From assembly GCA_963661975.1 (NCBI GenBank), contig CAVLDN010000004.1, positions 5,045-69,044 of the forward strand: a DNA stretch of 64,000 nucleotides. The letters are read 5' to 3'. How positions within the stretch are numbered: position 1 is the first letter of the stretch; every line of letters starts with the position of its first letter. Source of the DNA: a bacterium (GTDB lineage: Bacteria > Bacillota > Clostridia > Oscillospirales > CAG-382). The notes beneath the pieces are model-generated. The model searched no databases and had not been told where the DNA came from. It was given only the letters and a program-made list of their open reading frames with translations. The position numbers and the translations under genes are program-made. Below, piece by piece: positions 1 to 64,000 of the stretch.

Positions 1-76
1 CGATGGTTATTGAATCATCATCGAAGATATCGCGGAAAACCGCGGTAAGGCGTTCGAAAATCACTTGCTCTGTCAT
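1..76 (-). CDS. small acyl/peptidyl carrier protein, first 25 codons only (gene runs off the left edge)
   Basis: Minus-strand ATG at 74-76 directly abuts the stop (77-79) of the upstream FkbH-like gene. Translation MTEQVIFERLTAVFRDIFDDDSITI looks like helix 1 of small carrier proteins. The phosphopantetheine Ser would lie outside the window. Confidence 0.5.
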   Translation of the reverse strand, partial: MTEQVIFERLTAVFRDIFDDDSITI

Positions 77-1867
77 TTAATGTTCCTCGCTTTCGACTTT
101 TATAACATCATTTTGATTGCTGTATCCGTCAATTTTAAGCTGCCATACGGTATTGCCATTTTCGTCCTCGGAAATCTTTTCGAAGCCGAAATCACCGTAA
201 AGATTCTTGACCATTCCGTTTTTGGCGGTGGGGTAGTAATACCCGAAAATTTCGCTCACACCTTTTGCCGCACACCTTGCAACAAGCGTGTCGAGCATTG
301 CGTATTCCATCTTCTTTTTCAGAACACGGCAACTCATGAGCCAAAGCTCAATCCTGCAGGCATTGCCGTCTAACGCGCCGATAACAACACTCACGACACC
401 GTTGTCGCCGTAGGCATCCTCCATTTTGCCGTAGAGGGTAATCTTGTTATTATCTGCCGCGGCTTCTTCGATTTCGGGTTGAGTGTAGCGACGGGTAGTG
501 AGGTTGAACTGATTGGATTTGTTGGTGAGCTGCGTTATGCGCGGGATATAAACGGGGGAGAATGATTTTATCTCGGCACGCATGTCAAGACTTTTCAAAT
601 ATTCGTTATAATCGGTGAACTCGTGCTGTTGCGAGGCACGCTTTACATTTGCCTTGTACATATCGTTCCGTTTGAGGTCATCTGCGGAAAAAGCGGTGAC
701 TTCAAAATATCCGTTGCGGTCGATCGTGCGGATATAATCCGCGGGGCGAAGCATTTCGGGAACCGAAACGGCCGGAAGACTTCTTCTGACAAGCTCGCGT
801 TCCGTGGGGTTATCATCGGCAAAAACGAACGAATCAATACCCAAATCCATTTCGGCAGCTGTTTCGGCAAGGTTTCTGTCCTTCGTTTCCCAGTTTGCCT
901 TGATTACGATAAAATCGTCGGGGCGAAGAACGCCTTCCGGGTGATTGAGCCCGGCGATGGCATTTTCGTGATCGTTTTTTGATGCAACAGTCAGCATAAT
1001 GCCGATGCTTTTCTGCTTTTTCAAATATTCCTGAAACGCCTTGTAGCATTCTGCCGTTGCGGTTTCTTCGCCGATATCGATGCCTTCTACACCGTCATCG
1101 CCGACAACACCGCCCCAAAGGGTATTGTCAAGATCAAGAGCTATGACCTTTTTATTCTTCCCGAAAATCGATTTTATTATATGGGAAAGGTTGAAAGCAA
1201 CATAAGGCGTGGCATCTGCGGAAAAGGCATATTTATACATATACCATGCTTCGTCATCATACCATGCATCCAAACCGAAGCAGGCGGAAACATAAGCTAT
1301 ATCGCAAATGTAAAAGCCGCCGTTTTCACGCGCGTATGCGCAGAATTTTTCGTTAAGCCTGTTTATAAAGGATATTGTGCCGTGAATATCCCAGCAATCG
1401 CGATTGCCGAAGAGGCGGTAGGGAGGCAGCTCAAAATTATTCTGAATGACGGGGCAGGCATACTCTTCGCGCAGGCGTATCCACATCTTTTCGTAATATG
1501 AATACATTTCGGCGAGCATCTCATCGACCGCTTCCTGCGTGTCTGAAGCGGAGGGGAGAAACCCCTCGATGTTGCGGTAGCTTGTGTGGATATAGATGAG
1601 ATCAGGTGAAAACTCCTTCAATTCGGGGTTTTCAAACATGGCATCCTGCCAGAAGCGGTTGTATTCCGATTGGTAGAATTCCGGTTCGATCCCCTCGGAG
1701 AGAAGATATACCTCAAGAGTCTTTACTATATCATTTGTTGTGGAGCCGCCCAAAACGGCGATTTTCTTTTTGATTCTTTTGCTCCCGTCTTCAAGAAGCG
1801 CTCTGCGTGTCTTGCGGCGGTTCAGCGTCACCGCGGAAATGTCAAGAGGATAATCTGTTTTAGGCAT
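77..1867 (-). CDS. FkbH-like HAD-superfamily (subfamily IIIC) phosphatase/acyltransferase-type protein, 596 aa
   Basis: ORF 77..1951 trimmed to ATG 1867 (AGGAGA just upstream). This removes a 73-nt overlap with the upstream gene. HAD DxDxT motif in VIALDLDNTLWGGVVGDDG. The C-terminal ~150 aa look acyltransferase (GNAT)-like, which is inference. Confidence 0.75.
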   Translation of the reverse strand: MPKTDYPLDISAVTLNRRKTRRALLEDGSKRIKKKIAVLGGSTTNDIVKTLEVYLLSEGIEPEFYQSEYNRFWQDAMFENPELKEFSPDLIYIHTSYRNIEGFLPSASDTQEAVDEMLAEMYSYYEKMWIRLREEYACPVIQNNFELPPYRLFGNRDCWDIHGTISFINRLNEKFCAYARENGGFYICDIAYVSACFGLDAWYDDEAWYMYKYAFSADATPYVAFNLSHIIKSIFGKNKKVIALDLDNTLWGGVVGDDGVEGIDIGEETATAECYKAFQEYLKKQKSIGIMLTVASKNDHENAIAGLNHPEGVLRPDDFIVIKANWETKDRNLAETAAEMDLGIDSFVFADDNPTERELVRRSLPAVSVPEMLRPADYIRTIDRNGYFEVTAFSADDLKRNDMYKANVKRASQQHEFTDYNEYLKSLDMRAEIKSFSPVYIPRITQLTNKSNQFNLTTRRYTQPEIEEAAADNNKITLYGKMEDAYGDNGVVSVVIGALDGNACRIELWLMSCRVLKKKMEYAMLDTLVARCAAKGVSEIFGYYYPTAKNGMVKNLYGDFGFEKISEDENGNTVWQLKIDGYSNQNDVIKVESEEH

Positions 1868-1878
1868 TTTTTCTCCTT

Positions 1879-3270
1879 TTAATAATTGAGCATATTGTTT
1901 ACCTTGGTCATGAAGTCGCCGGTAACGGCAAATGCAGACATTGATAGGCAAACATCGGTGACACCGTATTCGGTGATAAAGGTCTTCACATTAAGCTTGA
2001 ATTCGCGGCTGTCGACAATATATACATGATCGTACGAGCCGACGAGGAACGGCGCAAGTGCATTGCCGTAGCTGTCCTTGATGAGCAGAAGCGATCTGCC
2101 GGTATTAAGGTCGCTGTAAATGTGCGTTGCATAGGAATCGCCGTAGATAAATTTGGTGTATCCTTTCGCACCGGAGAAGAGCGTTCTGCCTGTGATGGTG
2201 TCAGTGAATTTATCCTTTGAATTATATTCGACCGTGTACGCACGGGAGGGTATGTACCATGTAAAGGTTTCGGGGTTATTCTTCAATTCCGGCGCCTGAG
2301 ACCATGTTGCCAAAGTGCCGAGATAACCGGATTCGCTGTTGGAAGTGAAGGTGGAAAGATCGTCGAAGGGCGTACCTGCAACTCTTGCAAGCTGCTGTGC
2401 GGCATAGTAAGCGCCGAGCGCATTCCAATGGTGATCGGTGCGTGCGTAGATTTCTTCATCAACGTGTCCGGCAAGAGCCGCGATAACATCGACATATTTT
2501 ACATCGATAAGCGAATCGGCAAGCGCTCCGAAGCAGTTTTTGTGATTTTCGATGGAATTCGGATATTTGGAAGGCGCATAGAACGCGCTTGCAAGCGGGG
2601 GACAAAGTACATAGACATTCGCGTTTATACCTGCCTCGGTGAGAGCTGTCTTGAACTGATTGACCTTTGCGCCGGTGTTTGCGCCCGCCTTTGCGGTTCC
2701 GCCGTACTGTTCCATTCCGCGGTTGCCGGAAATAAGTATTCCGCGGTTGGCGATATATGCACCGTCATTTACGGGAGGAACGATCGTGGTCTCCTTCTTT
2801 TTGATCTCAACGGCGGCGTTGAGCGGCTGTGCGGATATGATATCAACTCCCTCGGGGGCTTTGTACTGTATAAGAAATTCGTTTGTACCCGCCTCCGCTG
2901 CTGTACTGACATCTATAACAGCGGAAATGTCGGAGGAGAGAAGGGAATCGATGACATTCTTATCGCCCTTTACTGTAATCTCCGCTTCACCGTTGTATGG
3001 ATCGCAATAAAGTCCGATCTTTTCAAGCGTATCGGAACCGTCGATGAGTATGGCTATTCCGGAGATGGTGCGCGTGTAGGTATTATCCGATTCGGAAGAG
3101 CTGTCGGCGTCGCCGGAGGACGATGTCCCCGATGAAGAGGACTGAGATGCCGCAGACAAGGTGCCCGGCTGTGAAGAATTCTCGGTCGTCGTGTCGCAAG
3201 CAATAAGAAGCACGGCGACAATAAAGGGAATGATCAGTAAATAATACTTCTTTCTTCTGTTTGCTTTCAT
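1879..3270 (-). CDS. DHHW-family (AlgJ/AlgX-like SGNH) extracytoplasmic protein, lipoprotein form
   Basis: Signal peptide with lipobox (VLLIAC). Ser/Asp-rich linker. Motifs RTDHHWNALGAYY and LIKDSYGNAL are shared with the adjacent paralog. Start lies 1 nt after the upstream stop. Confidence 0.75.
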   Translation of the reverse strand: MKANRRKKYYLLIIPFIVAVLLIACDTTTENSSQPGTLSAASQSSSSGTSSSGDADSSSESDNTYTRTISGIAILIDGSDTLEKIGLYCDPYNGEAEITVKGDKNVIDSLLSSDISAVIDVSTAAEAGTNEFLIQYKAPEGVDIISAQPLNAAVEIKKKETTIVPPVNDGAYIANRGILISGNRGMEQYGGTAKAGANTGAKVNQFKTALTEAGINANVYVLCPPLASAFYAPSKYPNSIENHKNCFGALADSLIDVKYVDVIAALAGHVDEEIYARTDHHWNALGAYYAAQQLARVAGTPFDDLSTFTSNSESGYLGTLATWSQAPELKNNPETFTWYIPSRAYTVEYNSKDKFTDTITGRTLFSGAKGYTKFIYGDSYATHIYSDLNTGRSLLLIKDSYGNALAPFLVGSYDHVYIVDSREFKLNVKTFITEYGVTDVCLSMSAFAVTGDFMTKVNNMLNY

Positions 3271-3271
3271 G

Positions 3272-4657
3272 TTATTTGCAAAGCTCCTTGATCTGGTTGA
3301 TTATTGTTTCGCTTACGGCGGAAAAGAGGCTTTCCGCAAAAAGAACATCGGTTACACCGTAATCGTTGATAATGCTGCGAAGCGGCACCGTAAAGGTTCT
3401 GCCGTCGACAACATATATTTCCTCGTATGCTTCAAGAAGATACTGGGGAAGTGCATTTCCGTAACTGTCCTTCACAAGCAGCAGCTTTCTGCCGTTGTGG
3501 CAGGCTTCGGATTTGATAATAACCGAGTTAATGTCGCCGTGGAGGAAGGTCGAATACCATTCGCTCCTGTATTTATCCGGATAGAACCAATAAAGCCCGG
3601 TGTACTGTTCGCCGTTGGAGGTGTCGAAATGATCGATCTCACCGGTGAAATCCTTGTTGCTGTAATACTTGATGCTGTAATTAACGGGCGGAACATAGGT
3701 TTCGAGATCTTCGGGATTGTTGAGCAGGACAGGGTTGTTTCCGGAGAATTTATAAAGCGTTCCGACATAATTCTCGCGGACATACTTGCGGTATTCGCTG
3801 ATATCCGATATCCCGAGCCCTGCCTTTTCGCAGAAAGTCTTTGCGCCGTAATAAGCGCCTAAAGCCGTCCAGTGGTGGTCAGTGCGGAAGTAAATGTGTT
3901 CGTTGGAATGAACGCCGAGCACATTATAGACATTTATATCCGTAACGCGATCGGAAAGATTTTCGCGGATGATGTCCATCGTATCTTTATTGCGGGAGAG
4001 ATAATAATTGTATTTTTCGGTATCCGCCAATGCAAGATAATACGCGCTTGCCTTTGGTACGGGCATGGAATACACCTTGATTGAGGGGTCAAGCGATTCC
4101 GCAAATTCGTTAAGCACCTGCGCAAAACGAACCGCCTGGGCATCGTTCCCGCCGAATAGTTCCATCCCGCGCGAGCCGACGATGAGTATCGAGCCGGAAA
4201 TTTCCGCACCCTGCTTGTCTTCGGAGGTTTCGTTCGGATTGTAGGACACTTCTTCGCTGCTGTCATACGTGCCGGGATTGCTGTTGTGAGAGATATCGAA
4301 ATCCCTGATGCTTTCGGTTTGATCGGGCAATGATGAAGAAGCATCCGCGCTCGATGTGTTTTCGGTCGAACCGTCGACTTTGTGGACGGTTTCATTTTCC
4401 GTCACGCCGTAAAGTGAACGTATGCGGGCTTCATAATCTATAAAGCGATCGCGCCCGTGGACGGTATCGGTGAAATATTGCGACATGCCGCTGAAATATT
4501 CACCGCTGAACAGGCTTTCAAGCGAGAAAACAGGCTTCTCTTTCAGGTTGACATAATCCGAAAGCTTCTCCCGCGGAAAAAATGTGCAGTATACAAACAT
4601 AAACACGAATGTCAGCACTATCAGAGTGAGACAAACAGCCGTAACGGTCTTTTTCAT
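3272..4657 (-). CDS. DHHW-family (AlgJ/AlgX-like SGNH) extracytoplasmic protein, N-terminal TM-anchored form
   Basis: N-terminal hydrophobic anchor (VTAVCLTLIVLTFVFMFVYCTFF). Acidic/Ser-rich linker. Motifs RTDHHWTALGAYY and LVKDSYGNAL. GGAGG RBS in the 17-nt gap after the MBOAT gene. Confidence 0.75.
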   Translation of the reverse strand: MKKTVTAVCLTLIVLTFVFMFVYCTFFPREKLSDYVNLKEKPVFSLESLFSGEYFSGMSQYFTDTVHGRDRFIDYEARIRSLYGVTENETVHKVDGSTENTSSADASSSLPDQTESIRDFDISHNSNPGTYDSSEEVSYNPNETSEDKQGAEISGSILIVGSRGMELFGGNDAQAVRFAQVLNEFAESLDPSIKVYSMPVPKASAYYLALADTEKYNYYLSRNKDTMDIIRENLSDRVTDINVYNVLGVHSNEHIYFRTDHHWTALGAYYGAKTFCEKAGLGISDISEYRKYVRENYVGTLYKFSGNNPVLLNNPEDLETYVPPVNYSIKYYSNKDFTGEIDHFDTSNGEQYTGLYWFYPDKYRSEWYSTFLHGDINSVIIKSEACHNGRKLLLVKDSYGNALPQYLLEAYEEIYVVDGRTFTVPLRSIINDYGVTDVLFAESLFSAVSETIINQIKELCK

Positions 4658-4674
4658 TTTACTCTGCTACCTCC

Positions 4675-6090
4675 TCAGAAGTTCTTGGCATAAAGGAACG
4701 GAACATTCGAGCCGAGTGCCTTTACGATAAGCGTGGTATCTACAAACAGCAATGCCACCGCAACAACCGTTCCGCATATCATGACAGCGGACTGAATGCC
4801 TTCACCCGAGGCGGCAAGGCGCTTTTTGAAGGCGGAGAATATCGGAAAGCTTGCGATTATTGCCAATGCGAGCAGGAACACATAAGGTGTTACCGCGGCT
4901 TTGAATGTATCATCCGTAAAGGCATTTCCGTTTGCACCGACAAGGTTTTTGAAGAAATTGCCCATATCGGACATGGAAGTGAATTTGAAAATGCCGAATC
5001 CGACGATTATAACAAGTTTGTTGTAAATGTGCATGACGGGTGTCGGGATTTTTTTGAGCCGCTTTTTACCGAGCAGCGTTTCGATATATATAAATATGCC
5101 GAAATACAAACCCCAGATTACATAGTTCCAACTTGCGCCGTGCCACAGGCCGGTCGTGAACCATACGAGAAACAGGGAAACGGTGGGCAAACGGTGCCCG
5201 AATATCGGCAGATAAAGCAGGTAATCGCGGAAGAAACTGCCGAGTGACATATGCCATCTTTGCCAAAATTCAGAAATACTGCGGCAAATGAAGGGGTAAT
5301 TGAAGTTTTCATCAAAGTGGAAGCCGAATATACGACCCATGCCGATTGCTATATCTGAATATCCGGAGAAATCATAATATACCTGGAGTGTGTATGCAAT
5401 TACGCCGACCCATGTTGCGGCAACGGAGGCTTCGGAAATGTTTTCGCCGAAGCACTTGTTGACAAGCAGTCCGAGGTTATCGGAAATGATGACTTTTTTC
5501 GAAAGCCCGCATATCACGCGCATAAAACCTTCGTACACATCATTTGCGGAGGATGTACGTTCTGTCAGCTCGCTGCCGATTGTCGTATAACGAACGATAG
5601 GACCTGCGGTGACGGTGGGGAAGAGGGAAATAAAGAGCAGAAGCTTCCCGAAATTACGCTGGAGCTCGACCTTTTCCCAATACACATCGACCATATACGA
5701 TATCATTCTGAAGGTGTAGAAGCTGATGCCGACAAGCATTACGATACCGGTGGGCTTGATGGATGCTCCGAAGATCGAATTGATATTGTCAATCACAAAA
5801 TCGGTGTATTTGAATACCGCAAGCATACCGATATTGAATAATATTGAAATAACAAGTGCAGTTTTCCGCCTGCGTTGACTGTTTGTCGGCGCAAGGAGCA
5901 GCGAAAGACCGTAGTTTACGGCAATTCCCAGTAAATAAATAACGATCCGCTTCGGTTCGCCGTAGGCATAAAACAAAAGCGAAAAGAAGATAAGCACCGC
6001 ATTACGGGCACGTATGCTTTTGAACGCAAAATATGCGATAAAGCAGACTACAAAAAAACCGTAGATAAATAAAAGATCGGCAAAAAGCAT
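4675..6090 (-). CDS. MBOAT-family membrane O-acyltransferase (AlgI/DltB/PatA-like)
   Basis: 471-aa polytopic membrane protein. Carries the MBOAT signature FWQRWHMSLGSFFRDYLLY with the invariant His. N-terminus MLFADLLFIYGFF is typical of the family. Confidence 0.85.
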   Translation of the reverse strand: MLFADLLFIYGFFVVCFIAYFAFKSIRARNAVLIFFSLLFYAYGEPKRIVIYLLGIAVNYGLSLLLAPTNSQRRRKTALVISILFNIGMLAVFKYTDFVIDNINSIFGASIKPTGIVMLVGISFYTFRMISYMVDVYWEKVELQRNFGKLLLFISLFPTVTAGPIVRYTTIGSELTERTSSANDVYEGFMRVICGLSKKVIISDNLGLLVNKCFGENISEASVAATWVGVIAYTLQVYYDFSGYSDIAIGMGRIFGFHFDENFNYPFICRSISEFWQRWHMSLGSFFRDYLLYLPIFGHRLPTVSLFLVWFTTGLWHGASWNYVIWGLYFGIFIYIETLLGKKRLKKIPTPVMHIYNKLVIIVGFGIFKFTSMSDMGNFFKNLVGANGNAFTDDTFKAAVTPYVFLLALAIIASFPIFSAFKKRLAASGEGIQSAVMICGTVVAVALLFVDTTLIVKALGSNVPFLYAKNF

Positions 6091-6121
6091 ATGATTTATT
6101 CTCCGTAATTGTTCTGGGTAG

Positions 6122-6150
6122 ATTATATCACTTCAGTTTACATAAGTCAA
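6122..6150 (-). promoter_or_regulatory. sigA-type promoter of the MBOAT operon
   Basis: Minus strand reads TTGACT-17 nt-TATAAT with TG at the extended -10 position. It lies about 30 nt upstream of the MBOAT ATG. Confidence 0.7.
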
Positions 6151-6183
6151 CACGAAACGGGCATACTTTCGGTTGAAAATATA

Positions 6184-7005
6184 TCAGCTGTCATTTTGCG
6201 AAAGTATGGAATTTACCTCTGCGCCGATGAACATTATATACATACAGACATATAGCCAAAGAAGCAGGATCATAACCGCCGCAAGCGAGCCGTAAAGCTT
6301 GGAATAGTTGCTGAAATTGTCGATAAAGAATGAAAAGAGTATTGAAAACGACACCCACCCCGTGGCTGAAATCATCGCACCGGGCATCTGGTCGGAAAAC
6401 CGCACCTTTTTGCTCGGCAGTGCTTTATAAAGCAAAAGGAAGAATGCAACCAACATCAGAAAGCCTATTATAAAACGCAGGGAAGATACCACATATACCA
6501 ACCCCTTCAGATTCGGAAAGAGGGAATACATATAGTTTGCGATTGTTTTGCCGAATACCATCAGAAACAGTGCGATAAGAAGTATCACTATAAAAACGAG
6601 GGTATAGAAAACCGCGAGTATGCGCAGGAGGAAATAATTACGCGACTCACGCACATCATAGACTGAGTTGAGCCCTCCGATTATCGAAAATATTCCCTTT
6701 GATGCCGACCACAGCAGAACAAATGCCGAAACGATCGTTAACGAAAGCGTGTTCGAGCCTATGATTTCCTTGAAATAATCGGAGAAAAAACCTTTCAGTA
6801 TGCTGGGCGAAATCTCTTTCGCGGTGTTTGTGAGATATTCGGAGGATGAAGTAAAATTCAACCTCGAAATAAGCGAAAGCAGCAGAACGACGAGCGGCAC
6901 AAGAGAGAAAAACATAAAATAAGCCGTCTGAGCGGAATATGCGCCGATCCTGCTAGCCGAAACTTTTCGGGAAAAGTATTTGATTTTTCTGATCAGAGAT
7001 TGCAT
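6184..7005 (-). CDS. YihY/BrkB-family integral membrane protein
   Basis: 273 aa with about 6 TM segments. N-terminal region (GAYSAQTAYFMFFSLVPLVVLL) is typical of YihY-family proteins. Confidence 0.65.
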   Translation of the reverse strand: MQSLIRKIKYFSRKVSASRIGAYSAQTAYFMFFSLVPLVVLLLSLISRLNFTSSSEYLTNTAKEISPSILKGFFSDYFKEIIGSNTLSLTIVSAFVLLWSASKGIFSIIGGLNSVYDVRESRNYFLLRILAVFYTLVFIVILLIALFLMVFGKTIANYMYSLFPNLKGLVYVVSSLRFIIGFLMLVAFFLLLYKALPSKKVRFSDQMPGAMISATGWVSFSILFSFFIDNFSNYSKLYGSLAAVMILLLWLYVCMYIMFIGAEVNSILSQNDS

Positions 7006-7033
7006 TCGCCGTTCTCCTTATCTGCAAAGCGGA

Positions 7034-7062
7034 TTGACTTGCCGAGGTTGAAATGCTATAAT
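7034..7062 (+). promoter_or_regulatory. sigA-type promoter
   Basis: TTGACT-17 nt-TATAAT, located 39 nt upstream of the 7101 ATG. Confidence 0.7.
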
Positions 7063-7100
7063 AAAAGCATCACGGATAACAAGTTCAAGAGGTAGCCGAA

Positions 7101-7562
7101 ATGGTCGAAATTAAGAGCAATTATAAAGCGGAAGAGCTTGAAGCACGATGGGATGAAATGACATCACCCGCTCGATTTGCCGGATGTGACGACACATTGG
7201 ATCTTATATTCGTTGCGGACCGTAAAGGCCGTAAGGTCCGGCTCGTTCGCAAGGCTCGTATGGTACATGAACCGTTTTGCTGCGTTTTCCGAGGGAAAAT
7301 GTCCGCAAACGGCAGCGGCAGCAGCATAAAGGGAGTATTTACAAAATCTATTGCCGACTATATAACCGTCCTGCTCATAACCGCTCTGCTGTTTTATGTC
7401 CGCCATGAGGTGATATTGCGCGGAAGTGCTCTTTACACCGTGAATATTTTGCTGGCTGTCTGGATTATCGCCGCGATATTGCTGCTTTACAACACCAAGC
7501 GTGTCAGAAGAAAATATATCGAGTTTTTGGAACGAATTGCCTGCGGCGGGCAAACCGAATAA
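7101..7562 (+). CDS. hypothetical protein: soluble N-terminal ~85 aa plus two TM helices
   Basis: ORF with an AGAGG RBS and a consensus promoter upstream. Two hydrophobic segments (ITVLLITALLFYV, ILLAVWIIAAILLLY). No family recognised. Confidence 0.5.
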   Translation: MVEIKSNYKAEELEARWDEMTSPARFAGCDDTLDLIFVADRKGRKVRLVRKARMVHEPFCCVFRGKMSANGSGSSIKGVFTKSIADYITVLLITALLFYVRHEVILRGSALYTVNILLAVWIIAAILLLYNTKRVRRKYIEFLERIACGGQTE

Positions 7563-7575
7563 ATCGAATCCCTTA

Positions 7576-8238
7576 TCAACCGAGCGGAGGTGTTGTCAGC
7601 ATAATACCGGCTTCCTCAAATGACCGGGCGATGTATGTTGCTCCCGCTTCCTCATGTTCGCCGGGACGGGCTGTTCCCGTATAAATGCCGAGTGAATCTA
7701 TGCCCGATTTTTTCGCGCCGATGTCATCGTATTTCATATCGCCGACCATGAGAGCATTCCTTCGCGCGGACGATATTCCGAACCTGCGCAAGGCTTCTTC
7801 TATGACTTGATCCTTTGTGCTTATGCTCTCGTCCAGATTAGAACCGGTGATGTATTCGAATTTATCCGCTATACCAAAATATGAAAGCATTATGCCTGCG
7901 TATTCTTCATATTTTGATGTTGCCACGCCCAGCCTGTAACCGTGGCGAAGCAGGAGCTCAAGCAGCTCCGGAATGCCGTCGAAAAGCTTCGATTCATCAA
8001 GTGCGATTTTATTGTATTTTTCGCGATAGTAGCCGATCGCTTCTGCCGCCTGTTCCTCCGTCAAGCCCGCAAAGTTCATGAAGGAAAATCTCAGAGGCGG
8101 GCCGAGGAAGGGTTTAAGTTCATCGAGCGAACGGTATATTCCGTATTTTGTGAGCGCATATTGGGCTGATATCACGACACCGCGCAGGGTATCCACCAAA
8201 GTGCCGTCCAGATCGAAAAGAAGATAATCGTATTTCAT
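7576..8238 (-). CDS. HAD-family hydrolase (phosphoglycolate phosphatase/PGP-like)
   Basis: N-terminal motif YLLFDLDGTLVDT and C-terminal MVGDMKYD motif of HAD-IA phosphatases. Confidence 0.75.
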   Translation of the reverse strand: MKYDYLLFDLDGTLVDTLRGVVISAQYALTKYGIYRSLDELKPFLGPPLRFSFMNFAGLTEEQAAEAIGYYREKYNKIALDESKLFDGIPELLELLLRHGYRLGVATSKYEEYAGIMLSYFGIADKFEYITGSNLDESISTKDQVIEEALRRFGISSARRNALMVGDMKYDDIGAKKSGIDSLGIYTGTARPGEHEEAGATYIARSFEEAGIMLTTPPLG

Positions 8239-8322
8239 GTGCCGTCCTGAATTTCGCGAAAGATTTCATTATGATTATACCATTAAAATTCGCACTTTTC
8301 AATCATCGGCTGAAAAAATTGC

Positions 8323-8350
8323 TTGAAATTCCCGCGGAATTTGCTATAAT
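8323..8350 (+). promoter_or_regulatory. sigA-type promoter
   Basis: TTGAAA-16 nt-TATAAT, located 30 nt upstream of the 8380 ATG. Confidence 0.6.
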
Positions 8351-8379
8351 ATTATTATAATACCGTAAGGAGTGGAATC

Positions 8380-9003
8380 ATGCACAGAATTATTACTATC
8401 GGGCGTCAATATGCTTCGGGCGGTTCTCAGATCGGGAGCCGTTTATCCGAGCTCATGGGAATTCCGTGTTACGACCGCGAAGTGCTTGTGGCTATCGCCG
8501 AAAAGCACGGCATCCCGCGTGAAACATTCGAAAAAGCGGATGAGCAGGCTACATCAAGCTTCCTTTATTCGCTTGCCATGTCCGCTTATAACGGGGGTCT
8601 TTCCGCCTTCGGCACGAATGACCACATTATCACCGATCGCGTTTTCAGCATTCAATCCGAGGAAATGAAACGCCTTGCTTCGGAGGGCGACTGCATTTTT
8701 GTCGGCCGTTGTGCGGATGATGTTCTTGCGCCGTTTGATAAGGTACTCAATGTGTTCGTATACGCCTCAAATGAGGAACGCATCAAAGCCATAATGCGTC
8801 TGGACAATCTTGATGAGCAGTCGGCAAGAAAGCTTATAAACCGTTCCGACAAGAAGCGGGCTTCCTATTATAACTTTTACACCGGCAAAACCTGGGGCGA
8901 TGCGAAGAATTATCATCTCACGATCGATTCCGGTGCGCTTGATGTGGAGGGGACGGCGCAGATCATCAAATCGTTCGCCGATATGTACTTTTCCGAAAAA
9001 TAA
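8380..9003 (+). CDS. cytidylate kinase-like family protein
   Basis: MHRIITIGRQYASGGSQIGSRLSELMGIPCYDREVL is the typical N-terminus of the cytidylate-kinase-like P-loop family. AGGAG RBS. Confidence 0.7.
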   Translation: MHRIITIGRQYASGGSQIGSRLSELMGIPCYDREVLVAIAEKHGIPRETFEKADEQATSSFLYSLAMSAYNGGLSAFGTNDHIITDRVFSIQSEEMKRLASEGDCIFVGRCADDVLAPFDKVLNVFVYASNEERIKAIMRLDNLDEQSARKLINRSDKKRASYYNFYTGKTWGDAKNYHLTIDSGALDVEGTAQIIKSFADMYFSEK

Positions 9004-9054
9004 AAACCGTGCCCGAAAGGGCACAGGCTATTTAGGCAGGTGGCAATACTAAAA

Positions 9055-9078
9055 GGGCAGCAATTATGCTGCCCTTTT
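9055..9078. terminator. bidirectional rho-independent terminator
   Basis: GGGCAGC-aattat-GCTGCCC flanked by AAAA upstream and TTTTGTTTT downstream. It sits between two convergent genes. Confidence 0.7.
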
Positions 9079-9095
9079 GTTTTGCGCATTTTCGA

Positions 9096-10229
9096 TTACT
9101 GCTGAGCGAAGTGAACGATGCACTTTTCGGTATCCTTATCGAAGAGGTGGATACGGGTGGTATCGACCGCGATTTCGATTTCGTCTCCGGCTTTTGCCGT
9201 GGACTGTGAGGAAACACGGGAGATAAGGCTGGTTTCTTCGCCGATGTTGAGGTAAAGATAAATCTCGGCACCCATAAGTTCGGTGAATTCGACACGCGCC
9301 TTGATGGTGGTATCCTTGAACTTATCTTTATATACAGCTTCGTCATGGAGCAGTTCGGGGCGCAGACCCGCGATAACTTCCTTGCCGACATAATCGGAAA
9401 GGTTGTTGTCTTCGAAAACGGCCGGATCAAGCTTGAAGCTGATGTTGTCGAATTCGAGGAAACAGTCGTTCTGACCCTTGGGCTTGGTGATCTTCGCGTT
9501 GACGAAGTTCATCTGCGGAGTTCCGATAAAGCCCGCAACGAATATATTGCAGGGATAATCGTAAAGATTCTGCGGGGTATCGACCTGTTGAATGATACCG
9601 TCCTTCATAACAACGATACGGGTAGCCATGGTCATAGCTTCGACCTGGTCGTGAGTAACGTAAATGAAGGTTGTCTGCAGCTTCTGATGGAGCTTGGTGA
9701 GCTCGGATCTCATGGATGCACGAAGCTTTGCGTCGAGGTTGGAGAGCGGTTCGTCGAGAAGGAAGACCTTCGGTTCGCGGACTATTGCACGACCGAGAGC
9801 GACACGCTGCTTCTGACCGCCGGACAGAGCCTTCGGCTTTCTGTCGAGCAGGTGGGTGATATCAAGTATTCTCGCGGCTTCTTCGACGCGGCGCTTGATT
9901 TCTTCTTTTCTGACCTTGCGGAGCTTAAGACCAAAAGCCATATTTTCGAATACCGACATATGCGGATAAAGAGCGTAGTTCTGGAACACCATCGCTATAT
10001 CTCTGTCCTTGGGGGCGACGTCGTTGACGCGCTTGTTGTCGATGTAAAGTTCGCCTTCCGTGATTTCTTCGAGGCCTGCGATCATACGGAGCGTAGTTGT
10101 TTTACCGCATCCGGAAGGACCTACGAGTATTACGAATTCCTTATCTTTGATTTCCAGACAGAAATCGGAAACGGCAGTTACGCCGCCGGGGAATCTTTTG
10201 TAAATGTGCTTAAACGATACACTTGCCAT
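9096..10229 (-). CDS. sugar-type ABC transporter ATP-binding protein (MsmK/MalK/UgpC family)
   Basis: Trimmed to ATG 10229 (GGAGG RBS). Walker [10 protein letters not shown], signature LSGGQKQR, Walker B FLLDEPLS, and a C-terminal TOBE-like regulatory domain. Confidence 0.9.
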   Translation of the reverse strand: MASVSFKHIYKRFPGGVTAVSDFCLEIKDKEFVILVGPSGCGKTTTLRMIAGLEEITEGELYIDNKRVNDVAPKDRDIAMVFQNYALYPHMSVFENMAFGLKLRKVRKEEIKRRVEEAARILDITHLLDRKPKALSGGQKQRVALGRAIVREPKVFLLDEPLSNLDAKLRASMRSELTKLHQKLQTTFIYVTHDQVEAMTMATRIVVMKDGIIQQVDTPQNLYDYPCNIFVAGFIGTPQMNFVNAKITKPKGQNDCFLEFDNISFKLDPAVFEDNNLSDYVGKEVIAGLRPELLHDEAVYKDKFKDTTIKARVEFTELMGAEIYLYLNIGEETSLISRVSSQSTAKAGDEIEIAVDTTRIHLFDKDTEKCIVHFAQQ

Positions 10230-10479
10230 TTGGAACCTCCATATGAGGGTTTGCCTCATTTTCTAACATCATATATATTACCAAAAAAATCGCGGAAATA
10301 AAAGTGATTATTTACCCAAAATTTTACCCGTCGGTTTATGAATATTGCATAATAATTACGCCTCGCGGCGATAGCAGCGAACAAATTCCTCGCCTCGGGG
10401 GCGATGAAATATCGCCCGCGATGATCCTGCCTCCGCACACAAAAACAGTCGTGCGGACACCGCCGAAGGAATGGTTATA

Positions 10480-12393
10480 TTAACTTTCCGATTCGATAAA
10501 GGCTTCGAGCTCCATAAGCTCTTCGTAAAGCGCTTCGGATCTTTTTTCGGCTTCCGACTGCTTTTCGTAAAGTTCGGACACCGCTTTATAATCGCTGATC
10601 ACGCTTTCGCTTTCAAGCCGGGCTCGTATCGAGGCTAAAAGCTTGTCACATTCCGCGATTTCGGATTCCAGCTTTTCGTATCTGTTTTTTGCAGAGCGGA
10701 AGCGGTTTTTCTTTTGCTTGGCTTCCTCGTAAGAAAGCTTGCCCGTTCCCGTTTGAGCGCCGTCGGCGGGGGCGGGATCGGCCGCTATGCGGAGCCGTGT
10801 GTATTCTTCGTATCCGCATTTGTAAATTCTGTAATCGACTTTGCCTGTCTGCGGTGCTATTTCGAGTATCTCGTTTGCAAGCTCGCGAATAAAGTATCTG
10901 TCATGTGAAACGCAGAGTATCGTTCCGTCATATTGCGCGAGTGCTTCGCCGAGCATTTCGCGAGAGGCTATGTCAAGGTGGTTTGTCGGTTCGTCAAGAA
11001 CAAGCAGACTTACACCGCAGGAGACCATTTTCGCGACGGAAAGCCTTGCACGTTCGCCGCCGCTCAAAACCGAAACGGATTTGAAAACATCATTTCCGTA
11101 AAAGCCGAACCGTGCAAGCAGCGAACGGATCTCGGTGGCTGTACTGCCAGAATAAACGCTCCATATCTCGTCAATAACTGTATTTGATTGTGTAAGTAGC
11201 TGTTGCTCCTGATCGTAATAGCCGATAGTTTGATTATATCCAGGCTCGACAACGCCCGAAAGCTGTTTCAGCCTGCCCGTGATTATCTTCATCAGAGTGG
11301 ATTTTCCGCTTCCGTTTGCGCCGACGACAAACATTCTGTCACCACGGCGCAGTTCAAATGAAAGATCGTCGAAAAGTCGCCTGCCGGGATATCCGGCCGA
11401 AAGCGAACGCACGGACAAAACTCTTTCGGAACGTGAGCCGGATCCCGCTATGGAAAAGCTTATGCCTTTTTCGGGGGCCTTCGGCTTTTCCAGCTTTTCC
11501 ATTTTATCAATGGTTTTCTGGCGGCTCTCGGCTGCTCTGATATTCTTTTCGCGGTTCCATTTGCGCTGGTTTTCGATGAATGCTTCAAGGCGTGCTATTT
11601 CGCGCTGCTGAAGTTCATAATGCTTTGCCGCAGCTGCATCGAGCGCTTTCTTTTTTTCGCGGTATACGGAATAGCTGCCGCTGTATATCGTTGAAACCCC
11701 GTGTGAGATTTCAAGTGTCCGGTCGGTGATTTTATCAAGAAAGTATCTGTCGTGCGAGATGATGAGAAATGTCTTTTTGGAAGAGGCTATGTAGTTTTCA
11801 AGCCACTCACAGGCATTGAAATCAAGGTGGTTTGTTGGCTCGTCAAGAAGCAGTATATCCGGTTCGGAAAGGATCATCCGTGCCATTAGCAGCTTTGTTT
11901 TTTCGCCGCCGCTCAGAAGATCGGCATTTTCGTGCCGCATTGCTTCGTCAAAGCCGAATTTTTCGAGCAGGGAAGCGGTTTTGGCGCGGAATTCGTTTCC
12001 GCCGCGGGTGTTAAACCGTTCAACCGCTTCGGTATACGCTTTTATAACCGTTTCGTCGCCGGAACTCATGCGTTCGGATAAACGCGCTATCTCGTTTTCA
12101 AGCACTATAAGATCCGAAAAAGCGCCGACCGCGGCTTCAAAAACGGTCGAGCCGAACCGGTGTGCATCATTGATCTGTTCGAGTATCCCGACGGTCGCAC
12201 CAACGGAAATATAAACACTTCCGGATGTGGGTTCGGAGGTTCCGGCAATGATTGAAAACAGCGTGGATTTGCCCGCGCCGTTTACCCCGATAACACCTAT
12301 TTTATCGCCTTTGTTCACGGAAAAAGAAATGTTTTCGAGAACGACATCGTTTCCGTATGCTTTTCCGATGCCGTCGCAGACTATAATGCTCAT
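10480..12393 (-). CDS. ABC-F family ATPase (two ABC domains, no TM; translation-factor type)
   Basis: Trimmed to ATG 12393. Two Walker A sites (GVNGAGKST, GANGSGKST), two LSGGE signatures, an inter-domain linker and a K/E-rich C-terminal coiled coil. Confidence 0.85.
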   Translation of the reverse strand: MSIIVCDGIGKAYGNDVVLENISFSVNKGDKIGVIGVNGAGKSTLFSIIAGTSEPTSGSVYISVGATVGILEQINDAHRFGSTVFEAAVGAFSDLIVLENEIARLSERMSSGDETVIKAYTEAVERFNTRGGNEFRAKTASLLEKFGFDEAMRHENADLLSGGEKTKLLMARMILSEPDILLLDEPTNHLDFNACEWLENYIASSKKTFLIISHDRYFLDKITDRTLEISHGVSTIYSGSYSVYREKKKALDAAAAKHYELQQREIARLEAFIENQRKWNREKNIRAAESRQKTIDKMEKLEKPKAPEKGISFSIAGSGSRSERVLSVRSLSAGYPGRRLFDDLSFELRRGDRMFVVGANGSGKSTLMKIITGRLKQLSGVVEPGYNQTIGYYDQEQQLLTQSNTVIDEIWSVYSGSTATEIRSLLARFGFYGNDVFKSVSVLSGGERARLSVAKMVSCGVSLLVLDEPTNHLDIASREMLGEALAQYDGTILCVSHDRYFIRELANEILEIAPQTGKVDYRIYKCGYEEYTRLRIAADPAPADGAQTGTGKLSYEEAKQKKNRFRSAKNRYEKLESEIAECDKLLASIRARLESESVISDYKAVSELYEKQSEAEKRSEALYEELMELEAFIESES

Positions 12394-12612
12394 AATTAAA
12401 CCTCTCTTATTATTTATAGCACAAACGGCATGAAAAGTCAATTGCCGCGTAAAAACGGCGGCGATCGTAAATGCTATATCCGGGTTATTCAGAAAAATCC
12501 GATCGAATCCCGGCGGACAGCGCCGATTATTACAAGTAACAGTGCGATTATGTCGATTTTCATTCGAATTTTTCCTCGTCGTTATTTTGTGCAGCTTTCG
12601 GGCAAATATACA

Positions 12613-12641
12613 TTGACAACTTTTTATTCTGCGGTTATTAT
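12613..12641 (+). promoter_or_regulatory. sigA-type promoter of trmB
   Basis: TTGACA-17 nt-TATTAT, located 37 nt upstream of ATG 12678. Confidence 0.6.
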
Positions 12642-12677
12642 AAAAAAGGAAAATACAAAATCACGGGGGATGATGAT

Positions 12678-13325
12678 ATGAGAATGCGCCCGAAGAAAAA
12701 CAGAGATATAAGGATGGAGAGAGTAAGCGGTCTTCTGATGCCGATGAATGCCGAAGGATATATTGATACCATAACGGCTTTTCCGGCGGGGGGCGAACTT
12801 TATCTTGAAATCGGGTGCGGAAAAGGCTCGTTTATAGACGGACTTTCCGAACAATACCCGGAAAAGTGCCTTATCGCAATGGAACTTGTTCCCGATGTGC
12901 TGATGATGGCTATGGAAAGAGTGCAGCGCTCCGGCGGGAAAAATGTGCGTTTTATTCAGGGAAATGCCGATAAAATATCGGAAATCATCCCGGAAGGCTC
13001 CGTTTCGCGGCTTTTTCTTAATTTTTCCGACCCGTGGCCGAAAAAGCGCAACGCAAAGAGACGGCTTACGAGCCCGCTGTTCCTCGAGGAATACAAAAAA
13101 ATACTTGCCCCGGAGGGCAAGATATTTTTCAAGACCGATAACAAGGGCCTGTTTGATTATTCACTCGAAACATTTTTCGCCTGCGGCTATAAAATAACGG
13201 AAGTGAGCTTCGATCTGCATTCCGATCCGGTTTTGTCATCAGGAAATATCGAAACCGAATACGAAAGAAACTTTTCCGCAAAAGGCTTCAAGATAAACTA
13301 TCTTTCTGCGGAGCTGCGCCGATAG
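12678..13325 (+). CDS. trmB: tRNA (guanine46-N7)-methyltransferase
   Basis: Motifs LEIGCGKGSF and FLNFSDPWPKKR(N/H)xKRRL are characteristic of TrmB. Confidence 0.9.
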   Translation: MRMRPKKNRDIRMERVSGLLMPMNAEGYIDTITAFPAGGELYLEIGCGKGSFIDGLSEQYPEKCLIAMELVPDVLMMAMERVQRSGGKNVRFIQGNADKISEIIPEGSVSRLFLNFSDPWPKKRNAKRRLTSPLFLEEYKKILAPEGKIFFKTDNKGLFDYSLETFFACGYKITEVSFDLHSDPVLSSGNIETEYERNFSAKGFKINYLSAELRR

Positions 13326-14769
13326 CTTCGCGCACGACATCGCGTTCGTCAAAGTGGTATTTCACTCCCTCGATCTCCTCATAAAGCTCGTGCCCTTTGC
13401 CGATAAGCAGAACAACATCGCCCTTTCCGGCTTCGGACAGGGCTTTTTTTATTGCCTCCGCACGGTCGGGGACAATGATATATTTGCCGTCCGTGCGCGA
13501 CATTCCGACAAGAATATCCTTTATTATATCATCAATGCTTTCGTATCGCGGATTATCGGAGGTTATTATCGAAAGGTCGGAATTTCTGCCGATAACTTCG
13601 CCCATCGAATATCGGCGAAGCCTGGAACGGTTTCCCCCGCAGCCGAAAACGGAAATGATGCGGTTCGGTTTATAAAGCCTTATCGTTTCGAAAAGCGTTT
13701 TAACGCTGTATTCGTTGTGGGCAAAATCTATAATCACCGTATAATCCATACTGGTGGGGACTATTTCCATCCTGCCTTTTACAAACGCAGAGTGAAGACC
13801 GGTTTGTATTTCTTCATAGGATATCCCGTCCTGCCGTGCGGCGGCTATCGCGGAAACTGCATTGTAAAGCGAAAAATAGCCCGGGGCAGTGATCTCCACT
13901 CGGTGGTCACAGCCGTGTTCGCTGCAGGTGAAGGTCGTCAGAAGCCGGTTGCCATGTATGCCGAATTCCGGTCCGGAAAACGAATAATCGGCGCTCTCAT
14001 CCTTGCCGTATGTGATGATCGGGCATTTGGCGCCGTCGGTTATACGGGTGAAAAATTCGCAGTCCGCGTTGACGATCATGCGGCCGCTCTGCGTGAAAAT
14101 GCGCTTCTTGCAATTGAGGTAATCATCGAAATCGCGGTGTTCCGCTGCGCCTATATGGTCGGGCGAAAGGTTCGTGAAGATGCCCGTGGAAAAACGAATG
14201 CCGTATGTGCGGTGAAGCATAAAGCCCTGCGAGGTTGCTTCGATTATTGCGGTGTCACAGCCGTCCTCGACCATTTCGGCAAAATATTTGTGGAGCAGAT
14301 AGGATTCGGGGGTGGAATTTTCGTTTTCGAAAAATTTGCTGCCGATATATGTGCCGGTTGTTCCGATAACGCCGACTTTTCTTCCGGCGGCCTCATATAT
14401 GCTTTTCAGCATGAAGGAAGTGCTTGTTTTTCCCTTTGTCCCCGTAAGCGCGATTATATTCAGCTTTTCCGCGGGGTTGCCGAAGAAGTTGGCACTTGCG
14501 AGCGCAAGCAGAATTCTGGTATTTTCTACCTTTATAATAATTGCATCTGCGGGCAGGGAAATGTCCTTTTCGGCGGCGAACACCCGCGCACCGCGTGAAT
14601 AGGCGTTTTCGGCAAAGTTGTGACCGTCCGCCTGAAAACCGGTTATGCACACGAAAAGAGAGCCGGGAATAACCTTTCGCGAATCGTATACGACATCTGC
14701 GATCTCAACCGAACTGTCGTAATGCTCTGCGGTGAAATCAATATTCTTCATTATTTGTCCGAGCTTCAT
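13288..14769 (-). CDS. murE: UDP-N-acetylmuramoyl-L-alanyl-D-glutamate--2,6-diaminopimelate ligase
   Basis: Trimmed to ATG 14769 (GGAGGATG RBS). Mur ligase P-loop TGTKGKTST and the DNPR motif in SIITSDNPRYE, consistent with meso-DAP-type MurE. Confidence 0.9.
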   Translation of the reverse strand: MKLGQIMKNIDFTAEHYDSSVEIADVVYDSRKVIPGSLFVCITGFQADGHNFAENAYSRGARVFAAEKDISLPADAIIIKVENTRILLALASANFFGNPAEKLNIIALTGTKGKTSTSFMLKSIYEAAGRKVGVIGTTGTYIGSKFFENENSTPESYLLHKYFAEMVEDGCDTAIIEATSQGFMLHRTYGIRFSTGIFTNLSPDHIGAAEHRDFDDYLNCKKRIFTQSGRMIVNADCEFFTRITDGAKCPIITYGKDESADYSFSGPEFGIHGNRLLTTFTCSEHGCDHRVEITAPGYFSLYNAVSAIAAARQDGISYEEIQTGLHSAFVKGRMEIVPTSMDYTVIIDFAHNEYSVKTLFETIRLYKPNRIISVFGCGGNRSRLRRYSMGEVIGRNSDLSIITSDNPRYESIDDIIKDILVGMSRTDGKYIIVPDRAEAIKKALSEAGKGDVVLLIGKGHELYEEIEGVKYHFDERDVVREAIGAAPQKDSLS

Positions 14770-14927
14770 CGTGCATCCTCCGTTTTTGCAAGAGTAATCA
14801 TCACTGCATATTATATCACAAATGCATCGGTTTTCAATATGCAAAACGAATTTTTTGATTTGCCCGCGCAGGTTTTCGCGCATATGGACGGCTGCGAAAA
14901 AAAAAACAATTTTTTTGCTTTGCATAC

Positions 14928-14956
14928 TTGTTAAACGCGGAATAGTGTGGTATTAT
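14928..14956 (+). promoter_or_regulatory. sigA-type promoter
   Basis: TTGTTA-17 nt-TATTAT with TGn extended -10. Confidence 0.55.
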
Positions 14957-14996
14957 ATACAAAAACACGGCGCTTTACGCCGCTTCGAGGGACATA

Positions 14997-15581
14997 GTGA
15001 ACAACGGTTTTTTTGCAATGCTATTCAGAATGAAGCATATCGAGCGATGGGGAATAATGAATTCCCTTATTCCCGACAGGCTGTCCGTTCATTCGCTTGA
15101 GGTAGGTTTCCTTGCCCATGCACTTTGTGAGCTCGGCAATTCCCGTCTCGGCAAAAGCTATGATACCGATCACATCACCGTCAAGGCAATATTTCATGAT
15201 GTGCCGGAAATTTTCACCGGAGATATTCCGACACCGGTAAAGTATTTCAGCGAAGAAACACGCATTGCATACTCCAAGGTGGAGGATGCCTCCGTTAAGA
15301 AGCTTACGGCAATGCTGCCGCAGGATCTGAAAGACGATTACGAAGAACTCTTTGTATATTCGGAAGAAGAAAGAGTTATCATCAAAGCGGCGGACAGAAT
15401 ATCCGCGTATATCAAATGTTTGGAAGAAAAGCGTTACGGCAATACCGAATTCGACATTGCCGGCAGGCGTCTTTCGGATGCCATTACCGCGATGAATTGC
15501 GCTGAGGCGGATATTTTTCTCGGCGAATTTATGGAGGCATACGGTCTTCCGATTGATTCCATACTCAACGAAAATCAATAA
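14997..15581 (+). CDS. HD-domain 5'-deoxynucleotidase (YfbR-like)
   Basis: GTG start with a GAGGGA RBS. RMKHIERWGIMNS...SVHSLEV...HDVPEIFTGDIPTP matches the YfbR-type HD phosphohydrolase pattern. Confidence 0.75.
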   Translation: MNNGFFAMLFRMKHIERWGIMNSLIPDRLSVHSLEVGFLAHALCELGNSRLGKSYDTDHITVKAIFHDVPEIFTGDIPTPVKYFSEETRIAYSKVEDASVKKLTAMLPQDLKDDYEELFVYSEEERVIIKAADRISAYIKCLEEKRYGNTEFDIAGRRLSDAITAMNCAEADIFLGEFMEAYGLPIDSILNENQ

Positions 15582-15613
15582 TATAACTCAAAATCAAAGA
15601 GAGGTACCTACCT

Positions 15614-16405
15614 ATGAAAATCGGTCTTATTTCCGATTCCTTCCGCCTCGGCTTCGAGGACAGCATCAGAGCCGCTTCCAAGCTCGGTGTAAGCGGTGTA
15701 CAGAAGTACATGACATTCGGTGATTTCACCGCCGATACGCTTACTCCTTCCCGCGTTAAGGAAGTTAAGGATTTTATGGAATCCAACGGTCTTATCTTCT
15801 CGGCTATCTGCGGCGACTTCGGCATGGATCTCGATAACGATATGGTTGTCGATCTTTCCAAGCGCGTTCTCGAAAAAGCCAAAGAGCTCGGCTGCAATAT
15901 CGTGACAACGCATATCGGTCACCTTTATCTTGAAGAAGATGCAAGACTTGAAAAAATGAGAAAGAACGCAAGCGAACTTGCCGCTTTTGCGGACAGCATC
16001 GGTTCCGTGTTCGCTGCCGAAACCGGCACCGAAAAGGCACCCGTGCTCAAAGCGTTCCTCGATTCTCTCGGCGCAAAGGGGCTTCGTGTTAATTTCGACC
16101 CGGCAAACCTTGTCATGGTCGCCGGCGACGATCCAGTAAAAGCCGTTTATGTGCTCCGCGATTATATCGTTCATACCCACGCGAAGGACGGTATCAAGAC
16201 AGGTGATACCACATGGCTTGAACTCCCGCTCGGCAAGGGCGGCGTCGATTTCGATAAGTACCTCGGCGCTCTCAACGACATCGGCTATAAGGGGTATCTC
16301 ACCATCGAACGCGAAGTAGGCGACAACCCTGCGGACGATATCGGCATGGCAGTCGAATTCCTCAAAGAAAAACTCATCAAGGTCGGCATTCCGCTTGACA
16401 GATAA
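15614..16405 (+). CDS. sugar phosphate isomerase/epimerase (xylose-isomerase-like TIM barrel)
   Basis: 263 aa. RVNFDPANL and HTHAKDG motifs are typical of AP-endonuclease-2/xylose-isomerase-like TIM barrels. Confidence 0.7.
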
Positions 16406-16437
16406 TTACCTGCCGGCTTTTTGGTCGGAGAAATGAT

Positions 16438-17943
16438 ATGTCAAAAAGGATAAAAGTATTTGATACCACCCTGCGCGACGGCGAACAGATGCCCGGAGTC
16501 AATTTCGGTGTATGCGATAAGCTCAATATCGCGCTCGCGCTGGAAGCTGCGGGTGTAGATATTATAGAAGCGGGCTTTCCCGCCGCATCGGCTGATGAAT
16601 TCACCGCTGTTACGCGCATATCGGAAAATATATCAGCTTCGGTTATTGCCGCACTTGCACGAGCGGATATAAATGATATTGATATTGCCCTTTCCGCGCT
16701 TGCGAAAGCAAAAAAACCTTTGCTGCATATTTTTATCGCCGCAAGCGATATACATTTGCAGCATAAGCTGCACCTTACGCGTTCCGAATTGCTCGAACGC
16801 GTGAGTGAAGTGGTTTCTTACGCTTCGCAGCGTATCGAGAATATTGAATTCTCGGCAGAGGATGCAAGCAGGTCCGATCCCGAATTTCTTCTTTCGGTTT
16901 ATAAAACCGCAGTTGAGTGCGGCGCGAAAATCGTGAACATCCCCGACACTGTCGGTTATGCCACACCCTGCGAATTCGGCAGGCTTGTTAAGTATCTGTG
17001 CGATGGACTTCCCGGTATCCCTGTATCGGTTCATTGTCACAACGATCTCGGCCTTGCCGCGGCAAACACACTTGCGGCGCTGAAAGCAGGTGCGGTTCAG
17101 TTTGACTGTACCGTGAACGGTATCGGCGAGCGCGCCGGCAATGCCGCGCTTGAAGAAATCATCATGGCGTTGAAAACGCGCATTGATGAATTTCAATGCG
17201 AGACAGGTGTTAAGACAGAATGCTTTTCCAAGCTTTCCGCCACGGTGGCTTCGCTTGCGGGCTATTATCTGCCGCCGAACAAGCCCGTTGTCGGCAAGAA
17301 CGCATTTGCGCACGAATCCGGAATACACCAACATGGTGTCCTCAACGACAGGCGTACATACGAGATAATGGATCCCGAATCCGTCGGCATCAAGCAAAGC
17401 AGCATTATACTCGGGAAGCTTTCCGGGAGCCATGCTTTTGAGGAAAAACTCAAAGAACTCGATATTCACTATGGAAGCGAGATCACAAAAGCCGCCTTCA
17501 AGGCTTTTAAGGATCTTGCCTGCCGTAAGGCCGATGTCACGGATGATGATATCCGCGCCCTTGTGGATGAAGCTGCATTCGATGCAAGGATAGTAAACGG
17601 GTATGAGCTCGAATCCTATCAGACTCAAAGCGGTGATCATTGCAAGGCAATGGCACTTATCACGCTTTCACGCGAAGGAAAATCGTTTACCGAAGCCGCT
17701 GCGGGAGAAGGCCCCATAGATGCCTGCTTCAATGCTCTTAACCGCATTGTGGGCAGAGATTTCCGATTAATCAACTACGGTATCAAATCGGTTACCGGCG
17801 GGACGGATGCTCTCGGGGAGGTGCGGGTAAAGATATCCGACTCCGCGGGCGAATATTCCGGCAAAGGTGTGGCCACCGATATCATTAAATCAAGTATAAA
17901 GGCGTATATCAACGCCGTAAACAGAGCTATGTTTATCGACTGA
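16438..17943 (+). CDS. leuA: 2-isopropylmalate synthase family (LeuA; citramalate synthase not excluded)
   Basis: N-terminus IKVFDTTLRDGEQ, HxH metal site VHCHNDLGLA, and a C-terminal LeuA-type regulatory domain. Confidence 0.8.
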   Translation: MSKRIKVFDTTLRDGEQMPGVNFGVCDKLNIALALEAAGVDIIEAGFPAASADEFTAVTRISENISASVIAALARADINDIDIALSALAKAKKPLLHIFIAASDIHLQHKLHLTRSELLERVSEVVSYASQRIENIEFSAEDASRSDPEFLLSVYKTAVECGAKIVNIPDTVGYATPCEFGRLVKYLCDGLPGIPVSVHCHNDLGLAAANTLAALKAGAVQFDCTVNGIGERAGNAALEEIIMALKTRIDEFQCETGVKTECFSKLSATVASLAGYYLPPNKPVVGKNAFAHESGIHQHGVLNDRRTYEIMDPESVGIKQSSIILGKLSGSHAFEEKLKELDIHYGSEITKAAFKAFKDLACRKADVTDDDIRALVDEAAFDARIVNGYELESYQTQSGDHCKAMALITLSREGKSFTEAAAGEGPIDACFNALNRIVGRDFRLINYGIKSVTGGTDALGEVRVKISDSAGEYSGKGVATDIIKSSIKAYINAVNRAMFID

Positions 17944-17986
17944 AAAGTCGGTTGCATATACAAATCTAAAATCAGGAGAGAAACGA

Positions 17987-19480
17987 ATGAAAAAGTTTAT
18001 TGCGCTTGCTCTGCTCGCCGTAATGATACTTACCAGTCTCGTTGCCTGCAACGGCGACGATGTAAGTGTCGGCGACGACAGCAGCATCACCACATCCACC
18101 GACTCCGATGCGACGGATGCCGACAAGGACTGGAAAGATGCCGACGGCAAATATGTTCCGAAGCACGAAGTCAGAAAAGCCGAATATGTCGGCAAGACAT
18201 TCACCGTCCTCGTTCGCGGCGGGGAAGGCACCTATACTTCGGATGACTTCACGACCGAAAGCGCCATGTACGGCGATTTGATGGATGAAGCCGTCAAGGC
18301 CAGAAACGATAAAGTAGAGGAACTCTACGGCGTCAAGCTCGAAGTCATCAAGGAACAGAACATCAACGAGCTTATCACCCAAGACTGCTCTTCCGGCACC
18401 GGCGCTTACGATCTTATCATGCCGACGCTTCCGTACCTTTCCAACTTTGCAAGACAGGATTACCTTTTAGATCTTTCCACCCTTGATAATTTCTATAAGG
18501 ATGCTCCCTGGTATTCCCAGAACTGCACCGATGCGTTCTCCTTCAACAACAAGATCTATTTCACCACCGGCGATCTTTCGATCCTTCCGAAGGTCTGCAC
18601 GCCTTCCATCCTTTTCAACAAGGAAATGGCAAGCAAGAACGATCTCGGCGATCTTTATGCTCTTGTTGACAGTAAAGAATGGACATTCGACAAAATGATC
18701 GAAATGGCACAGAAGGTTGCCGTTATAGGCGATCCCTCTACGCCCGATGCCGATAACAATATCTACGGCATGGTCAGCGGCTATGCCGACGGCATTACCT
18801 TCTTCGGCTCTTCCGGCGAAAAGATCTGCGATAAGGATGCACAGGATATGCCTATGCTTTCCATCGGACAGACCGAGCGTTCCGTGAACATCGCTCAGAA
18901 GATACTCGAAACCCTTTCAAGCGGTCACGGTCAGTGGCTCGTTTACGCGCAGGAATGCCCCACCCCCATTTGGGAAACCTCTTTTGCTATCTTCTATGAA
19001 GGCCGCGCACTGTTCAGACCGTCTGCGTTTTCCGCTACCACCAAGCTCAGAAGCCGCAGCAAGATCGAATTCGGTATACTTCCGATGCCCTTGATGGATT
19101 CCACCCAGGAAGAGTATCGTTCCTACTGCACCACCGGCGAAACCGTCGGCTTTGCAATACCCAAATGCGCAAAGGATCCCGAATTCTCCGCATATATGCT
19201 CGAAGCTTACTCCGCATGGGCAAAGAATTACATCACTCCCGCGTATTATGAAGTCAACCTCAGATACAAGGATACCCGTGATGACGAAAGCCAGAGAATG
19301 CTCGACATCATATTCGACAATATCGTTTATGATATGGGCGAATGCTATGACTTCGGCGGCATGAAGAACATGTTCATGACTCTTACTCAGAACGGTTCTT
19401 CCGATATCGTTTCCAGCCTTGAAGCAGTCAAATCTCAGGCTCAGGAAGCTATCGACCAGATGAAGCAGGATCTCAGCTGA
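17987..19480 (+). CDS. ABC transporter extracellular solute-binding lipoprotein (large sugar/oligosaccharide type)
   Basis: Lipoprotein signal MKKFIALALLAVMILTSLVAC, a Ser/Asp-rich linker, and a 497-aa family-1-like SBP body. Confidence 0.7.
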   Translation: MKKFIALALLAVMILTSLVACNGDDVSVGDDSSITTSTDSDATDADKDWKDADGKYVPKHEVRKAEYVGKTFTVLVRGGEGTYTSDDFTTESAMYGDLMDEAVKARNDKVEELYGVKLEVIKEQNINELITQDCSSGTGAYDLIMPTLPYLSNFARQDYLLDLSTLDNFYKDAPWYSQNCTDAFSFNNKIYFTTGDLSILPKVCTPSILFNKEMASKNDLGDLYALVDSKEWTFDKMIEMAQKVAVIGDPSTPDADNNIYGMVSGYADGITFFGSSGEKICDKDAQDMPMLSIGQTERSVNIAQKILETLSSGHGQWLVYAQECPTPIWETSFAIFYEGRALFRPSAFSATTKLRSRSKIEFGILPMPLMDSTQEEYRSYCTTGETVGFAIPKCAKDPEFSAYMLEAYSAWAKNYITPAYYEVNLRYKDTRDDESQRMLDIIFDNIVYDMGECYDFGGMKNMFMTLTQNGSSDIVSSLEAVKSQAQEAIDQMKQDLS

Positions 19481-19498
19481 TCACAGTATTAAAAACAG

Positions 19499-19527
19499 GG
19501 AAGAGGCGATATGCCTCTTCCTTTTTT
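19499..19527 (+). terminator. rho-independent terminator of the SBP gene
   Basis: GGAAGAGGC-gatat-GCCTCTTCC followed by TTTTTT. Confidence 0.85.
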
Positions 19528-19534
19528 ATTTTGC

Positions 19535-19570
19535 AAAAAAGAAAAACGGCAGGGCGCCGAGCCCTGCCGT
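19535..19570 (-). terminator. rho-independent terminator of hpt
   Basis: ACGGCAGGGC-gccga-GCCCTGCCGT. A T-rich run follows on the minus strand. Confidence 0.85.
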
Positions 19571-19581
19571 TAGTTATGCAA

Positions 19582-20130
19582 TTATTTATCGTAAACACTG
19601 CGTTTGAGAACGCCGACATAGGGAAGGTTTCTGTATTTTTCGGCATAGTCGAGGCCGTATCCGACAACGAATTCATCCGGTATGGTAAATCCGCAATAAT
19701 CAAGATCAACATGGGATTGCCTGCGGGAGGGCTTATCAAGCAGTGCGGCGATACGGAGTGAAGCGGGCTTGCGCTGAAGGAGCATATTTTTCACCTTCGC
19801 GAGGGTGTTGCCGCTGTCGAGTATATCCTCTGCGATCAATACGTGAAGCCCGTCGAGCGGGCAATTGAGGTCAAGACGAATATTGAGGCTGTTTGTGGAT
19901 GCCGTTCCGGAGCCGTATGATGAGACGACCATAAAATCGACGGAAACGTCGCCATCGATAGCGCGTATAAGATCGGACATAAAAACAAAAGAGCCTTTCA
20001 GTATGCCGATGACAAGGAGCTTTTTGCCCTTGTAGTCCTCGGTAATGAGCCTGCCCATCTCCTTGACTTTTTCGGCAAGCGCGCCTTCCGAGATGAGTAT
20101 GTGGTCGATATCTTTGTTAATTTCGTTCAT
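19582..20130 (-). CDS. hpt: hypoxanthine phosphoribosyltransferase
   Basis: PRPP-binding motif HVLIAEDILDSGNTL. Overall Hpt-like sequence of 182 aa. Confidence 0.9.
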   Translation of the reverse strand: MNEINKDIDHILISEGALAEKVKEMGRLITEDYKGKKLLVIGILKGSFVFMSDLIRAIDGDVSVDFMVVSSYGSGTASTNSLNIRLDLNCPLDGLHVLIAEDILDSGNTLAKVKNMLLQRKPASLRIAALLDKPSRRQSHVDLDYCGFTIPDEFVVGYGLDYAEKYRNLPYVGVLKRSVYDK

Positions 20131-20162
20131 TTCAGTGCTCCGTTTTTGTATGTAGTGGTTCT

Positions 20163-20191
20163 ATAATATCATATGCACGTTTGATTGACAA
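20163..20191 (-). promoter_or_regulatory. sigA-type promoter of hpt
   Basis: Minus strand reads TTGTCA-17 nt-TATTAT with TGn extended -10. Confidence 0.6.
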
Positions 20192-20330
20192 GTATTTTCA
20201 AAAAAAATGTGCTTTGACGTTAAATAAGTGTTGATTTTCCGCGATGAATGGTGTATCATAACAGTAAAATTAAAATGGGAAAGAATGGGGAATATTAACC
20301 CCGCCTTTCCGGAAGGGAAGTGTTTACACT

Positions 20331-20819
20331 TTGTCATCCGTATTCAGAAAGATGCTGTGTATTCTTGCTTTTGCCCTTTTGATCGTTTCGGTTACGGCAG
20401 TTTTTGCCGGTGCGGAAGCCGCTCCCGGCGATACCGCGAACGAAGCCTCCGAAGTGTCCGAAAGCAATGAAAAGAGCAGCATTGCAAAACAGTACTCGAG
20501 AAGAACCGACGAAAATCTGCCCGAAGAAGGCACAATGGCGGAGAGACTCGAACAGGGGATTCAGATCACGGTACTCGGTATGTGTATTGTCTTTGCCGTG
20601 CTCATCATACTCATGATCGTGCTTGATATCTCCAAGCTTGTCTTCACCGGCAACGGCAAAAAGAAGGAGTCAGCCGCACCCGCTGCGGTCGCCGCCGTCA
20701 ACAATGCCGCCGCAAATGAGGAAGAGCTTACCGCCGCGGTCGTCAGCGCTGCCATAGCAGCCGACAGAGGCGACAGCGAAGCGAACCTTAACATTATTTC
20801 CATCAATAAAATCGACTGA
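20331..20819 (+). CDS. oadG: OadG-family decarboxylase gamma subunit with N-terminal extension (start uncertain: TTG 20331, ATG 20352 or ATG 20535)
   Basis: OadG core ERLEQGIQITVLGMCIVFAVLIILMIVL. An Ala-rich tail follows. Preceded in frame by a signal/TM-like segment and an acidic stretch. Confidence 0.65.
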   Translation: MSSVFRKMLCILAFALLIVSVTAVFAGAEAAPGDTANEASEVSESNEKSSIAKQYSRRTDENLPEEGTMAERLEQGIQITVLGMCIVFAVLIILMIVLDISKLVFTGNGKKKESAAPAAVAAVNNAAANEEELTAAVVSAAIAADRGDSEANLNIISINKID

Positions 20820-20836
20820 AAAGAGGAGAATTGAAA

Positions 20837-21217
20837 ATGGCTAAAAAGTACATAGTGACCGTAAACGGTTCCAAATACGAAGTTGTAGTTGAGGATGCAG
20901 GCAATGTTGCGGTAAATACCGTTTCTCCCGCTCCCGAAAAGAAGGAAGAAAAGGCTCCCGAAGCGCCCAAGGCCGCTCCCGCAGCTGCACCTGCACCTGC
21001 AGGCGGAAGCAATGTTAACGCTCCGCTTCCCGGCACTGTTCTCAAAGTGGCCGCAAAGCAGGGCCAGTCCGTCAAGAAGGGCGATCTCCTTTGCGTTATC
21101 GAAGCAATGAAGATGGAAAACGAAATACTTGCTCCCAATGATGCAACTGTTGTTTCGGTTTCCGCAAATGAGGGCGCGACCGTAAATTCCGGCGATGTGC
21201 TCTTCGTACTCGGCTGA
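20837..21217 (+). CDS. biotin carboxyl carrier subunit of the decarboxylase
   Basis: Trimmed to ATG 20837 (AGAGGAGA RBS). Ala/Pro-rich linker and biotinylation motif CVIEAMKMENEI. Confidence 0.85.
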   Translation: MAKKYIVTVNGSKYEVVVEDAGNVAVNTVSPAPEKKEEKAPEAPKAAPAAAPAPAGGSNVNAPLPGTVLKVAAKQGQSVKKGDLLCVIEAMKMENEILAPNDATVVSVSANEGATVNSGDVLFVLG

Positions 21218-21247
21218 TAATCACGCCCAAGAACAGGAGACAAACAG

Positions 21248-22438
21248 ATGATACTTGATTCTATTAAAGGAATATTCGATTCATCTGCTTTCAGCAATTC
21301 GGAGCTTGTGCCCAGCCTTATAATGATCGCCATTTCCTTTGTTCTTATGGTTCTTGCGATCAAGTTTAAGTTTGAACCGCTTCTTCTTTTGCCGATTGCA
21401 TTCGGTATGTTCCTTACAAACCTTCCCAACGCGGGGATATTCCACATGAATTACTTCATCCAGGAATCCTCTGCGAACATCAATTGGGGCGAGCTTGCCG
21501 CTCACGGCGGTCTGCTTGACTACCTCTACCTCGGCGTTAAGCTCGGTATTTATCCCTGCTTGATATTCATGGGTGTCGGCGCCATGACCGACTTCAAACC
21601 CCTTATTTCCAACCCGAAGAGCCTTCTGCTCGGCGCTGCCGCGCAGTTCGGTGTTTTCGCGGCATTTCTCGGTGCACTTCTGCTCGGCTTTTCTTCCAAG
21701 GAAGCCTGCGCAATAGGTATTATCGGCGGTGCCGACGGCCCGACCGCAATCCTTGTTGCAAAAACGCTTGCGCCGCAGCTTCTCGGTGCGATAGCGATTG
21801 CCGCATATTCGTATATGGCGCTCGTTCCGCTGATCCAGCCTCCGATAATGAAGGCTCTCACTACCAAGAAGGAACGTTCGATCCAGATGCAGCAGCTTCG
21901 CTCCGTATCCAAGATCGAAGAGGTCGTATTCCCGATCCTCTGCACCCTTATTGTTTGCCTTATCCTTCCGGATGCAACTCCGCTTATCGGCAGCCTTATG
22001 CTCGGTAACCTCGCGAGAGTCTCCGGCGTTGTGGACAGAATTTCCAAGACGATGCAGAACGAGCTTTGCAATATCGTAACGATATTCCTCGGCATCTCCG
22101 TCGGCGCAACCGCTACCGCGGATTCCTTCTTCGGCAATTCCAACTTCCTCACCAGCCCGTTCGGCGTGCTCGTCCTCGGACTTTGCGCTTTCGCATTTGC
22201 GACAGCGGGCGGCGTTCTCTTCGGCAAGCTTATGTGCTTTGTCACAAGGGGAAAGATCAATCCGCTTATCGGTTCCGCAGGCGTTTCCGCTGTTCCTATG
22301 GCTGCGCGTGTTTCGCAGGTTGTCGGTCAAAAAGAAAACCCGGGTAACTTCCTTCTCATGCACGCTATGGGCCCCAATGTCGCAGGCGTTATAGGCTCTG
22401 CCGTTGCAGCGGGCGTGTTCTTGACATTGTTCAAATAA
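21248..22438 (+). CDS. oadB: Na+-translocating decarboxylase beta subunit (OadB/GcdB/MmdB family)
   Basis: 396-aa polytopic membrane protein. Family-typical segments: GADGPTAI and [15 protein letters not shown]. Confidence 0.85.
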
Positions 22439-22452
22439 ACGGGAGGTAAAAG

Positions 22453-23865
22453 ATGAAACCGCTTAAAATTACAGAAACGGTGCTCCGCGACTCTCATCAG
22501 TCGCTCATAGCAACCCGTATGACTACCGACGAAATGCTTCCTATATTGAAGGAACTTGACGAAGTCGGTTATTACTCCCTTGAAGCATGGGGCGGCGCAA
22601 CCTTCGATTCCTGCCTCCGCTTCCTTAACGAAGATCCGTGGCACAGACTTCGCGTTATCCGCGAAAATGTCAAAAACACGAAGCTTCAGATGCTTTTCAG
22701 AGGTCAGAATATACTCGGCTATCGCCACTACGCCGATGATGTTGTCGAATATTTTGTACAGAAATGCGTAGCTAACGGTATCGATATCATTCGTATTTTC
22801 GATGCGCTCAACGATCCGCGCAACCTTCAGACCGCTATAAAGGCGACCAAGAAGGAAGGCGGTCATGTCCAGGCTGCTATTTCCTACACTACCGGCCCTG
22901 TTTTCTCCAACGAGTATTTTGCTAATTACGCAAAAGAGCTTGAAGAAATGGGCGCCGACAGTATATGCATTAAGGATATGGCAGGTCTGCTCAAGCCTTA
23001 CGATGCTTTTGACCTCGTCACTGCTATCAAGTCTGTCTGCAAGCTTCCCGTACAGCTTCACACTCACTATACCAGCGGTCTTGCTTCCATGACGGTTCTT
23101 AAGGCTGTCGAAGCAGGTGTTGATATCGTTGATACCGCAATTTCTCCGATGGCTATGGGTACATCTCAGCCCGCTACCGAACCGATCGTCGCAACCCTTC
23201 AGGGCACTCCGTACGATACCGGTCTCGATCTCGGAAAGCTCGATGTTATCGCCAAATACTTCAACACGCTCCGTGAGAAGTACATTGCTTCCGGTCAGCT
23301 TGATCCGAAGGTCCTTAAAGTTAATGTCAATTCGCTTCTTTACCAGGTTCCCGGCGGCATGCTTTCGAACCTTATGTCCCAGCTCAAGCAGGCAAACCAG
23401 AGCGATAAGCTCCAGGCTGTTCTCGAAGAGGTTCCTCGGGTGAGAGAAGATGCCGGCTATCCTCCGCTTGTCACACCGACATCGCAGATCGTCGGTACTC
23501 AGGCTGTTTACAATGTCCTTATGGGCGAACGTTATAAGATGGTCACCAAGGAATTCAAGGGTGTTGTAAGAGGCGATTACGGCAAGACTCCCGTTCCGAT
23601 TAAGCCCGAATTCGTCAAGAAGATAATCGGCGATGAAAAGCAGATCACCTGCCGTCCCGCAGATTTTCTCAAGCCCGAACTTGAAACGCTCCGCGCTCAG
23701 CTCGGCGACAAGGCACATCAGGACGAGGATGTTCTTTCCTACGCGCTCTTTGATAAGGTTGCACTCAAATTCTTCGAAAACCGTGACAAAGCAGAAACGG
23801 TCACCGAAGCTCTTGCAGATGCTTCTCAGATCAAATATCGCGTGAATATCCACGAAGTAAAATAA
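22453..23865 (+). CDS. oadA: oxaloacetate decarboxylase alpha subunit (carboxyltransferase, no fused biotin domain)
   Basis: N-terminus KITETVLRDSHQSL, HMGL-like TIM barrel (QLHTHYTSG), and the PYC/OADA C-terminal domain. The ORF ends before any biotinyl domain. Confidence 0.85.
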   Translation: MKPLKITETVLRDSHQSLIATRMTTDEMLPILKELDEVGYYSLEAWGGATFDSCLRFLNEDPWHRLRVIRENVKNTKLQMLFRGQNILGYRHYADDVVEYFVQKCVANGIDIIRIFDALNDPRNLQTAIKATKKEGGHVQAAISYTTGPVFSNEYFANYAKELEEMGADSICIKDMAGLLKPYDAFDLVTAIKSVCKLPVQLHTHYTSGLASMTVLKAVEAGVDIVDTAISPMAMGTSQPATEPIVATLQGTPYDTGLDLGKLDVIAKYFNTLREKYIASGQLDPKVLKVNVNSLLYQVPGGMLSNLMSQLKQANQSDKLQAVLEEVPRVREDAGYPPLVTPTSQIVGTQAVYNVLMGERYKMVTKEFKGVVRGDYGKTPVPIKPEFVKKIIGDEKQITCRPADFLKPELETLRAQLGDKAHQDEDVLSYALFDKVALKFFENRDKAETVTEALADASQIKYRVNIHEVK

Positions 23866-23879
23866 CACTTCAAAAAGAG

Positions 23880-23917
23880 AACCGGCAGAGGCTTCAAAGG
23901 CTTCTGCCGGTTGTTTT
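23880..23917. terminator. bidirectional terminator between oadA and kdgK
   Basis: AACCGGCAGAGGCTT-caa-AGGCTTCTGCCGGTT with an A-run upstream and a GTTTTATT tail. Confidence 0.75.
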
Positions 23918-23929
23918 ATTATCGGGGTT

Positions 23930-24955
23930 TTATCTTTGTACTCTGCCGGAGCCGGAGCCCTTTGCAAGCGCGCGGACTTCGTCGACGGAGACCATATTGA
24001 AATCGCCCTCAACGGAATGCTTCAGACAGGATGCGGCAACAGCAAATTCGATTGCTTCCTCCGGTGATGCTCCGTTCGAAAGGGAATATATAAGTCCCGC
24101 TCCGAAGCTGTCGCCGCCGCCGACACGGTCCACAATGTGCATTGAATACTTGCGGGAGAAGTACGCCTCGCCGCCGCTGTAAAGCATGGCGCTCCAATTA
24201 TTGTCATTGGCGCTTATGCTTTCACGCAATGTGATGGCAACACCTTTGAAGCCGAATCGGTCGGTAAGCTTCTTTGCAACTTCTATATAGCCGTTGCGGT
24301 CGAGCATGCCGCTGTCGATATCCGTGTTTTGCGCGGAAATACCGAAAACATCCTTTGCATCTTCTTCGTTGGCAATGCAGTAATCCACGTATTTGCAGAC
24401 TTCGGACATAACCTTACCGGCTTCTTCGCGCGTCCAGAGCTTTTTGCGGTAGTTAAGATCGGTTGAAACGGTCAGCCCTGCTTCCTTTGCCGCTTTGCAG
24501 GCAGCAATGGTTATCTCGGCAACATTTTGCCCGAGAGCGGGGGTGATACCGGTCACATGAAACCATTTTGCGCCGTTGAATATAGATGCCCAATCGTAAT
24601 CGGAAGGGCCGGAAAGCGCAAAGGCAGAGCCTGCGCGGTCGTAAATGACCTTGCTCGGTCGTTGTGAAGCACCTTTTTCACAATAATAAATGCCCACTCT
24701 GCTTCCGCCGCGAACGATTTCCGAAGTATCGACACCGAATTTCCGCAGCGAATTTACTGCCATTTGGCCGATCTCGTGGGCAGGAAGCTTTGTTACAAAT
24801 ACGGCGTGTTCGCCGAAATTAGCAAGGCTTACGGCAACATTGCCTTCCGCGCCGCCGAATGTTGCTTCAAGTTCATCGGACTGAACAAATCTGAGGTACC
24901 CGTTTGGGGCAAGGCGAAGCATGAGCTCGCCGAAGGTGACGATTTTATTTCCCAT
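23930..24955 (-). CDS. kdgK: 2-dehydro-3-deoxygluconokinase (PfkB family)
   Basis: Trimmed to ATG 24955 (MGNKIVTFGELMLRL). PfkB motifs GGAEGNVA and DRVGGGDSF. Confidence 0.8.
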   Translation of the reverse strand: MGNKIVTFGELMLRLAPNGYLRFVQSDELEATFGGAEGNVAVSLANFGEHAVFVTKLPAHEIGQMAVNSLRKFGVDTSEIVRGGSRVGIYYCEKGASQRPSKVIYDRAGSAFALSGPSDYDWASIFNGAKWFHVTGITPALGQNVAEITIAACKAAKEAGLTVSTDLNYRKKLWTREEAGKVMSEVCKYVDYCIANEEDAKDVFGISAQNTDIDSGMLDRNGYIEVAKKLTDRFGFKGVAITLRESISANDNNWSAMLYSGGEAYFSRKYSMHIVDRVGGGDSFGAGLIYSLSNGASPEEAIEFAVAASCLKHSVEGDFNMVSVDEVRALAKGSGSGRVQR

Positions 24956-25532
24956 TGATTTTTTCCACAAGAGCCCTTGTGTTGGACTCAATATCTCCCT
25001 TCATTATGAATGAACCGCCGATCGCACGGACACGGTCAAACGCAAGAAATTCGTCGATATTGCTCATATCGACACCACCGGTAGGAATAAACCCGATTTG
25101 CGGAAAAGGCGCAGAGAGAGCCTTTAACGCCTTGATACCGCCGTATATACCGGCGGGGAAGAACTTCACTGTGGTTATTCCGAGTTCAAGCGCCTGCATG
25201 ATCTCTGTTGGGGTGACGCAGCCCGGGAAGTAGGGAACATCGGCTTCCGCACAAACTTCGGCGACCGCCGCGGAAAGACCGGGCGAAACAATAAATTCCG
25301 CTCCGCTTTCGAGTGCCCTGCGGCACTGTTCTGCATTTATGACCGTTCCTGCGCCGATGCACATATCCGGGAAAAGCTCCTTGCCGAGCTTAATCGCACT
25401 TGCGGCACATTCCGTGCGGAAGGTGATCTCTGCGCAGGGAAGCCCGCCGGCGCAAAGTGCACCGAGCGTTTTTTCGGTTTCGACGATATCTTTTATAACG
25501 ACGACCGGTATGAATTTGAAATCGCTTACCAT
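24945..25532 (-). CDS. eda: KDPG / 4-hydroxy-2-oxoglutarate aldolase
   Basis: Eda-like sequence (AEITFRT, GAGTV, KFFPA, the last carrying the Schiff-base Lys context). Overlaps the kdgK start by 11 nt. Confidence 0.85.
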   Translation of the reverse strand: MVSDFKFIPVVVIKDIVETEKTLGALCAGGLPCAEITFRTECAASAIKLGKELFPDMCIGAGTVINAEQCRRALESGAEFIVSPGLSAAVAEVCAEADVPYFPGCVTPTEIMQALELGITTVKFFPAGIYGGIKALKALSAPFPQIGFIPTGGVDMSNIDEFLAFDRVRAIGGSFIMKGDIESNTRALVEKINGK

Positions 25533-25648
25533 ATATAATTCTCTCCGTGTTTATACACTTAATTACTAAATATATATTATCACAACTTTTGTAATTGTAA
25601 ATAGCAAAAATTCAATTTCGCCCATTAAACGTAGATTTTTCGCTGTTA

Positions 25649-25677
25649 TTGACAAGCAATCCGAGCAGAGTTATAAT
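25649..25677 (+). promoter_or_regulatory. consensus sigA promoter
   Basis: Perfect TTGACA-17 nt-TATAAT, located 30 nt upstream of ATG 25707. Confidence 0.75.
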
Positions 25678-25706
25678 ATGCTAAACTGTTAAATGAGGTG
25701 GTATCT

Positions 25707-26384
25707 ATGAAACGCTCCGAGATCAACACGATCATACGCGAAAATATCGACTTTATCAAAAAAATGAATTTTAACCTCCCTCGTTTTGCCTATTTCACTC
25801 CCGATGATTGGCGCCGAAAGGGGCATGAATACGATGAAATCCGCAGGAATATGCTCGGCTGGGATGTGACAGACTACGGCCACGGTGATTTCCGCAATAT
25901 CGGGCTGTTCCTGTTCACAATCAGAAACGGCAATCTTGCCGATAAACATGGGAAACCCTATGCGGAGAAGCTTTTGATATCCGATGAGGATCAGTATTCT
26001 CCGATGCATTTTCATCACAACAAGATGGAAGATATTATAAACCGCGGCGGCGGCAATCTAATTGTCGAGGTCTATAATGCCACCGACGACGATATGCTTG
26101 CCGATACCGATGTGACGGTTTATCTTGACGGGCATACCGAAACTGTTTCGGCGGGCACGAAGATAAGACTTCTTCCGGGCGAAAGCATAACGCTTCCTCA
26201 GCGCCAATATCACGCGTTCTGGGCGGAAAAGGGGTACGGTAAGGTGCTTATCGGTGAGGTTTCCATGGTAAACGATGACAACACCGACAATCGTTTTTAC
26301 GAAACACAAGGAAGATTCCCCGCAATAGAGGAGGACGAAGCACCGCTCTATCTGCTTTGCAACGAATATCCCGAAGCTCTTTGA
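25707..26384 (+). CDS. D-lyxose/D-mannose-isomerase-family cupin sugar isomerase
   Basis: Trimmed to ATG 25707 (GAGGTGG RBS). MKRSEIN...LPRFAYFTPDDW...PMHFHHNKMEDIINRGGGNLIVE...GEVSMVNDDNTDN closely follows the D-lyxose isomerase family pattern. Confidence 0.8.
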   Translation: MKRSEINTIIRENIDFIKKMNFNLPRFAYFTPDDWRRKGHEYDEIRRNMLGWDVTDYGHGDFRNIGLFLFTIRNGNLADKHGKPYAEKLLISDEDQYSPMHFHHNKMEDIINRGGGNLIVEVYNATDDDMLADTDVTVYLDGHTETVSAGTKIRLLPGESITLPQRQYHAFWAEKGYGKVLIGEVSMVNDDNTDNRFYETQGRFPAIEEDEAPLYLLCNEYPEAL

Positions 26385-26403
26385 CAGTCATATAAAACAA
26401 GGC

Positions 26404-26434
26404 GGAGCCGTTTTAATAAACGGCTCCGTTTTTA
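26404..26434. terminator. rho-independent terminator (between convergent genes)
   Basis: GGAGCCGTTT-taat-AAACGGCTCC followed by GTTTTTA. Confidence 0.8.
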
Positions 26435-26438
26435 TGTA

Positions 26439-27479
26439 TTAAAGATCAAGCTTGAGGTCGCCGAGTTTTATCCAACCGAGCTTGCGCATAAGTTCGCTTA
26501 TTCCGAGCGTGATAAGTGCGGGAAGCACGAAGCAGAGAAGCACAAGACCGACCCAGAACATTGCGTCATGCTCCGGCATTGACGTAAGAACACCGAGCGG
26601 CCCGACAAGACCGCATGTTCCCATTCCGGCAGAGACACCGTTGTTTTCCATCGCAAAGACCATTGTGGAAACGGGACCGAGCAGAGCAGAGGATATGATT
26701 GTCGGAAGCCATATTATCGGCTTGCGTATGATATTGCCCATTTGGAGCATGGATGTACCCAAACCTTGTGCAACAAGCCCGCCCCAGCGATTTTCGCGGA
26801 AGCTCATCACGGCAAAGCCGACCATCTGGCAACAGCAGCCGACCGTAGCGGCGCCGCCGGCTATTCCTGAAATGCCGATCATGGCGCAAACGGCGGCGGA
26901 GCTTATCGGGAGTGTAAGTACGATGCCGACAACAACGGAAATTATTATTCCCATATAGAAGGGATGCAGTACAGTTGCGCTGTTGATAAATTCGCCGAGA
27001 TAATACATGGCATACGCTATCGGGGGGCAGAGCAGCTTTGCTATGCCGAAGCCGGTAAGAATCGTAACAATCGGCGTGACAAGTATATCGACCTTTGTTT
27101 CCTTGCTTACGAGCTTGCCGAACTCGCAGGCGATAAGCACGGCGACAAATGCGCCCGCCGGGCCTGCGGTGTATTCTTCGGTTCCGAGCATATATCCCAT
27201 TGCGCCGACGACCGTTGCGGAAAGCAATACAAGCCCGTCAGCCTTCAATGCAGCCGCGACTGCAACGCCGATTGCCGCGCCTACGACATATCCGTTCTGC
27301 GCATATAAGGCTATTGTTCCGAGGAAGGAAGCGCCTGTCCATTTTCCGAGCGTCGAAAGGATCGTACCGATCAGCAGGGAAGCGAACAGGCCTTGTGCCA
27401 TCGCGCCCATCGCGGTGACAAAGTAATTCTTCCATGAAATGTTGATATTCTTCTTTTTAAGGAACGCTTTGAAGCTCAT
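26439..27479 (-). CDS. PTS EIIC-like polytopic membrane protein (EIIC_2-type; function unproven)
   Basis: 346 aa, about 10 TM segments, Gly/Ala-rich. N-terminus ...YFVTAMGAMAQGLFASLLIGTIL resembles the small EIIC-like family. Confidence 0.5.
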   Translation of the reverse strand: MSFKAFLKKKNINISWKNYFVTAMGAMAQGLFASLLIGTILSTLGKWTGASFLGTIALYAQNGYVVGAAIGVAVAAALKADGLVLLSATVVGAMGYMLGTEEYTAGPAGAFVAVLIACEFGKLVSKETKVDILVTPIVTILTGFGIAKLLCPPIAYAMYYLGEFINSATVLHPFYMGIIISVVVGIVLTLPISSAAVCAMIGISGIAGGAATVGCCCQMVGFAVMSFRENRWGGLVAQGLGTSMLQMGNIIRKPIIWLPTIISSALLGPVSTMVFAMENNGVSAGMGTCGLVGPLGVLTSMPEHDAMFWVGLVLLCFVLPALITLGISELMRKLGWIKLGDLKLDL

Positions 27480-27642
27480 GTCATCACCCTCCGTATAACC
27501 GCTATTTTACATATATCGGAGCGAAATGTCAATATAAAAAGCTCTGCTCATCTGCATTCTCATCTTTTTCGAAGCGTTTTTTGAGCCTGCTGACCTGTGT
27601 CTGAGAATAAATAAGGAGTTTTCCCATCCCGGAGGCATTTAT

Positions 27643-28923
27643 TCAGCTTTTGAATTTTGACGATTTTTTGTTGTCTTTCAGCCTTTTGAACGAACAGGTG
27701 AAAACAGTACCGGTTTCCTCACTGCTCGATACCGAAATGCGTCCTTCATTGGTTTCTATGATTCTCTTTGCGATGGAAAGCCCCAGGCCGTTTCCTCCGC
27801 GCTCACGTGAGCGCGATGTGTCCACACGGTAAAACCGTTCGAACAGATGCGGCAGACTTTCTTTGGGTATCGGTTCACCGGTGTTGAAGACCGAAATAAT
27901 CGCTCTTTCATCTGCGGAATAAACCTTAAAGCTGATTCTGCCGCCATCGCTTGAATACTTGACGGCGTTGTCAAGCAATATACCGATGAGCTGTTTTATC
28001 ATGGCAATATTGCATCTGATGTAAATATCGGGTTCTATATCGATATCGTAGGTTTTCCCGTTTTCGAAGCAAATGCTTTCGAACGGCAGAGCCGCTTCAA
28101 ATGCACACGCGGAAAGATCGGCGTTCTCTGTTTCGACCTTTGCGTTTTCGTCCTCATCGCTGCGGGCGAGATAAAGCATTGTCGTTATCAGTTCGGACAT
28201 CCTCGCGGTTTCATCCTTGATGTATGTCAGCCACTTTTTCTGCTGTGTTACGGTCGCATCGGGGTTTGAAAGAACTATATCGGTGTTTGTTGATATGACC
28301 GTGATCGGAGTTTTTAACTCATGCGAGAGATCCGAAACAAGCTTGTGCTGTATATCGATCGACCTTTCGACAGGTTTTACTGCGGTGCCGGAGATGAAAA
28401 CGCTTATGGCGGTCAGCCCGAGAAGCGTTATTCCGCCGACAACGATAAATATTTCGGCAAGCCTCGCAAGGCTGTCGTCCTCATAGCTTCGGTCAAGCAG
28501 TACGATGCGTTTTCCGTAATCGGTGTCTACGGTATAGTATCTGAGATTATATGCTTCGAGGATCCCTTCGTTATCGCTCTTTTCATTGACCGCGCGTATG
28601 AGCAGCTTCACATAGTTTTTCTTTTCATCCGTTAAGTTTGCCGCATCGCCGAAGCCGTCGATATAACATACATTTCTCGCTTTATTGTATTCGATGATGT
28701 ATGTCGAAAGGTAGGGATAGCGATCCTGGCGTTCCTGGTCGGATTCGAAAAGATATTCAAGCCCGCCGTAGTTGCGGTCGGCAATATCGTGGAGCGCAGC
28801 GCTGCTCTTCTCGGCAAGGTCATTCTTTGTATAGACATAGATAAAGCTGGATGCGGCAAGAATGACAAGGGTAACAAGGAGAACATTCGTCGCTATGAAT
28901 TTCAGGCGTAAACGCTTGATCAA
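27643..28923 (-). CDS. two-component sensor histidine kinase
   Basis: Two TM helices flank a ~130-aa extracytoplasmic domain. H-box LSHELKTPIT. HATPase N/G boxes (LLDNAVKYS, GGNGLGLSIA). Confidence 0.9.
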   Translation of the reverse strand: MIKRLRLKFIATNVLLVTLVILAASSFIYVYTKNDLAEKSSAALHDIADRNYGGLEYLFESDQERQDRYPYLSTYIIEYNKARNVCYIDGFGDAANLTDEKKNYVKLLIRAVNEKSDNEGILEAYNLRYYTVDTDYGKRIVLLDRSYEDDSLARLAEIFIVVGGITLLGLTAISVFISGTAVKPVERSIDIQHKLVSDLSHELKTPITVISTNTDIVLSNPDATVTQQKKWLTYIKDETARMSELITTMLYLARSDEDENAKVETENADLSACAFEAALPFESICFENGKTYDIDIEPDIYIRCNIAMIKQLIGILLDNAVKYSSDGGRISFKVYSADERAIISVFNTGEPIPKESLPHLFERFYRVDTSRSRERGGNGLGLSIAKRIIETNEGRISVSSSEETGTVFTCSFKRLKDNKKSSKFKS

Positions 28924-28929
28924 TTATAA

Positions 28930-29604
28930 TCACCCCTGTGCAACTAAATGATAGCCGATTTTACGTACAGTCGCGATAGCGACTTCCGATTTGAGGAACT
29001 GAAGCTTTTTGCGAAGGAAGGAAATATATACTTCCACATTGTTGTCCTCGGCTTCGGAAAGATAGCCCCAAACCTTCGTGATGATATCATCCTTCGAAAA
29101 TACCTGGTTCGGATTCGACATGAACAGCTTGAGTATTTCGAACTCCTTATATCCGATATGAATGGATTTCCCGTTGCAGGAAAGCGTATAGGCATTCAGA
29201 TCGAGCAGCAGGTCTCCGAATTTCAGCTCATCGATGATCACATCGCCGGTTCTTCTCGAAAGAGCGCGTACACGCGCAAGCAATTCATCCTTGGAAAACG
29301 GCTTTGTCAGATAGTCATCCGCACCGTAATCCAGCCCCTTTACTTTATCACTAACTTCATCGCGCGCGGTAAGCAAAAGAATAGGAGTATTGATCTTTTC
29401 GCTGCGGAGCTTTTTGAGTATTTCAAAGCCGTTCAGCATCGGCAGCATAATGTCGAGTACAATAACATCGTATATACCGGATTCGGCATAGGCAAGCCCG
29501 TCCGCTCCGTTATAAACCGCATCGCAGGTATATTTTTGCGATTCGAATATTTCCTTGATACTGTCTGCAAGACGGCGTTCGTCATCGACAACGAGTATAT
29601 TCAT
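28930..29604 (-). CDS. OmpR/PhoB-family response regulator
   Basis: Receiver domain (ILVVDDE, DVIVLDIMLP, LLLTAR, DDYLTKPF) plus a winged-helix C-terminus (TVRKIGY). Confidence 0.9.
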   Translation of the reverse strand: MNILVVDDERRLADSIKEIFESQKYTCDAVYNGADGLAYAESGIYDVIVLDIMLPMLNGFEILKKLRSEKINTPILLLTARDEVSDKVKGLDYGADDYLTKPFSKDELLARVRALSRRTGDVIIDELKFGDLLLDLNAYTLSCNGKSIHIGYKEFEILKLFMSNPNQVFSKDDIITKVWGYLSEAEDNNVEVYISFLRKKLQFLKSEVAIATVRKIGYHLVAQG

Positions 29605-29656
29605 TATTTTCGCACCTCCCGGATACTATTATTGTGCTCATACTTAAATACTACTT

Positions 29657-29683
29657 AAAAACGGCGGTTTTTGCCGCCGTTTT
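29657..29683 (-). terminator. rho-independent terminator downstream of the 29687-30733 gene
   Basis: ACGGCGG-tttttg-CCGCCGT with flanking A/T runs. It separates the membrane-protein gene from the two-component genes. Confidence 0.7.
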
Positions 29684-29686
29684 AAT

Positions 29687-30733
29687 TTATTTCACAGTCA
29701 GCGTTTCGATGATCAGCGGTTCCTTTTTCGATTTCGCGGAGTCACGGAGCGAAAGAAGAAAGATAGCGGCGCCGACACAGGCGAACATCAGGCTGATTAT
29801 CAGAAGCTTATAAAACACATCGGACGGACTTGTGAATTTGTCCGCAATGTCATCCGGAACGGTATTGCGCAGGTGGATAAGCCAAAATGCCTTCTCACCG
29901 AGAACATTCAGAGAAAAACCGTTTTTGACGACATATTCGAAAACGACGCCAAGATACTGTCCGACGGCGGTAACGATTATCGAAACGGCGGGAATGGTTA
30001 TATAGGCAGTCGGTGAGATCTTTTTGCAGAACAGACGATAGCCGATATATGCAAGTAACGAAACAAGAAAACCGGCAGCGCAGAAGATATAGCGTATTTC
30101 ATTGAGCTTTACATTGGCAAATGCGGGGGATACCCAATAGTAAAGTGCGAAATAAACAAACAGACCGATAAGAGAAAACACAATTGCACCGAACACGCCT
30201 TTGACAACCGAGCCGCCGGCAGCCGCTGCGGCTGCTTCGGGTTCCTTATTGTACTCTTCGAGCGCTTCAATGGCGCAATGCTCGCACATAAGGCTGTTTT
30301 CATATCCGTTTGTGACTTTTTTGGGTTTTCTGCTTCCGAATTTGTTCCCGCAGACAGAGCAATAATCGCTGCCGCGAATGCCGGCCTGCGTAAGCTGCGC
30401 TATGCAGGAATCGAGTAGGCGGAGGAAATCGGTATCCGAGCCTTTGAAGGAAACGCGCAGACCGTCGTCCTCAATCGAATATTCGTGGAGAGAATATTGG
30501 TCAGCGATTTCGGAAAAAGATTCGGAAAAAGCATACTTGCCGACGGCATTTTCCGGGTTTTCGGAAAATCTGAAGTTAAAGTACGTATTGATCCTTCCGG
30601 CTGATTCATAGACTGTGGTAAGGTAATCGCCGTATATCGCATACGCGTATGATTTGCCGCTTGCGGCATTTTCGGAATAAGTGAACCCTGCCGCTTCGAG
30701 CGCATCGAGTAGATTTTTTGATATCATAAGCAC
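29687..30733 (-). CDS. hypothetical protein: cytoplasmic N-domain + zinc-ribbon (CxxC...CxxC) + ~5 TM helices
   Basis: CSVCGNKF...MCEHC pair of CxxC motifs, a poly-Ala linker, then multiple hydrophobic helices. No family recognised. Confidence 0.55.
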   Translation of the reverse strand: MLMISKNLLDALEAAGFTYSENAASGKSYAYAIYGDYLTTVYESAGRINTYFNFRFSENPENAVGKYAFSESFSEIADQYSLHEYSIEDDGLRVSFKGSDTDFLRLLDSCIAQLTQAGIRGSDYCSVCGNKFGSRKPKKVTNGYENSLMCEHCAIEALEEYNKEPEAAAAAAGGSVVKGVFGAIVFSLIGLFVYFALYYWVSPAFANVKLNEIRYIFCAAGFLVSLLAYIGYRLFCKKISPTAYITIPAVSIIVTAVGQYLGVVFEYVVKNGFSLNVLGEKAFWLIHLRNTVPDDIADKFTSPSDVFYKLLIISLMFACVGAAIFLLSLRDSAKSKKEPLIIETLTVK

Positions 30734-31103
30734 ACTCCCGAGTATATATACAGGCAGTATAACACCGACAACTGCCGAAATGGTTAATTTTATGTTAACA
30801 ATAGATGTTCACATGAATATATCGGCACATGAGACGAGCGCAAAACAGAGGACATACCGATATGTCCCGCTCCGGAGTAGAATACCGCCGGATACGGCAG
30901 TTTTTCGCGGCGCGGAAAACACATTTTTCAGTGAACGTAGAAGCTGTTCGAATTCGCCCGCGGCGCCGTCGACGATGCCGCGGGCGACACACATGATAAC
31001 CGTTACGATACCCACATGAAAGCTCTTCATAAATAATTGAATAAAACGCATCTTTATGCAGTACTCCCTTGATGTAAAAAATGATGAAATGTAGCGAAAA
31101 CCC

Positions 31104-31132
31104 TTGACAAATCGGGGGTTTCTTTGTATGAT
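31104..31132 (+). promoter_or_regulatory. sigA-type promoter of potABCD
   Basis: TTGACA-17 nt-TATGAT, located 36 nt upstream of the TTG start at 31168. Confidence 0.7.
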
Positions 31133-31167
31133 GACTTCATACTATTATATGATAACGGAGATAAGAA

Positions 31168-32298
31168 TTGAACAAGACCGAACAAAACGTACTTGTACGT
31201 CTTCAAAACATTTCCGTCAGGTTTGACGACGATCAGATTCTTAATGACCTTTCCCTTGATATACGGGAAAAGGAATTCATCACGCTTTTGGGGCCTTCCG
31301 GATGCGGGAAGACCACGACATTGCGCATACTGGGCGGCTTTGTTACGCCCGACAGCGGTGATGTTATTTTTGACGGTAAACGTATAAACGACGTTCCTCC
31401 GTATCAGAGACAGATCAACACCATTTTTCAGAAATATGCGCTTTTTCCGCACCTTAATGTATACGAAAATGTCGCCTTCGGGCTTCGTGTACAGAAAAAG
31501 TCGGAGCAGGAGATCCGCCGCACCGTGGATGAAATGCTCGGGCTTGTCAATCTGCGCGGATTTGAAAAGCGCGATATAAATTCGTTGAGCGGCGGTCAGC
31601 AGCAGCGTGTTGCCATTGCCCGCGCTATAGTCAACCGTCCCAAAGTACTTCTTCTTGACGAGCCTCTTGCCGCACTCGATGCAAAGCTTCGCAAGGATAT
31701 GCAGAACGAACTCAAGCGTATTCAGCGTCAGCTGGGTATAACCTTTATTTTTGTCACTCACGATCAGGAAGAAGCCCTCTCCATGTCCGATACAGTTGTT
31801 GTTATGAACGAGGGCCGTATTCAGCAGATCGGATCTCCCGCGGATATATACAACGAGCCCGAAAATGCTTTTGTTGCCGATTTTATCGGTGAATCAAATA
31901 TTATCGACGGCATAATGAATGCCGATTTTTCGGTGCGGCTTGACGGTAGGGATTTCGTCTGCCTTGACAAAGGCTTTGCGCCGTCCGAACCGGTCGATGT
32001 TGTCATTCGTCCGGAGGATGTCGATATCGTGCCGCTCGAAAAGGGAATGCTTTCCGGTCTTGTTACCTCGATAACCTTCAAGGGCGATTATTATGAAATG
32101 ATAATCGATGTCTGCGGGTTCAAATGGATGGTTCAGGCTACCGATGAGGTCAAGGTCGGTACCGAAGTCGGTCTGATTATCGAGCCGGATGCGATCCATG
32201 TCATGAAGAAATCCAAGTATTCCGACCTTTACGGCGATTACTCCACATTCTCGGATGAAATGGATAACGAGGAGCCGGAATCGGAGGCGGAGGAATGA
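31168..32298 (+). CDS. potA: spermidine/putrescine ABC transporter ATP-binding protein
   Basis: TTG start with a GGAGA RBS. Walker [25 protein letters not shown], and a C-terminal TOBE domain. Confidence 0.85.
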
Positions 32299-33131
32299 AG
32301 AAGAACAATCGCCCCGGATTTTGGGAAAGGATGGCAATAGTACCTCACACCGTTTGGGTGGTGCTGTTTATTGCCGCGCCGCTTCTCTTCGTTGTATACT
32401 ATGCCTTTACCGACAAAAACGGCAATTTCACATTCGATAACATTGCATCGCTTTCGTTTTACGGCGAAACATTTCTCATGTCGATAAGCTTTTCGCTTAT
32501 AGCCACTGCCGTGTGCCTTCTCATCGGGTATCCGCTTGCATACTTTATGTCCAAAACCAAGCCGAAAGTTCAGATGGCACTGATGCTCCTTATTATGCTT
32601 CCCATGTGGGTGAGCCTGCTTATAAGAACATATTCGCTTATGGCGCTTCTCGATAACGGCGGGATAATAAGCACCTTTATACAGAGCCTCGGGTTTAAAA
32701 AGCTTACATTTATCGGAACCGATGGAGCCGTAATACTCGGCATGATATATGATTTTCTGCCTTATATGGTGCTTCCGATATTCACCTCGATGACGAAGAT
32801 CGACCGCTCGCTCTGCGAAGCGGCAATGGATCTCGGCTGCAGCAATTTCAAGGTTATCACGCGCGTAATAATGCCGCTCACCGTTTCCGGCGTGGTTTCA
32901 GGCATTACGATGGTGTTTGTCCCCTCGATTTCCACGTTCTATATTTCGCAGAAATTGGGCGGCGGCAAGCTCGATCTTATCGGCGATACCATCGAACGCC
33001 AGTTCCAGAACAGCTCAACATATCATGTCGGCGCGGCGATATCGCTTGTAATGATGATACTTATACTCATCTCGCTTACCGTCATGAACAGATTCTCGGA
33101 TGATGCTGAAGACAGGGGGATGATCGTATGA
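32295..33131 (+). CDS. potB: spermidine/putrescine ABC transporter permease
   Basis: ATGA overlap with potA. Six TM segments and the EAA loop ([14 protein letters not shown]). Confidence 0.8.
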
Positions 33132-33931
33132 AATTCCTTTCGAAATTCTACATTGCCTTCGTTTTCATACTGCTTTACGCTCCGATAATAGTTCTTGTGC
33201 TGTTTTCGTTCAACGAATCCGGGAGTCTTTCCGATTTCACCGGGTTTTCCACAAAGTGGTATGAAGAACTCATGCAGGATTCCGTTGCCTTCGGCGCGCT
33301 GCGCAATTCGTTGCTGCTTGCGGTGCTTTCATCTGTTTTTGCAACGGTTATCGGCACACTTGCGGCGCTTGGAATCGATCGTATGCGCGGGCGTTATCTA
33401 AAAGGGATGATCCGTTCCGTGACGAATGTGCCCATGATGAACCCCGATATTGTCACCGGTGTTTCCATGATGCTGCTTTTCGTGGCAAGTATTCGTATCG
33501 CGGGGATAGGTCAGCTCGGCTTCGGCACAATGCTTATTGCCCATACGACATTCAATTTACCTTATGTTATTCTTTCGGTGCTCCCGAAGTTCCAGACACT
33601 TGACAGAACTCTTTGCGAAGCGGCAATGGACCTCGGTTGCACGCCCGTAAGAACATTTTTCCGCATTGAGATACCCGCAGTCATGCCCGGCATAATTTCC
33701 GGGCTGATACTCGGCTTTACGCTTTCGCTCGATGACTTTGTCATCTCTCACTTTGTTTCATCGCCCGATTTCATGACATTACCCCTCTACATCTACAATC
33801 AGACGGCACATGATGTCAAATTCAGTATGTATGCATTGTGTACGATAATCATCATCGTGATACTTGCACTTTTGATGGCGATAAACTTTATCGGCCCCAA
33901 CCGTAAAAAGAAAAAGGCGGTGGCAAAATGA
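33128..33931 (+). CDS. potC: spermidine/putrescine ABC transporter permease
   Basis: ATGA overlap with potB. EAA loop [15 protein letters not shown]. Confidence 0.8.
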   Translation: MKFLSKFYIAFVFILLYAPIIVLVLFSFNESGSLSDFTGFSTKWYEELMQDSVAFGALRNSLLLAVLSSVFATVIGTLAALGIDRMRGRYLKGMIRSVTNVPMMNPDIVTGVSMMLLFVASIRIAGIGQLGFGTMLIAHTTFNLPYVILSVLPKFQTLDRTLCEAAMDLGCTPVRTFFRIEIPAVMPGIISGLILGFTLSLDDFVISHFVSSPDFMTLPLYIYNQTAHDVKFSMYALCTIIIIVILALLMAINFIGPNRKKKKAVAK

Positions 33932-35211
33932 ATTACAGGATCATCGCTTTGCTTTTATCGCTTGTGCTTTGTCTTTGCCTGTTTTCCTGCGGTGATAACT
34001 CGGATACGACGGTCGATGATATCATATCCGTGAGCGGGGATACAGTTACGATTTACGTGTATAACTGGGGTGAATACATTTCGGACGGCAGCGAGGATTC
34101 ACTTGACTCCAATGCCGAATTCGAGAAGTATTTCAATGAGAACCTTGCCTCCGAGTACGGTCACAAGATCAAGGTGAATTACTCTACATATTCCTCCAAC
34201 GAGGATATGTATGCAAAGGTTTCTTCCGGCGCGGTTGCGTATGATGTCATAATCCCTTCGGATTATATGATCGAGCGCATGATAAAAGAAGGTCTTTTGC
34301 GCAAGCTCAACTTTGATAATATTCCCAATTCGAAGTATATCGAGGAAGACTTCCGTAATCTCGAATACGATCCGACAAACGAATATTCCATTCCGTATTC
34401 CTACGGCATGGTTGGTGTCATTTACAACACCTCTATCGTTTCGGAGGATGATCCGGATATAGGCAGCTGGGATCTGATGTTCAACCCCGAATCCGCATAC
34501 AAGGGCGACATTCTCCAGTTTAATAATTCCCGCGATGCGTTCGGAACGGCTCTTTACAAGCTCGGCTTTGATGTGAATGATACAACGCGTGCCAACTGGG
34601 AGGCGGCGCTTGAGCTTCTGAAGCGGCAGAAGAGTATTGTCCAGGGCTATGTAATGGATGAGATTTACAATAAGATGGAAAGCGGCTCCGCCGCAATCGC
34701 CGCATATTATGCGGGAGATTTTCTCACCATGTATGAGGATAATGAGGATCTTGAGTTCTTTTATCCGAGCGAAGGGACGAACTATTATATCGATGCCTTC
34801 TGTGTTCCGTACAACAGCAAAAACCCGACTCTTGCGGAGGAGTATATAAACTTCATGCTTTCTGAGGAGCCCGCCGTTGCCAATGCGGAATACACGTATT
34901 ACGCTTCGCCGAACTCGCTAGTAGTTGAAAGCGAGGAATATCAGGAGTACCTTTCCGAGATAAAGGATAACGCATACGATATTCTTTATAACGGCATAAC
35001 CGACGGATATTATATATCCGCATACCGCAACCTCGATGATGACGGTCTGCAAATGATGAACGACTTATGGGAAGAGCTGAAGGTCGAAAGCCCGGTAAGC
35101 ACCACCATATTCTTTATATGCGGGATCATTATCGCAACTGTTGCCGGATTTACCGTTGGATTTGCGATACGCCGTAAAAAGCGTGCAATAGTTACTCCGA
35201 ACATTAAATAA
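33928..35211 (+). CDS. potD: spermidine/putrescine-binding lipoprotein with an extra C-terminal TM anchor
   Basis: ATGA overlap with potC. Lipobox LFSCG, a PotD-like body (VYNWGEYI, IIPSDYM), and a C-terminal TIFFICGIIIATVAGFTVGFAIRRKKR. Confidence 0.8.
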   Translation: MNYRIIALLLSLVLCLCLFSCGDNSDTTVDDIISVSGDTVTIYVYNWGEYISDGSEDSLDSNAEFEKYFNENLASEYGHKIKVNYSTYSSNEDMYAKVSSGAVAYDVIIPSDYMIERMIKEGLLRKLNFDNIPNSKYIEEDFRNLEYDPTNEYSIPYSYGMVGVIYNTSIVSEDDPDIGSWDLMFNPESAYKGDILQFNNSRDAFGTALYKLGFDVNDTTRANWEAALELLKRQKSIVQGYVMDEIYNKMESGSAAIAAYYAGDFLTMYEDNEDLEFFYPSEGTNYYIDAFCVPYNSKNPTLAEEYINFMLSEEPAVANAEYTYYASPNSLVVESEEYQEYLSEIKDNAYDILYNGITDGYYISAYRNLDDDGLQMMNDLWEELKVESPVSTTIFFICGIIIATVAGFTVGFAIRRKKRAIVTPNIK

Positions 35212-35218
35212 AACAAAA

Positions 35219-35247
35219 ACGGGAGCGGCAATTGCTCCCGTTTTTTT
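35219..35247. terminator. bidirectional terminator between potD and rsmA
   Basis: ACGGGAGC-ggcaatt-GCTCCCGT with an A-run upstream and T7 downstream. Confidence 0.85.
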
Positions 35248-35248
35248 G

Positions 35249-36067
35249 CTATTTTATATTGTATATACAGTCTGCTATTTTTGCGTATTCGGCGATGCCG
35301 AGCTGCTCGCCGCGTACCGATTCCGGCAAGCCGCAGGAGCGCAGAGCCATACAGGCGGCTTCTTTATCGAGCTGAGGAAAGCAGGCGCACAGAGAGTTTG
35401 CAAGCGTTTTCCTGCGCTGAATAAACGCGGCGCGTATGACGGAAAAGAATATCTTTTTATCGTGAAACACAACCGGAGGTTCGGTGTACGGATCAAAGCG
35501 TATTACGGCGCTGTCCACCTTGGGCGGCGGATCAAATGAGCCTGCCCTTACGGTGAAAAGCCGTCTTACCTTTGCATAATAATTGATTGATGCGGTTATA
35601 GCTCCGTATCCTTCAGCGCCGGGGCGTGAGCAGAAACGCTCTGCGACTTCCTTCTGCACCATAACCGTGATGGTTTTGAAGCCGTATTCGCCTTCGAGCA
35701 GCTTCATAATTATGTCCGAGGTAATGTAATAGGGCAGATTGGCACATACGCAGACAGACATCCCTTGAAATTCGTTCTGCATAAGCGAAGCGATATCGGT
35801 TTTCAGTATATCTTCGTTTATCAGCGAGAAATTGGTGCAGTCGGCAAGCTTTTCGGGCAATATTTCTGCGAGTTCTCTGTCTATTTCAACCGAAACAACG
35901 CGTTTCGCGGCAGCGCAGAGCTCCCGCGTGAGTATCCCGAGACCCGGACCGATCTCTATGACTCCGTCTGCATCGCAGATTCCGCTTTCAGCGACAATGC
36001 GCTTCGGTATTGTGGCATTTGTCAGGAAATTCTGCCCGTATTGCTTTTTCTTTCTGAATTCCGCCAT
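35249..36067 (-). CDS. rsmA: 16S rRNA (adenine1518/1519-N6)-dimethyltransferase
   Basis: KKQYGQNFL N-terminus, SAM motif IEIGPGLG, and the ANLPYYITS motif. Confidence 0.9.
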   Translation of the reverse strand: MAEFRKKKQYGQNFLTNATIPKRIVAESGICDADGVIEIGPGLGILTRELCAAAKRVVSVEIDRELAEILPEKLADCTNFSLINEDILKTDIASLMQNEFQGMSVCVCANLPYYITSDIIMKLLEGEYGFKTITVMVQKEVAERFCSRPGAEGYGAITASINYYAKVRRLFTVRAGSFDPPPKVDSAVIRFDPYTEPPVVFHDKKIFFSVIRAAFIQRRKTLANSLCACFPQLDKEAACMALRSCGLPESVRGEQLGIAEYAKIADCIYNIK

Positions 36068-36624
36068 TACTCTTTATCGATCACGGTGATAAATTTTGCC
36101 GCGCCGCCGATTGCATACTGACCGTGGGGAATCGAAGGGTTGAAGTATATCGAATCACCCGCGGAAAGAATATGATCGCGTTCGCCGATAGTGACACCGA
36201 TTTTTCCCTCAAGTACATAATTGAATTCCTGACCGGAGTGCGAAACGAGCGGTGCGTGCTTTTCGGACGGGAAAAGCGTGACTACCATCGGCTCTTTTTC
36301 ACGACCGATAAAGTTGAATGCAAGCGATTCAAAGGAATAGCCCTCGAAGCGCTCGACTTTAACGCCTTTTCCCGCGCGTGTAATGCAATAATCTACCATA
36401 CGCGGCGCTTCGCCCGTAATTATCTCCGTTGGGTCGACACCCAGTGCGGAGGATACCTCGTAAATTATGCTGACGGGAATATCCATTTCGCCGTTTTCAT
36501 AGGAAAGATATTCCTCTGTGGGAATACCCGCCCTTTGTGCGATCTCGCTTGCGGGGATATCTATTGTCTCGCGAAGGTACTTTATCCGCTCGGAGATTTG
36601 TTTTATCTGTTCATTGACATTCAT
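36067..36624 (-). CDS. XRE-family HTH transcriptional regulator with C-terminal cupin domain (PuuR-like architecture)
   Basis: N-terminal HTH (IKYLRETIDIPASEIAQRAGI). C-terminal cupin (HSGQEFNYVLEG...GDSIYF). Its stop overlaps the rsmA start (TAATG). Confidence 0.75.
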   Translation of the reverse strand: MNVNEQIKQISERIKYLRETIDIPASEIAQRAGIPTEEYLSYENGEMDIPVSIIYEVSSALGVDPTEIITGEAPRMVDYCITRAGKGVKVERFEGYSFESLAFNFIGREKEPMVVTLFPSEKHAPLVSHSGQEFNYVLEGKIGVTIGERDHILSAGDSIYFNPSIPHGQYAIGGAAKFITVIDKE

Positions 36625-36658
36625 TTCGGGCTCCTTGGTTTTGATTGGTTATATTCTA

Positions 36659-37456
36659 TCACGGTGAAAGCAATAAATCAATATTATCAAGCACAAGCTT
36701 TTTGCCTTTATATGAAAAAGCATAGCGCGTAAATTCTTCGTCCGATAGCCCCTCGACAAATTCCTTGCTTATATGGTTCAAGCGTGTTTTTACAAAATAT
36801 GGTATTTCCGAAAGCTTTGCGGATTTGTTATAGGGGCATACATCCTGGCAGATATCGCATCCCCAGGCGATGCCGTGATGTTTCAGAATGGCGTTTTCTT
36901 CTTCGGTTCTGTTTTCCTTTTGCGATATACCGGAAAGGCACCCGTTTATATCTATCCCGTGCGGGAGAACGGCACCGTTGGGGCAGGCGTGCGCACATTT
37001 GCCGCAATCATTGCAGAACTCGATATCATGCGCGGGAATGTTGCATTCGATATCGGTTATGACGGAGCCGAGGAAAATATAGCTGCCGTAAACTTTGTCG
37101 ATAAGCAGAGAGTTGCGCCCTATGATCCCGAGCCCGCATTTTGCGGCGGCAAGCTTTTCGTTTATCGGGGAGTAATCCGAAAAACCGGTGCAGCGGCAGC
37201 CGAGACTGCGGATCTTCGGGACGATGCGCTCGAAAAGCGAACGATAAAAGCCGTGATAATCATAAATGCGGCAATACTCCGAAAACCCGTCTGTGCCTTT
37301 ATTTTTTGTCGTGCGGTAGGGAATACACATCATAATAACGCTTCTTGCATATTCCGGCAGGAGGCTTTTATTGATTATATCGCAATTTTCAATGGCAGTA
37401 ATGCCGACACGCATTATTCCTTCATCGGCAAGAATTTCGGATATTTTGTCGAGCAT
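36659..37456 (-). CDS. queG: epoxyqueuosine reductase-like 4Fe-4S protein (short QueG-type)
   Basis: Trimmed to ATG 37456 (GGAGG 9 nt upstream), because the longer ORF would run through the rpsR terminator. Cluster motifs CNDCGKCAHACP and WGCDICQDVCPYN. Confidence 0.6.
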   Translation of the reverse strand: MLDKISEILADEGIMRVGITAIENCDIINKSLLPEYARSVIMMCIPYRTTKNKGTDGFSEYCRIYDYHGFYRSLFERIVPKIRSLGCRCTGFSDYSPINEKLAAAKCGLGIIGRNSLLIDKVYGSYIFLGSVITDIECNIPAHDIEFCNDCGKCAHACPNGAVLPHGIDINGCLSGISQKENRTEEENAILKHHGIAWGCDICQDVCPYNKSAKLSEIPYFVKTRLNHISKEFVEGLSDEEFTRYAFSYKGKKLVLDNIDLLLSP

Positions 37457-37471
37457 CGAGCGTTTCCTCCG

Positions 37472-37504
37472 AAAAAAATCGGGCAGGCGGATCACCGCCT
37501 GCCC
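37472..37504 (-). terminator. rho-independent terminator of rpsF-ssb-rpsR
   Basis: GGGCAGGCGG-tgat-CCGCCTGCCC on the minus strand, followed by GATTTTTTT. Confidence 0.85.
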
Positions 37505-37519
37505 GTGAATACACCCGAC

Positions 37520-37849
37520 TCAGTCGGTGATGTACGGAATAAGTGCGAGATGTCTTGCCCTCTTGACGGCTATGGTGAGCTGTCTCTGGTGACGGGCACA
37601 GGTGCCGGTCACTCTGCGGGGAAGAATCTTTGCGCGCTCGGAAAGATTCTTTCTTATACGAGCGGTATCCTTATAATCGATATAATCGATCTTATCGGCG
37701 CAGAAAGCGCAGACTTTTTTTCTTCTCTTGTTACGGAAGGGAGCCTTTGCATCGCGTTCGCGGGGCTCTCTGGTTTCCCTGACTTCGCTCTGCTGTTCAG
37801 CGGGAGCTGCGGCAACTTCTTCAGTAACAACGACCTGTTCGTTATCCAT
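37520..37849 (-). CDS. rpsR: 30S ribosomal protein S18 (with acidic/low-complexity N-terminal extension)
   Basis: Trimmed to ATG 37849 (AAGGAGGA RBS). Conserved core [15 protein letters not shown]...[26 protein letters not shown]. Confidence 0.9.
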
Positions 37850-37871
37850 TTTTTCCTCCTTAAAAGAATAA

Positions 37872-38306
37872 TCAGAAGGGCAGTTCATCGTCCGCGGAAA
37901 TATCCTCGAACCCAGAATCTGCCGTAGGGGTGCTGTAAGCGGGAACGGCGTTCTGTGCCGGTGCGGGCGCAGATGCGCCGTCGGCCTTGCGATCCACAAA
38001 AGTTACTTCATCCGCTACGATTTCGGTGGCATAATGCTTTACATTGTTGTTGTCTGTCCAATTTCTGTTCTGAAGCTGACCGGACACGAGTACCGGTCTG
38101 CCCTTCGTGAAGAAACGGGAAACAAACTCAGCCGTTTGACGCCAGCATACGATATCGAAGAAATCGGTCTGCGGCTGTTCGCCCTGGCGGGTAAATCTGC
38201 GGTTCACGGCAATGCTGAAGCGGGTTACCGAAACACCGTTCGGAGTGGTTTTCAATTCGGGATCTTTTACAAGGTTTCCGACAAGGATTACTTTGTTGAA
38301 CGCCAT
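37872..38306 (-). CDS. ssb: single-stranded DNA-binding protein
   Basis: [19 protein letters not shown]-fold N-terminus and the acidic C-terminal tip DDELPF. Confidence 0.95.
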
Positions 38307-38339
38307 GATTTTTACCTCACTTATGAATGGTGGTACGCT

Positions 38340-38636
38340 TTACTCTTCGCATCTTACGATGAGCGAACGAAGAATACCGTCGGTGATGTTATAAATTCTG
38401 TCAAGCTCGGCGGGGAATGCGGGTTCCGACGCAAATTTGACGAGAACATAATAACCTTCGGTAAGATCTTCGATGGGGTACGCGAATTTTCTGTTGCCCC
38501 ACTCATTGAGAGTTTCAACGGTTGCGTTGGATTCAATGAGAGAAACAAACTTGCCGACAATGCCCTTAACGGCTTCATCGCCGAGAGCGGTGTTGACAAC
38601 GAAAATAGTTTCGTACTTGTTTTTCTGCTCCATCAT
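38340..38636 (-). CDS. rpsF: 30S ribosomal protein S6
   Basis: Trimmed to ATG 38636 (or 38633), downstream of a GAAGGAGGTG RBS. Sequence YETIFVV...EWG.RKFAYPI. Confidence 0.9.
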   Translation of the reverse strand: MMEQKNKYETIFVVNTALGDEAVKGIVGKFVSLIESNATVETLNEWGNRKFAYPIEDLTEGYYVLVKFASEPAFPAELDRIYNITDGILRSLIVRCEE

Positions 38637-38711
38637 TTTACACCTCCTTCTGGACTTTGACCGCGGTTTGTGCCGCGGTAAGGAGAAAACCATAAGTTTT
38701 CATTCTTTTTG

Positions 38712-38740
38712 ATTATAGCACACCCGTGCGGGTATGTCAA
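38712..38740 (-). promoter_or_regulatory. consensus sigA promoter of rpsF-ssb-rpsR
   Basis: Minus strand reads TTGACA-17 nt-TATAAT. This leaves a ~70-nt leader. Confidence 0.8.
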
Positions 38741-38755
38741 CAAATTTTTTATCCG

Positions 38756-39904
38756 TCAGTTCGTTTCTTTGAGCTGATTATAGCGCTTCAAAAGCCTGCG
38801 GATGCGTGCCGTGCAATCGAGCAGCGGGGAAATGGATTCGTCGAAATTGAGTGTGGAAAGTATTTTTGCAATAAATTTCGACATATCGACAAGCTCGAAC
38901 CACGGCCTTGAAAGCAATTCGGGGGAAACGTATGTAAGGTTGGTGGAATAAAGCTTCGTGAGCTTGCCTTCTTCGTAGAGCTTATCGAATTTTTCGAGTC
39001 CTTCGGTGAAGAACGCAAATGTCGTCGCGGCATAAACATCGGTGACATTCTGCTTCTGCACTTCGTTTATGACCTCTATAACTGAGCCGCCGGAGGCGAT
39101 CATGTCATCGATGATAAGAACACGCTTGCCGTCGAGCGGGCCGCCGATATATTCGTGCTGAACGATCGGGTTTTTGCCGTTGACGATGCGGGTATGGTCT
39201 CTTCTCTTATAGAACATACCGACATCAAGCCCGAGAACGTTTGCATAATAAAGCGCGCGGTCCATAGCACCGGTATCGGGGCTGATGACAGTCATGTTGT
39301 CCTTGAATATATCGTCGCCTTCGTTCTGTATAAAGCGTTTGAGCATTGAATAGGTGGGGAAGATGTTTTCGAACGATGTGCTCGGAATAGCGTTGTATAT
39401 CGTGGAATCGTGTGCATCAAAGGTAAGTATGCAGTCAACGCCGAGATTCTGAAGCTGTTCGAGCGATTGTGCGCAATCGAGTGATTCGCGGCCTTTTCTC
39501 TTGTGCTGGCGGGAGGAATAAAGCAGCGGCATCATCACCGTTACTCTGTTGGCTTTGCCGCCGATAGCGGAAAGGACACGTTCAATATCGCGGAAATGCT
39601 CGTCCGGACCCATGCGGTTTTCGTAACCGAAAAGGTTGTAAGTGCAGTTGTAATTGCCGATATCGCAAAGAATATATATATCCTTGCCACGGACCGAATC
39701 ACAAATTTTGACTTTGCCCTCGCCATTGTTGAAGCGTACCTCTTCGATAGGGATGATATAACTTTCGCCGTTTTCTTCATTACGAAGCTGACGGATGAAC
39801 TGATCCACTTCTGCACCGAGCTGCTTGCAGCTCTGCATAACAATCAGCCCCATCCTGCCGTGAATGGGATTCTGCGCCATTTTCAAATACTCCTCTGCTT
39901 TCAT
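38756..39904 (-). CDS. prs: ribose-phosphate diphosphokinase (long, 382-aa form)
   Basis: Prs-like fold with the PRPP motif VLIIDDMIASGGS and Prs-type N-terminal domain features. Confidence 0.8.
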   Translation of the reverse strand: MKAEEYLKMAQNPIHGRMGLIVMQSCKQLGAEVDQFIRQLRNEENGESYIIPIEEVRFNNGEGKVKICDSVRGKDIYILCDIGNYNCTYNLFGYENRMGPDEHFRDIERVLSAIGGKANRVTVMMPLLYSSRQHKRKGRESLDCAQSLEQLQNLGVDCILTFDAHDSTIYNAIPSTSFENIFPTYSMLKRFIQNEGDDIFKDNMTVISPDTGAMDRALYYANVLGLDVGMFYKRRDHTRIVNGKNPIVQHEYIGGPLDGKRVLIIDDMIASGGSVIEVINEVQKQNVTDVYAATTFAFFTEGLEKFDKLYEEGKLTKLYSTNLTYVSPELLSRPWFELVDMSKFIAKILSTLNFDESISPLLDCTARIRRLLKRYNQLKETN

Positions 39905-40045
39905 GCAAAAATTTGCATATACATTTTATAGTAAAATCGGGCTTTTGTATATTGACTAATTGTACAAAATGCAATTCCTTTTTCGTGCAAAATGAAGAAA
40001 ATCGTCAAAACGGCCCGAAATCGTGCACCGACTGAAACAAAATGA

Positions 40046-40074
40046 TTGACACGGCGGCAACGATATGATATACT
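40046..40074 (+). promoter_or_regulatory. sigA-type promoter of recA
   Basis: TTGACA-17 nt-TATACT with TGn extended -10. Confidence 0.75.
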
Positions 40075-40079
40075 CAAAA

Positions 40080-40093
40080 AGAACAAAAGTTCG
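40080..40093 (+). promoter_or_regulatory. LexA operator (Cheo/SOS box)
   Basis: AGAACAAAAGTTCG matches the Gram-positive consensus CGAAC-N4-GTTCG. It sits 5 nt after the -10 hexamer and 17 nt before the recA ATG. Confidence 0.85.
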
Positions 40094-40109
40094 TATGGAG
40101 GAACATATC

Positions 40110-41165
40110 ATGGCAACGAAGGACAGTAAGCAGCTCGCGCTCGAAACCGCTCTTGCTCAGATCGAAAAGAAATGCGGCAAGGGGTCGATAATGCGTCTCG
40201 GCGAAAATTCAAGAATGGAGATAAAAAGCGTGCCCACCGGTTCGCTGTCGCTTGATATTGCGCTCGGCATCGGCGGCGTTCCGCGCGGCAGAATAATCGA
40301 AATATTCGGCCCGGAATCTTCCGGTAAAACTACTCTTGCTCTCCATATCGTGGCAGAAGTGCAGAAATCCGGCGGAGAAGCGGCATTTATCGATGCGGAA
40401 CACGCATTGGATCCCGTTTATGCCCATGCACTCGGCGTAGATACCGATTCACTGCTTGTCTCTCAGCCCGACGACGGCGAACAGGCACTTGAAATAACGG
40501 AAGCACTTGTGCGCTCCGGCGCAGTGGAGGTCGTTGTTGTTGACTCAGTCGCAGCGCTTGTTCCGAAGAGCGAAATCGACGGCGACATGGGCGACTCACA
40601 TGTCGGCCTTCATGCAAGGCTTATGTCGCAGGCGCTTCGCAAGCTTTCCGGTGCGATCGCAAAGTCGAACTGCATTGTCATATTCATAAATCAGCTGCGC
40701 GAAAAAGTCGGCGTGGTCTACGGCAACCCGGAGGTGACGACCGGCGGCAGAGCACTGAAATTCTATGCGTCCGTCCGTCTTGATGTACGCAAATCCGAAC
40801 AGCTCAAAAACGGCAGCGATGTTATCGGCAATCATGTAAAATGCAAGGTTGTAAAGAACAAGGTCGCACCGCCCTTCCGCACGGCTGAATTCGATATTAT
40901 ATACGGTAAAGGCATATCCAAAGAAAGCGAGATCATAGAGCTCGGCATTGCAAACGGCATTATTGAAAAGAGCGGTTCGTGGCTTTCCTACAACGGCGAA
41001 AAACTCGGGCAGGGCAAGGATAAGGTCCGTATGCTTCTTGAAGAGGACAAGCCGCTTGCCGAAGAAATTTGCGAAAAGATCATGGCTGCCGCAAACGGCG
41101 GTAATGTTCCCGCGCATGAAGAACCCGTGAGCGCCGACAGTCTTTTCGATGAAGACGCGGAATAA
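40110..41165 (+). CDS. recA: recombinase RecA
   Basis: Trimmed to ATG 40110 (GGAGG RBS). [22 protein letters not shown], Walker [10 protein letters not shown], and the rest of the sequence is RecA-like throughout. Confidence 0.97.
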
Positions 41166-41171
41166 TCCGTA

Positions 41172-41789
41172 ATGAAGATTACCTGCATTATCCGTGCCGG
41201 CGAATCAAAGGAAGTTACCGTTTCCTTGCCGTGTGAATCGTTTCTGATTACGCTGCACGATTTCGAAACACTCGGGGTAGCCGAGGGTGACGAAGTCGAT
41301 GAAGAGCTTTACGGAAGGCTTGCGGAATGTGAGGAACGCCTGAAATGCATAAAAAAGGCATTTGATTATCTTTCCTACGGCGATCTTTCCAAAAAGCAGC
41401 TTTCCGACAAACTGAAAAGAAAATTCCCTGCGGAGCTTTCCGCCGATGTTGCGGAGCTTTTTGAAAAGCGCGGCTATGTGAACGATGCAGAGCTTGCCAA
41501 GAGATATGCCGAAACCTTTTATGTTTTCAAAAACATGGGCGTGGGGCGCATCAGAAACGAGCTTTACCGCCGCGGCTTCGAAAGGAACGACATAGAGGAT
41601 GCGATATCCCCTTATGTAAACGAACCGCAGAAGGAACGGATAATAGAGTTTATAAATAAAAAATATGATACCTCCCTTATTTCGGACCGCAAATACCGCA
41701 ACAAGGTCTATTCGGGTGCGATACGGGCGGGGTTCCCCTCCGACGAGATCGCGGAGGTATTGAGAAATTTTGAAAGTGAGTCATATTGA
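41172..41789 (+). CDS. recX: RecA regulator RecX
   Basis: 205 aa directly after recA. Repeated helical RecX-type modules (KAFDYLSYGDLSKKQL, LFEKRGYVNDAELA). Confidence 0.75.
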   Translation: MKITCIIRAGESKEVTVSLPCESFLITLHDFETLGVAEGDEVDEELYGRLAECEERLKCIKKAFDYLSYGDLSKKQLSDKLKRKFPAELSADVAELFEKRGYVNDAELAKRYAETFYVFKNMGVGRIRNELYRRGFERNDIEDAISPYVNEPQKERIIEFINKKYDTSLISDRKYRNKVYSGAIRAGFPSDEIAEVLRNFESESY

Positions 41790-43127
41790 ATGGCAATTAA
41801 GGTTGGATTTGTTTCGTTGGGATGCCCCAAAAATCTTCTGAACACAGAGGTCATGCTCGCCAAGCTTGTCAATCACGGCATGGAACTTGTGGCTGAGGAT
41901 ATCGAAGCCGATGTCATAGTTATAAATACCTGCGCCTTTATCGAAAGCGCCAAAAACGAAGCCATCGAGAATATTCTTGATATCGCATGGCTGAAAAAGA
42001 ACCGTTCGCTCAAAGGCATTGTCGTGACCGGATGCCTTCCGCAAAGGTACCGCGATGAAATATTCAAGGAAATGCCGGAAGTTAACTGTATTCTCGGCAC
42101 AGGTTCTCTTGATGATATCTGCGAAGCCGTGGAAATCGCATATAAAGGCGGCAAGTACAGCAGCTTCGGCGATATTGATAAGGTTGCTCTCGGCGGCGAA
42201 CGCGTTGTCACCACACCGGAATATTTTGCCTATGTGCAGATAGCCGAAGGCTGCGATAATTTCTGCTCATATTGCGTTATCCCCTCGATACGCGGTCGTT
42301 TCAGAAGCAGAAATATGACTGAAATAGTCGATGAAGTAAAGGATCTTGTTTCTCTCGGCGTTCGCGAAGTCTGCCTTGTCGCACAGGATACCACACGCTA
42401 CGGCGAGGATATTTACGGTACGTATGCTCTTGACAGCCTTATAGAAGAAATATCGAAAATCGACGAGATTAAGTGGATCAGAGTTCTTTATTGCTATCCC
42501 GACAGAATTACGGATGGGCTTATCGAAGAATTCAAGACAAACGACAAGCTGCTCAAATACATCGACATGCCCATTCAGCATATCGACGACGACATTCTTT
42601 CGGCGATGAATCGCCGCGATACCTCTGCCGGAATAAAGGACGTTATAGAAAAGCTCCGCCGCGAAATACCCGGCATCGTTATCAGAACGACGGTCATTGT
42701 CGGATTCCCCGGTGAGACCGAAAAACAGTATAAAGAACTGCGCGATTTCATAAAGGCAACAAAATTCGAAAGGCTCGGAGTTTTCGAATATTCGCGCGAG
42801 GAAGGAACGCCGGCTTACGATATGCCGAATCAGGTTCCCGAATCGGTGAAAAAGAAGCGCATGGAAGCGATAATGAGCGATCAGAATCGTATCCACAATG
42901 ATTACAATGCGCACTTTGTGGGAAGCGAGCTTGAAGTCATTTGCGAAGGCTACGACGAGGTTTCCGAATCGTTTTACGGCAGATCCTACGCCGATGCGCC
43001 GGATATTGACGGAAAAGTATATTTTTCCGCGCCGAGGCGCGTGCGTGACGGGGAATTTGTGAAGGTCGCGATAACCGAAGTGCTTGACTATGATCTCGTC
43101 GGCAAGTTGACGGAGGAATCGGTATGA
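41790..43127 (+). CDS. rimO: ribosomal protein S12 methylthiotransferase
   Basis: MTTase N-domain (VSLGCPKN), radical-SAM CxxxCxxC (CDNFCSYC), and a C-terminal TRAM domain. Confidence 0.9.
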   Translation: MAIKVGFVSLGCPKNLLNTEVMLAKLVNHGMELVAEDIEADVIVINTCAFIESAKNEAIENILDIAWLKKNRSLKGIVVTGCLPQRYRDEIFKEMPEVNCILGTGSLDDICEAVEIAYKGGKYSSFGDIDKVALGGERVVTTPEYFAYVQIAEGCDNFCSYCVIPSIRGRFRSRNMTEIVDEVKDLVSLGVREVCLVAQDTTRYGEDIYGTYALDSLIEEISKIDEIKWIRVLYCYPDRITDGLIEEFKTNDKLLKYIDMPIQHIDDDILSAMNRRDTSAGIKDVIEKLRREIPGIVIRTTVIVGFPGETEKQYKELRDFIKATKFERLGVFEYSREEGTPAYDMPNQVPESVKKKRMEAIMSDQNRIHNDYNAHFVGSELEVICEGYDEVSESFYGRSYADAPDIDGKVYFSAPRRVRDGEFVKVAITEVLDYDLVGKLTEESV

Positions 43128-43741
43128 ATCTCCCGAACAAGCTTACAATAGGGCGCATCTGTATAATCCCGTTCTTCGTATTCTTCCTTGCATATAATGT
43201 TTTCGAGGATCCGAACACCGGGCGGATAATCGCCGCGTCATTGTTTATCCTCGCATCGGTGACGGATTTTCTCGACGGACACATAGCACGTTCCCGTAAT
43301 CTTATTACCGATTTCGGAAAGTTTATGGATCCGCTTGCCGACAAGTTTCTTATACTCGGCGCCATGTTCGCGGTTTGCTTTTCGTGCTATATCTTTGATT
43401 ATGCATCTGCGGGGATGGAAACAATTGTTTCCGCCGATATAATCAGACAGGTGTTTTTCTGGGCGGCGATAGTGGTTGTTTTCCGTGAACTTGCGGTCAC
43501 ATCGATGCGGCTGGTTGTCGCAAAAAGTTCGGGCGCCGTCATTGCGGCAAGCTACCTCGGCAAGATCAAAACGAATACTCAGATATTCTGCCTTTGCTTT
43601 GTCATGCTCGAGCCGGTGCTGTTCCCGTTCTGCAAGGGTGTTCTGACACTCGTTTCCACCGCACTGATGCTCGTTTTCACCGTTCTTTCCGGAGTTAATT
43701 ATATCCGCACCTATTGGAAATATATCGATACGAACAAGTAA
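43124..43741 (+). CDS. pgsA: CDP-diacylglycerol--glycerol-3-phosphate 3-phosphatidyltransferase
   Basis: CDP-alcohol phosphatidyltransferase motif DFLDGHIARSRNLITDFGKFMDPLADK. ATGA overlap with rimO. Confidence 0.85.
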   Translation: MNLPNKLTIGRICIIPFFVFFLAYNVFEDPNTGRIIAASLFILASVTDFLDGHIARSRNLITDFGKFMDPLADKFLILGAMFAVCFSCYIFDYASAGMETIVSADIIRQVFFWAAIVVVFRELAVTSMRLVVAKSSGAVIAASYLGKIKTNTQIFCLCFVMLEPVLFPFCKGVLTLVSTALMLVFTVLSGVNYIRTYWKYIDTNK

Positions 43742-43753
43742 GAGGAATCATTT

Positions 43754-45145
43754 ATGAAGCTTTTTAATACACTCACGCGGAGCAAGGAAGAGCTTGTTGT
43801 CCGCGACGGGCAGATACGCATGTATGTTTGCGGCCCTACCGTATACAATTACTTCCATATCGGCAACGCGAGATGCTTTGTTGTTTTCGATATGATGCGC
43901 AGATATCTTGAATATTGCGGTAACAAAGTCACCTATGTGCAGAACTTCACGGATGTGGATGACAAACTCATACGCGCAGCCCGCGAAAACAGCACTACCG
44001 TTCCCGAAATTGCCGAAAAATACATAAAAGAATATTTTGTCGATGCGCACGGTTTGGGTGTTCATGATGCAACATTTCATCCCCGTGCAACGCAGAATAT
44101 TGATAAGATTATCGAGATTGTGGAAAAGCTCATCGAAAACGGTCATGCCTATGTTTCCGGAAACGATGTCTATTTTGACTCGCAGAGCGACAGTGCATAC
44201 GGAAAGCTGTCGCACCACAACATGGACGAGCTTGAAGCCGGTGCGCGTATCGATGTGAGCGATGTCAAGAAGCATCCTTACGATTTTGCTTTGTGGAAAG
44301 GCAAAAAGGAACCCGATGAAATTTCATGGCAATCCCCTTGGGGCGAAGGCAGACCGGGGTGGCATATAGAATGCTCGGCGATGGTCAATAAATATCTCGG
44401 CACCGATATAGACATTCACGGCGGCGGGGTTGACCTCATCTTCCCGCACCATGAAAACGAGATCGCACAAAGTGAATGTGCAACGGGCTGCACACTCGCG
44501 CGTTTTTGGTGCCATAACGGGCATATAAATGTCGACAACAAAAAGATGAGCAAGTCCGCGGGCAATTTTTTCCTTGTGCGCGATGCTGCGGCGAAATTCG
44601 GGTACAAAGCCGTGAGGTTCTTTCTGCTTTCCGCGCATTACAGAACGCCGATCAATTACACCTCGGACATCCTCATGCAGGCGCAGGCAGCGGTTGAAAG
44701 GCTTTCAAATTGTATCGGCAGCATAGATTTTGCACGCAAAAATGCCCGCGAAGGTCTGAGCGATGCGGAAGAAAAGAGCATGCGCTTTATCGAGGGCAAA
44801 AAAGCCGAATTTATTGCCGCAATGGACGATGATCTGAATACCGCCGACGCAATAGGCTTCATTTTCGAAATGACGCGCGACATAAATACGGTTGTTGCGA
44901 ACGGCGCGAGCAGGGAATACCTTGATTTTGTCGAGGAAAACTATGTATCTCTCTGCGAACTTCTCGGGTTCGGCAGAGAAACCGAAAGCGGCGATGTTTC
45001 TCATATCGAAGAATTGATCGCCGAACGCACGGAAGCAAAGAAAAATAAGGATTACGCCCGTGCCGATGCGATCAGAAACGAATTGAAGGAACAGGGAATC
45101 ATTCTCGAAGACACGCCTCAGGGTGTAAAATGGAAAAGAGCTTAG
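43754..45145 (+). CDS. cysS: cysteine--tRNA ligase
   Basis: HIGN motif (YFHIGNARC), KMSKS, and CysRS-specific WHIECS. Confidence 0.95.
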   Translation: MKLFNTLTRSKEELVVRDGQIRMYVCGPTVYNYFHIGNARCFVVFDMMRRYLEYCGNKVTYVQNFTDVDDKLIRAARENSTTVPEIAEKYIKEYFVDAHGLGVHDATFHPRATQNIDKIIEIVEKLIENGHAYVSGNDVYFDSQSDSAYGKLSHHNMDELEAGARIDVSDVKKHPYDFALWKGKKEPDEISWQSPWGEGRPGWHIECSAMVNKYLGTDIDIHGGGVDLIFPHHENEIAQSECATGCTLARFWCHNGHINVDNKKMSKSAGNFFLVRDAAAKFGYKAVRFFLLSAHYRTPINYTSDILMQAQAAVERLSNCIGSIDFARKNAREGLSDAEEKSMRFIEGKKAEFIAAMDDDLNTADAIGFIFEMTRDINTVVANGASREYLDFVEENYVSLCELLGFGRETESGDVSHIEELIAERTEAKKNKDYARADAIRNELKEQGIILEDTPQGVKWKRA

Positions 45146-45537
45146 AGTTTATAAAGCGTAATTACAGTCCGCTTGTACTTGCTTACCTCGGCGATTCGTT
45201 TTTTGAGCTGATCGCCAGGGAAAAGCTTATAGCGGACGGTAATACCACTGTTGCCAGATTAAACGAATCCGCAAAGATATATGTTACAGCCGTTTCGCAA
45301 AGTCGAATGGCAGGTGCAATCATGGATTCGCTCAACGAAACCGAGATGTGGTTTTACAAAACCGGAAGGAACACTAAAAACACACATCATTCGAGAAGCG
45401 CGCTTACCATAGAATACAGGCGCGCCACGGGGCTTGAATGTCTGTACGGGTATCTTTACCTTGCAGGTAAGGAGGATCGCGCACGGGAGTTGTTCGAGCT
45501 TGCGGCAAATGCCACGGAAGGAGCAGAAAATGACTGA
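45130..45537 (+). CDS. mrnC: Mini-ribonuclease 3
   Basis: LVLAYLGDSFFEL RNase III signature in a 135-aa protein. Lies downstream of cysS, as in Bacillus. Overlaps cysS by 16 nt. Confidence 0.85.
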   Translation: MEKSLEFIKRNYSPLVLAYLGDSFFELIAREKLIADGNTTVARLNESAKIYVTAVSQSRMAGAIMDSLNETEMWFYKTGRNTKNTHHSRSALTIEYRRATGLECLYGYLYLAGKEDRARELFELAANATEGAEND

Positions 45538-46138
45538 ACTCAGCACGAAAGAGCGTCTTATTTTCGAATTTATAAGCGATTGCCTCGAAAAGGACGGATA
45601 TGCGCCGACTGTCAGGGATATTTGCTCCGCTCTCGGCATCAAATCGACATCATCGGTACATGATTATCTTCGCCGTCTTGAAACAAAGGGATATATTAAA
45701 AAATCATCCGGAAAGAGCCGCGCTCTTTCGATTGAAGCGGGAACAGGCGTAGAACCCGAAAAAATGAAAAAGATTCCGATACTCGGCCGTGTCGCAGCCG
45801 GCATACCGATACTTGCCGTTGAAAACTATGACGGATATGTCGATTTTCCGGCTTCTATGGCACGCGGAAAATCCAATTTGTTTGCCCTGCGTGTTATCGG
45901 AGAGAGCATGATCGAAGCGGGCATTTTCGACGGCGATATAGTTATTGTCGAAAGCCGCAGGTTCGCGGAAGACGGCGATATTATCGTCGCCATGATCGAT
46001 AACGAGGCGACTGTCAAACGCTTTTACCGCGACAACGGCAGGATCCGCCTGCAGCCCGCTAACCGAACTATGCAACCGATTTACAGCAGGGAAGTGACTG
46101 TACTCGGCAAAGTTATCGCAGATTTCCGATTTTATTGA
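45530..46138 (+). CDS. lexA: SOS repressor LexA
   Basis: Trimmed to ATG 45530. Winged-helix N-domain (YAPTVRDICSALGIKSTSSVHDYLRRLE), AAG cleavage region, S24 peptidase GESM...VKRF. Start overlaps the mrnC stop by 8 nt. Confidence 0.93.
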   Translation: MTELSTKERLIFEFISDCLEKDGYAPTVRDICSALGIKSTSSVHDYLRRLETKGYIKKSSGKSRALSIEAGTGVEPEKMKKIPILGRVAAGIPILAVENYDGYVDFPASMARGKSNLFALRVIGESMIEAGIFDGDIVIVESRRFAEDGDIIVAMIDNEATVKRFYRDNGRIRLQPANRTMQPIYSREVTVLGKVIADFRFY

Positions 46139-46187
46139 TATGAGATCTCCAACTGCCCGATTTCCCGATATTTTTTCGGCAAAACAC

Positions 46188-46216
46188 TTGACATCGGTCC
46201 GCCGATGTGGTATTCT
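46188..46216 (+). promoter_or_regulatory. sigA-type promoter of tRNA-Lys
   Basis: TTGACA-17 nt-TATTCT with TGn extended -10, located 19 nt upstream of the mature tRNA 5' end. Confidence 0.7.
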
Positions 46217-46234
46217 ATTCGAGCGGTTGCAGAC

Positions 46235-46310
46235 GATCCATTAGCTCAGCCGGTAGAGCACATGACTTTTAATCATGGTGTCCGGAGTTCGATTCTCCGA
46301 TGGATCACCA
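46235..46310 (+). tRNA. tRNA-Lys (anticodon UUU), CCA encoded
   Basis: Folded by hand. Acceptor GATCCAT/ATGGATC, D arm GCTC-AGCCGGTA-GAGC, anticodon arm CATGA-CTTTTAA-TCATG, T arm CGGAG-TTCGATT-CTCCG, then A-CCA. Confidence 0.95.
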
Positions 46311-46311
46311 A

Positions 46312-46342
46312 ACAGCCGAACACGCAAGTGTTCGGCTGTTTT
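46312..46342 (+). terminator. rho-independent terminator after tRNA-Lys
   Basis: ACAGCCGAACAC-gcaa-GTGTTCGGCTGT followed by TTTT. Confidence 0.9.
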
Positions 46343-46381
46343 CGTAATTTAATCCAATTTTATATAACAGGAGTTGCCCGT

Positions 46382-46987
46382 ATGCATTTCACCAAACGCG
46401 CAATTGCATTCCTACTGCTGCTTGCCTGCTTTTCGGCTCTTTGTGCCTGCAGCGGCGACGACACATCGGAAAACACTTCACAAGGAGAATCTGATATGAG
46501 TAATACCGTTTATGCGGAGATAACAATGGAAAACGGCGGTGTTATCAAGCTTGAGCTTTATCATGACATTGCCCCCATTACAGTCGAAAACTTTGTAAGC
46601 CTTTGCGACAGAAACTTTTATGACGGCCTGATATTCCACCGCGTTATCTCCGGATTTATGATCCAGGGCGGCGATCCGAACGGGAACGGTACCGGCGGTT
46701 CCGACAAGAATATAAAGGGCGAGTTCAGCGCAAACGGTGTTGAGAACAACCTTTCACATGAACGCGGTGTCATCTCCATGGCACGTGCGATGGCTCCCGA
46801 CAGCGCAAGCAGCCAATTCTTTATATGCCATGCCGACTCCGTATTCCTCGATGGCAATTACGCCGCGTTCGGCAAAGTAACCGAAGGCATGGATGTTGTA
46901 GATGCCATTGCCTCCGTCAGCACCGATTACAATGATAAGCCCATACAAGAACAGAAAATCAAAACAATCAGGATAACCGGAAGATAA
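46382..46987 (+). CDS. cyclophilin-type peptidyl-prolyl cis-trans isomerase, lipoprotein
   Basis: Trimmed to ATG 46382 (AGGAG RBS), because the longer ORF would read through the tRNA. Signal plus Cys (ALCACSG). Cyclophilin motifs [15 protein letters not shown] and SQFFI. Confidence 0.9.
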
Positions 46988-47011
46988 CAAATCTTCTCCA
47001 TTGACCTCGCT

Positions 47012-48658
47012 ATGTTAGAAAAGTATATCAATCGCACAGAGTTTGATTCCTATGAGGATCTGAAAAACAATTACAAAGTTACGGTGCCCAAAGACTTCAA
47101 CTTCGCGTATGACATTGTCGACGCATGGGCAAAACAGGATCCTTATAAGCCTGCGCTGCTGTATTGCAACGATAACGGCGAACGCAGACTTTACACCTTC
47201 CGTGATATGTCCTTGCTGTCCAATCGTGCGGCAAATTACTTTCAGTCACTCGGTATCGGCAAGTGTGATAAAGTCCTTCTTATGCTCAAACAACGCGCGG
47301 AGGCATGGATATGCATTCTTGCGCTTTGCAAGATTGGCGCGGTCTGTATACCCGCAACATTTCAGTTGACGAAAAAAGATATCGTTTACCGCTGCAATGC
47401 CGCTGAAGTAAAAGCAATTGTAACGGTTGATGATAAAAATATTACCGACAACGTTATTGCTTCGCTGCCGAAGTGCAATACCGTGCGGCACTATGCCGTG
47501 GTCGGCGATAATATTCCGGAATGCGCTTCGGATTTCCGCAAGAATTGTTCTGCATTTTCCGATACGCTCGAAAGAATACCCAATCTCTCGACCGACCCGA
47601 TGCTCATGTACTTTTCCTCGGGGACTACCGGTATGCCCAAGATGATACTCCACAACTATTCTTATCCTTTGGGGCATATAATAACCGCCAAATTTTGGCA
47701 GCAGACAGAGGAAGGGAAGTTACACCTCACTATGTCCGACTCCGGTTGGGCGAAATTCGCATGGGGTAAAATATACGGTCAATGGATTTGCGGTGCTGTT
47801 ATCGTTGCCTATGATAACGAAAAGTTCAATGCGAAAAACACATTGGAACTGATCCAGGAAATCGGTGTTACGACATTCTGTGCGCCGCCGACTATATTCA
47901 GATTCCTGATAAAAGAAGATCTTTCAAAATACGATTTTTCATCTATAAAGCACTGCTGCATTGCCGGTGAACCGCTTAATCCCGAGGTATTTTACCGTTT
48001 TAAGGAATTGACCGGTCTTACATTGACAGAAGGCTTCGGCCAGACCGAAACGCCGGTTATTATTGCTAATTTCAAAGGCATGAAGATTAAGCCGGGCTCA
48101 ACCGGGAAACCCTCGCCGGATTTCGATGTCGATATTGTCGATGAAAACGGCAACAGTTGCGAGGACGGCATTGTAGGTTCGATCGTAATAAAGAATCTTT
48201 CGAAGCATTATCCCGCAGGGCTGTTTCTGGGCTACCAGCATGATGAAGCCGCTAATTCTCGCGCATTCAAGCTGGACAGCTATAATACGGGCGATACCGC
48301 ATGGCGCGATTCCGATGGGTATTTTTGGTTTGTCGGCAGAAATGACGATGTAATTAAGTGTTCCGGCTACCGTATAGGCCCGTTTGAAGTCGAGAGTGCC
48401 TTGATGACACATCGCAGCGTTCTTGAATGTGCCGTTACCGCGGCGCCGGACCCTGTAAGAGGGCAGGTCGTAAAGGCGACGATTGTGCTTGCGAAAGGCT
48501 TTGTTGCGAGCGAAGAACTGAAAAAGGAAATCCAGGATCATGTAAAAAGAGTTACCGCACCATACAAATATCCGCGCATTGTGGAATTTGTGGACGAACT
48601 CCCGAAAACCACCTCCGGCAAGATCCGCAGGGCGGAAATCAGAAGGAACGACGGCTGA
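47012..48658 (+). CDS. AMP-forming acyl-CoA synthetase/ligase (ANL superfamily, medium-chain/ACSM-like)
   Basis: Core motifs YFSSGTTGMPK, TEGFGQTE, GDTAWRDSDGYFWFVGRNDDVIK and SGKIRR. Confidence 0.85.
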   Translation: MLEKYINRTEFDSYEDLKNNYKVTVPKDFNFAYDIVDAWAKQDPYKPALLYCNDNGERRLYTFRDMSLLSNRAANYFQSLGIGKCDKVLLMLKQRAEAWICILALCKIGAVCIPATFQLTKKDIVYRCNAAEVKAIVTVDDKNITDNVIASLPKCNTVRHYAVVGDNIPECASDFRKNCSAFSDTLERIPNLSTDPMLMYFSSGTTGMPKMILHNYSYPLGHIITAKFWQQTEEGKLHLTMSDSGWAKFAWGKIYGQWICGAVIVAYDNEKFNAKNTLELIQEIGVTTFCAPPTIFRFLIKEDLSKYDFSSIKHCCIAGEPLNPEVFYRFKELTGLTLTEGFGQTETPVIIANFKGMKIKPGSTGKPSPDFDVDIVDENGNSCEDGIVGSIVIKNLSKHYPAGLFLGYQHDEAANSRAFKLDSYNTGDTAWRDSDGYFWFVGRNDDVIKCSGYRIGPFEVESALMTHRSVLECAVTAAPDPVRGQVVKATIVLAKGFVASEELKKEIQDHVKRVTAPYKYPRIVEFVDELPKTTSGKIRRAEIRRNDG

Positions 48659-49062
48659 TGCAGAAGCTTTACAGTAAACCGGTACTTATAATCAAATCGA
48701 TATGCTGCCTGCTCTTAACGCCGATCTTCCTTATTATATCGTCGTTGATAAGCACGGAGGATCCGTTCTTGTATCTGCTTGCGGCTACGATACCGGTAAT
48801 GCTGCTGTACGCATTGCCGTATTGGCTTTCGGTGCATAATATACGCAAATATCCCGTAACCGGCATCGGAAGGTATATCGGCCTGGATGCGCTTACCTTA
48901 TATTTGCCGACGGTATCCGGCATACTCATATATGAGCTTGCGGATGCCGCGATTAACGGTCAGACGGCCGTATCCGGCTTTACGACTATCGTATTTGCAG
49001 TTGTCTGCATACTCATCGCGGGAATGTTTTGGATCAATTACAAAATATTCTCGCGTAAATAA
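48658..49062 (+). CDS. hypothetical 134-aa membrane protein (4 predicted TM)
   Basis: ATG overlaps the ligase stop (TGATG). Four hydrophobic segments. No family recognised. Confidence 0.5.
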   Translation: MQKLYSKPVLIIKSICCLLLTPIFLIISSLISTEDPFLYLLAATIPVMLLYALPYWLSVHNIRKYPVTGIGRYIGLDALTLYLPTVSGILIYELADAAINGQTAVSGFTTIVFAVVCILIAGMFWINYKIFSRK

Positions 49063-49064
49063 AA

Positions 49065-49140
49065 CCGCCCTTAGCTCAGCGGATAGAGCAACGGATTCCG
49101 ATTCCGTAGGCCGGGGGTTCAAATCCCTTAGGGCGGGCCA
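49065..49140 (+). tRNA. tRNA-Arg (anticodon CCG), CCA encoded
   Basis: Folded by hand. Acceptor CCGCCCT/AGGGCGG (C1:G72), D arm GCTC-AGCGGATA-GAGC, anticodon arm ACGGA-TTCCGAT-TCCGT, T arm GGGGG-TTCAAAT-CCCTT, then G-CCA. Confidence 0.9.
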
Positions 49141-49141
49141 T

Positions 49142-49175
49142 AAAAAGACCAAGTCACAAGACTCGGTCTTTTTTT
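49142..49175 (+). terminator. rho-independent terminator after tRNA-Arg
   Basis: GACCAAGTC-acaa-GACTCGGTC (one mismatch) followed by T7. An A-run upstream makes it potentially bidirectional. Confidence 0.8.
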
Positions 49176-49292
49176 AGGCCTTTTTGCGGTTTACTGCTTC
49201 CCTGTATTACAGAAAATTTATATTTTATGTAATTAACACAATCGGAGAAAGGGCAAAACCGAGATGTGGCCACGGTATTGCCCCGCTGTTTG

Positions 49293-49697
49293 TCAGGTAT
49301 TTTTCTGATGTTTCCGAACGCAGTCTCCGCACTTGCCGTATAGGACTGTACGTGAGTTATCAAGGATGAAATCGTGTTCCTGTTTGATATGCGCGGAAAT
49401 TTCTGAAAGCGTATCGCATTTAAGATGGATTGTTTTGCTGCATTCGGTGCACACAAGATGATAATGTGTTTCGCAGCTGCTATTGCCTATATACTGATAG
49501 CAGCACTTATTTCCCGCACCGGTTTCGTATTTACGCACGATTCCGCCCGCACAAAGCTTTTCGAGCCTTCGATAGACCGTTGCGCGTGAAACACGGTCCG
49601 AAAGCGCCTCTGCCAGCTCGTCGGCTGTAAAGTGCCGTTCCGGATGTTCGGTTATATATTCTATGACAGCCGAATTTTGTTTTGTTGCATAAGGCAT
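49293..49697 (-). CDS. Fur-family metalloregulator (Fur/Zur/PerR; type not assignable)
   Basis: Winged-helix N-domain (SRATVYRRLEKL), HYHLVCTECSK and GKCGDC Zn-site motifs. Start at 49697 preferred over 49736, with moderate certainty. Confidence 0.75.
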   Translation of the reverse strand: MPYATKQNSAVIEYITEHPERHFTADELAEALSDRVSRATVYRRLEKLCAGGIVRKYETGAGNKCCYQYIGNSSCETHYHLVCTECSKTIHLKCDTLSEISAHIKQEHDFILDNSRTVLYGKCGDCVRKHQKNT

Positions 49698-49739
49698 AGT
49701 GTCACCAAATAACAAATATGAACAAAATGTGTACACCCG

Positions 49740-50744
49740 TCAACCGTTATCGGAAAAGACGGCTTCGGATTCGTCGTCCGCTTCCGTGGGGCGCTCCTCG
49801 GGATGTTCTTCATAGTATGGATCGATTACATACTTCTTTATATTCGGCAATGTGCAGTAAACTCCGATGTATGTGAGAAATGACACGGCAAACATACAAA
49901 GGAACAGGATTGCAAACTGAGGAAGCAGGATCCAAAGATAGACGAAAATTATCGCGAATGCAAGGCTCGAGAAGAAAGCGGCAAGATTACGCTTAATTCC
50001 GAGAGCCGAGAGGATCAATGCGTTCTTGAACATCTTCCCTATTGTCATTTTGCAGGTGACGAGCTGAATATAAATATAGAATCGCATGATGTAATATACG
50101 GCCGCGAAAAAGATGGATGCGTAATAAAACACAAGCATCATGAAGCTGTTACCGGCATTGGCACTATACGCGATAAGATCGTAGCCGAGCAGGAGGATTA
50201 TCAGCACATCAATTATTCCGACCGCAATTCCCTGCTTGAAATTGCGCTTTATCGCATAGAAGAAATCGCTCCAGGATTCTGTATGCGCACCGTTGCAGAT
50301 ATTACGGATATTATAAATCAGCCCGACGGAGGACAAGCCGAATGTCAGAAACAACGCGGCGCCGAACCAGCGCAGTATTTTCGAGGCGGTTGAAACGACC
50401 GAGAGCGAAGTGAGCCCGCCGTACTGCGTGAAAAGTGCTGCGATAAACGGGGATGCTTCCCCGCCCGCCAAAAAAAACGTCGATGCCTGTGCATACAACG
50501 GATCTGCGGCGGTGACGGTTTTATCGTCGAGGAAGCCGGTGATGCCGAAAAGCGCAACAAATGCAAAAGCATTGCAAAGAGTAAATATAAGATTGCAGGA
50601 AGAAAGCTTTCCGAACTTGCTTTTCAGCAGTTTGAAGAAGAATGCAAAACCGAGGTTTTTGTCAAACTCCGCCTGCTGCTTTGTGATGCCTTTGTCATTT
50701 TTATTGTTTGTTCCCGAAAAAAGGTTAAAGAGCTTATTTGCCAT
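49740..50744 (-). CDS. hypothetical polytopic membrane protein (possibly DUF624/YesL-like)
   Basis: 334 aa, 6-7 hydrophobic helices, acidic C-terminal tail. The family assignment is a weak impression only. Confidence 0.45.
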   Translation of the reverse strand: MANKLFNLFSGTNNKNDKGITKQQAEFDKNLGFAFFFKLLKSKFGKLSSCNLIFTLCNAFAFVALFGITGFLDDKTVTAADPLYAQASTFFLAGGEASPFIAALFTQYGGLTSLSVVSTASKILRWFGAALFLTFGLSSVGLIYNIRNICNGAHTESWSDFFYAIKRNFKQGIAVGIIDVLIILLLGYDLIAYSANAGNSFMMLVFYYASIFFAAVYYIMRFYIYIQLVTCKMTIGKMFKNALILSALGIKRNLAAFFSSLAFAIIFVYLWILLPQFAILFLCMFAVSFLTYIGVYCTLPNIKKYVIDPYYEEHPEERPTEADDESEAVFSDNG

Positions 50745-50760
50745 TATATTTCCTCAAGTG

Positions 50761-51666
50761 TCAAGCGCGCGGATGGAATTTGATATAGCTGTTCTTCATT
50801 TTATCCTTTAAGTATTGCGCATAGCGCTGAGTGGATGAAATGTCGGAATGCCCAAGTATGACTTGAATATCGCGAATATCTGCACCGTTTTCAAGCAGGT
50901 GCGCGGCGAAAGAATGGCGCAAAGTATGGGGTGTGATGGCGCTTCTGATACCGGCGGCGGAAGCATACCCCTTGAGGATCTTCCAAAAGCCTTGCCGGGA
51001 CATACGTTCACCGGTGATATTTACAAAAAGTGCGGATTCGCTGCTGCCGTTAACAAGAACGGAACGGGATTTTTCGATATAATTGGTAACTGCTTTTACG
51101 GCTACGGGATAGATCGGAATAAAGCGTTCCTTTTCCCCGATGCCGCAGCGAATGAAGGAAAGCTGCGAATTGAAATCGTTAAGATCAAGCCCGATAAGTT
51201 CGGAAACTCTGATACCGGTTGCATAGAGTAATTCAAGCATGGCTTTATCGCGAATACCCTTGATGTCTGCGATGTCGGGCTGTGAAAGAAGCGCATCGAT
51301 TTCCTTTGAGCTTAAAATGTTCAGCTGTTGCTTTGGGATCTTATCATTGTGTACATCTCTGGCGGGGTTGCTATCGCATATACCTTCAGATACAAAAAAA
51401 GAATACAGACTGCGCAGCGAGGAGAGAGTACGGCATACGGATGCCGAGGAAAGGCCGTTGCTTGTAAGATAATTCTTAAAGTCGTAAACGGTGTCTGAAT
51501 CAACATCCGCAAAATCCATAATGTTGGATTCGCTTGCGTACTCGGTGAATTTGACGAGATCGCGTCTGTATGCCTGAAGGGTGTTGTCGGACGCCTTCTT
51601 CTCTTTGCGAAGATAATCGTAATAAATATTCAGTTGTGAGGTGAAAGCGTTTTCACAACCGGTCAT
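50761..51666 (-). CDS. xerD: tyrosine site-specific recombinase, XerC/XerD type
   Basis: 301 aa. N-terminal SAM-like domain (DNTLQAYRRDL). Catalytic region TGIRVSEL...HTLRHSFAAHLLENGADIRDIQVILGHSDISSTQRY. Confidence 0.75.
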   Translation of the reverse strand: MTGCENAFTSQLNIYYDYLRKEKKASDNTLQAYRRDLVKFTEYASESNIMDFADVDSDTVYDFKNYLTSNGLSSASVCRTLSSLRSLYSFFVSEGICDSNPARDVHNDKIPKQQLNILSSKEIDALLSQPDIADIKGIRDKAMLELLYATGIRVSELIGLDLNDFNSQLSFIRCGIGEKERFIPIYPVAVKAVTNYIEKSRSVLVNGSSESALFVNITGERMSRQGFWKILKGYASAAGIRSAITPHTLRHSFAAHLLENGADIRDIQVILGHSDISSTQRYAQYLKDKMKNSYIKFHPRA

Positions 51667-52104
51667 TTGAATACCTTTGGATACCTTGTCTTATATAATA
51701 AAATAAAAAGCAAAACACGGAACAGCGGAATGAGTTTGCGGCGGAAAGAAGATAAAAGAAAATTGCGTCCGCCGTTCAAGAGCGGTAGTTTTATTTGCGA
51801 AAATTATCGCCGGTTAGGATGGTATGCGAACAAGCTGCGCAAAACGCGGCAAACGCAAAAGCGAATCGAATACAGCCGATAATTATGTTATGCACCTTCT
51901 GCGTGGTGTATTATCTATCATAATACAAAAAGCGCCCGATTGCAAGAGCATTTGCCAAAGTTTCCCAAAATTGTTGATTATGACGATGTGTTATGTAAAC
52001 TGTATTATGTTTACCTTGTAAACCGGTACAACATTTGGTGCTTTGACTTGCGGTACGGAACAACATATTGCTTTTGCGATAAATTGACGATTTCAGGTTC
52101 ACTC

Positions 52105-52137
52105 AAAAAAACAGCCGGGTTTGCGCCCGGCTGTTTT
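52105..52137 (-). terminator. rho-independent terminator of the glycoside hydrolase gene (potentially bidirectional)
   Basis: ACAGCCGGG-tttgcg-CCCGGCTGT, flanked by A7 upstream and TTTT downstream. Located 13 nt beyond the minus-strand stop. Confidence 0.8.
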
Positions 52138-52149
52138 GCATGCATTTAT

Positions 52150-54327
52150 TCAATTAAATGACTTCCACTCATCGCACAATTTGTTCAGTACCATAGAAGT
52201 ATTCATACCCGGACGGACAAACGTGGTAAAATCGGTCTTGCGGTATTCTTCGTGGATAGAGGCAATGTCGTTTCGAAGCTCGTCGTCGTGTTCGAGTATT
52301 CCCTTCCCCGCGCATCGCTTTATCCACGCGCTTATTGCGCGCAGCTCCGGCAAAGTAATGCAGCGCATCATTTCATAAGCGCAGGTTCTGCAATACACAT
52401 TATCGGAATTTTCCTTTATTGTATTGCTTTCAAAATACGGATTGACATGGCAATACTCCTCGGCTTTGCGTATGCCCGATAGAATCGAATAGTCCTCGTC
52501 GGTACCGAGCAGCTCCGTAAAGAGCTTTTCCTTTTCGATGATATTGCTCCAATCTTTTTCGCTGTCGGTAAAATCACCGCCGTACAGCTTCAATGCAGAG
52601 CGTATCATCGAGAAGTGAATATCGCGCGAGATTGCGGTACGTGCCATATCAAGCGCTTCGCGCTTCGCACCTTCACTGTCTGCGTACGGATAGATTTCAG
52701 AAATTGTCTTTATTACTTCAAAAGCCGCATCTTCGGTTTTGTCATATTCGGCAAGTTGTGAAGCAAATACCGCGATGCGTTTATCATCGATTTTCGGAGC
52801 GAAGAGCGGTGTTTCGTAATCGGTTGTCAACTCTCCGAGCGAGAAATCGCGGAAAATATTGCGTTCGGGGTGCAGTCTGTCACCGCCCCAATGACCGAAA
52901 CGGGAGATTTTCAGAAGTGCTTCATATGCCTTGACGGCTTTTCTGTATATAGTTTTGCCGAATCTTCCGAGGCAGTAATCGTGTATGAAGATATACAGAT
53001 CCTTTTCGGGCTCCGGATTCCAGGAGTTTTTCGCTATGTATTCAAGCATCATGCCGTCGCCGTGCGAAAGCTCCTGCCATCCGACAAAACCAATACATTT
53101 TTCATCATCGGCGGCAACTTTCAGGCGCTTTGATATAAGCTCATAATCGCCGCGGATATCGTTTTCGGGCTCATAAGCGTGGAATATGCCGAATATATAC
53201 GGGAAGTTTTTGCAAACGCCCCATCCGGTAAAGTTCGATTCTTTATATTGCGTATCGGATGTATAGTCGAAAATTATGCATTGCTCCGCATCAATTTCAC
53301 CGAGCAGTTCGGCGACTTCTTCATTTGTCCAAAACATCGAGAAATCCCAGGATGCGATCAGAAGCTTTGAGCCGCTGTATTTCTCTTTGAGCATATCGCA
53401 AATTTTACGGTACACATATTTTTTGAGCTTGAGGTTTTCGTCTCTGTCTGCCGAAAATAATCTTTCCGCAAGGCCTATGGTATGAAATAATCCGCTGTTT
53501 CCGAATGCATTTACGGTCGCTTCCGTCAGCTTGAAGTAAAGATTTGTTTCGCGCTCGTTGCGAATATCCCACACAAGCGAGCGTTTATCGGAATAAAGCG
53601 AATTTGACTGCTGCAAAAATGCGGGATTATAGCTTTCGAGGAAGCTTTCCGGCGTTTGCGAATACCAGTGTGTCATTGTGCCGCAGTCAACGGGGCGCAT
53701 CAGCTGCAGGAGATCGGCATATTCGTTTATGCGGCGTTCCAGTTCGATATCATCATCACCGCTGCGCATGGGTGTGCGTTCGGAAAATCCGGTCTGTGTC
53801 GGGTATTTGCAGCCGTCGGTATTATCAACGTTAACTTCGTTCGGAAATGCGCGCTCGAAAGCATTGCGGTTGCCGAGTCGGAGCATGAACATATTGAACT
53901 TGCGTTTTACAAGCCAATCCAGCTCTTTCTTCCAATCATCGAAACCCCATTCCTCTGCTTGAAAGCGGTAAAGCGAACGGTGGGCAAAGTAGCGCTGACC
54001 GCGATATCTGAAACGCGGCGCATCCGAATACTCCGTGCGCACATATTTCGGAACACGCTGCGGGATCCTTTCTTCATCCCAAAAATAACGCACACCGTAG
54101 CAGCGTTCGAAATAATCGTACACGGCATAGAGAATCGCACGTTCGCATCCGCCGGTGAAGTCGATGACGTTATCCGTTGCTTTGACGGAAAATGCCTCCT
54201 CGTTTTCGGAGCTTTTGATTGTAAAATGTACTTCCTCCGGGCGTTCATCGCAAACCGCATTGATATATTTATTGAATTCGGATGCGGCATGGAGCATTGT
54301 GGGAGTGTTTTCGCTGATGAAATTCAT
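52150..54327 (-). CDS. putative glycoside hydrolase, distant GH89 (alpha-N-acetylglucosaminidase)-like; no signal peptide
   Basis: 725 aa. EEWGFDDWKKELDWLVKRKFNMFML resembles the NAGLU W..W..EIDWMALNGIN segment. The family call is tentative. Confidence 0.4.
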   Translation of the reverse strand: MNFISENTPTMLHAASEFNKYINAVCDERPEEVHFTIKSSENEEAFSVKATDNVIDFTGGCERAILYAVYDYFERCYGVRYFWDEERIPQRVPKYVRTEYSDAPRFRYRGQRYFAHRSLYRFQAEEWGFDDWKKELDWLVKRKFNMFMLRLGNRNAFERAFPNEVNVDNTDGCKYPTQTGFSERTPMRSGDDDIELERRINEYADLLQLMRPVDCGTMTHWYSQTPESFLESYNPAFLQQSNSLYSDKRSLVWDIRNERETNLYFKLTEATVNAFGNSGLFHTIGLAERLFSADRDENLKLKKYVYRKICDMLKEKYSGSKLLIASWDFSMFWTNEEVAELLGEIDAEQCIIFDYTSDTQYKESNFTGWGVCKNFPYIFGIFHAYEPENDIRGDYELISKRLKVAADDEKCIGFVGWQELSHGDGMMLEYIAKNSWNPEPEKDLYIFIHDYCLGRFGKTIYRKAVKAYEALLKISRFGHWGGDRLHPERNIFRDFSLGELTTDYETPLFAPKIDDKRIAVFASQLAEYDKTEDAAFEVIKTISEIYPYADSEGAKREALDMARTAISRDIHFSMIRSALKLYGGDFTDSEKDWSNIIEKEKLFTELLGTDEDYSILSGIRKAEEYCHVNPYFESNTIKENSDNVYCRTCAYEMMRCITLPELRAISAWIKRCAGKGILEHDDELRNDIASIHEEYRKTDFTTFVRPGMNTSMVLNKLCDEWKSFN

Positions 54328-54341
54328 AATCTACCTTTTGC

Positions 54342-54369
54342 TTGACATATTGTTTTTTTATGATAAAAT
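54342..54369 (+). promoter_or_regulatory. sigA-type promoter
   Basis: TTGACA-16 nt-TAAAAT with TGn extended -10, located 23 nt upstream of ATG 54392. Confidence 0.6.
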
Positions 54370-54391
54370 CAACTTGAAACGGGGTGAACCA

Positions 54392-55375
54392 ATGGGAAAG
54401 CTCGAGATAATTGCAGGCAAAAACGATGCCGGACAGCGGCTCGATAAATTCCTGCTCAAAACATACACAAATCTTCCGGTATCACTTATGTATAAGCTGA
54501 TAAGGAAGAAGGATATAACGGTAAACCGTTCCCGCACGGAGGAACGATATATTCTTTCGGAAGGCGATGTTATCAAGATATATGCGCCGGATGACGTTCT
54601 TTCCGGCAAGGCCGCCCGCCGCAAGGGCGATGCGAGCAAGCTGCGTATCGCGTATGAGGATGATAACATCCTTATTGCGGATAAGGAATCGGGATTGCTT
54701 GTCCATTCCGATGAGGATACGGCGGATGATACTTTGATAGACCGCATAACCGAATATCTTATCGGCAAGGGCGAATTTGATCCGGATTCCGAAAACAGTT
54801 TTGCGCCCGCGCTTTGCAACCGTATCGACCGCAACACGCAGGGGCTTGTTATTGCGGCAAAAAACGCAGAGGCTCTGCGCGAAATGAATATTATAGTCCG
54901 CGACAGGACGGTATGCAAAAAGTACCTTGCCGCCGTTCACGGCTGCCCTTCTCCGAAAGAGGGCGAGTTGAGGCATTATCTCGAAAAAAACCATGAAAAA
55001 AACATGGTTTTTGTCCGTCAAACCCGCAGCGGCAATGCCAAAACCGCAATAACGCGATATTCGGTTCTCGAATACGATCGTAAAAACGATGTATCGCTCC
55101 TCGAAATAGAACTTGTGACCGGCAGAACACATCAGATACGCGCAAGCTTTGCATATATCGGCTGTCCTCTGATCGGTGACGGAAAGTACTCTGTCAACAA
55201 ACAGGACCGCGAGCGTGGATATACATCACAGTCGCTGTGTGCTTATTCGCTCTGCTTCGATAAAGTGTCGAATATGCAGCTGCTCGGTTATCTTCAAGGG
55301 TTGAAGGTGTTCGCATCCGAACCCGACTTTTTACGACTGTTTCCGCGGTACTGCGCAGGAAAGTCACATTGTTGA
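54392..55375 (+). CDS. RluA-family 23S rRNA pseudouridine synthase (S4 domain + catalytic domain)
   Basis: Trimmed to ATG 54392. S4-like N-terminus (QRLDKFL), catalytic motif NRIDRNTQGLVI, and TGRTHQIRA. Confidence 0.85.
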   Translation: MGKLEIIAGKNDAGQRLDKFLLKTYTNLPVSLMYKLIRKKDITVNRSRTEERYILSEGDVIKIYAPDDVLSGKAARRKGDASKLRIAYEDDNILIADKESGLLVHSDEDTADDTLIDRITEYLIGKGEFDPDSENSFAPALCNRIDRNTQGLVIAAKNAEALREMNIIVRDRTVCKKYLAAVHGCPSPKEGELRHYLEKNHEKNMVFVRQTRSGNAKTAITRYSVLEYDRKNDVSLLEIELVTGRTHQIRASFAYIGCPLIGDGKYSVNKQDRERGYTSQSLCAYSLCFDKVSNMQLLGYLQGLKVFASEPDFLRLFPRYCAGKSHC

Positions 55376-55966
55376 AACGATTTGATTCCAGAGGACTTCC
55401 CTGCCTTCGCCGGTGAGTGATGAATAAAGCACAAGCGGCGTATCCCGCATTATCGCCGTGTCGGTGACAAGCTTCGCGCAGGCTTCATTCAATTTGGTTT
55501 TATTGAGCTTGTCGCATTTTGTTGCAACAATAATATACGGAACATTGTAATGCCCGAGGTAATCGAGCATTATTCTGTCGTCCGCCGTGAGACCTATGCG
55601 TATATCGACAAGCTGCAAAACGCATTTGAGCGCATCGTTGTTTTCGAAATACTGCTGTGTCAGGGCGGACCATTTTTCGATATCGCCCTTCGGTCTCCTT
55701 GCGAAGCCGTAACCCGGAAGGTCGACAAGCATAAGCTTTCCGTCGACCTCATAATAGTTGACGGTGATCGTCTTTCCCGGTTCGGAGCTGACACGGGCAA
55801 GATTTTTTCTGCCGAGCAGTGAGTTCATAAGCGAGCTTTTGCCGACATTTGATCTCCCCGCAAAGGCTATCTGAGGCAGCCCGTTTTTGATAAGCTGCCA
55901 TCCGAGCCCCGCGGTGATCTTAAGATCTGTTTTGTGCAGATTCAATCCGCCGAAAGACATTTTCAT
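55364..55966 (-). CDS. engB: ribosome biogenesis GTPase YsxC/EngB
   Basis: G1 GRSNVGKSS, G2 PGKT, G3 DLPGYG, G4 TKCDK. Located directly downstream of lon, as in Bacillus. Confidence 0.9.
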   Translation of the reverse strand: MKMSFGGLNLHKTDLKITAGLGWQLIKNGLPQIAFAGRSNVGKSSLMNSLLGRKNLARVSSEPGKTITVNYYEVDGKLMLVDLPGYGFARRPKGDIEKWSALTQQYFENNDALKCVLQLVDIRIGLTADDRIMLDYLGHYNVPYIIVATKCDKLNKTKLNEACAKLVTDTAIMRDTPLVLYSSLTGEGREVLWNQIVSTM

Positions 55967-55970
55967 AAAT

Positions 55971-58310
55971 TCACACCAATGCGTGCTTGAACACTTCCGA
56001 AACATGAGTGACCGGAACAAATTCGAGCGCATTTTTTACTTCTTCATCAAAATCATTTATATCCGGCAGGTTTTCAGAAGGAATGATAACCGTCTTGGCG
56101 CCGCACTTATATGCAGCCATTGATTTTTCCTTTAATCCGCCGATGGGAAGAACACGCCCCGTGAGGGTTATCTCGCCCGTCATGCAAACGATCTGGCGAA
56201 CGGGTCTTCCCGTAAGCTCGCTCAACAATGCAGTCGCTATTGTGATACCGGCAGAGGGACCGTCCTTCGGGATCGCGCCTTCCGGAACATGGATATGTAT
56301 ATCGAGGTCTGTATAGAATTTCGGGTCAACACCGAGCTCGTCACAGTGCTTGCGGATATAGCTCATTGCGGCGCGGGCGCTTTCCTTCATAACATCGCCC
56401 AAATGCCCGGTAAGCTCAAGCTTACCGTTGCCTTTCATGGAGCTGCATTCGATGCGCAGCATGTCGCCGCCGAGCTGTGTCCAGGCGAGCCCGTTTACAA
56501 CGCCGACTTCATCCTCCGGGTAAACCTTATCCGGAATGAAGCGCGGAGCGCCGAGCATATCGTGAAGCAGTTTAACATCGACTGTGACTTTCGATTCGCC
56601 TTCTACGATCTTCATTGCGCTTTTGCGACAGACCGACGCAATTTCGCGTTCGAGACCGCGCACGCCGTTTTCACGCGTGTATGAACTGATAAGCTCTGCT
56701 ATGCTTTCGGTTTTGATTCTGCATTTTGCCGCGCTGAGCCCGTGGGCTTTTAATTGCTTCGGGATAAGATGGTGCTTTGCTATGGCGATTTTTTCGCTGT
56801 CGGAATAGCTGTCCATGCGGATGATCTCAAGCCTGTCGAGCAAAGCCGGCGGGATAGTTTCGGTGGTGTTTGCCGTTGCAATGAAAAGACATTCGGAAAG
56901 ATCCACGGGTATCTCTATGAAATTATCGCGGAATGCGGAATTCTGCTCGGAATCAAGGACTTCGAGCATTGCGCTTGTCGGATCGCCGTGAGAATCGTTA
57001 GCGAGCTTGTCAAGCTCGTCAAACAGCATTACGGGATTTGAACTCCCTGCGATTTTAAGAGCGTTGATAACTCTGCCCGGCATAGAGCCGATATATGTTC
57101 TGCGATGGCCGCGTATCTCGGCTTCGTCACGCACGCCGCCTAGCGCAATACGCACGAATTTGCGGTTGAGTGCATTGGCGATGGATTTCGCAACAGATGT
57201 TTTGCCTACACCCGGAGGCCCGACAAAGCAGAGTATCTGCCCTTTTATATCGGGATTGAGCTGCTTTACCGCGATAAATTCGAGTATGCGTTCCTTAACC
57301 TTCTGAATACCGTCGTGATCGCGATCAAGTATCTTTCGCGCAGCGGAAACATCTATTCTGTCCTTAGTCTTTTTGTTCCATGGCAGTTCGAGACATGTTT
57401 CGATATAGTTTCTTATGACCGTTGCTTCGGGTGTTCCGAACGGCATTTTGAGAAGCTTGGCGTTTTCTTCGAGAAGCTTTGTTTTGACTTCTTCGGGAAT
57501 GTCCGCGGATTTAATCGCGGCCGAATATTCCTCGGAATCGTCTGCTTCATCATCTCCGCCCTCGCCGAGCTCGCCGCGGATGACTCTCATCTGTTCGCGC
57601 AGATACATATCGCGCTGCTGGCGCTGAAGATTATTGCGAACCTTTTGCTGAATGCCGTTTTCAAGCTCATAAACCGCGATATCCTTGCGGAAAATCTCGC
57701 AAAGCTTATTTATGCGTTTTATGGGGTCGTATTCAAGCAGAAGCTCCTTGCGCTCCTCATAATTGACAATAAAGATATTGGCAAGGAAATCCGCGGCGCC
57801 GGAGGCTTCGCGTATCCTTTTTGCATCTTCGATAATATCCTCGGAAGGCTTACGCACATACTCGAGATATTCGGTAAAGACGGTATAAAGCTCGCGCAGA
57901 GCGACTCTTTCCTGCGTATATGTGGGCATCCTGCGGAGCTTATGCTCAGATACCTCGCAGCGTATAAGATCTTCTTCGATAAAAACTCTGCCTCTGTCCG
58001 CACGGGTAATACATTCGGCAACGACAGTATAGCTGCCGTCGTTGTTCTTTGTGTGGCTCAGCACATTTGCAATCACGCCGACTCCCAGCAAATCGTCTTC
58101 GGCGGGCATGACGGTCGATATATCGTTTTGCGGAACAAGAAATACGGACCTGCCGTTTGCCAATGCACTTTTAAGAGCGTTTATTGATATATCGCGCCCT
58201 ATTTCGAAGCTCGCGGTTGTGCCGGGAAACACGACTACCCCGCGCAGAGCGATGGTTTCGAGCAGAATAGCCGAGCTTTCTGTTTCCTTTTCGGTGATTT
58301 TGTATGCCAT
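55971..58310 (-). CDS. lon: ATP-dependent Lon protease (LonA)
   Basis: Trimmed to ATG 58310. LON N-domain, Walker A GPPGVGKTS, and the protease Ser motif PKDGPSAGIT. Confidence 0.95.
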   Translation of the reverse strand: MAYKITEKETESSAILLETIALRGVVVFPGTTASFEIGRDISINALKSALANGRSVFLVPQNDISTVMPAEDDLLGVGVIANVLSHTKNNDGSYTVVAECITRADRGRVFIEEDLIRCEVSEHKLRRMPTYTQERVALRELYTVFTEYLEYVRKPSEDIIEDAKRIREASGAADFLANIFIVNYEERKELLLEYDPIKRINKLCEIFRKDIAVYELENGIQQKVRNNLQRQQRDMYLREQMRVIRGELGEGGDDEADDSEEYSAAIKSADIPEEVKTKLLEENAKLLKMPFGTPEATVIRNYIETCLELPWNKKTKDRIDVSAARKILDRDHDGIQKVKERILEFIAVKQLNPDIKGQILCFVGPPGVGKTSVAKSIANALNRKFVRIALGGVRDEAEIRGHRRTYIGSMPGRVINALKIAGSSNPVMLFDELDKLANDSHGDPTSAMLEVLDSEQNSAFRDNFIEIPVDLSECLFIATANTTETIPPALLDRLEIIRMDSYSDSEKIAIAKHHLIPKQLKAHGLSAAKCRIKTESIAELISSYTRENGVRGLEREIASVCRKSAMKIVEGESKVTVDVKLLHDMLGAPRFIPDKVYPEDEVGVVNGLAWTQLGGDMLRIECSSMKGNGKLELTGHLGDVMKESARAAMSYIRKHCDELGVDPKFYTDLDIHIHVPEGAIPKDGPSAGITIATALLSELTGRPVRQIVCMTGEITLTGRVLPIGGLKEKSMAAYKCGAKTVIIPSENLPDINDFDEEVKNALEFVPVTHVSEVFKHALV

Positions 58311-58320
58311 TATTTCCTCG

Positions 58321-59271
58321 TTATTTTCCCAGTGAAGCGGCACCGATGATTCCGGCATCGTTGCCGAGCTGTGCTATTTTAATAAGTGTTTTTTTGTCGC
58401 TGTGGCGCGAGTACTGTTCACGTTCGACAATTTCGCGCAGAGGGGCGAGAAGTTCTTCACCCTCCTTGCTGATACCGCCGCCGATACTGAGTACTTCGGG
58501 CTGGAATATATTTATAAAATTGACAATACCGCAGGCAAGATAGCCGATGTATTCGGAAACGACCTCGGCACCCGCGGCATCGAATGCACGCTTGGCATCG
58601 AATGCGGTTTTCCCGTTTACATTGGAGATGTCTCCTCCGCACAATTCCCACATTTTTGTGTCTTTGTCGGACTGCATACGTTTCCTTGTAAGTTTGATGA
58701 GCCCCGATGCGGATGCATACGCTTCCAGGCAGCCGCGTCTGCCGCAGGGACATTCGTCTCCGTCCTTTACGATGACCGTATGCCCGAGCTCCGCGCCGGA
58801 ATAATTGAAGCCGGAATAGATTTTGCCGCCGATTATGATACCGCCGCCGACACCGGTTCCGATAGTGATAAACAGTGAATCGTTATACCCTTTTGCCGCG
58901 CCGTAGGTTGCTTCGCCTTTTGCGGCGGCATTTGCATCGTTATCAATGTATATCTTTTTAATACCGGTCAGATCCGAAAGCCTTTTCGCGATCGGGTAGT
59001 TGAGGAACGGGAGCGTTGCGGCATAGATTATAACGCCGCGTTCACTGTCCGCACTGCCGGGAGAAGCTATGCCCGCATAAGCAATATCTTCAACAGTCAA
59101 GCCGGTATCGGCGATAACGCGAATGCAAAGCGCTGCCATATCGCGGATTATCCTGTCTCCGTCCTCATTACGAACAGTGACACAGGAATCCTTGTGAAGA
59201 ATAACGCCTTCATCATTGCAGACGCCGGCTTTTATCGACATTCCGCCGAGATCTATACCGAGATAATACAT
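58321..59271 (-). CDS. glcK: ROK-family glucokinase
   Basis: YLGIDLGGMSIKAG N-terminus. ROK Zn motif GHTVIVKDGDECPCGRRGCLE. Confidence 0.85.
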   Translation of the reverse strand: MYYLGIDLGGMSIKAGVCNDEGVILHKDSCVTVRNEDGDRIIRDMAALCIRVIADTGLTVEDIAYAGIASPGSADSERGVIIYAATLPFLNYPIAKRLSDLTGIKKIYIDNDANAAAKGEATYGAAKGYNDSLFITIGTGVGGGIIIGGKIYSGFNYSGAELGHTVIVKDGDECPCGRRGCLEAYASASGLIKLTRKRMQSDKDTKMWELCGGDISNVNGKTAFDAKRAFDAAGAEVVSEYIGYLACGIVNFINIFQPEVLSIGGGISKEGEELLAPLREIVEREQYSRHSDKKTLIKIAQLGNDAGIIGAASLGK

Positions 59272-60224
59272 TATAATGTTCCTCCGTTATCAAATGCTTC
59301 CGCCTGGGCATTAAGCCTTTTGTTGAATTCTTCGGCGGTGTTGTAGCCCATTTTCTTTTGCCTGTTGTTCATTGCCGCGATCTCAATGATAACGGCAAGG
59401 TTACGGCCCGGTTTGACCGGTACGGTTATAAGCGGAAGTTTTATGCCGAGTATTTCGGTGTATTCGGAATCAAGCCCGAAACGGTCGTACATTTTCCCCT
59501 GCTGCCAGTTTTCGAAATTGATGACAAGATCTATCTTTTCGGATTCCTTTACCGAGCCCATACCGAATATCCTGCGCACGTCGATAATGCCGATGCCGCG
59601 CAGCTCGATATAATGCTTTATAAGGGGCGGTGCGCTGCCGACAAGCGATATTGCCGAAACCTTTTTGATTTCGACCGCGTCATCGGCGATAAGACGGTGA
59701 CCGCGCTTTACAAGCTCGATAGCCGTTTCGCTTTTACCGATACCGCTGTCGCCGAGTATAAGTATGCCCTCACCGTAAACCTCTACAAGCACGCCGTGGT
59801 GTGTGATTCGTTCGGCAAGCGAAACGGAAAGCCCGGCGATCATCGCAGACATGAGTGCGCTTGTTTTTGCCTCGCTGCTGAACAGCGGAGTGCCGCTGCT
59901 ACGGCATTCGTCAAGCAGCTCCGGGAAAATGTCAAGCCCGGTCGTGACAATAACCGCTTTTACATTATGCGAGAGAAAGCGATTCAGCGAATTTCTGCGT
60001 TCTTCGGGCGAAAGCGAAAGAAGATAGCTGTGCTCCATATTGCCGAAGAGTTGAATGCGTTCGTTTTCGAAATCCGTGAAGAACCCTGCGAGCGGAAGCC
60101 CCGGACGGCTCAAATCCGAACGGTTCACGAGTATTTCGTCGTAATTATCCGGCGCGAAAATAATTTTCAGCTTGTGTGTTTCCGCAAGCTCTTTAAGTCT
60201 GATGCTGTATTTTTTACTTTGCAT
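59271..60224 (-). CDS. hprK: HPr kinase/phosphorylase
   Basis: P-loop GDSGIGKSE and ADD..E motifs. C-terminal capping signature. Its stop overlaps the glcK start (TAATG). Confidence 0.93.
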   Translation of the reverse strand: MQSKKYSIRLKELAETHKLKIIFAPDNYDEILVNRSDLSRPGLPLAGFFTDFENERIQLFGNMEHSYLLSLSPEERRNSLNRFLSHNVKAVIVTTGLDIFPELLDECRSSGTPLFSSEAKTSALMSAMIAGLSVSLAERITHHGVLVEVYGEGILILGDSGIGKSETAIELVKRGHRLIADDAVEIKKVSAISLVGSAPPLIKHYIELRGIGIIDVRRIFGMGSVKESEKIDLVINFENWQQGKMYDRFGLDSEYTEILGIKLPLITVPVKPGRNLAVIIEIAAMNNRQKKMGYNTAEEFNKRLNAQAEAFDNGGTL

Positions 60225-60951
60225 CCGTAACCTCTTTCTCTGTTGAATCGGTTTTCCGGGGCTGACGTTTTGCGGCCGTGCCGTAGCCGATCAAAAGACC
60301 TTCGTCGATATTCAAAGCGCAGAATATCATAAGTATGACTGCGATGGGTGCGATGACCGAAATTACGGCGATACCGCCGCTGGTAATGCCCGTCAGCTTG
60401 TACCACAGCGAAAAATAAAGGTTGATAAGCCGTATAAAAAGGTTGAGCACATATTTTAGTGCATCGAGCATTTTGTCGGCAATGCTTTCGCCGTTGAGCG
60501 TAAGTGTTTTTATTGTCTGATCTGAAAAGCTGCGCCCCACGGCATTGAGCCAATCAATTGCATAAACCTGATATCCCGTGACCGCCGATGCGATCAAGCC
60601 GAAGAATCCGGTATAAAATGCACGAACGCCGAAAACTTTTGCCATCGGAGCGGCATTTTCCTTAGAAAATCGGATTTCAGCTTGCGAAACGAAATATATC
60701 CACCTGCCGTTGAGAAAAACGGGTTCTGAACCGGAAGCTCTGCGGCTTTCTATATATGCAGCTGCTCCGTTGCTTTCGTACGGTGCGGGAAGATATTCGA
60801 CGGCATAGAAATATTCATTGCCCTCATTTATGTCAAAATAATACCTGTTATCGCGGATATCGGTCAAAAGATAGCCCTTTTTTCCGAGCTTATCGAGCCA
60901 GGAACGCTCTTTCATGCGCGAGAAAAATATCCTGAAATAAGAAACGTTCAT
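60214..60951 (-). CDS. DUF2812-like membrane protein
   Basis: N-terminal KERSWLDKLGKKGYLLTD resembles the DUF2812 N-domain. Several C-terminal TM helices. Its 3' end overlaps the hprK start by 11 nt. Confidence 0.5.
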   Translation of the reverse strand: MNVSYFRIFFSRMKERSWLDKLGKKGYLLTDIRDNRYYFDINEGNEYFYAVEYLPAPYESNGAAAYIESRRASGSEPVFLNGRWIYFVSQAEIRFSKENAAPMAKVFGVRAFYTGFFGLIASAVTGYQVYAIDWLNAVGRSFSDQTIKTLTLNGESIADKMLDALKYVLNLFIRLINLYFSLWYKLTGITSGGIAVISVIAPIAVILMIFCALNIDEGLLIGYGTAAKRQPRKTDSTEKEVTDAK

Positions 60952-60983
60952 ACGTCACCTCCCAAGCGCCGATTATATAACCG

Positions 60984-61012
60984 ATTATACAATAATAATA
61001 AGTGATTGTCAA
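60984..61012 (-). promoter_or_regulatory. consensus sigA promoter of the DUF2812-hprK-glcK unit
   Basis: Minus strand reads TTGACA-17 nt-TATAAT, about 30 nt upstream of ATG 60951 (GGGAGGTG RBS). Confidence 0.75.
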
Positions 61013-61046
61013 TCAAAATCGGGCAATGCATTTATCGAAAAAATAC

Positions 61047-61075
61047 TTGAAAAACCAACGTCGGCATGATATAAT
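61047..61075 (+). promoter_or_regulatory. sigA-type promoter of the SRP RNA
   Basis: TTGAAA-17 nt-TATAAT with TGn extended -10. Confidence 0.75.
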
Positions 61076-61093
61076 ACAGGGACGGGATATGAA

Positions 61094-61369
61094 ATATGGT
61101 CATACTAACCGGGGAGTCAGCGGTGCCTTATACCCGCAATCCGCTATAGCGGGGGCGATATACCCGATAAGGGCTTTGTTTGTGTCGCCGCGCCGTAAGA
61201 GCTTTGTTGAGAAGCGGGTCCTCGCGCAATTCGCACCTGCGAAATATGTCAGGTGAGGAATCAAGCAGCATTAAGCAGATATGCGGATGTGCCGCGAGGG
61301 TGCCTGTTTTGAGAAGGTCTTCCGGTTTACGGACGGAAGCAGATTTCGAATCGGGTTGTATGGCCATAT
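61094..61369 (+). ncRNA. ffs: signal recognition particle RNA, long Bacillus-type with Alu domain (ends +/- ~12 nt)
   Basis: GGGGAGTCAGCGGTGCCTTATACCCGCAATCCGCTATAGCGGGG parallels the B. subtilis scRNA Alu region. Domain IV ATGTCAGGTGAGGAATCAAGCAGCATTAAGC carries a GGAA tetraloop. Terminal helix 61094-61105 pairs with 61358-61369. Position upstream of dnaX matches B. subtilis scr. Confidence 0.85.
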
Positions 61370-61407
61370 TTCGTATCCCTTATTATTTTTTACCTTGGAG
61401 GTGCCGA

Positions 61408-62940
61408 ATGTATCTTTCATTATACCGCAAATGGCGTCCGCAAACCTTTGACGAGATGTGCGGCCAGCAGCATATCACCTCCGTGCTTAAAAAGCAATGT
61501 GCCGATGGCCGTGTTTCGCACGCGTATCTGTTTTGCGGAACGCGCGGCACCGGCAAAACATCCGCCGCAAAAATACTCGCAAAGGCAGTCAATTGCGAAA
61601 ACCCGCAGAACGGCAACCCCTGCAACGAATGCTTTTCCTGCAAAAGCATAGATAACGGCAGCGCTACGGATGTTCTGGAAATCGACGCGGCAAGCAACAA
61701 TAAAGTGGAAAACGTGCGTGATCTGCGCGAAGAAGTTGTTTACCCTCCCTCGATTCTGAAAAAGCGCGTATATATCGTGGACGAGGTTCATATGCTTACC
61801 GACAGCGCCTTCAATGCGCTGCTGAAAACATTGGAGGAGCCGCCGGAATATGTTGTATTTATTCTTGCGACGACCGAGCTGAACGAATTACCCGCGACGA
61901 TAATCTCGCGCTGTATGCGTTTCGATTTTTCGCGCATTGACGAATCCGCCATATTTGACAGACTGATGTATGTTGCGGACAGAGAGGGCATAAAAATCGA
62001 AAAGGAAGCCGCGGAGTTGATATCCCATCTTGCAGACGGGGCGCTGCGCGATGCGCTCTCGCTGCTCGAAGCCTGTACCAACGGGTATAGCGGAGTGCTT
62101 GATGCAAGAGCCGTGCGTGATGTTTTGGGGCTTGCTGGAGACGAGGCTGTCTATTCCCTGCTTCATGCCATTGCGGAGCGGAATGTTCCCGATGCGATAT
62201 CCGTTATTGATCAGATCCACAGGTCATCCAAAGATATTTCGGCTTTTGTCGATGATGTGGCTTCCTCGGTGAGCAGCATTATTATCGATAAGCAGCTTCG
62301 CAAATTCGGAAAGAGCGCAAACCTGCGCGGATTGTTGCCGAAGCTTTCGGAAGAACTCACGACGGAGCAGCTTTTCTATATTGCCTCTGTTTTGGAGGAA
62401 ACGCAGGCGAGAATATCCAGATACGCGCTGAACAAGCGTGTGATAATCGAGCTTGCGGTAATCCGTATGTGCGACAGGACACTCTCCGATTCTCCGAAAG
62501 CGCTTGCCGCAAGAATATCCGAGCTTGAAAGAAAGCTTGCCCTGCTCAATGCAACGGGTTATACCCCCGCGGAGAGTGCCGTGCCCGCAGCCGCCCGCTC
62601 TTCTGCGGCGGAAGCGCCGAAGGAGCAGCCGCAGCCGAATGCACCTGAGGAAGAAGCAATACCCTTTGACGGCATTGCTGATGTATATGAATACCTTTCC
62701 AACGCGCCTGATATACGCGGCTTTTTGCAGCAGACTTCGGTTTTGTGCAAAGGCGACATGATGATTATCACCGCCAATGACTTTATAATTCGTGTGCTCG
62801 AGGAAAACAAAAAAACAATTACCGAGGCATTTATTGCAGCGGCGGGCAGGAGAGTTTCAATTAATTTTGCCACGGCGTCCGACGTCAGACCTAAAAATGC
62901 TGTTGAGCGCGCATCCTATATCGACGAACTGTCACAATGA
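61408..62940 (+). CDS. dnaX: DNA polymerase III subunit gamma/tau
   Basis: Trimmed to ATG 61408 (GGAGGTG RBS), because the longer ORF would read through the SRP RNA. YRKWRPQTFDE..GQ, Walker A GTRGTGKTS, Zn module CxxCxxC, and DEVHML. Confidence 0.95.
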   Translation: MYLSLYRKWRPQTFDEMCGQQHITSVLKKQCADGRVSHAYLFCGTRGTGKTSAAKILAKAVNCENPQNGNPCNECFSCKSIDNGSATDVLEIDAASNNKVENVRDLREEVVYPPSILKKRVYIVDEVHMLTDSAFNALLKTLEEPPEYVVFILATTELNELPATIISRCMRFDFSRIDESAIFDRLMYVADREGIKIEKEAAELISHLADGALRDALSLLEACTNGYSGVLDARAVRDVLGLAGDEAVYSLLHAIAERNVPDAISVIDQIHRSSKDISAFVDDVASSVSSIIIDKQLRKFGKSANLRGLLPKLSEELTTEQLFYIASVLEETQARISRYALNKRVIIELAVIRMCDRTLSDSPKALAARISELERKLALLNATGYTPAESAVPAAARSSAAEAPKEQPQPNAPEEEAIPFDGIADVYEYLSNAPDIRGFLQQTSVLCKGDMMIITANDFIIRVLEENKKTITEAFIAAAGRRVSINFATASDVRPKNAVERASYIDELSQ

Positions 62941-62967
62941 TTTTTATAACAAAAAGGAGATAATAAA

Positions 62968-63324
62968 ATGAAAGTAAGACTTCCGAAGGGCGTCGGCGGC
63001 GGACCGCAGGACATGAATTCGCTCATGCGGCAGGCGCAGAAAATGCAGGAGGATATGGCCGCAAAGCAGGCCGAGCTTGAAGAACGCGAATATGATATAA
63101 GTGCGGGCGGCGGTGTTGTCAATGTCCGCATAAACGGCAAAAACGAGGTACTGTCTATAAATATCGATGAACAGATCATAGATCCCGAGGATAAAGAAAC
63201 GCTCGAGGATATACTTGTTGCCGCGGTAAACGAAGCAATAAAGCGTGTTTCGGATGTCAATGCTTCCGAAATGAGCAAAATTACCGGTTCGATGTCCGTT
63301 CCGGGAATGCCCGGAATTTTCTGA
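62968..63324 (+). CDS. ybaB: YbaB/EbfC-family nucleoid-associated protein
   Basis: MNSLMRQAQKMQEDMAAKQAELE...GGGVV.V..NG is the YbaB pattern. Canonical position between dnaX and recR. Confidence 0.9.
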   Translation: MKVRLPKGVGGGPQDMNSLMRQAQKMQEDMAAKQAELEEREYDISAGGGVVNVRINGKNEVLSINIDEQIIDPEDKETLEDILVAAVNEAIKRVSDVNASEMSKITGSMSVPGMPGIF

Positions 63325-63325
63325 T

Positions 63326-63913
63326 ATGACACCGACTCTCGAAAAGCTTATAAATTGCTTTGCCTCGCTTCCCGGAATCGGAAGAAAGAGCGCCGTAAGA
63401 CTTGCATACCGCGTTATCGAAATGAAGCCGGAGGAGGTCAGTGCCTTCGCTTCGACACTGCTCGAAGCGAAAAACAGTATAAAGCTGTGCTCTGTATGCC
63501 AATCCTATTCGGACAGTGGCATTTGCCCGATTTGTGCTGACGATACCCGCGACAGCGGTACGATAATAGTCGTAGAGGACAACAAAGCCCTTGAAGCTAT
63601 TGAGGATGCGCATGAATATCACGGCAAATACCATGTTCTTCACGGGGTTATCTCCCCTATCGACGGTATCGGGCCGGACAGACTCAAGATCAAGGAACTT
63701 ATCGCGCGGCTTGACGGAAGTGTAAAAGAAGTTATTATTGCCACTAACCCGAGCACCGAAGGCGAAGCGACCGCAATGTTTATAAGCAGATTGATCAAAC
63801 CGTTCGGCGTTAAGGTCACGAGGCTCGCATACGGGCTTCCCGTTGGCGGCACGCTTGAATATGCCGATACCGTAACGCTTATCAAAGCGATAGAAGGCAG
63901 AACCGAATTTTGA
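63326..63913 (+). CDS. recR: recombination protein RecR
   Basis: LPGIGRKSA HhH motif, C4 zinc finger CSVC...CPIC, and a Toprim domain (IVVEDNKAL). Confidence 0.95.
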   Translation: MTPTLEKLINCFASLPGIGRKSAVRLAYRVIEMKPEEVSAFASTLLEAKNSIKLCSVCQSYSDSGICPICADDTRDSGTIIVVEDNKALEAIEDAHEYHGKYHVLHGVISPIDGIGPDRLKIKELIARLDGSVKEVIIATNPSTEGEATAMFISRLIKPFGVKVTRLAYGLPVGGTLEYADTVTLIKAIEGRTEF

Positions 63914-63944
63914 GACACTACCGATATTCGAAAGGTGGAAATCC

Positions 63945-64000
63945 GTGAAAAAAGCATTTTTCCGCGGCAGCAAAACAGCCGTAGCCGATAAGAGCCAAGA
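63945..64000 (+). CDS. possible 5' end of an unidentified CDS (runs off the right edge)
   Basis: GTG at 63945 preceded by AAAGGTGGA. Only 18 codons are visible (VKKAFFRGSKTAVADKSQ). Confidence 0.25.
   Translation, partial: MKKAFFRGSKTAVADKSQ

Follow-up and report, generated by a model that had tools for sequence, protein, structure and literature searches.

A five-gene operon of gut Clostridia predicted to couple an FkbH-like loader and a carrier protein to MBOAT-SGNH acylation of the cell wall

RESULTS

A packed operon with MBOAT, DHHW, FkbH-like and carrier-protein genes

The DNA analysed here (the window) is a 64,000-nucleotide stretch of a contig from a clostridial genome of the CAG-382 lineage. 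At one end it carries a minus-strand operon of five genes. With a probability that we put at about 0.55, these specify an MBOAT-SGNH pathway which depends on a carrier protein and attaches a small hydroxy-acyl group, glyceroyl being the likeliest, by ester bonds to a wall glycopolymer outside the cytoplasm. This reading is built on direct observations, described below, of the gene content, the catalytic motifs, the structure of the operon and the conserved co-occurrence of its genes.

The first gene encodes a PatA/AlgI-type MBOAT protein of 471 aa (6090..4675). It is followed by the gene for DHHW-1 (4657..3272; 461 aa), an extracytoplasmic DHHW/AlgX-type SGNH acyltransferase with an N-terminal TM helix, and by that for DHHW-2 (3270..1879; 463 aa), a lipoprotein paralogue with the lipobox LIAC. 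The fourth gene specifies the FkbH-like loader (1867..77; 596 aa), composed of FkbH_N, HAD-IIIC and GNAT-fold C-terminal domains, and the fifth, which is cut by the window edge, is represented by the first 25 codons of a carrier-protein gene (76..1; MTEQVIFERLTAVFRDIFDDDSITI). The genes are separated by gaps of 17, 1, 11 and 0 nt, the start codon of the carrier protein lying directly 3′ of the FkbH stop codon, and are preceded by ribosome-binding sites of the AGGAG type. All five open reading frames are intact (the fifth over its 25 codons), as are all the catalytic residues. A near-consensus sigma-70-type promoter (TTGACT-17-TATAAT; 6150..6122, minus strand) lies 31 nt 5′ of the MBOAT start codon; it matches 11 of 12 consensus positions, has a TG extended −10 element, and is one of two promoter-like sites of this quality in 7.2 kb. 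Since the scan as a whole yielded 18 sites when 11.9 were expected from shuffled sequence, the promoter by itself is weak evidence. The coordinates and junctions given for the operon and its promoter in a preliminary description of this DNA were thus reproduced, and profile searches upheld the assignment of its first four genes to the MBOAT, DHHW (twice) and FkbH/HAD-IIIC families.

In orthologous contigs the operon stops after the carrier-protein gene, at a terminator, beyond which lie convergent genes. A BrkB/YihY gene upstream was considered as a sixth component and rejected, as it adjoins the operon in only four loci besides the window.

The MBOAT protein is of the PatA type

The MBOAT protein matched PF03062 at 3e-18, and the best structural match of its model was DltB (6BUG, E 2e-10). 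Its His280, in the motif FWQRWHMSL, aligns with His289 of DltB, while His317, in GLWHGASW, aligns with His336, the histidine that serves catalysis in all MBOATs; neither residue varies among 28 homologues. The preliminary description had singled out the FWQRWHMSL histidine as the invariant one; invariant it is, but it is the second conserved histidine, the catalytic one being His317. Relative to DltB, the protein has a C-terminal extension of ∼65 residues that adds two TM helices and ends in FLY467AKNF. Tyr467, like His317, is invariant in the homologue alignment; the motif reads FLYxxF in orthologues; the window and L001, the locus whose FkbH protein is 90% identical to that of the window, have FLYAKNF, with one residue more. 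In its architecture the MBOAT protein is therefore PatA-type rather than DltB-type, carrying a fused C-terminal F-L-Y-x-x-F Tyr acyl-shuttle. With the shuttle fused to the MBOAT no DltX is needed. The system is a Pat/Dlt hybrid. Against the DltB equivalog model TIGR04091 the protein scored 152.9 bits (cut-off, 375). This NCBIfam score was also tried as a means of discriminating ACP-using MBOATs and proved uninformative, the window protein and two type-B MBOATs all scoring 126–173 bits.

Two DHHW proteins as outside partners

Both outside proteins matched the DHHW family PF14286 (1.6e-51 and 3.7e-30), as well as ALGX. DHHW-1 contains the motifs TDHHW, KDSYGN (with the Ser nucleophile) and D-G-R, and matched PDB entry 4NZK at 2.6e-60 and PatB1 at 5.8e-9. 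In DHHW-2 the corresponding motifs TDHHW, KDSYGN and D-S-R aligned with the catalytic blocks of PatB1; this protein also has a Ser-rich linker and a weak YbbR-like domain at residues 94–145. 4NZK is 58–62% identical to the first DHHW protein of DHHW-DHHW-FkbH-ACP operons, and the Eubacterium siraeum locus that encodes it was absent among the DHHW homologues listed. The replacement of DltD by two DHHW proteins, as put forward in the preliminary description, holds for the window but is the rarer arrangement: the two-DHHW layout occurred in 9 of 82 surveyed loci and in three found by other look-ups (L086, L087 and L089), the form with a single DHHW gene being the commoner among the 82. As one paralogue is TM-anchored and the other a lipoprotein, each probably has an acceptor or site of its own.

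The loader and its carrier protein

An exact look-up returned no identical database record for the window FkbH protein, so comparisons were run through homologues. The loader scored 269.2 bits with TIGR01686 (cut-off, 146.65) and also matched HAD-IIIC and FkbH_N. Its HAD phosphatase motifs are D245-L-D247-NTLWGG, S296-K297 and D351-D352, and the DxDxT, S-K and DD elements are invariant among its homologues. So is S512-C513-R514, located at a strand/helix junction of the C-terminal GNAT fold, in which we take Cys513 to be the acyl-transfer residue, by reference to OzmB/FkbH biochemistry. Residues 18–395 are matched by 3SLR (1.8e-53; target-normalised TM-score, 0.84). A 708-aa 'long FkbH' protein, P0096, was rejected as a fusion: it is an artefact of assembly, with duplicated blocks inside it.

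That the fifth gene encodes a carrier protein, as had been surmised from its first codons, was borne out by complete orthologues. The carrier protein of L001 (81 aa) is identical to the window fragment at 21 of 25 positions, that of L005 has 78 aa, and both contain the phosphopantetheine-Ser motif DWDSLEH and match ACP models. The models matched by the orthologues are those of generic ACPs; the DltC model was matched weakly (E 0.058).

Conservation of the gene set

Gene neighbourhoods were surveyed at 82 non-redundant loci, covering the 80 closest relatives (53–75% identity), and the counts describe one large clade rather than FkbH proteins at large. The loci were mostly from Clostridia (Oscillospiraceae, Ruminococcus, Lachnospiraceae and Christensenellaceae), with a few from Bacilli-class and Synergistales genomes. 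An ACP gene directly followed FkbH in 78 of the 82, and a same-strand MBOAT gene lay within 8.5 kb in 63; when only the loci flanked by 5 kb or more on each side were considered, the latter figure was 42 out of 55 (76%), the chance expectation being, by our own estimate, roughly 2%. Two opposite gene orders were found: MBOAT-DHHW-FkbH-ACP (order A, 27 loci) and FkbH-ACP-...-MBOAT-partner (order B, 26 loci). The SGNH-type outside partners belonged to three unrelated families (DHHW, GDSL and one Pfam-less). The Pfam-less family, c5TM355, gave weak matches only to GDSL_2, DltD and ALGX in Pfam, and a PDB profile search returned no match for it. That the association persists through opposite gene orders and three partner families argues for a functional unit. 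Reciprocal look-ups agreed: MBOAT homologues at 52–53% identity sit with DHHW, FkbH and ACP genes, and DHHW homologues adjoin FkbH genes. The preliminary description had staked its reading on FkbH-like and carrier genes being conserved beside MBOAT and SGNH-partner genes, and this they are. The cluster is kept at 53–94% identity across hundreds of species-level genomes; cultured carriers include Ruminococcus flavefaciens 007c and Eisenbergiella tayi DSM 26961.

The association has exceptions. Of the 55 complete loci, 13 had an FkbH-ACP pair and no MBOAT gene nearby; CMP-sugar-type clusters and housekeeping surroundings were among them, which indicates that the pair can feed other acceptors. 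The Ruminiclostridium clade has its MBOAT orthologue away from the FkbH-ACP operon, with which the outside DHHW enzymes remain. A scan of the 10 longest proteins among the top 150 MBOAT representatives revealed no MBOAT-ACP or MBOAT-FkbH fusion; one of those 10 was an MBOAT-DHHW fusion.

In 16 of the 26 order-B loci, MaoC (with or without SDR) or glyoxalase/epimerase-type genes lie between the ACP and MBOAT genes, as would be expected if the acyl group were tailored prior to export. Such genes are absent from the window operon and from all 27 order-A loci. Their presence suggests that in order-B loci an ACP-bound C3 hydroxy acid is processed before leaving the cell.

DISCUSSION

We infer each chemical step of the proposed pathway, together with the acyl group, the acceptor and the direct transfer from ACP to MBOAT, from family membership and analogy. 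FkbH and a stand-alone ACP are known to turn 1,3-bisphosphoglycerate (1,3-BPG) into glyceryl-ACP in polyketide pathways (PMC7489565). By family membership, the FkbH-like enzyme would, in the cytoplasm, convert 1,3-BPG into an acyl thioester on Cys513 of its GNAT-fold domain; its HAD domain would remove the 3-phosphate, and the neighbouring ACP would receive the glyceryl group on its phosphopantetheine arm. Glyceryl-S-ACP would then dock with the PatA-type MBOAT from the cytoplasm, and His317 would catalyse passage of the acyl group by way of the membrane tunnel onto Tyr467 in the FLYAKNF shuttle, by analogy with DltC-DltB-DltX and PatA. From the acyl-Tyr peptide the group is predicted to go to the nucleophilic Ser of the DHHW enzymes, and from these in turn to sugar hydroxyls of the wall polymer. 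In the sister loci, MaoC/SDR or glyoxalase-type enzymes would tailor the acyl group on the carrier. The precedent for an MBOAT that is supplied with acyl groups by a carrier protein is DltB (PMC12148441).

The PatA-type MBOATs with a fused Tyr motif so far known work on acetyl-CoA (PMC12148441), and this counts against the pathway proposed. It also lends something to a different and rather unlikely account, in which two independent modules are merely neighbours: an acetyl-CoA-dependent MBOAT/DHHW pair like PatA1/PatB1, and an FkbH-ACP pair serving a separate cytoplasmic step, such as the making of a glycerate-containing glycan or lipid precursor. The FkbH-ACP pairs that stand without MBOAT, the clade in which the MBOAT orthologue stands alone, and the lack of a fusion protein joining ACP to MBOAT among the representatives inspected all fit such independence, and they were, with the resemblance of the ACP to generic ACPs, likewise counted against the proposed pathway. 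Independent modules are hard to reconcile, however, with the finding that 76% of complete loci pair FkbH-ACP with an MBOAT gene, even though gene order is inverted and SGNH families are swapped, or with operon genes that overlap or nearly abut. Moreover, no other acyltransferase able to use acyl-ACP is encoded in the five-gene operon, where the MBOAT is the sole candidate consumer, and the Ruminiclostridium DHHW enzymes have stayed in the FkbH-ACP operon though the MBOAT is elsewhere. Decay of the cluster to a remnant without function, or adjacency by chance, is very improbable given its intact reading frames, invariant catalytic residues and wide conservation.

The conduit from ACP through MBOAT and DHHW to the polymer might instead be as proposed but carry lactoyl, 3-phosphoglyceroyl, acetyl or another small acid, since FkbH proteins of this clade may start from another acyl-phosphate or leave the phosphate in place. 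The identity of the substrate is drawn from family membership alone, the loader clade carries an FkbH_N domain, which has no assigned role, and the tailoring genes of sister loci imply that the chemistry varies within the family. We nevertheless regard another acyl group as improbable: the invariance of the HAD phosphatase motifs and of Cys513 is what the 1,3-BPG route would lead one to expect, and the lack of a tailoring gene in the window and the 27 order-A loci argues that the group loaded by FkbH is exported unchanged.

MBOAT-SGNH systems (Dlt, Pat, Alg) govern envelope charge, resistance to lysozyme and antimicrobial peptides, S-layer anchoring and immune recognition. The five-gene operon is common in gut Clostridia yet apparently unstudied: a full-text literature search found no paper describing this gene set, in line with the earlier remark that no system of this composition was known to have been characterised experimentally. 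Apart from Dlt, MBOAT/SGNH pathways work without a carrier protein, according to a 2025 mechanistic paper (PMC12148441). The mechanistic literature divides these systems into Dlt, with a carrier-protein donor, and all others, with acyl-CoA and no carrier, a split that the present module would break if the proposed pathway is real. More tentatively than for the operon itself, we suggest that it belongs to a widespread, undescribed class of envelope acylation in gut Clostridia and their relatives, in which a PatA-type MBOAT would be fed by ACP instead of acyl-CoA, FkbH would divert glycolytic 1,3-BPG to glyceryl-ACP, MaoC/SDR or glyoxalase-type enzymes could optionally re-tailor the group (e.g. 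to lactoyl or an epimer), and interchangeable SGNH partners would write a range of neutral hydroxy-acyl esters on wall polymers, matching D-alanylation but without its charge. For the module itself, the consequence would be a new ester substituent on the cell walls of Clostridia that abound in gut and rumen, with wall decoration linked directly to glycolytic flux. The existence of cultured carriers and of a crystal structure of a likely component (4NZK) makes the prediction directly testable.

Comparison with known systems

A full-length FkbH with its HAD motifs and conserved Cys, and an adjacent stand-alone ACP, are common to the operon and to the FkbH/FkbJ-type systems that make glyceryl-ACP for polyketide, tetronate and aeruginosin pathways (FK520; tetromadurin Mad7/Mad8). 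Those pathways belong to actinomycetes and cyanobacteria rather than gut Clostridia, and the window operon has no PKS, NRPS or FabH-like consumer, the predicted consumer being a membrane MBOAT and the product an envelope ester. Two structural-genomics entries without assigned function resemble its components: 4NZK (EUBSIR_00411, an E. siraeum DHHW protein) is like DHHW-1, and 3SLR (BF1531 of Bacteroides fragilis, the FkbH N-terminal and phosphatase part) is like the loader.

PatA1/PatB1 (O-acetylation of the Bacillus cereus secondary cell wall polysaccharide), PatA/PatB (Gram-negative peptidoglycan), AlgI/AlgJ/AlgX and clostridial CcsH/CcsI share with the operon the C-terminal FxYxxF shuttle of the MBOAT and a DHHW/AlgX-type SGNH partner with DHHW, Ser and DxR oxyanion blocks. 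These systems use acetyl-CoA with no carrier or loader (PMC12148441), whereas here, at the level of genes, ACP and FkbH are co-operonic and co-conserved; the window operon also differs in having two DHHW paralogues.

The common logic with Dlt (DltA, DltC, DltB, DltX and DltD; teichoic-acid D-alanylation) comprises a cytoplasmic loader, a carrier protein (phosphopantetheinyl here to judge by the orthologues), an MBOAT, a Tyr shuttle and, outside the membrane, an SGNH transferase for a wall polymer, with His289 and His336 of DltB conserved as His280 and His317. The idea of a Dlt-like logic built from non-Dlt parts, already voiced in the preliminary description, gains from the carrier protein, the conserved neighbourhood and the literature search; what does not carry over is a DltB-like MBOAT, the protein being PatA-type with a fused shuttle. 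The loader in Dlt is the adenylating enzyme DltA, here FkbH/HAD-IIIC, and no AMP-binding (DltA-type) gene was present in the operon or the orthologous loci. The shuttle in Dlt is the separate DltX, here a Tyr motif within the MBOAT, no DltX-like microprotein gene being found among the open reading frames of the window operon. The carrier is DltC there and resembles a generic ACP here, the outside enzyme is DltD (PF04914) there and both are PF14286 DHHW/ALGX proteins here, and where Dlt transfers D-Ala, the present operon is predicted to transfer an uncharged hydroxy acid.

Organization of the operon and its surroundings

The operon consists of five minus-strand ORFs separated by 17, 1, 11 and 0 nt: an MBOAT gene (6090..4675), two DHHW genes (DHHW-1, 4657..3272; DHHW-2, 3270..1879), an FkbH-like gene (1867..77) and the start of a carrier-protein (ACP) gene cut off by the window edge (76..1). 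A promoter lies ahead of them on the same strand (6150..6122; TTGACT-17-TATAAT with a TG-extended −10, 11 of 12 positions matched), the internal genes are preceded by AGGAG-type ribosome-binding sites, and a scan of the operon genes for terminators in the window revealed none that was significant. The families named in the preliminary description were borne out by profile searches, which assigned the MBOAT to PF03062 (3e-18), DHHW-1 and DHHW-2 to the DHHW/AlgX-type SGNH proteins (1.6e-51 and 3.7e-30, respectively), and the FkbH-like protein to FkbH_N, HAD-IIIC and TIGR01686 (269 bits; cut-off 146.65). DHHW-1 bears an N-terminal TM helix; in DHHW-2 a lipobox (LIAC) is accompanied by a weak YbbR-like domain.

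Database look-up gave no exact record of the window FkbH protein; a 90%-identical orthologue is recorded, however, on L001, a contig of a related genome with the same five genes and the same neighbours. The five operon genes are also found in L005, a 76–77%-identical locus. The last operon gene in L001 and L005 encodes an 81-aa or 78-aa protein containing ...DIEDWDSLEH..., the carrier-protein serine motif; in profile comparisons these proteins matched generic ACP models, with the DltC model reaching only E 0.058, and that of L001 is identical to the window fragment at 21 of 25 residues. These complete orthologues confirm the earlier proposal that the fifth gene specifies a small carrier protein with a Ser motif. 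A 15-bp hairpin with flanking A and T runs is present 3′ of the L001 carrier gene, and convergent genes start beyond it; since these end the L001 operon, the unit comprises exactly five genes.

Immediately upstream of the operon lies a BrkB/YihY-family membrane protein gene (6184-7005, minus strand). Among the loci examined, this adjacency recurs in only four (L001, L005, L006 and the more distant L089), and the gene was therefore rejected as an operon component. A second promoter (7034-7062, plus strand; TTGACT-17-TATAAT with TG, 11/12) faces a 153-aa ORF (7101-7562) whose counterpart in the orthologous contig matched no family. The window also contains a Mur ligase family gene (13288-14925), a 2-isopropylmalate synthase-like (HMGL/LeuA) gene (16438-17943), adjoining genes for the beta subunit of a Na+-translocating oxaloacetate decarboxylase and for a carboxyltransferase (alpha-type) subunit (21248-23865, plus strand), tRNA-Lys(UUU) (46235-46310), tRNA-Arg(CCG) (49065-49140) and a large bacterial SRP RNA (61100-61363, plus strand; 172.9 bits).

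FkbH and ACP genes are associated with MBOAT genes across genomes

An FkbH-alignment scan covering one genome per species rendered at least 582 relatives, the best 80 of which (53–75% identity) were used. These 80 come from Oscillospiraceae, Ruminococcus (including R. flavefaciens 007c), Lachnospiraceae (including Eisenbergiella tayi DSM 26961), Christensenellaceae, Erysipelotrichaceae, Bacilli-class MAGs and one Synergistales genome. HMMs derived from clustered ORFs of the related loci were run on all ORFs, with results for 82 non-redundant loci. An ACP gene follows FkbH in 78 of the 82 (median gap 9 nt), and a same-strand MBOAT gene lies within 8.5 kb in 63; among the 55 loci having at least 5 kb on each side the latter figure is 42, the chance expectation being ∼2% by our own estimate, which assumes a few MBOAT genes per 3-Mb genome. 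This survey upheld the prediction that the FkbH and carrier genes are kept beside MBOAT and partner genes. Reciprocal look-ups agreed: MBOAT homologues of 52–53% identity adjoin DHHW, ACP and FkbH genes, and DHHW homologues were found in DHHW-DHHW-FkbH(-ACP) operons. The window-type order, MBOAT-DHHW(1-2)-FkbH-ACP (order A), was seen in 27 loci and FkbH-ACP-...-MBOAT-partner (order B) in 26, while in seven Lachnospiraceae loci the genes are dispersed in a glycosyltransferase cluster (GT2, GT-C-like PMT_2/DUF6056, YdjC) with a GDSL-type SGNH protein among its products.

A nearby MBOAT gene is absent from 13 of the 55 complete loci, three of them from Ruminiclostridium. In the Ruminiclostridium (E. 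siraeum) clade (L045:7091-12005, L032, L074, L086, L087; L088:6712-8115), a DHHW-DHHW-FkbH(-ACP) operon without MBOAT lies between housekeeping genes (mfd/pth on one side, glnA-type on the other), and an MBOAT orthologue (56% identical) is isolated elsewhere. Further MBOAT-less FkbH-ACP loci have housekeeping surroundings or belong to CMP-sugar/nucleotidyltransferase clusters, with cytidylyltransferase, nucleotidyltransferase and polysaccharide-deacetylase genes (L049:7987-14046, L079:5250-8342, L073:4991-10035); such clusters suggest that the same acyl-ACP supply is used there for cytoplasmic sugar acylation. These exceptions make FkbH-ACP a portable module, putatively for acyl supply, whose commonest but not sole partner is the MBOAT/SGNH conduit.

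Features of the MBOAT, its partners and the FkbH-like protein

The best PDB match of the MBOAT is DltB. Profile alignment to DltB (6BUG) equated His280 (FWQRWHMSL) with DltB His289, and His317 (GLWHGASW) with the catalytic His336; both residues, together with Phe465 and Tyr467, are invariant in 28 MBOAT homologues. The DltB model spans just residues 13-370 of the 471, and the AlphaFold model (pLDDT 81.9) contains extra helices (394-413, 417-426, 430-461) followed by a C-terminal FLYAKNF. In the PatA architecture a fused FxYxxF peptide bears the acyl-Tyr intermediate, whereas DltB lacks this peptide and is served by the microprotein DltX (PMC12148441). The window MBOAT has the PatA architecture. 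All MBOATs of related loci end in F-[LI]-Y-x-x-F (three in ...I), the shuttle motif being one residue longer in the window and L001 proteins than in the others. At E ≤ 0.001, 32,462 MBOAT representatives matched; of the top 150, the ten longest were scanned and none proved to be an MBOAT-ACP fusion. In one representative, P0377 (580 aa), an MBOAT domain is followed in the same polypeptide by the C-terminal portion of a DHHW domain; this is either a real fusion or a frameshift artefact.

DHHW-1 and DHHW-2 keep the TDHHW, KDSYGN (Ser nucleophile) and D-x-R motifs, aligned with the PatB1 blocks. DHHW-1 matched the uncharacterised structure 4NZK (2.6e-60), whose closest relatives are the first DHHW proteins of the Ruminiclostridium-clade operons (58–62% identity). 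Across related loci the outside partner is a DHHW protein, a GDSL protein or a member of a TM-anchored, Pfam-less family (L067:12027-19989, L076:12067-17116, L056:13528-14595 and 15 other loci). These last proteins, of ∼350 aa, have invariant Asp, Gly-x-Ser and His, and hit only GDSL_2, DltD and ALGX models, weakly; they are encoded after the MBOAT in FkbH-ACP-MBOAT loci, in up to six tandem paralogues, and probably represent an undescribed SGNH-like acyl-transfer partner.

In the FkbH-like proteins D245xD247, S296-K297, D351-D352 and S512-C513-R514 are invariant. The model of the window protein (pLDDT 78.8) superposes on 3SLR, a Bacteroides fragilis FkbH structure, across its N-terminal region and HAD domain. 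The window protein's C-terminal domain adopts a GNAT fold, and Cys513 falls at the strand/helix junction, the site of pantetheine binding in GNATs. The 708-aa homologue P0096, with several internally duplicated blocks, was set aside as an apparent assembly artefact.

Proposed chemistry

In the bryostatin loading module, an FkbH-dehydratase-ketoreductase set is proposed to turn glyceryl into lactyl. In 16 of the 26 order-B loci, additional genes separate ACP from MBOAT: either MaoC (mostly with SDR) or a glyoxalase/epimerase-fold gene, never both. Near ACP and MBOAT genes, and typically between them, MaoC dehydratase genes occur in 13 loci, eight with SDR (e.g. L063:5562-8504, L080, L041), and glyoxalase/epimerase-fold genes in 14 (e.g. 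the VOC loci L043, L060 and L078); neither kind occurs in the window-type order. These flavours are consistent with editing of a C3 hydroxy acid on the carrier. Aeruginosin-type assembly lines rely on FkbH domains for glycerate loading (PMC10143770). No tailoring gene was found in the window operon or in any of the 27 order-A loci, so the group loaded by FkbH would be exported unmodified, as glyceroyl.

DltB receives its acyl group from a carrier protein; PatA is self-acylated at the C-terminal Tyr, from which the group passes to its SGNH partner (PMC12148441). On these two precedents, the MBOAT would take the acyl group from ACP as DltB does, place it on its own C-terminal Tyr, and hand it to the SGNH partner as PatA does. 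Among the sister loci, those rich in glycosyltransferase genes suggest that the acceptor is a glycopolymer of the wall or surface.

Comparison with known systems

The full texts searched, which did not cover most subscription journals, yielded no account of an FkbH, MBOAT and carrier-protein module, and the published DHHW work found was limited to PatB1, 4NZK and the predicted CcsI. The FkbH-ACP-MBOAT module is widespread, apparently uncharacterised and sharply testable. The window system would work like Dlt yet falls outside it: DltA, a DltB equivalog, DltX and DltD are absent, as is any clear DltC equivalog. In construction it resembles PatA1/PatB1, but its carrier protein would break the carrier-free property stated for that group (PMC12148441).
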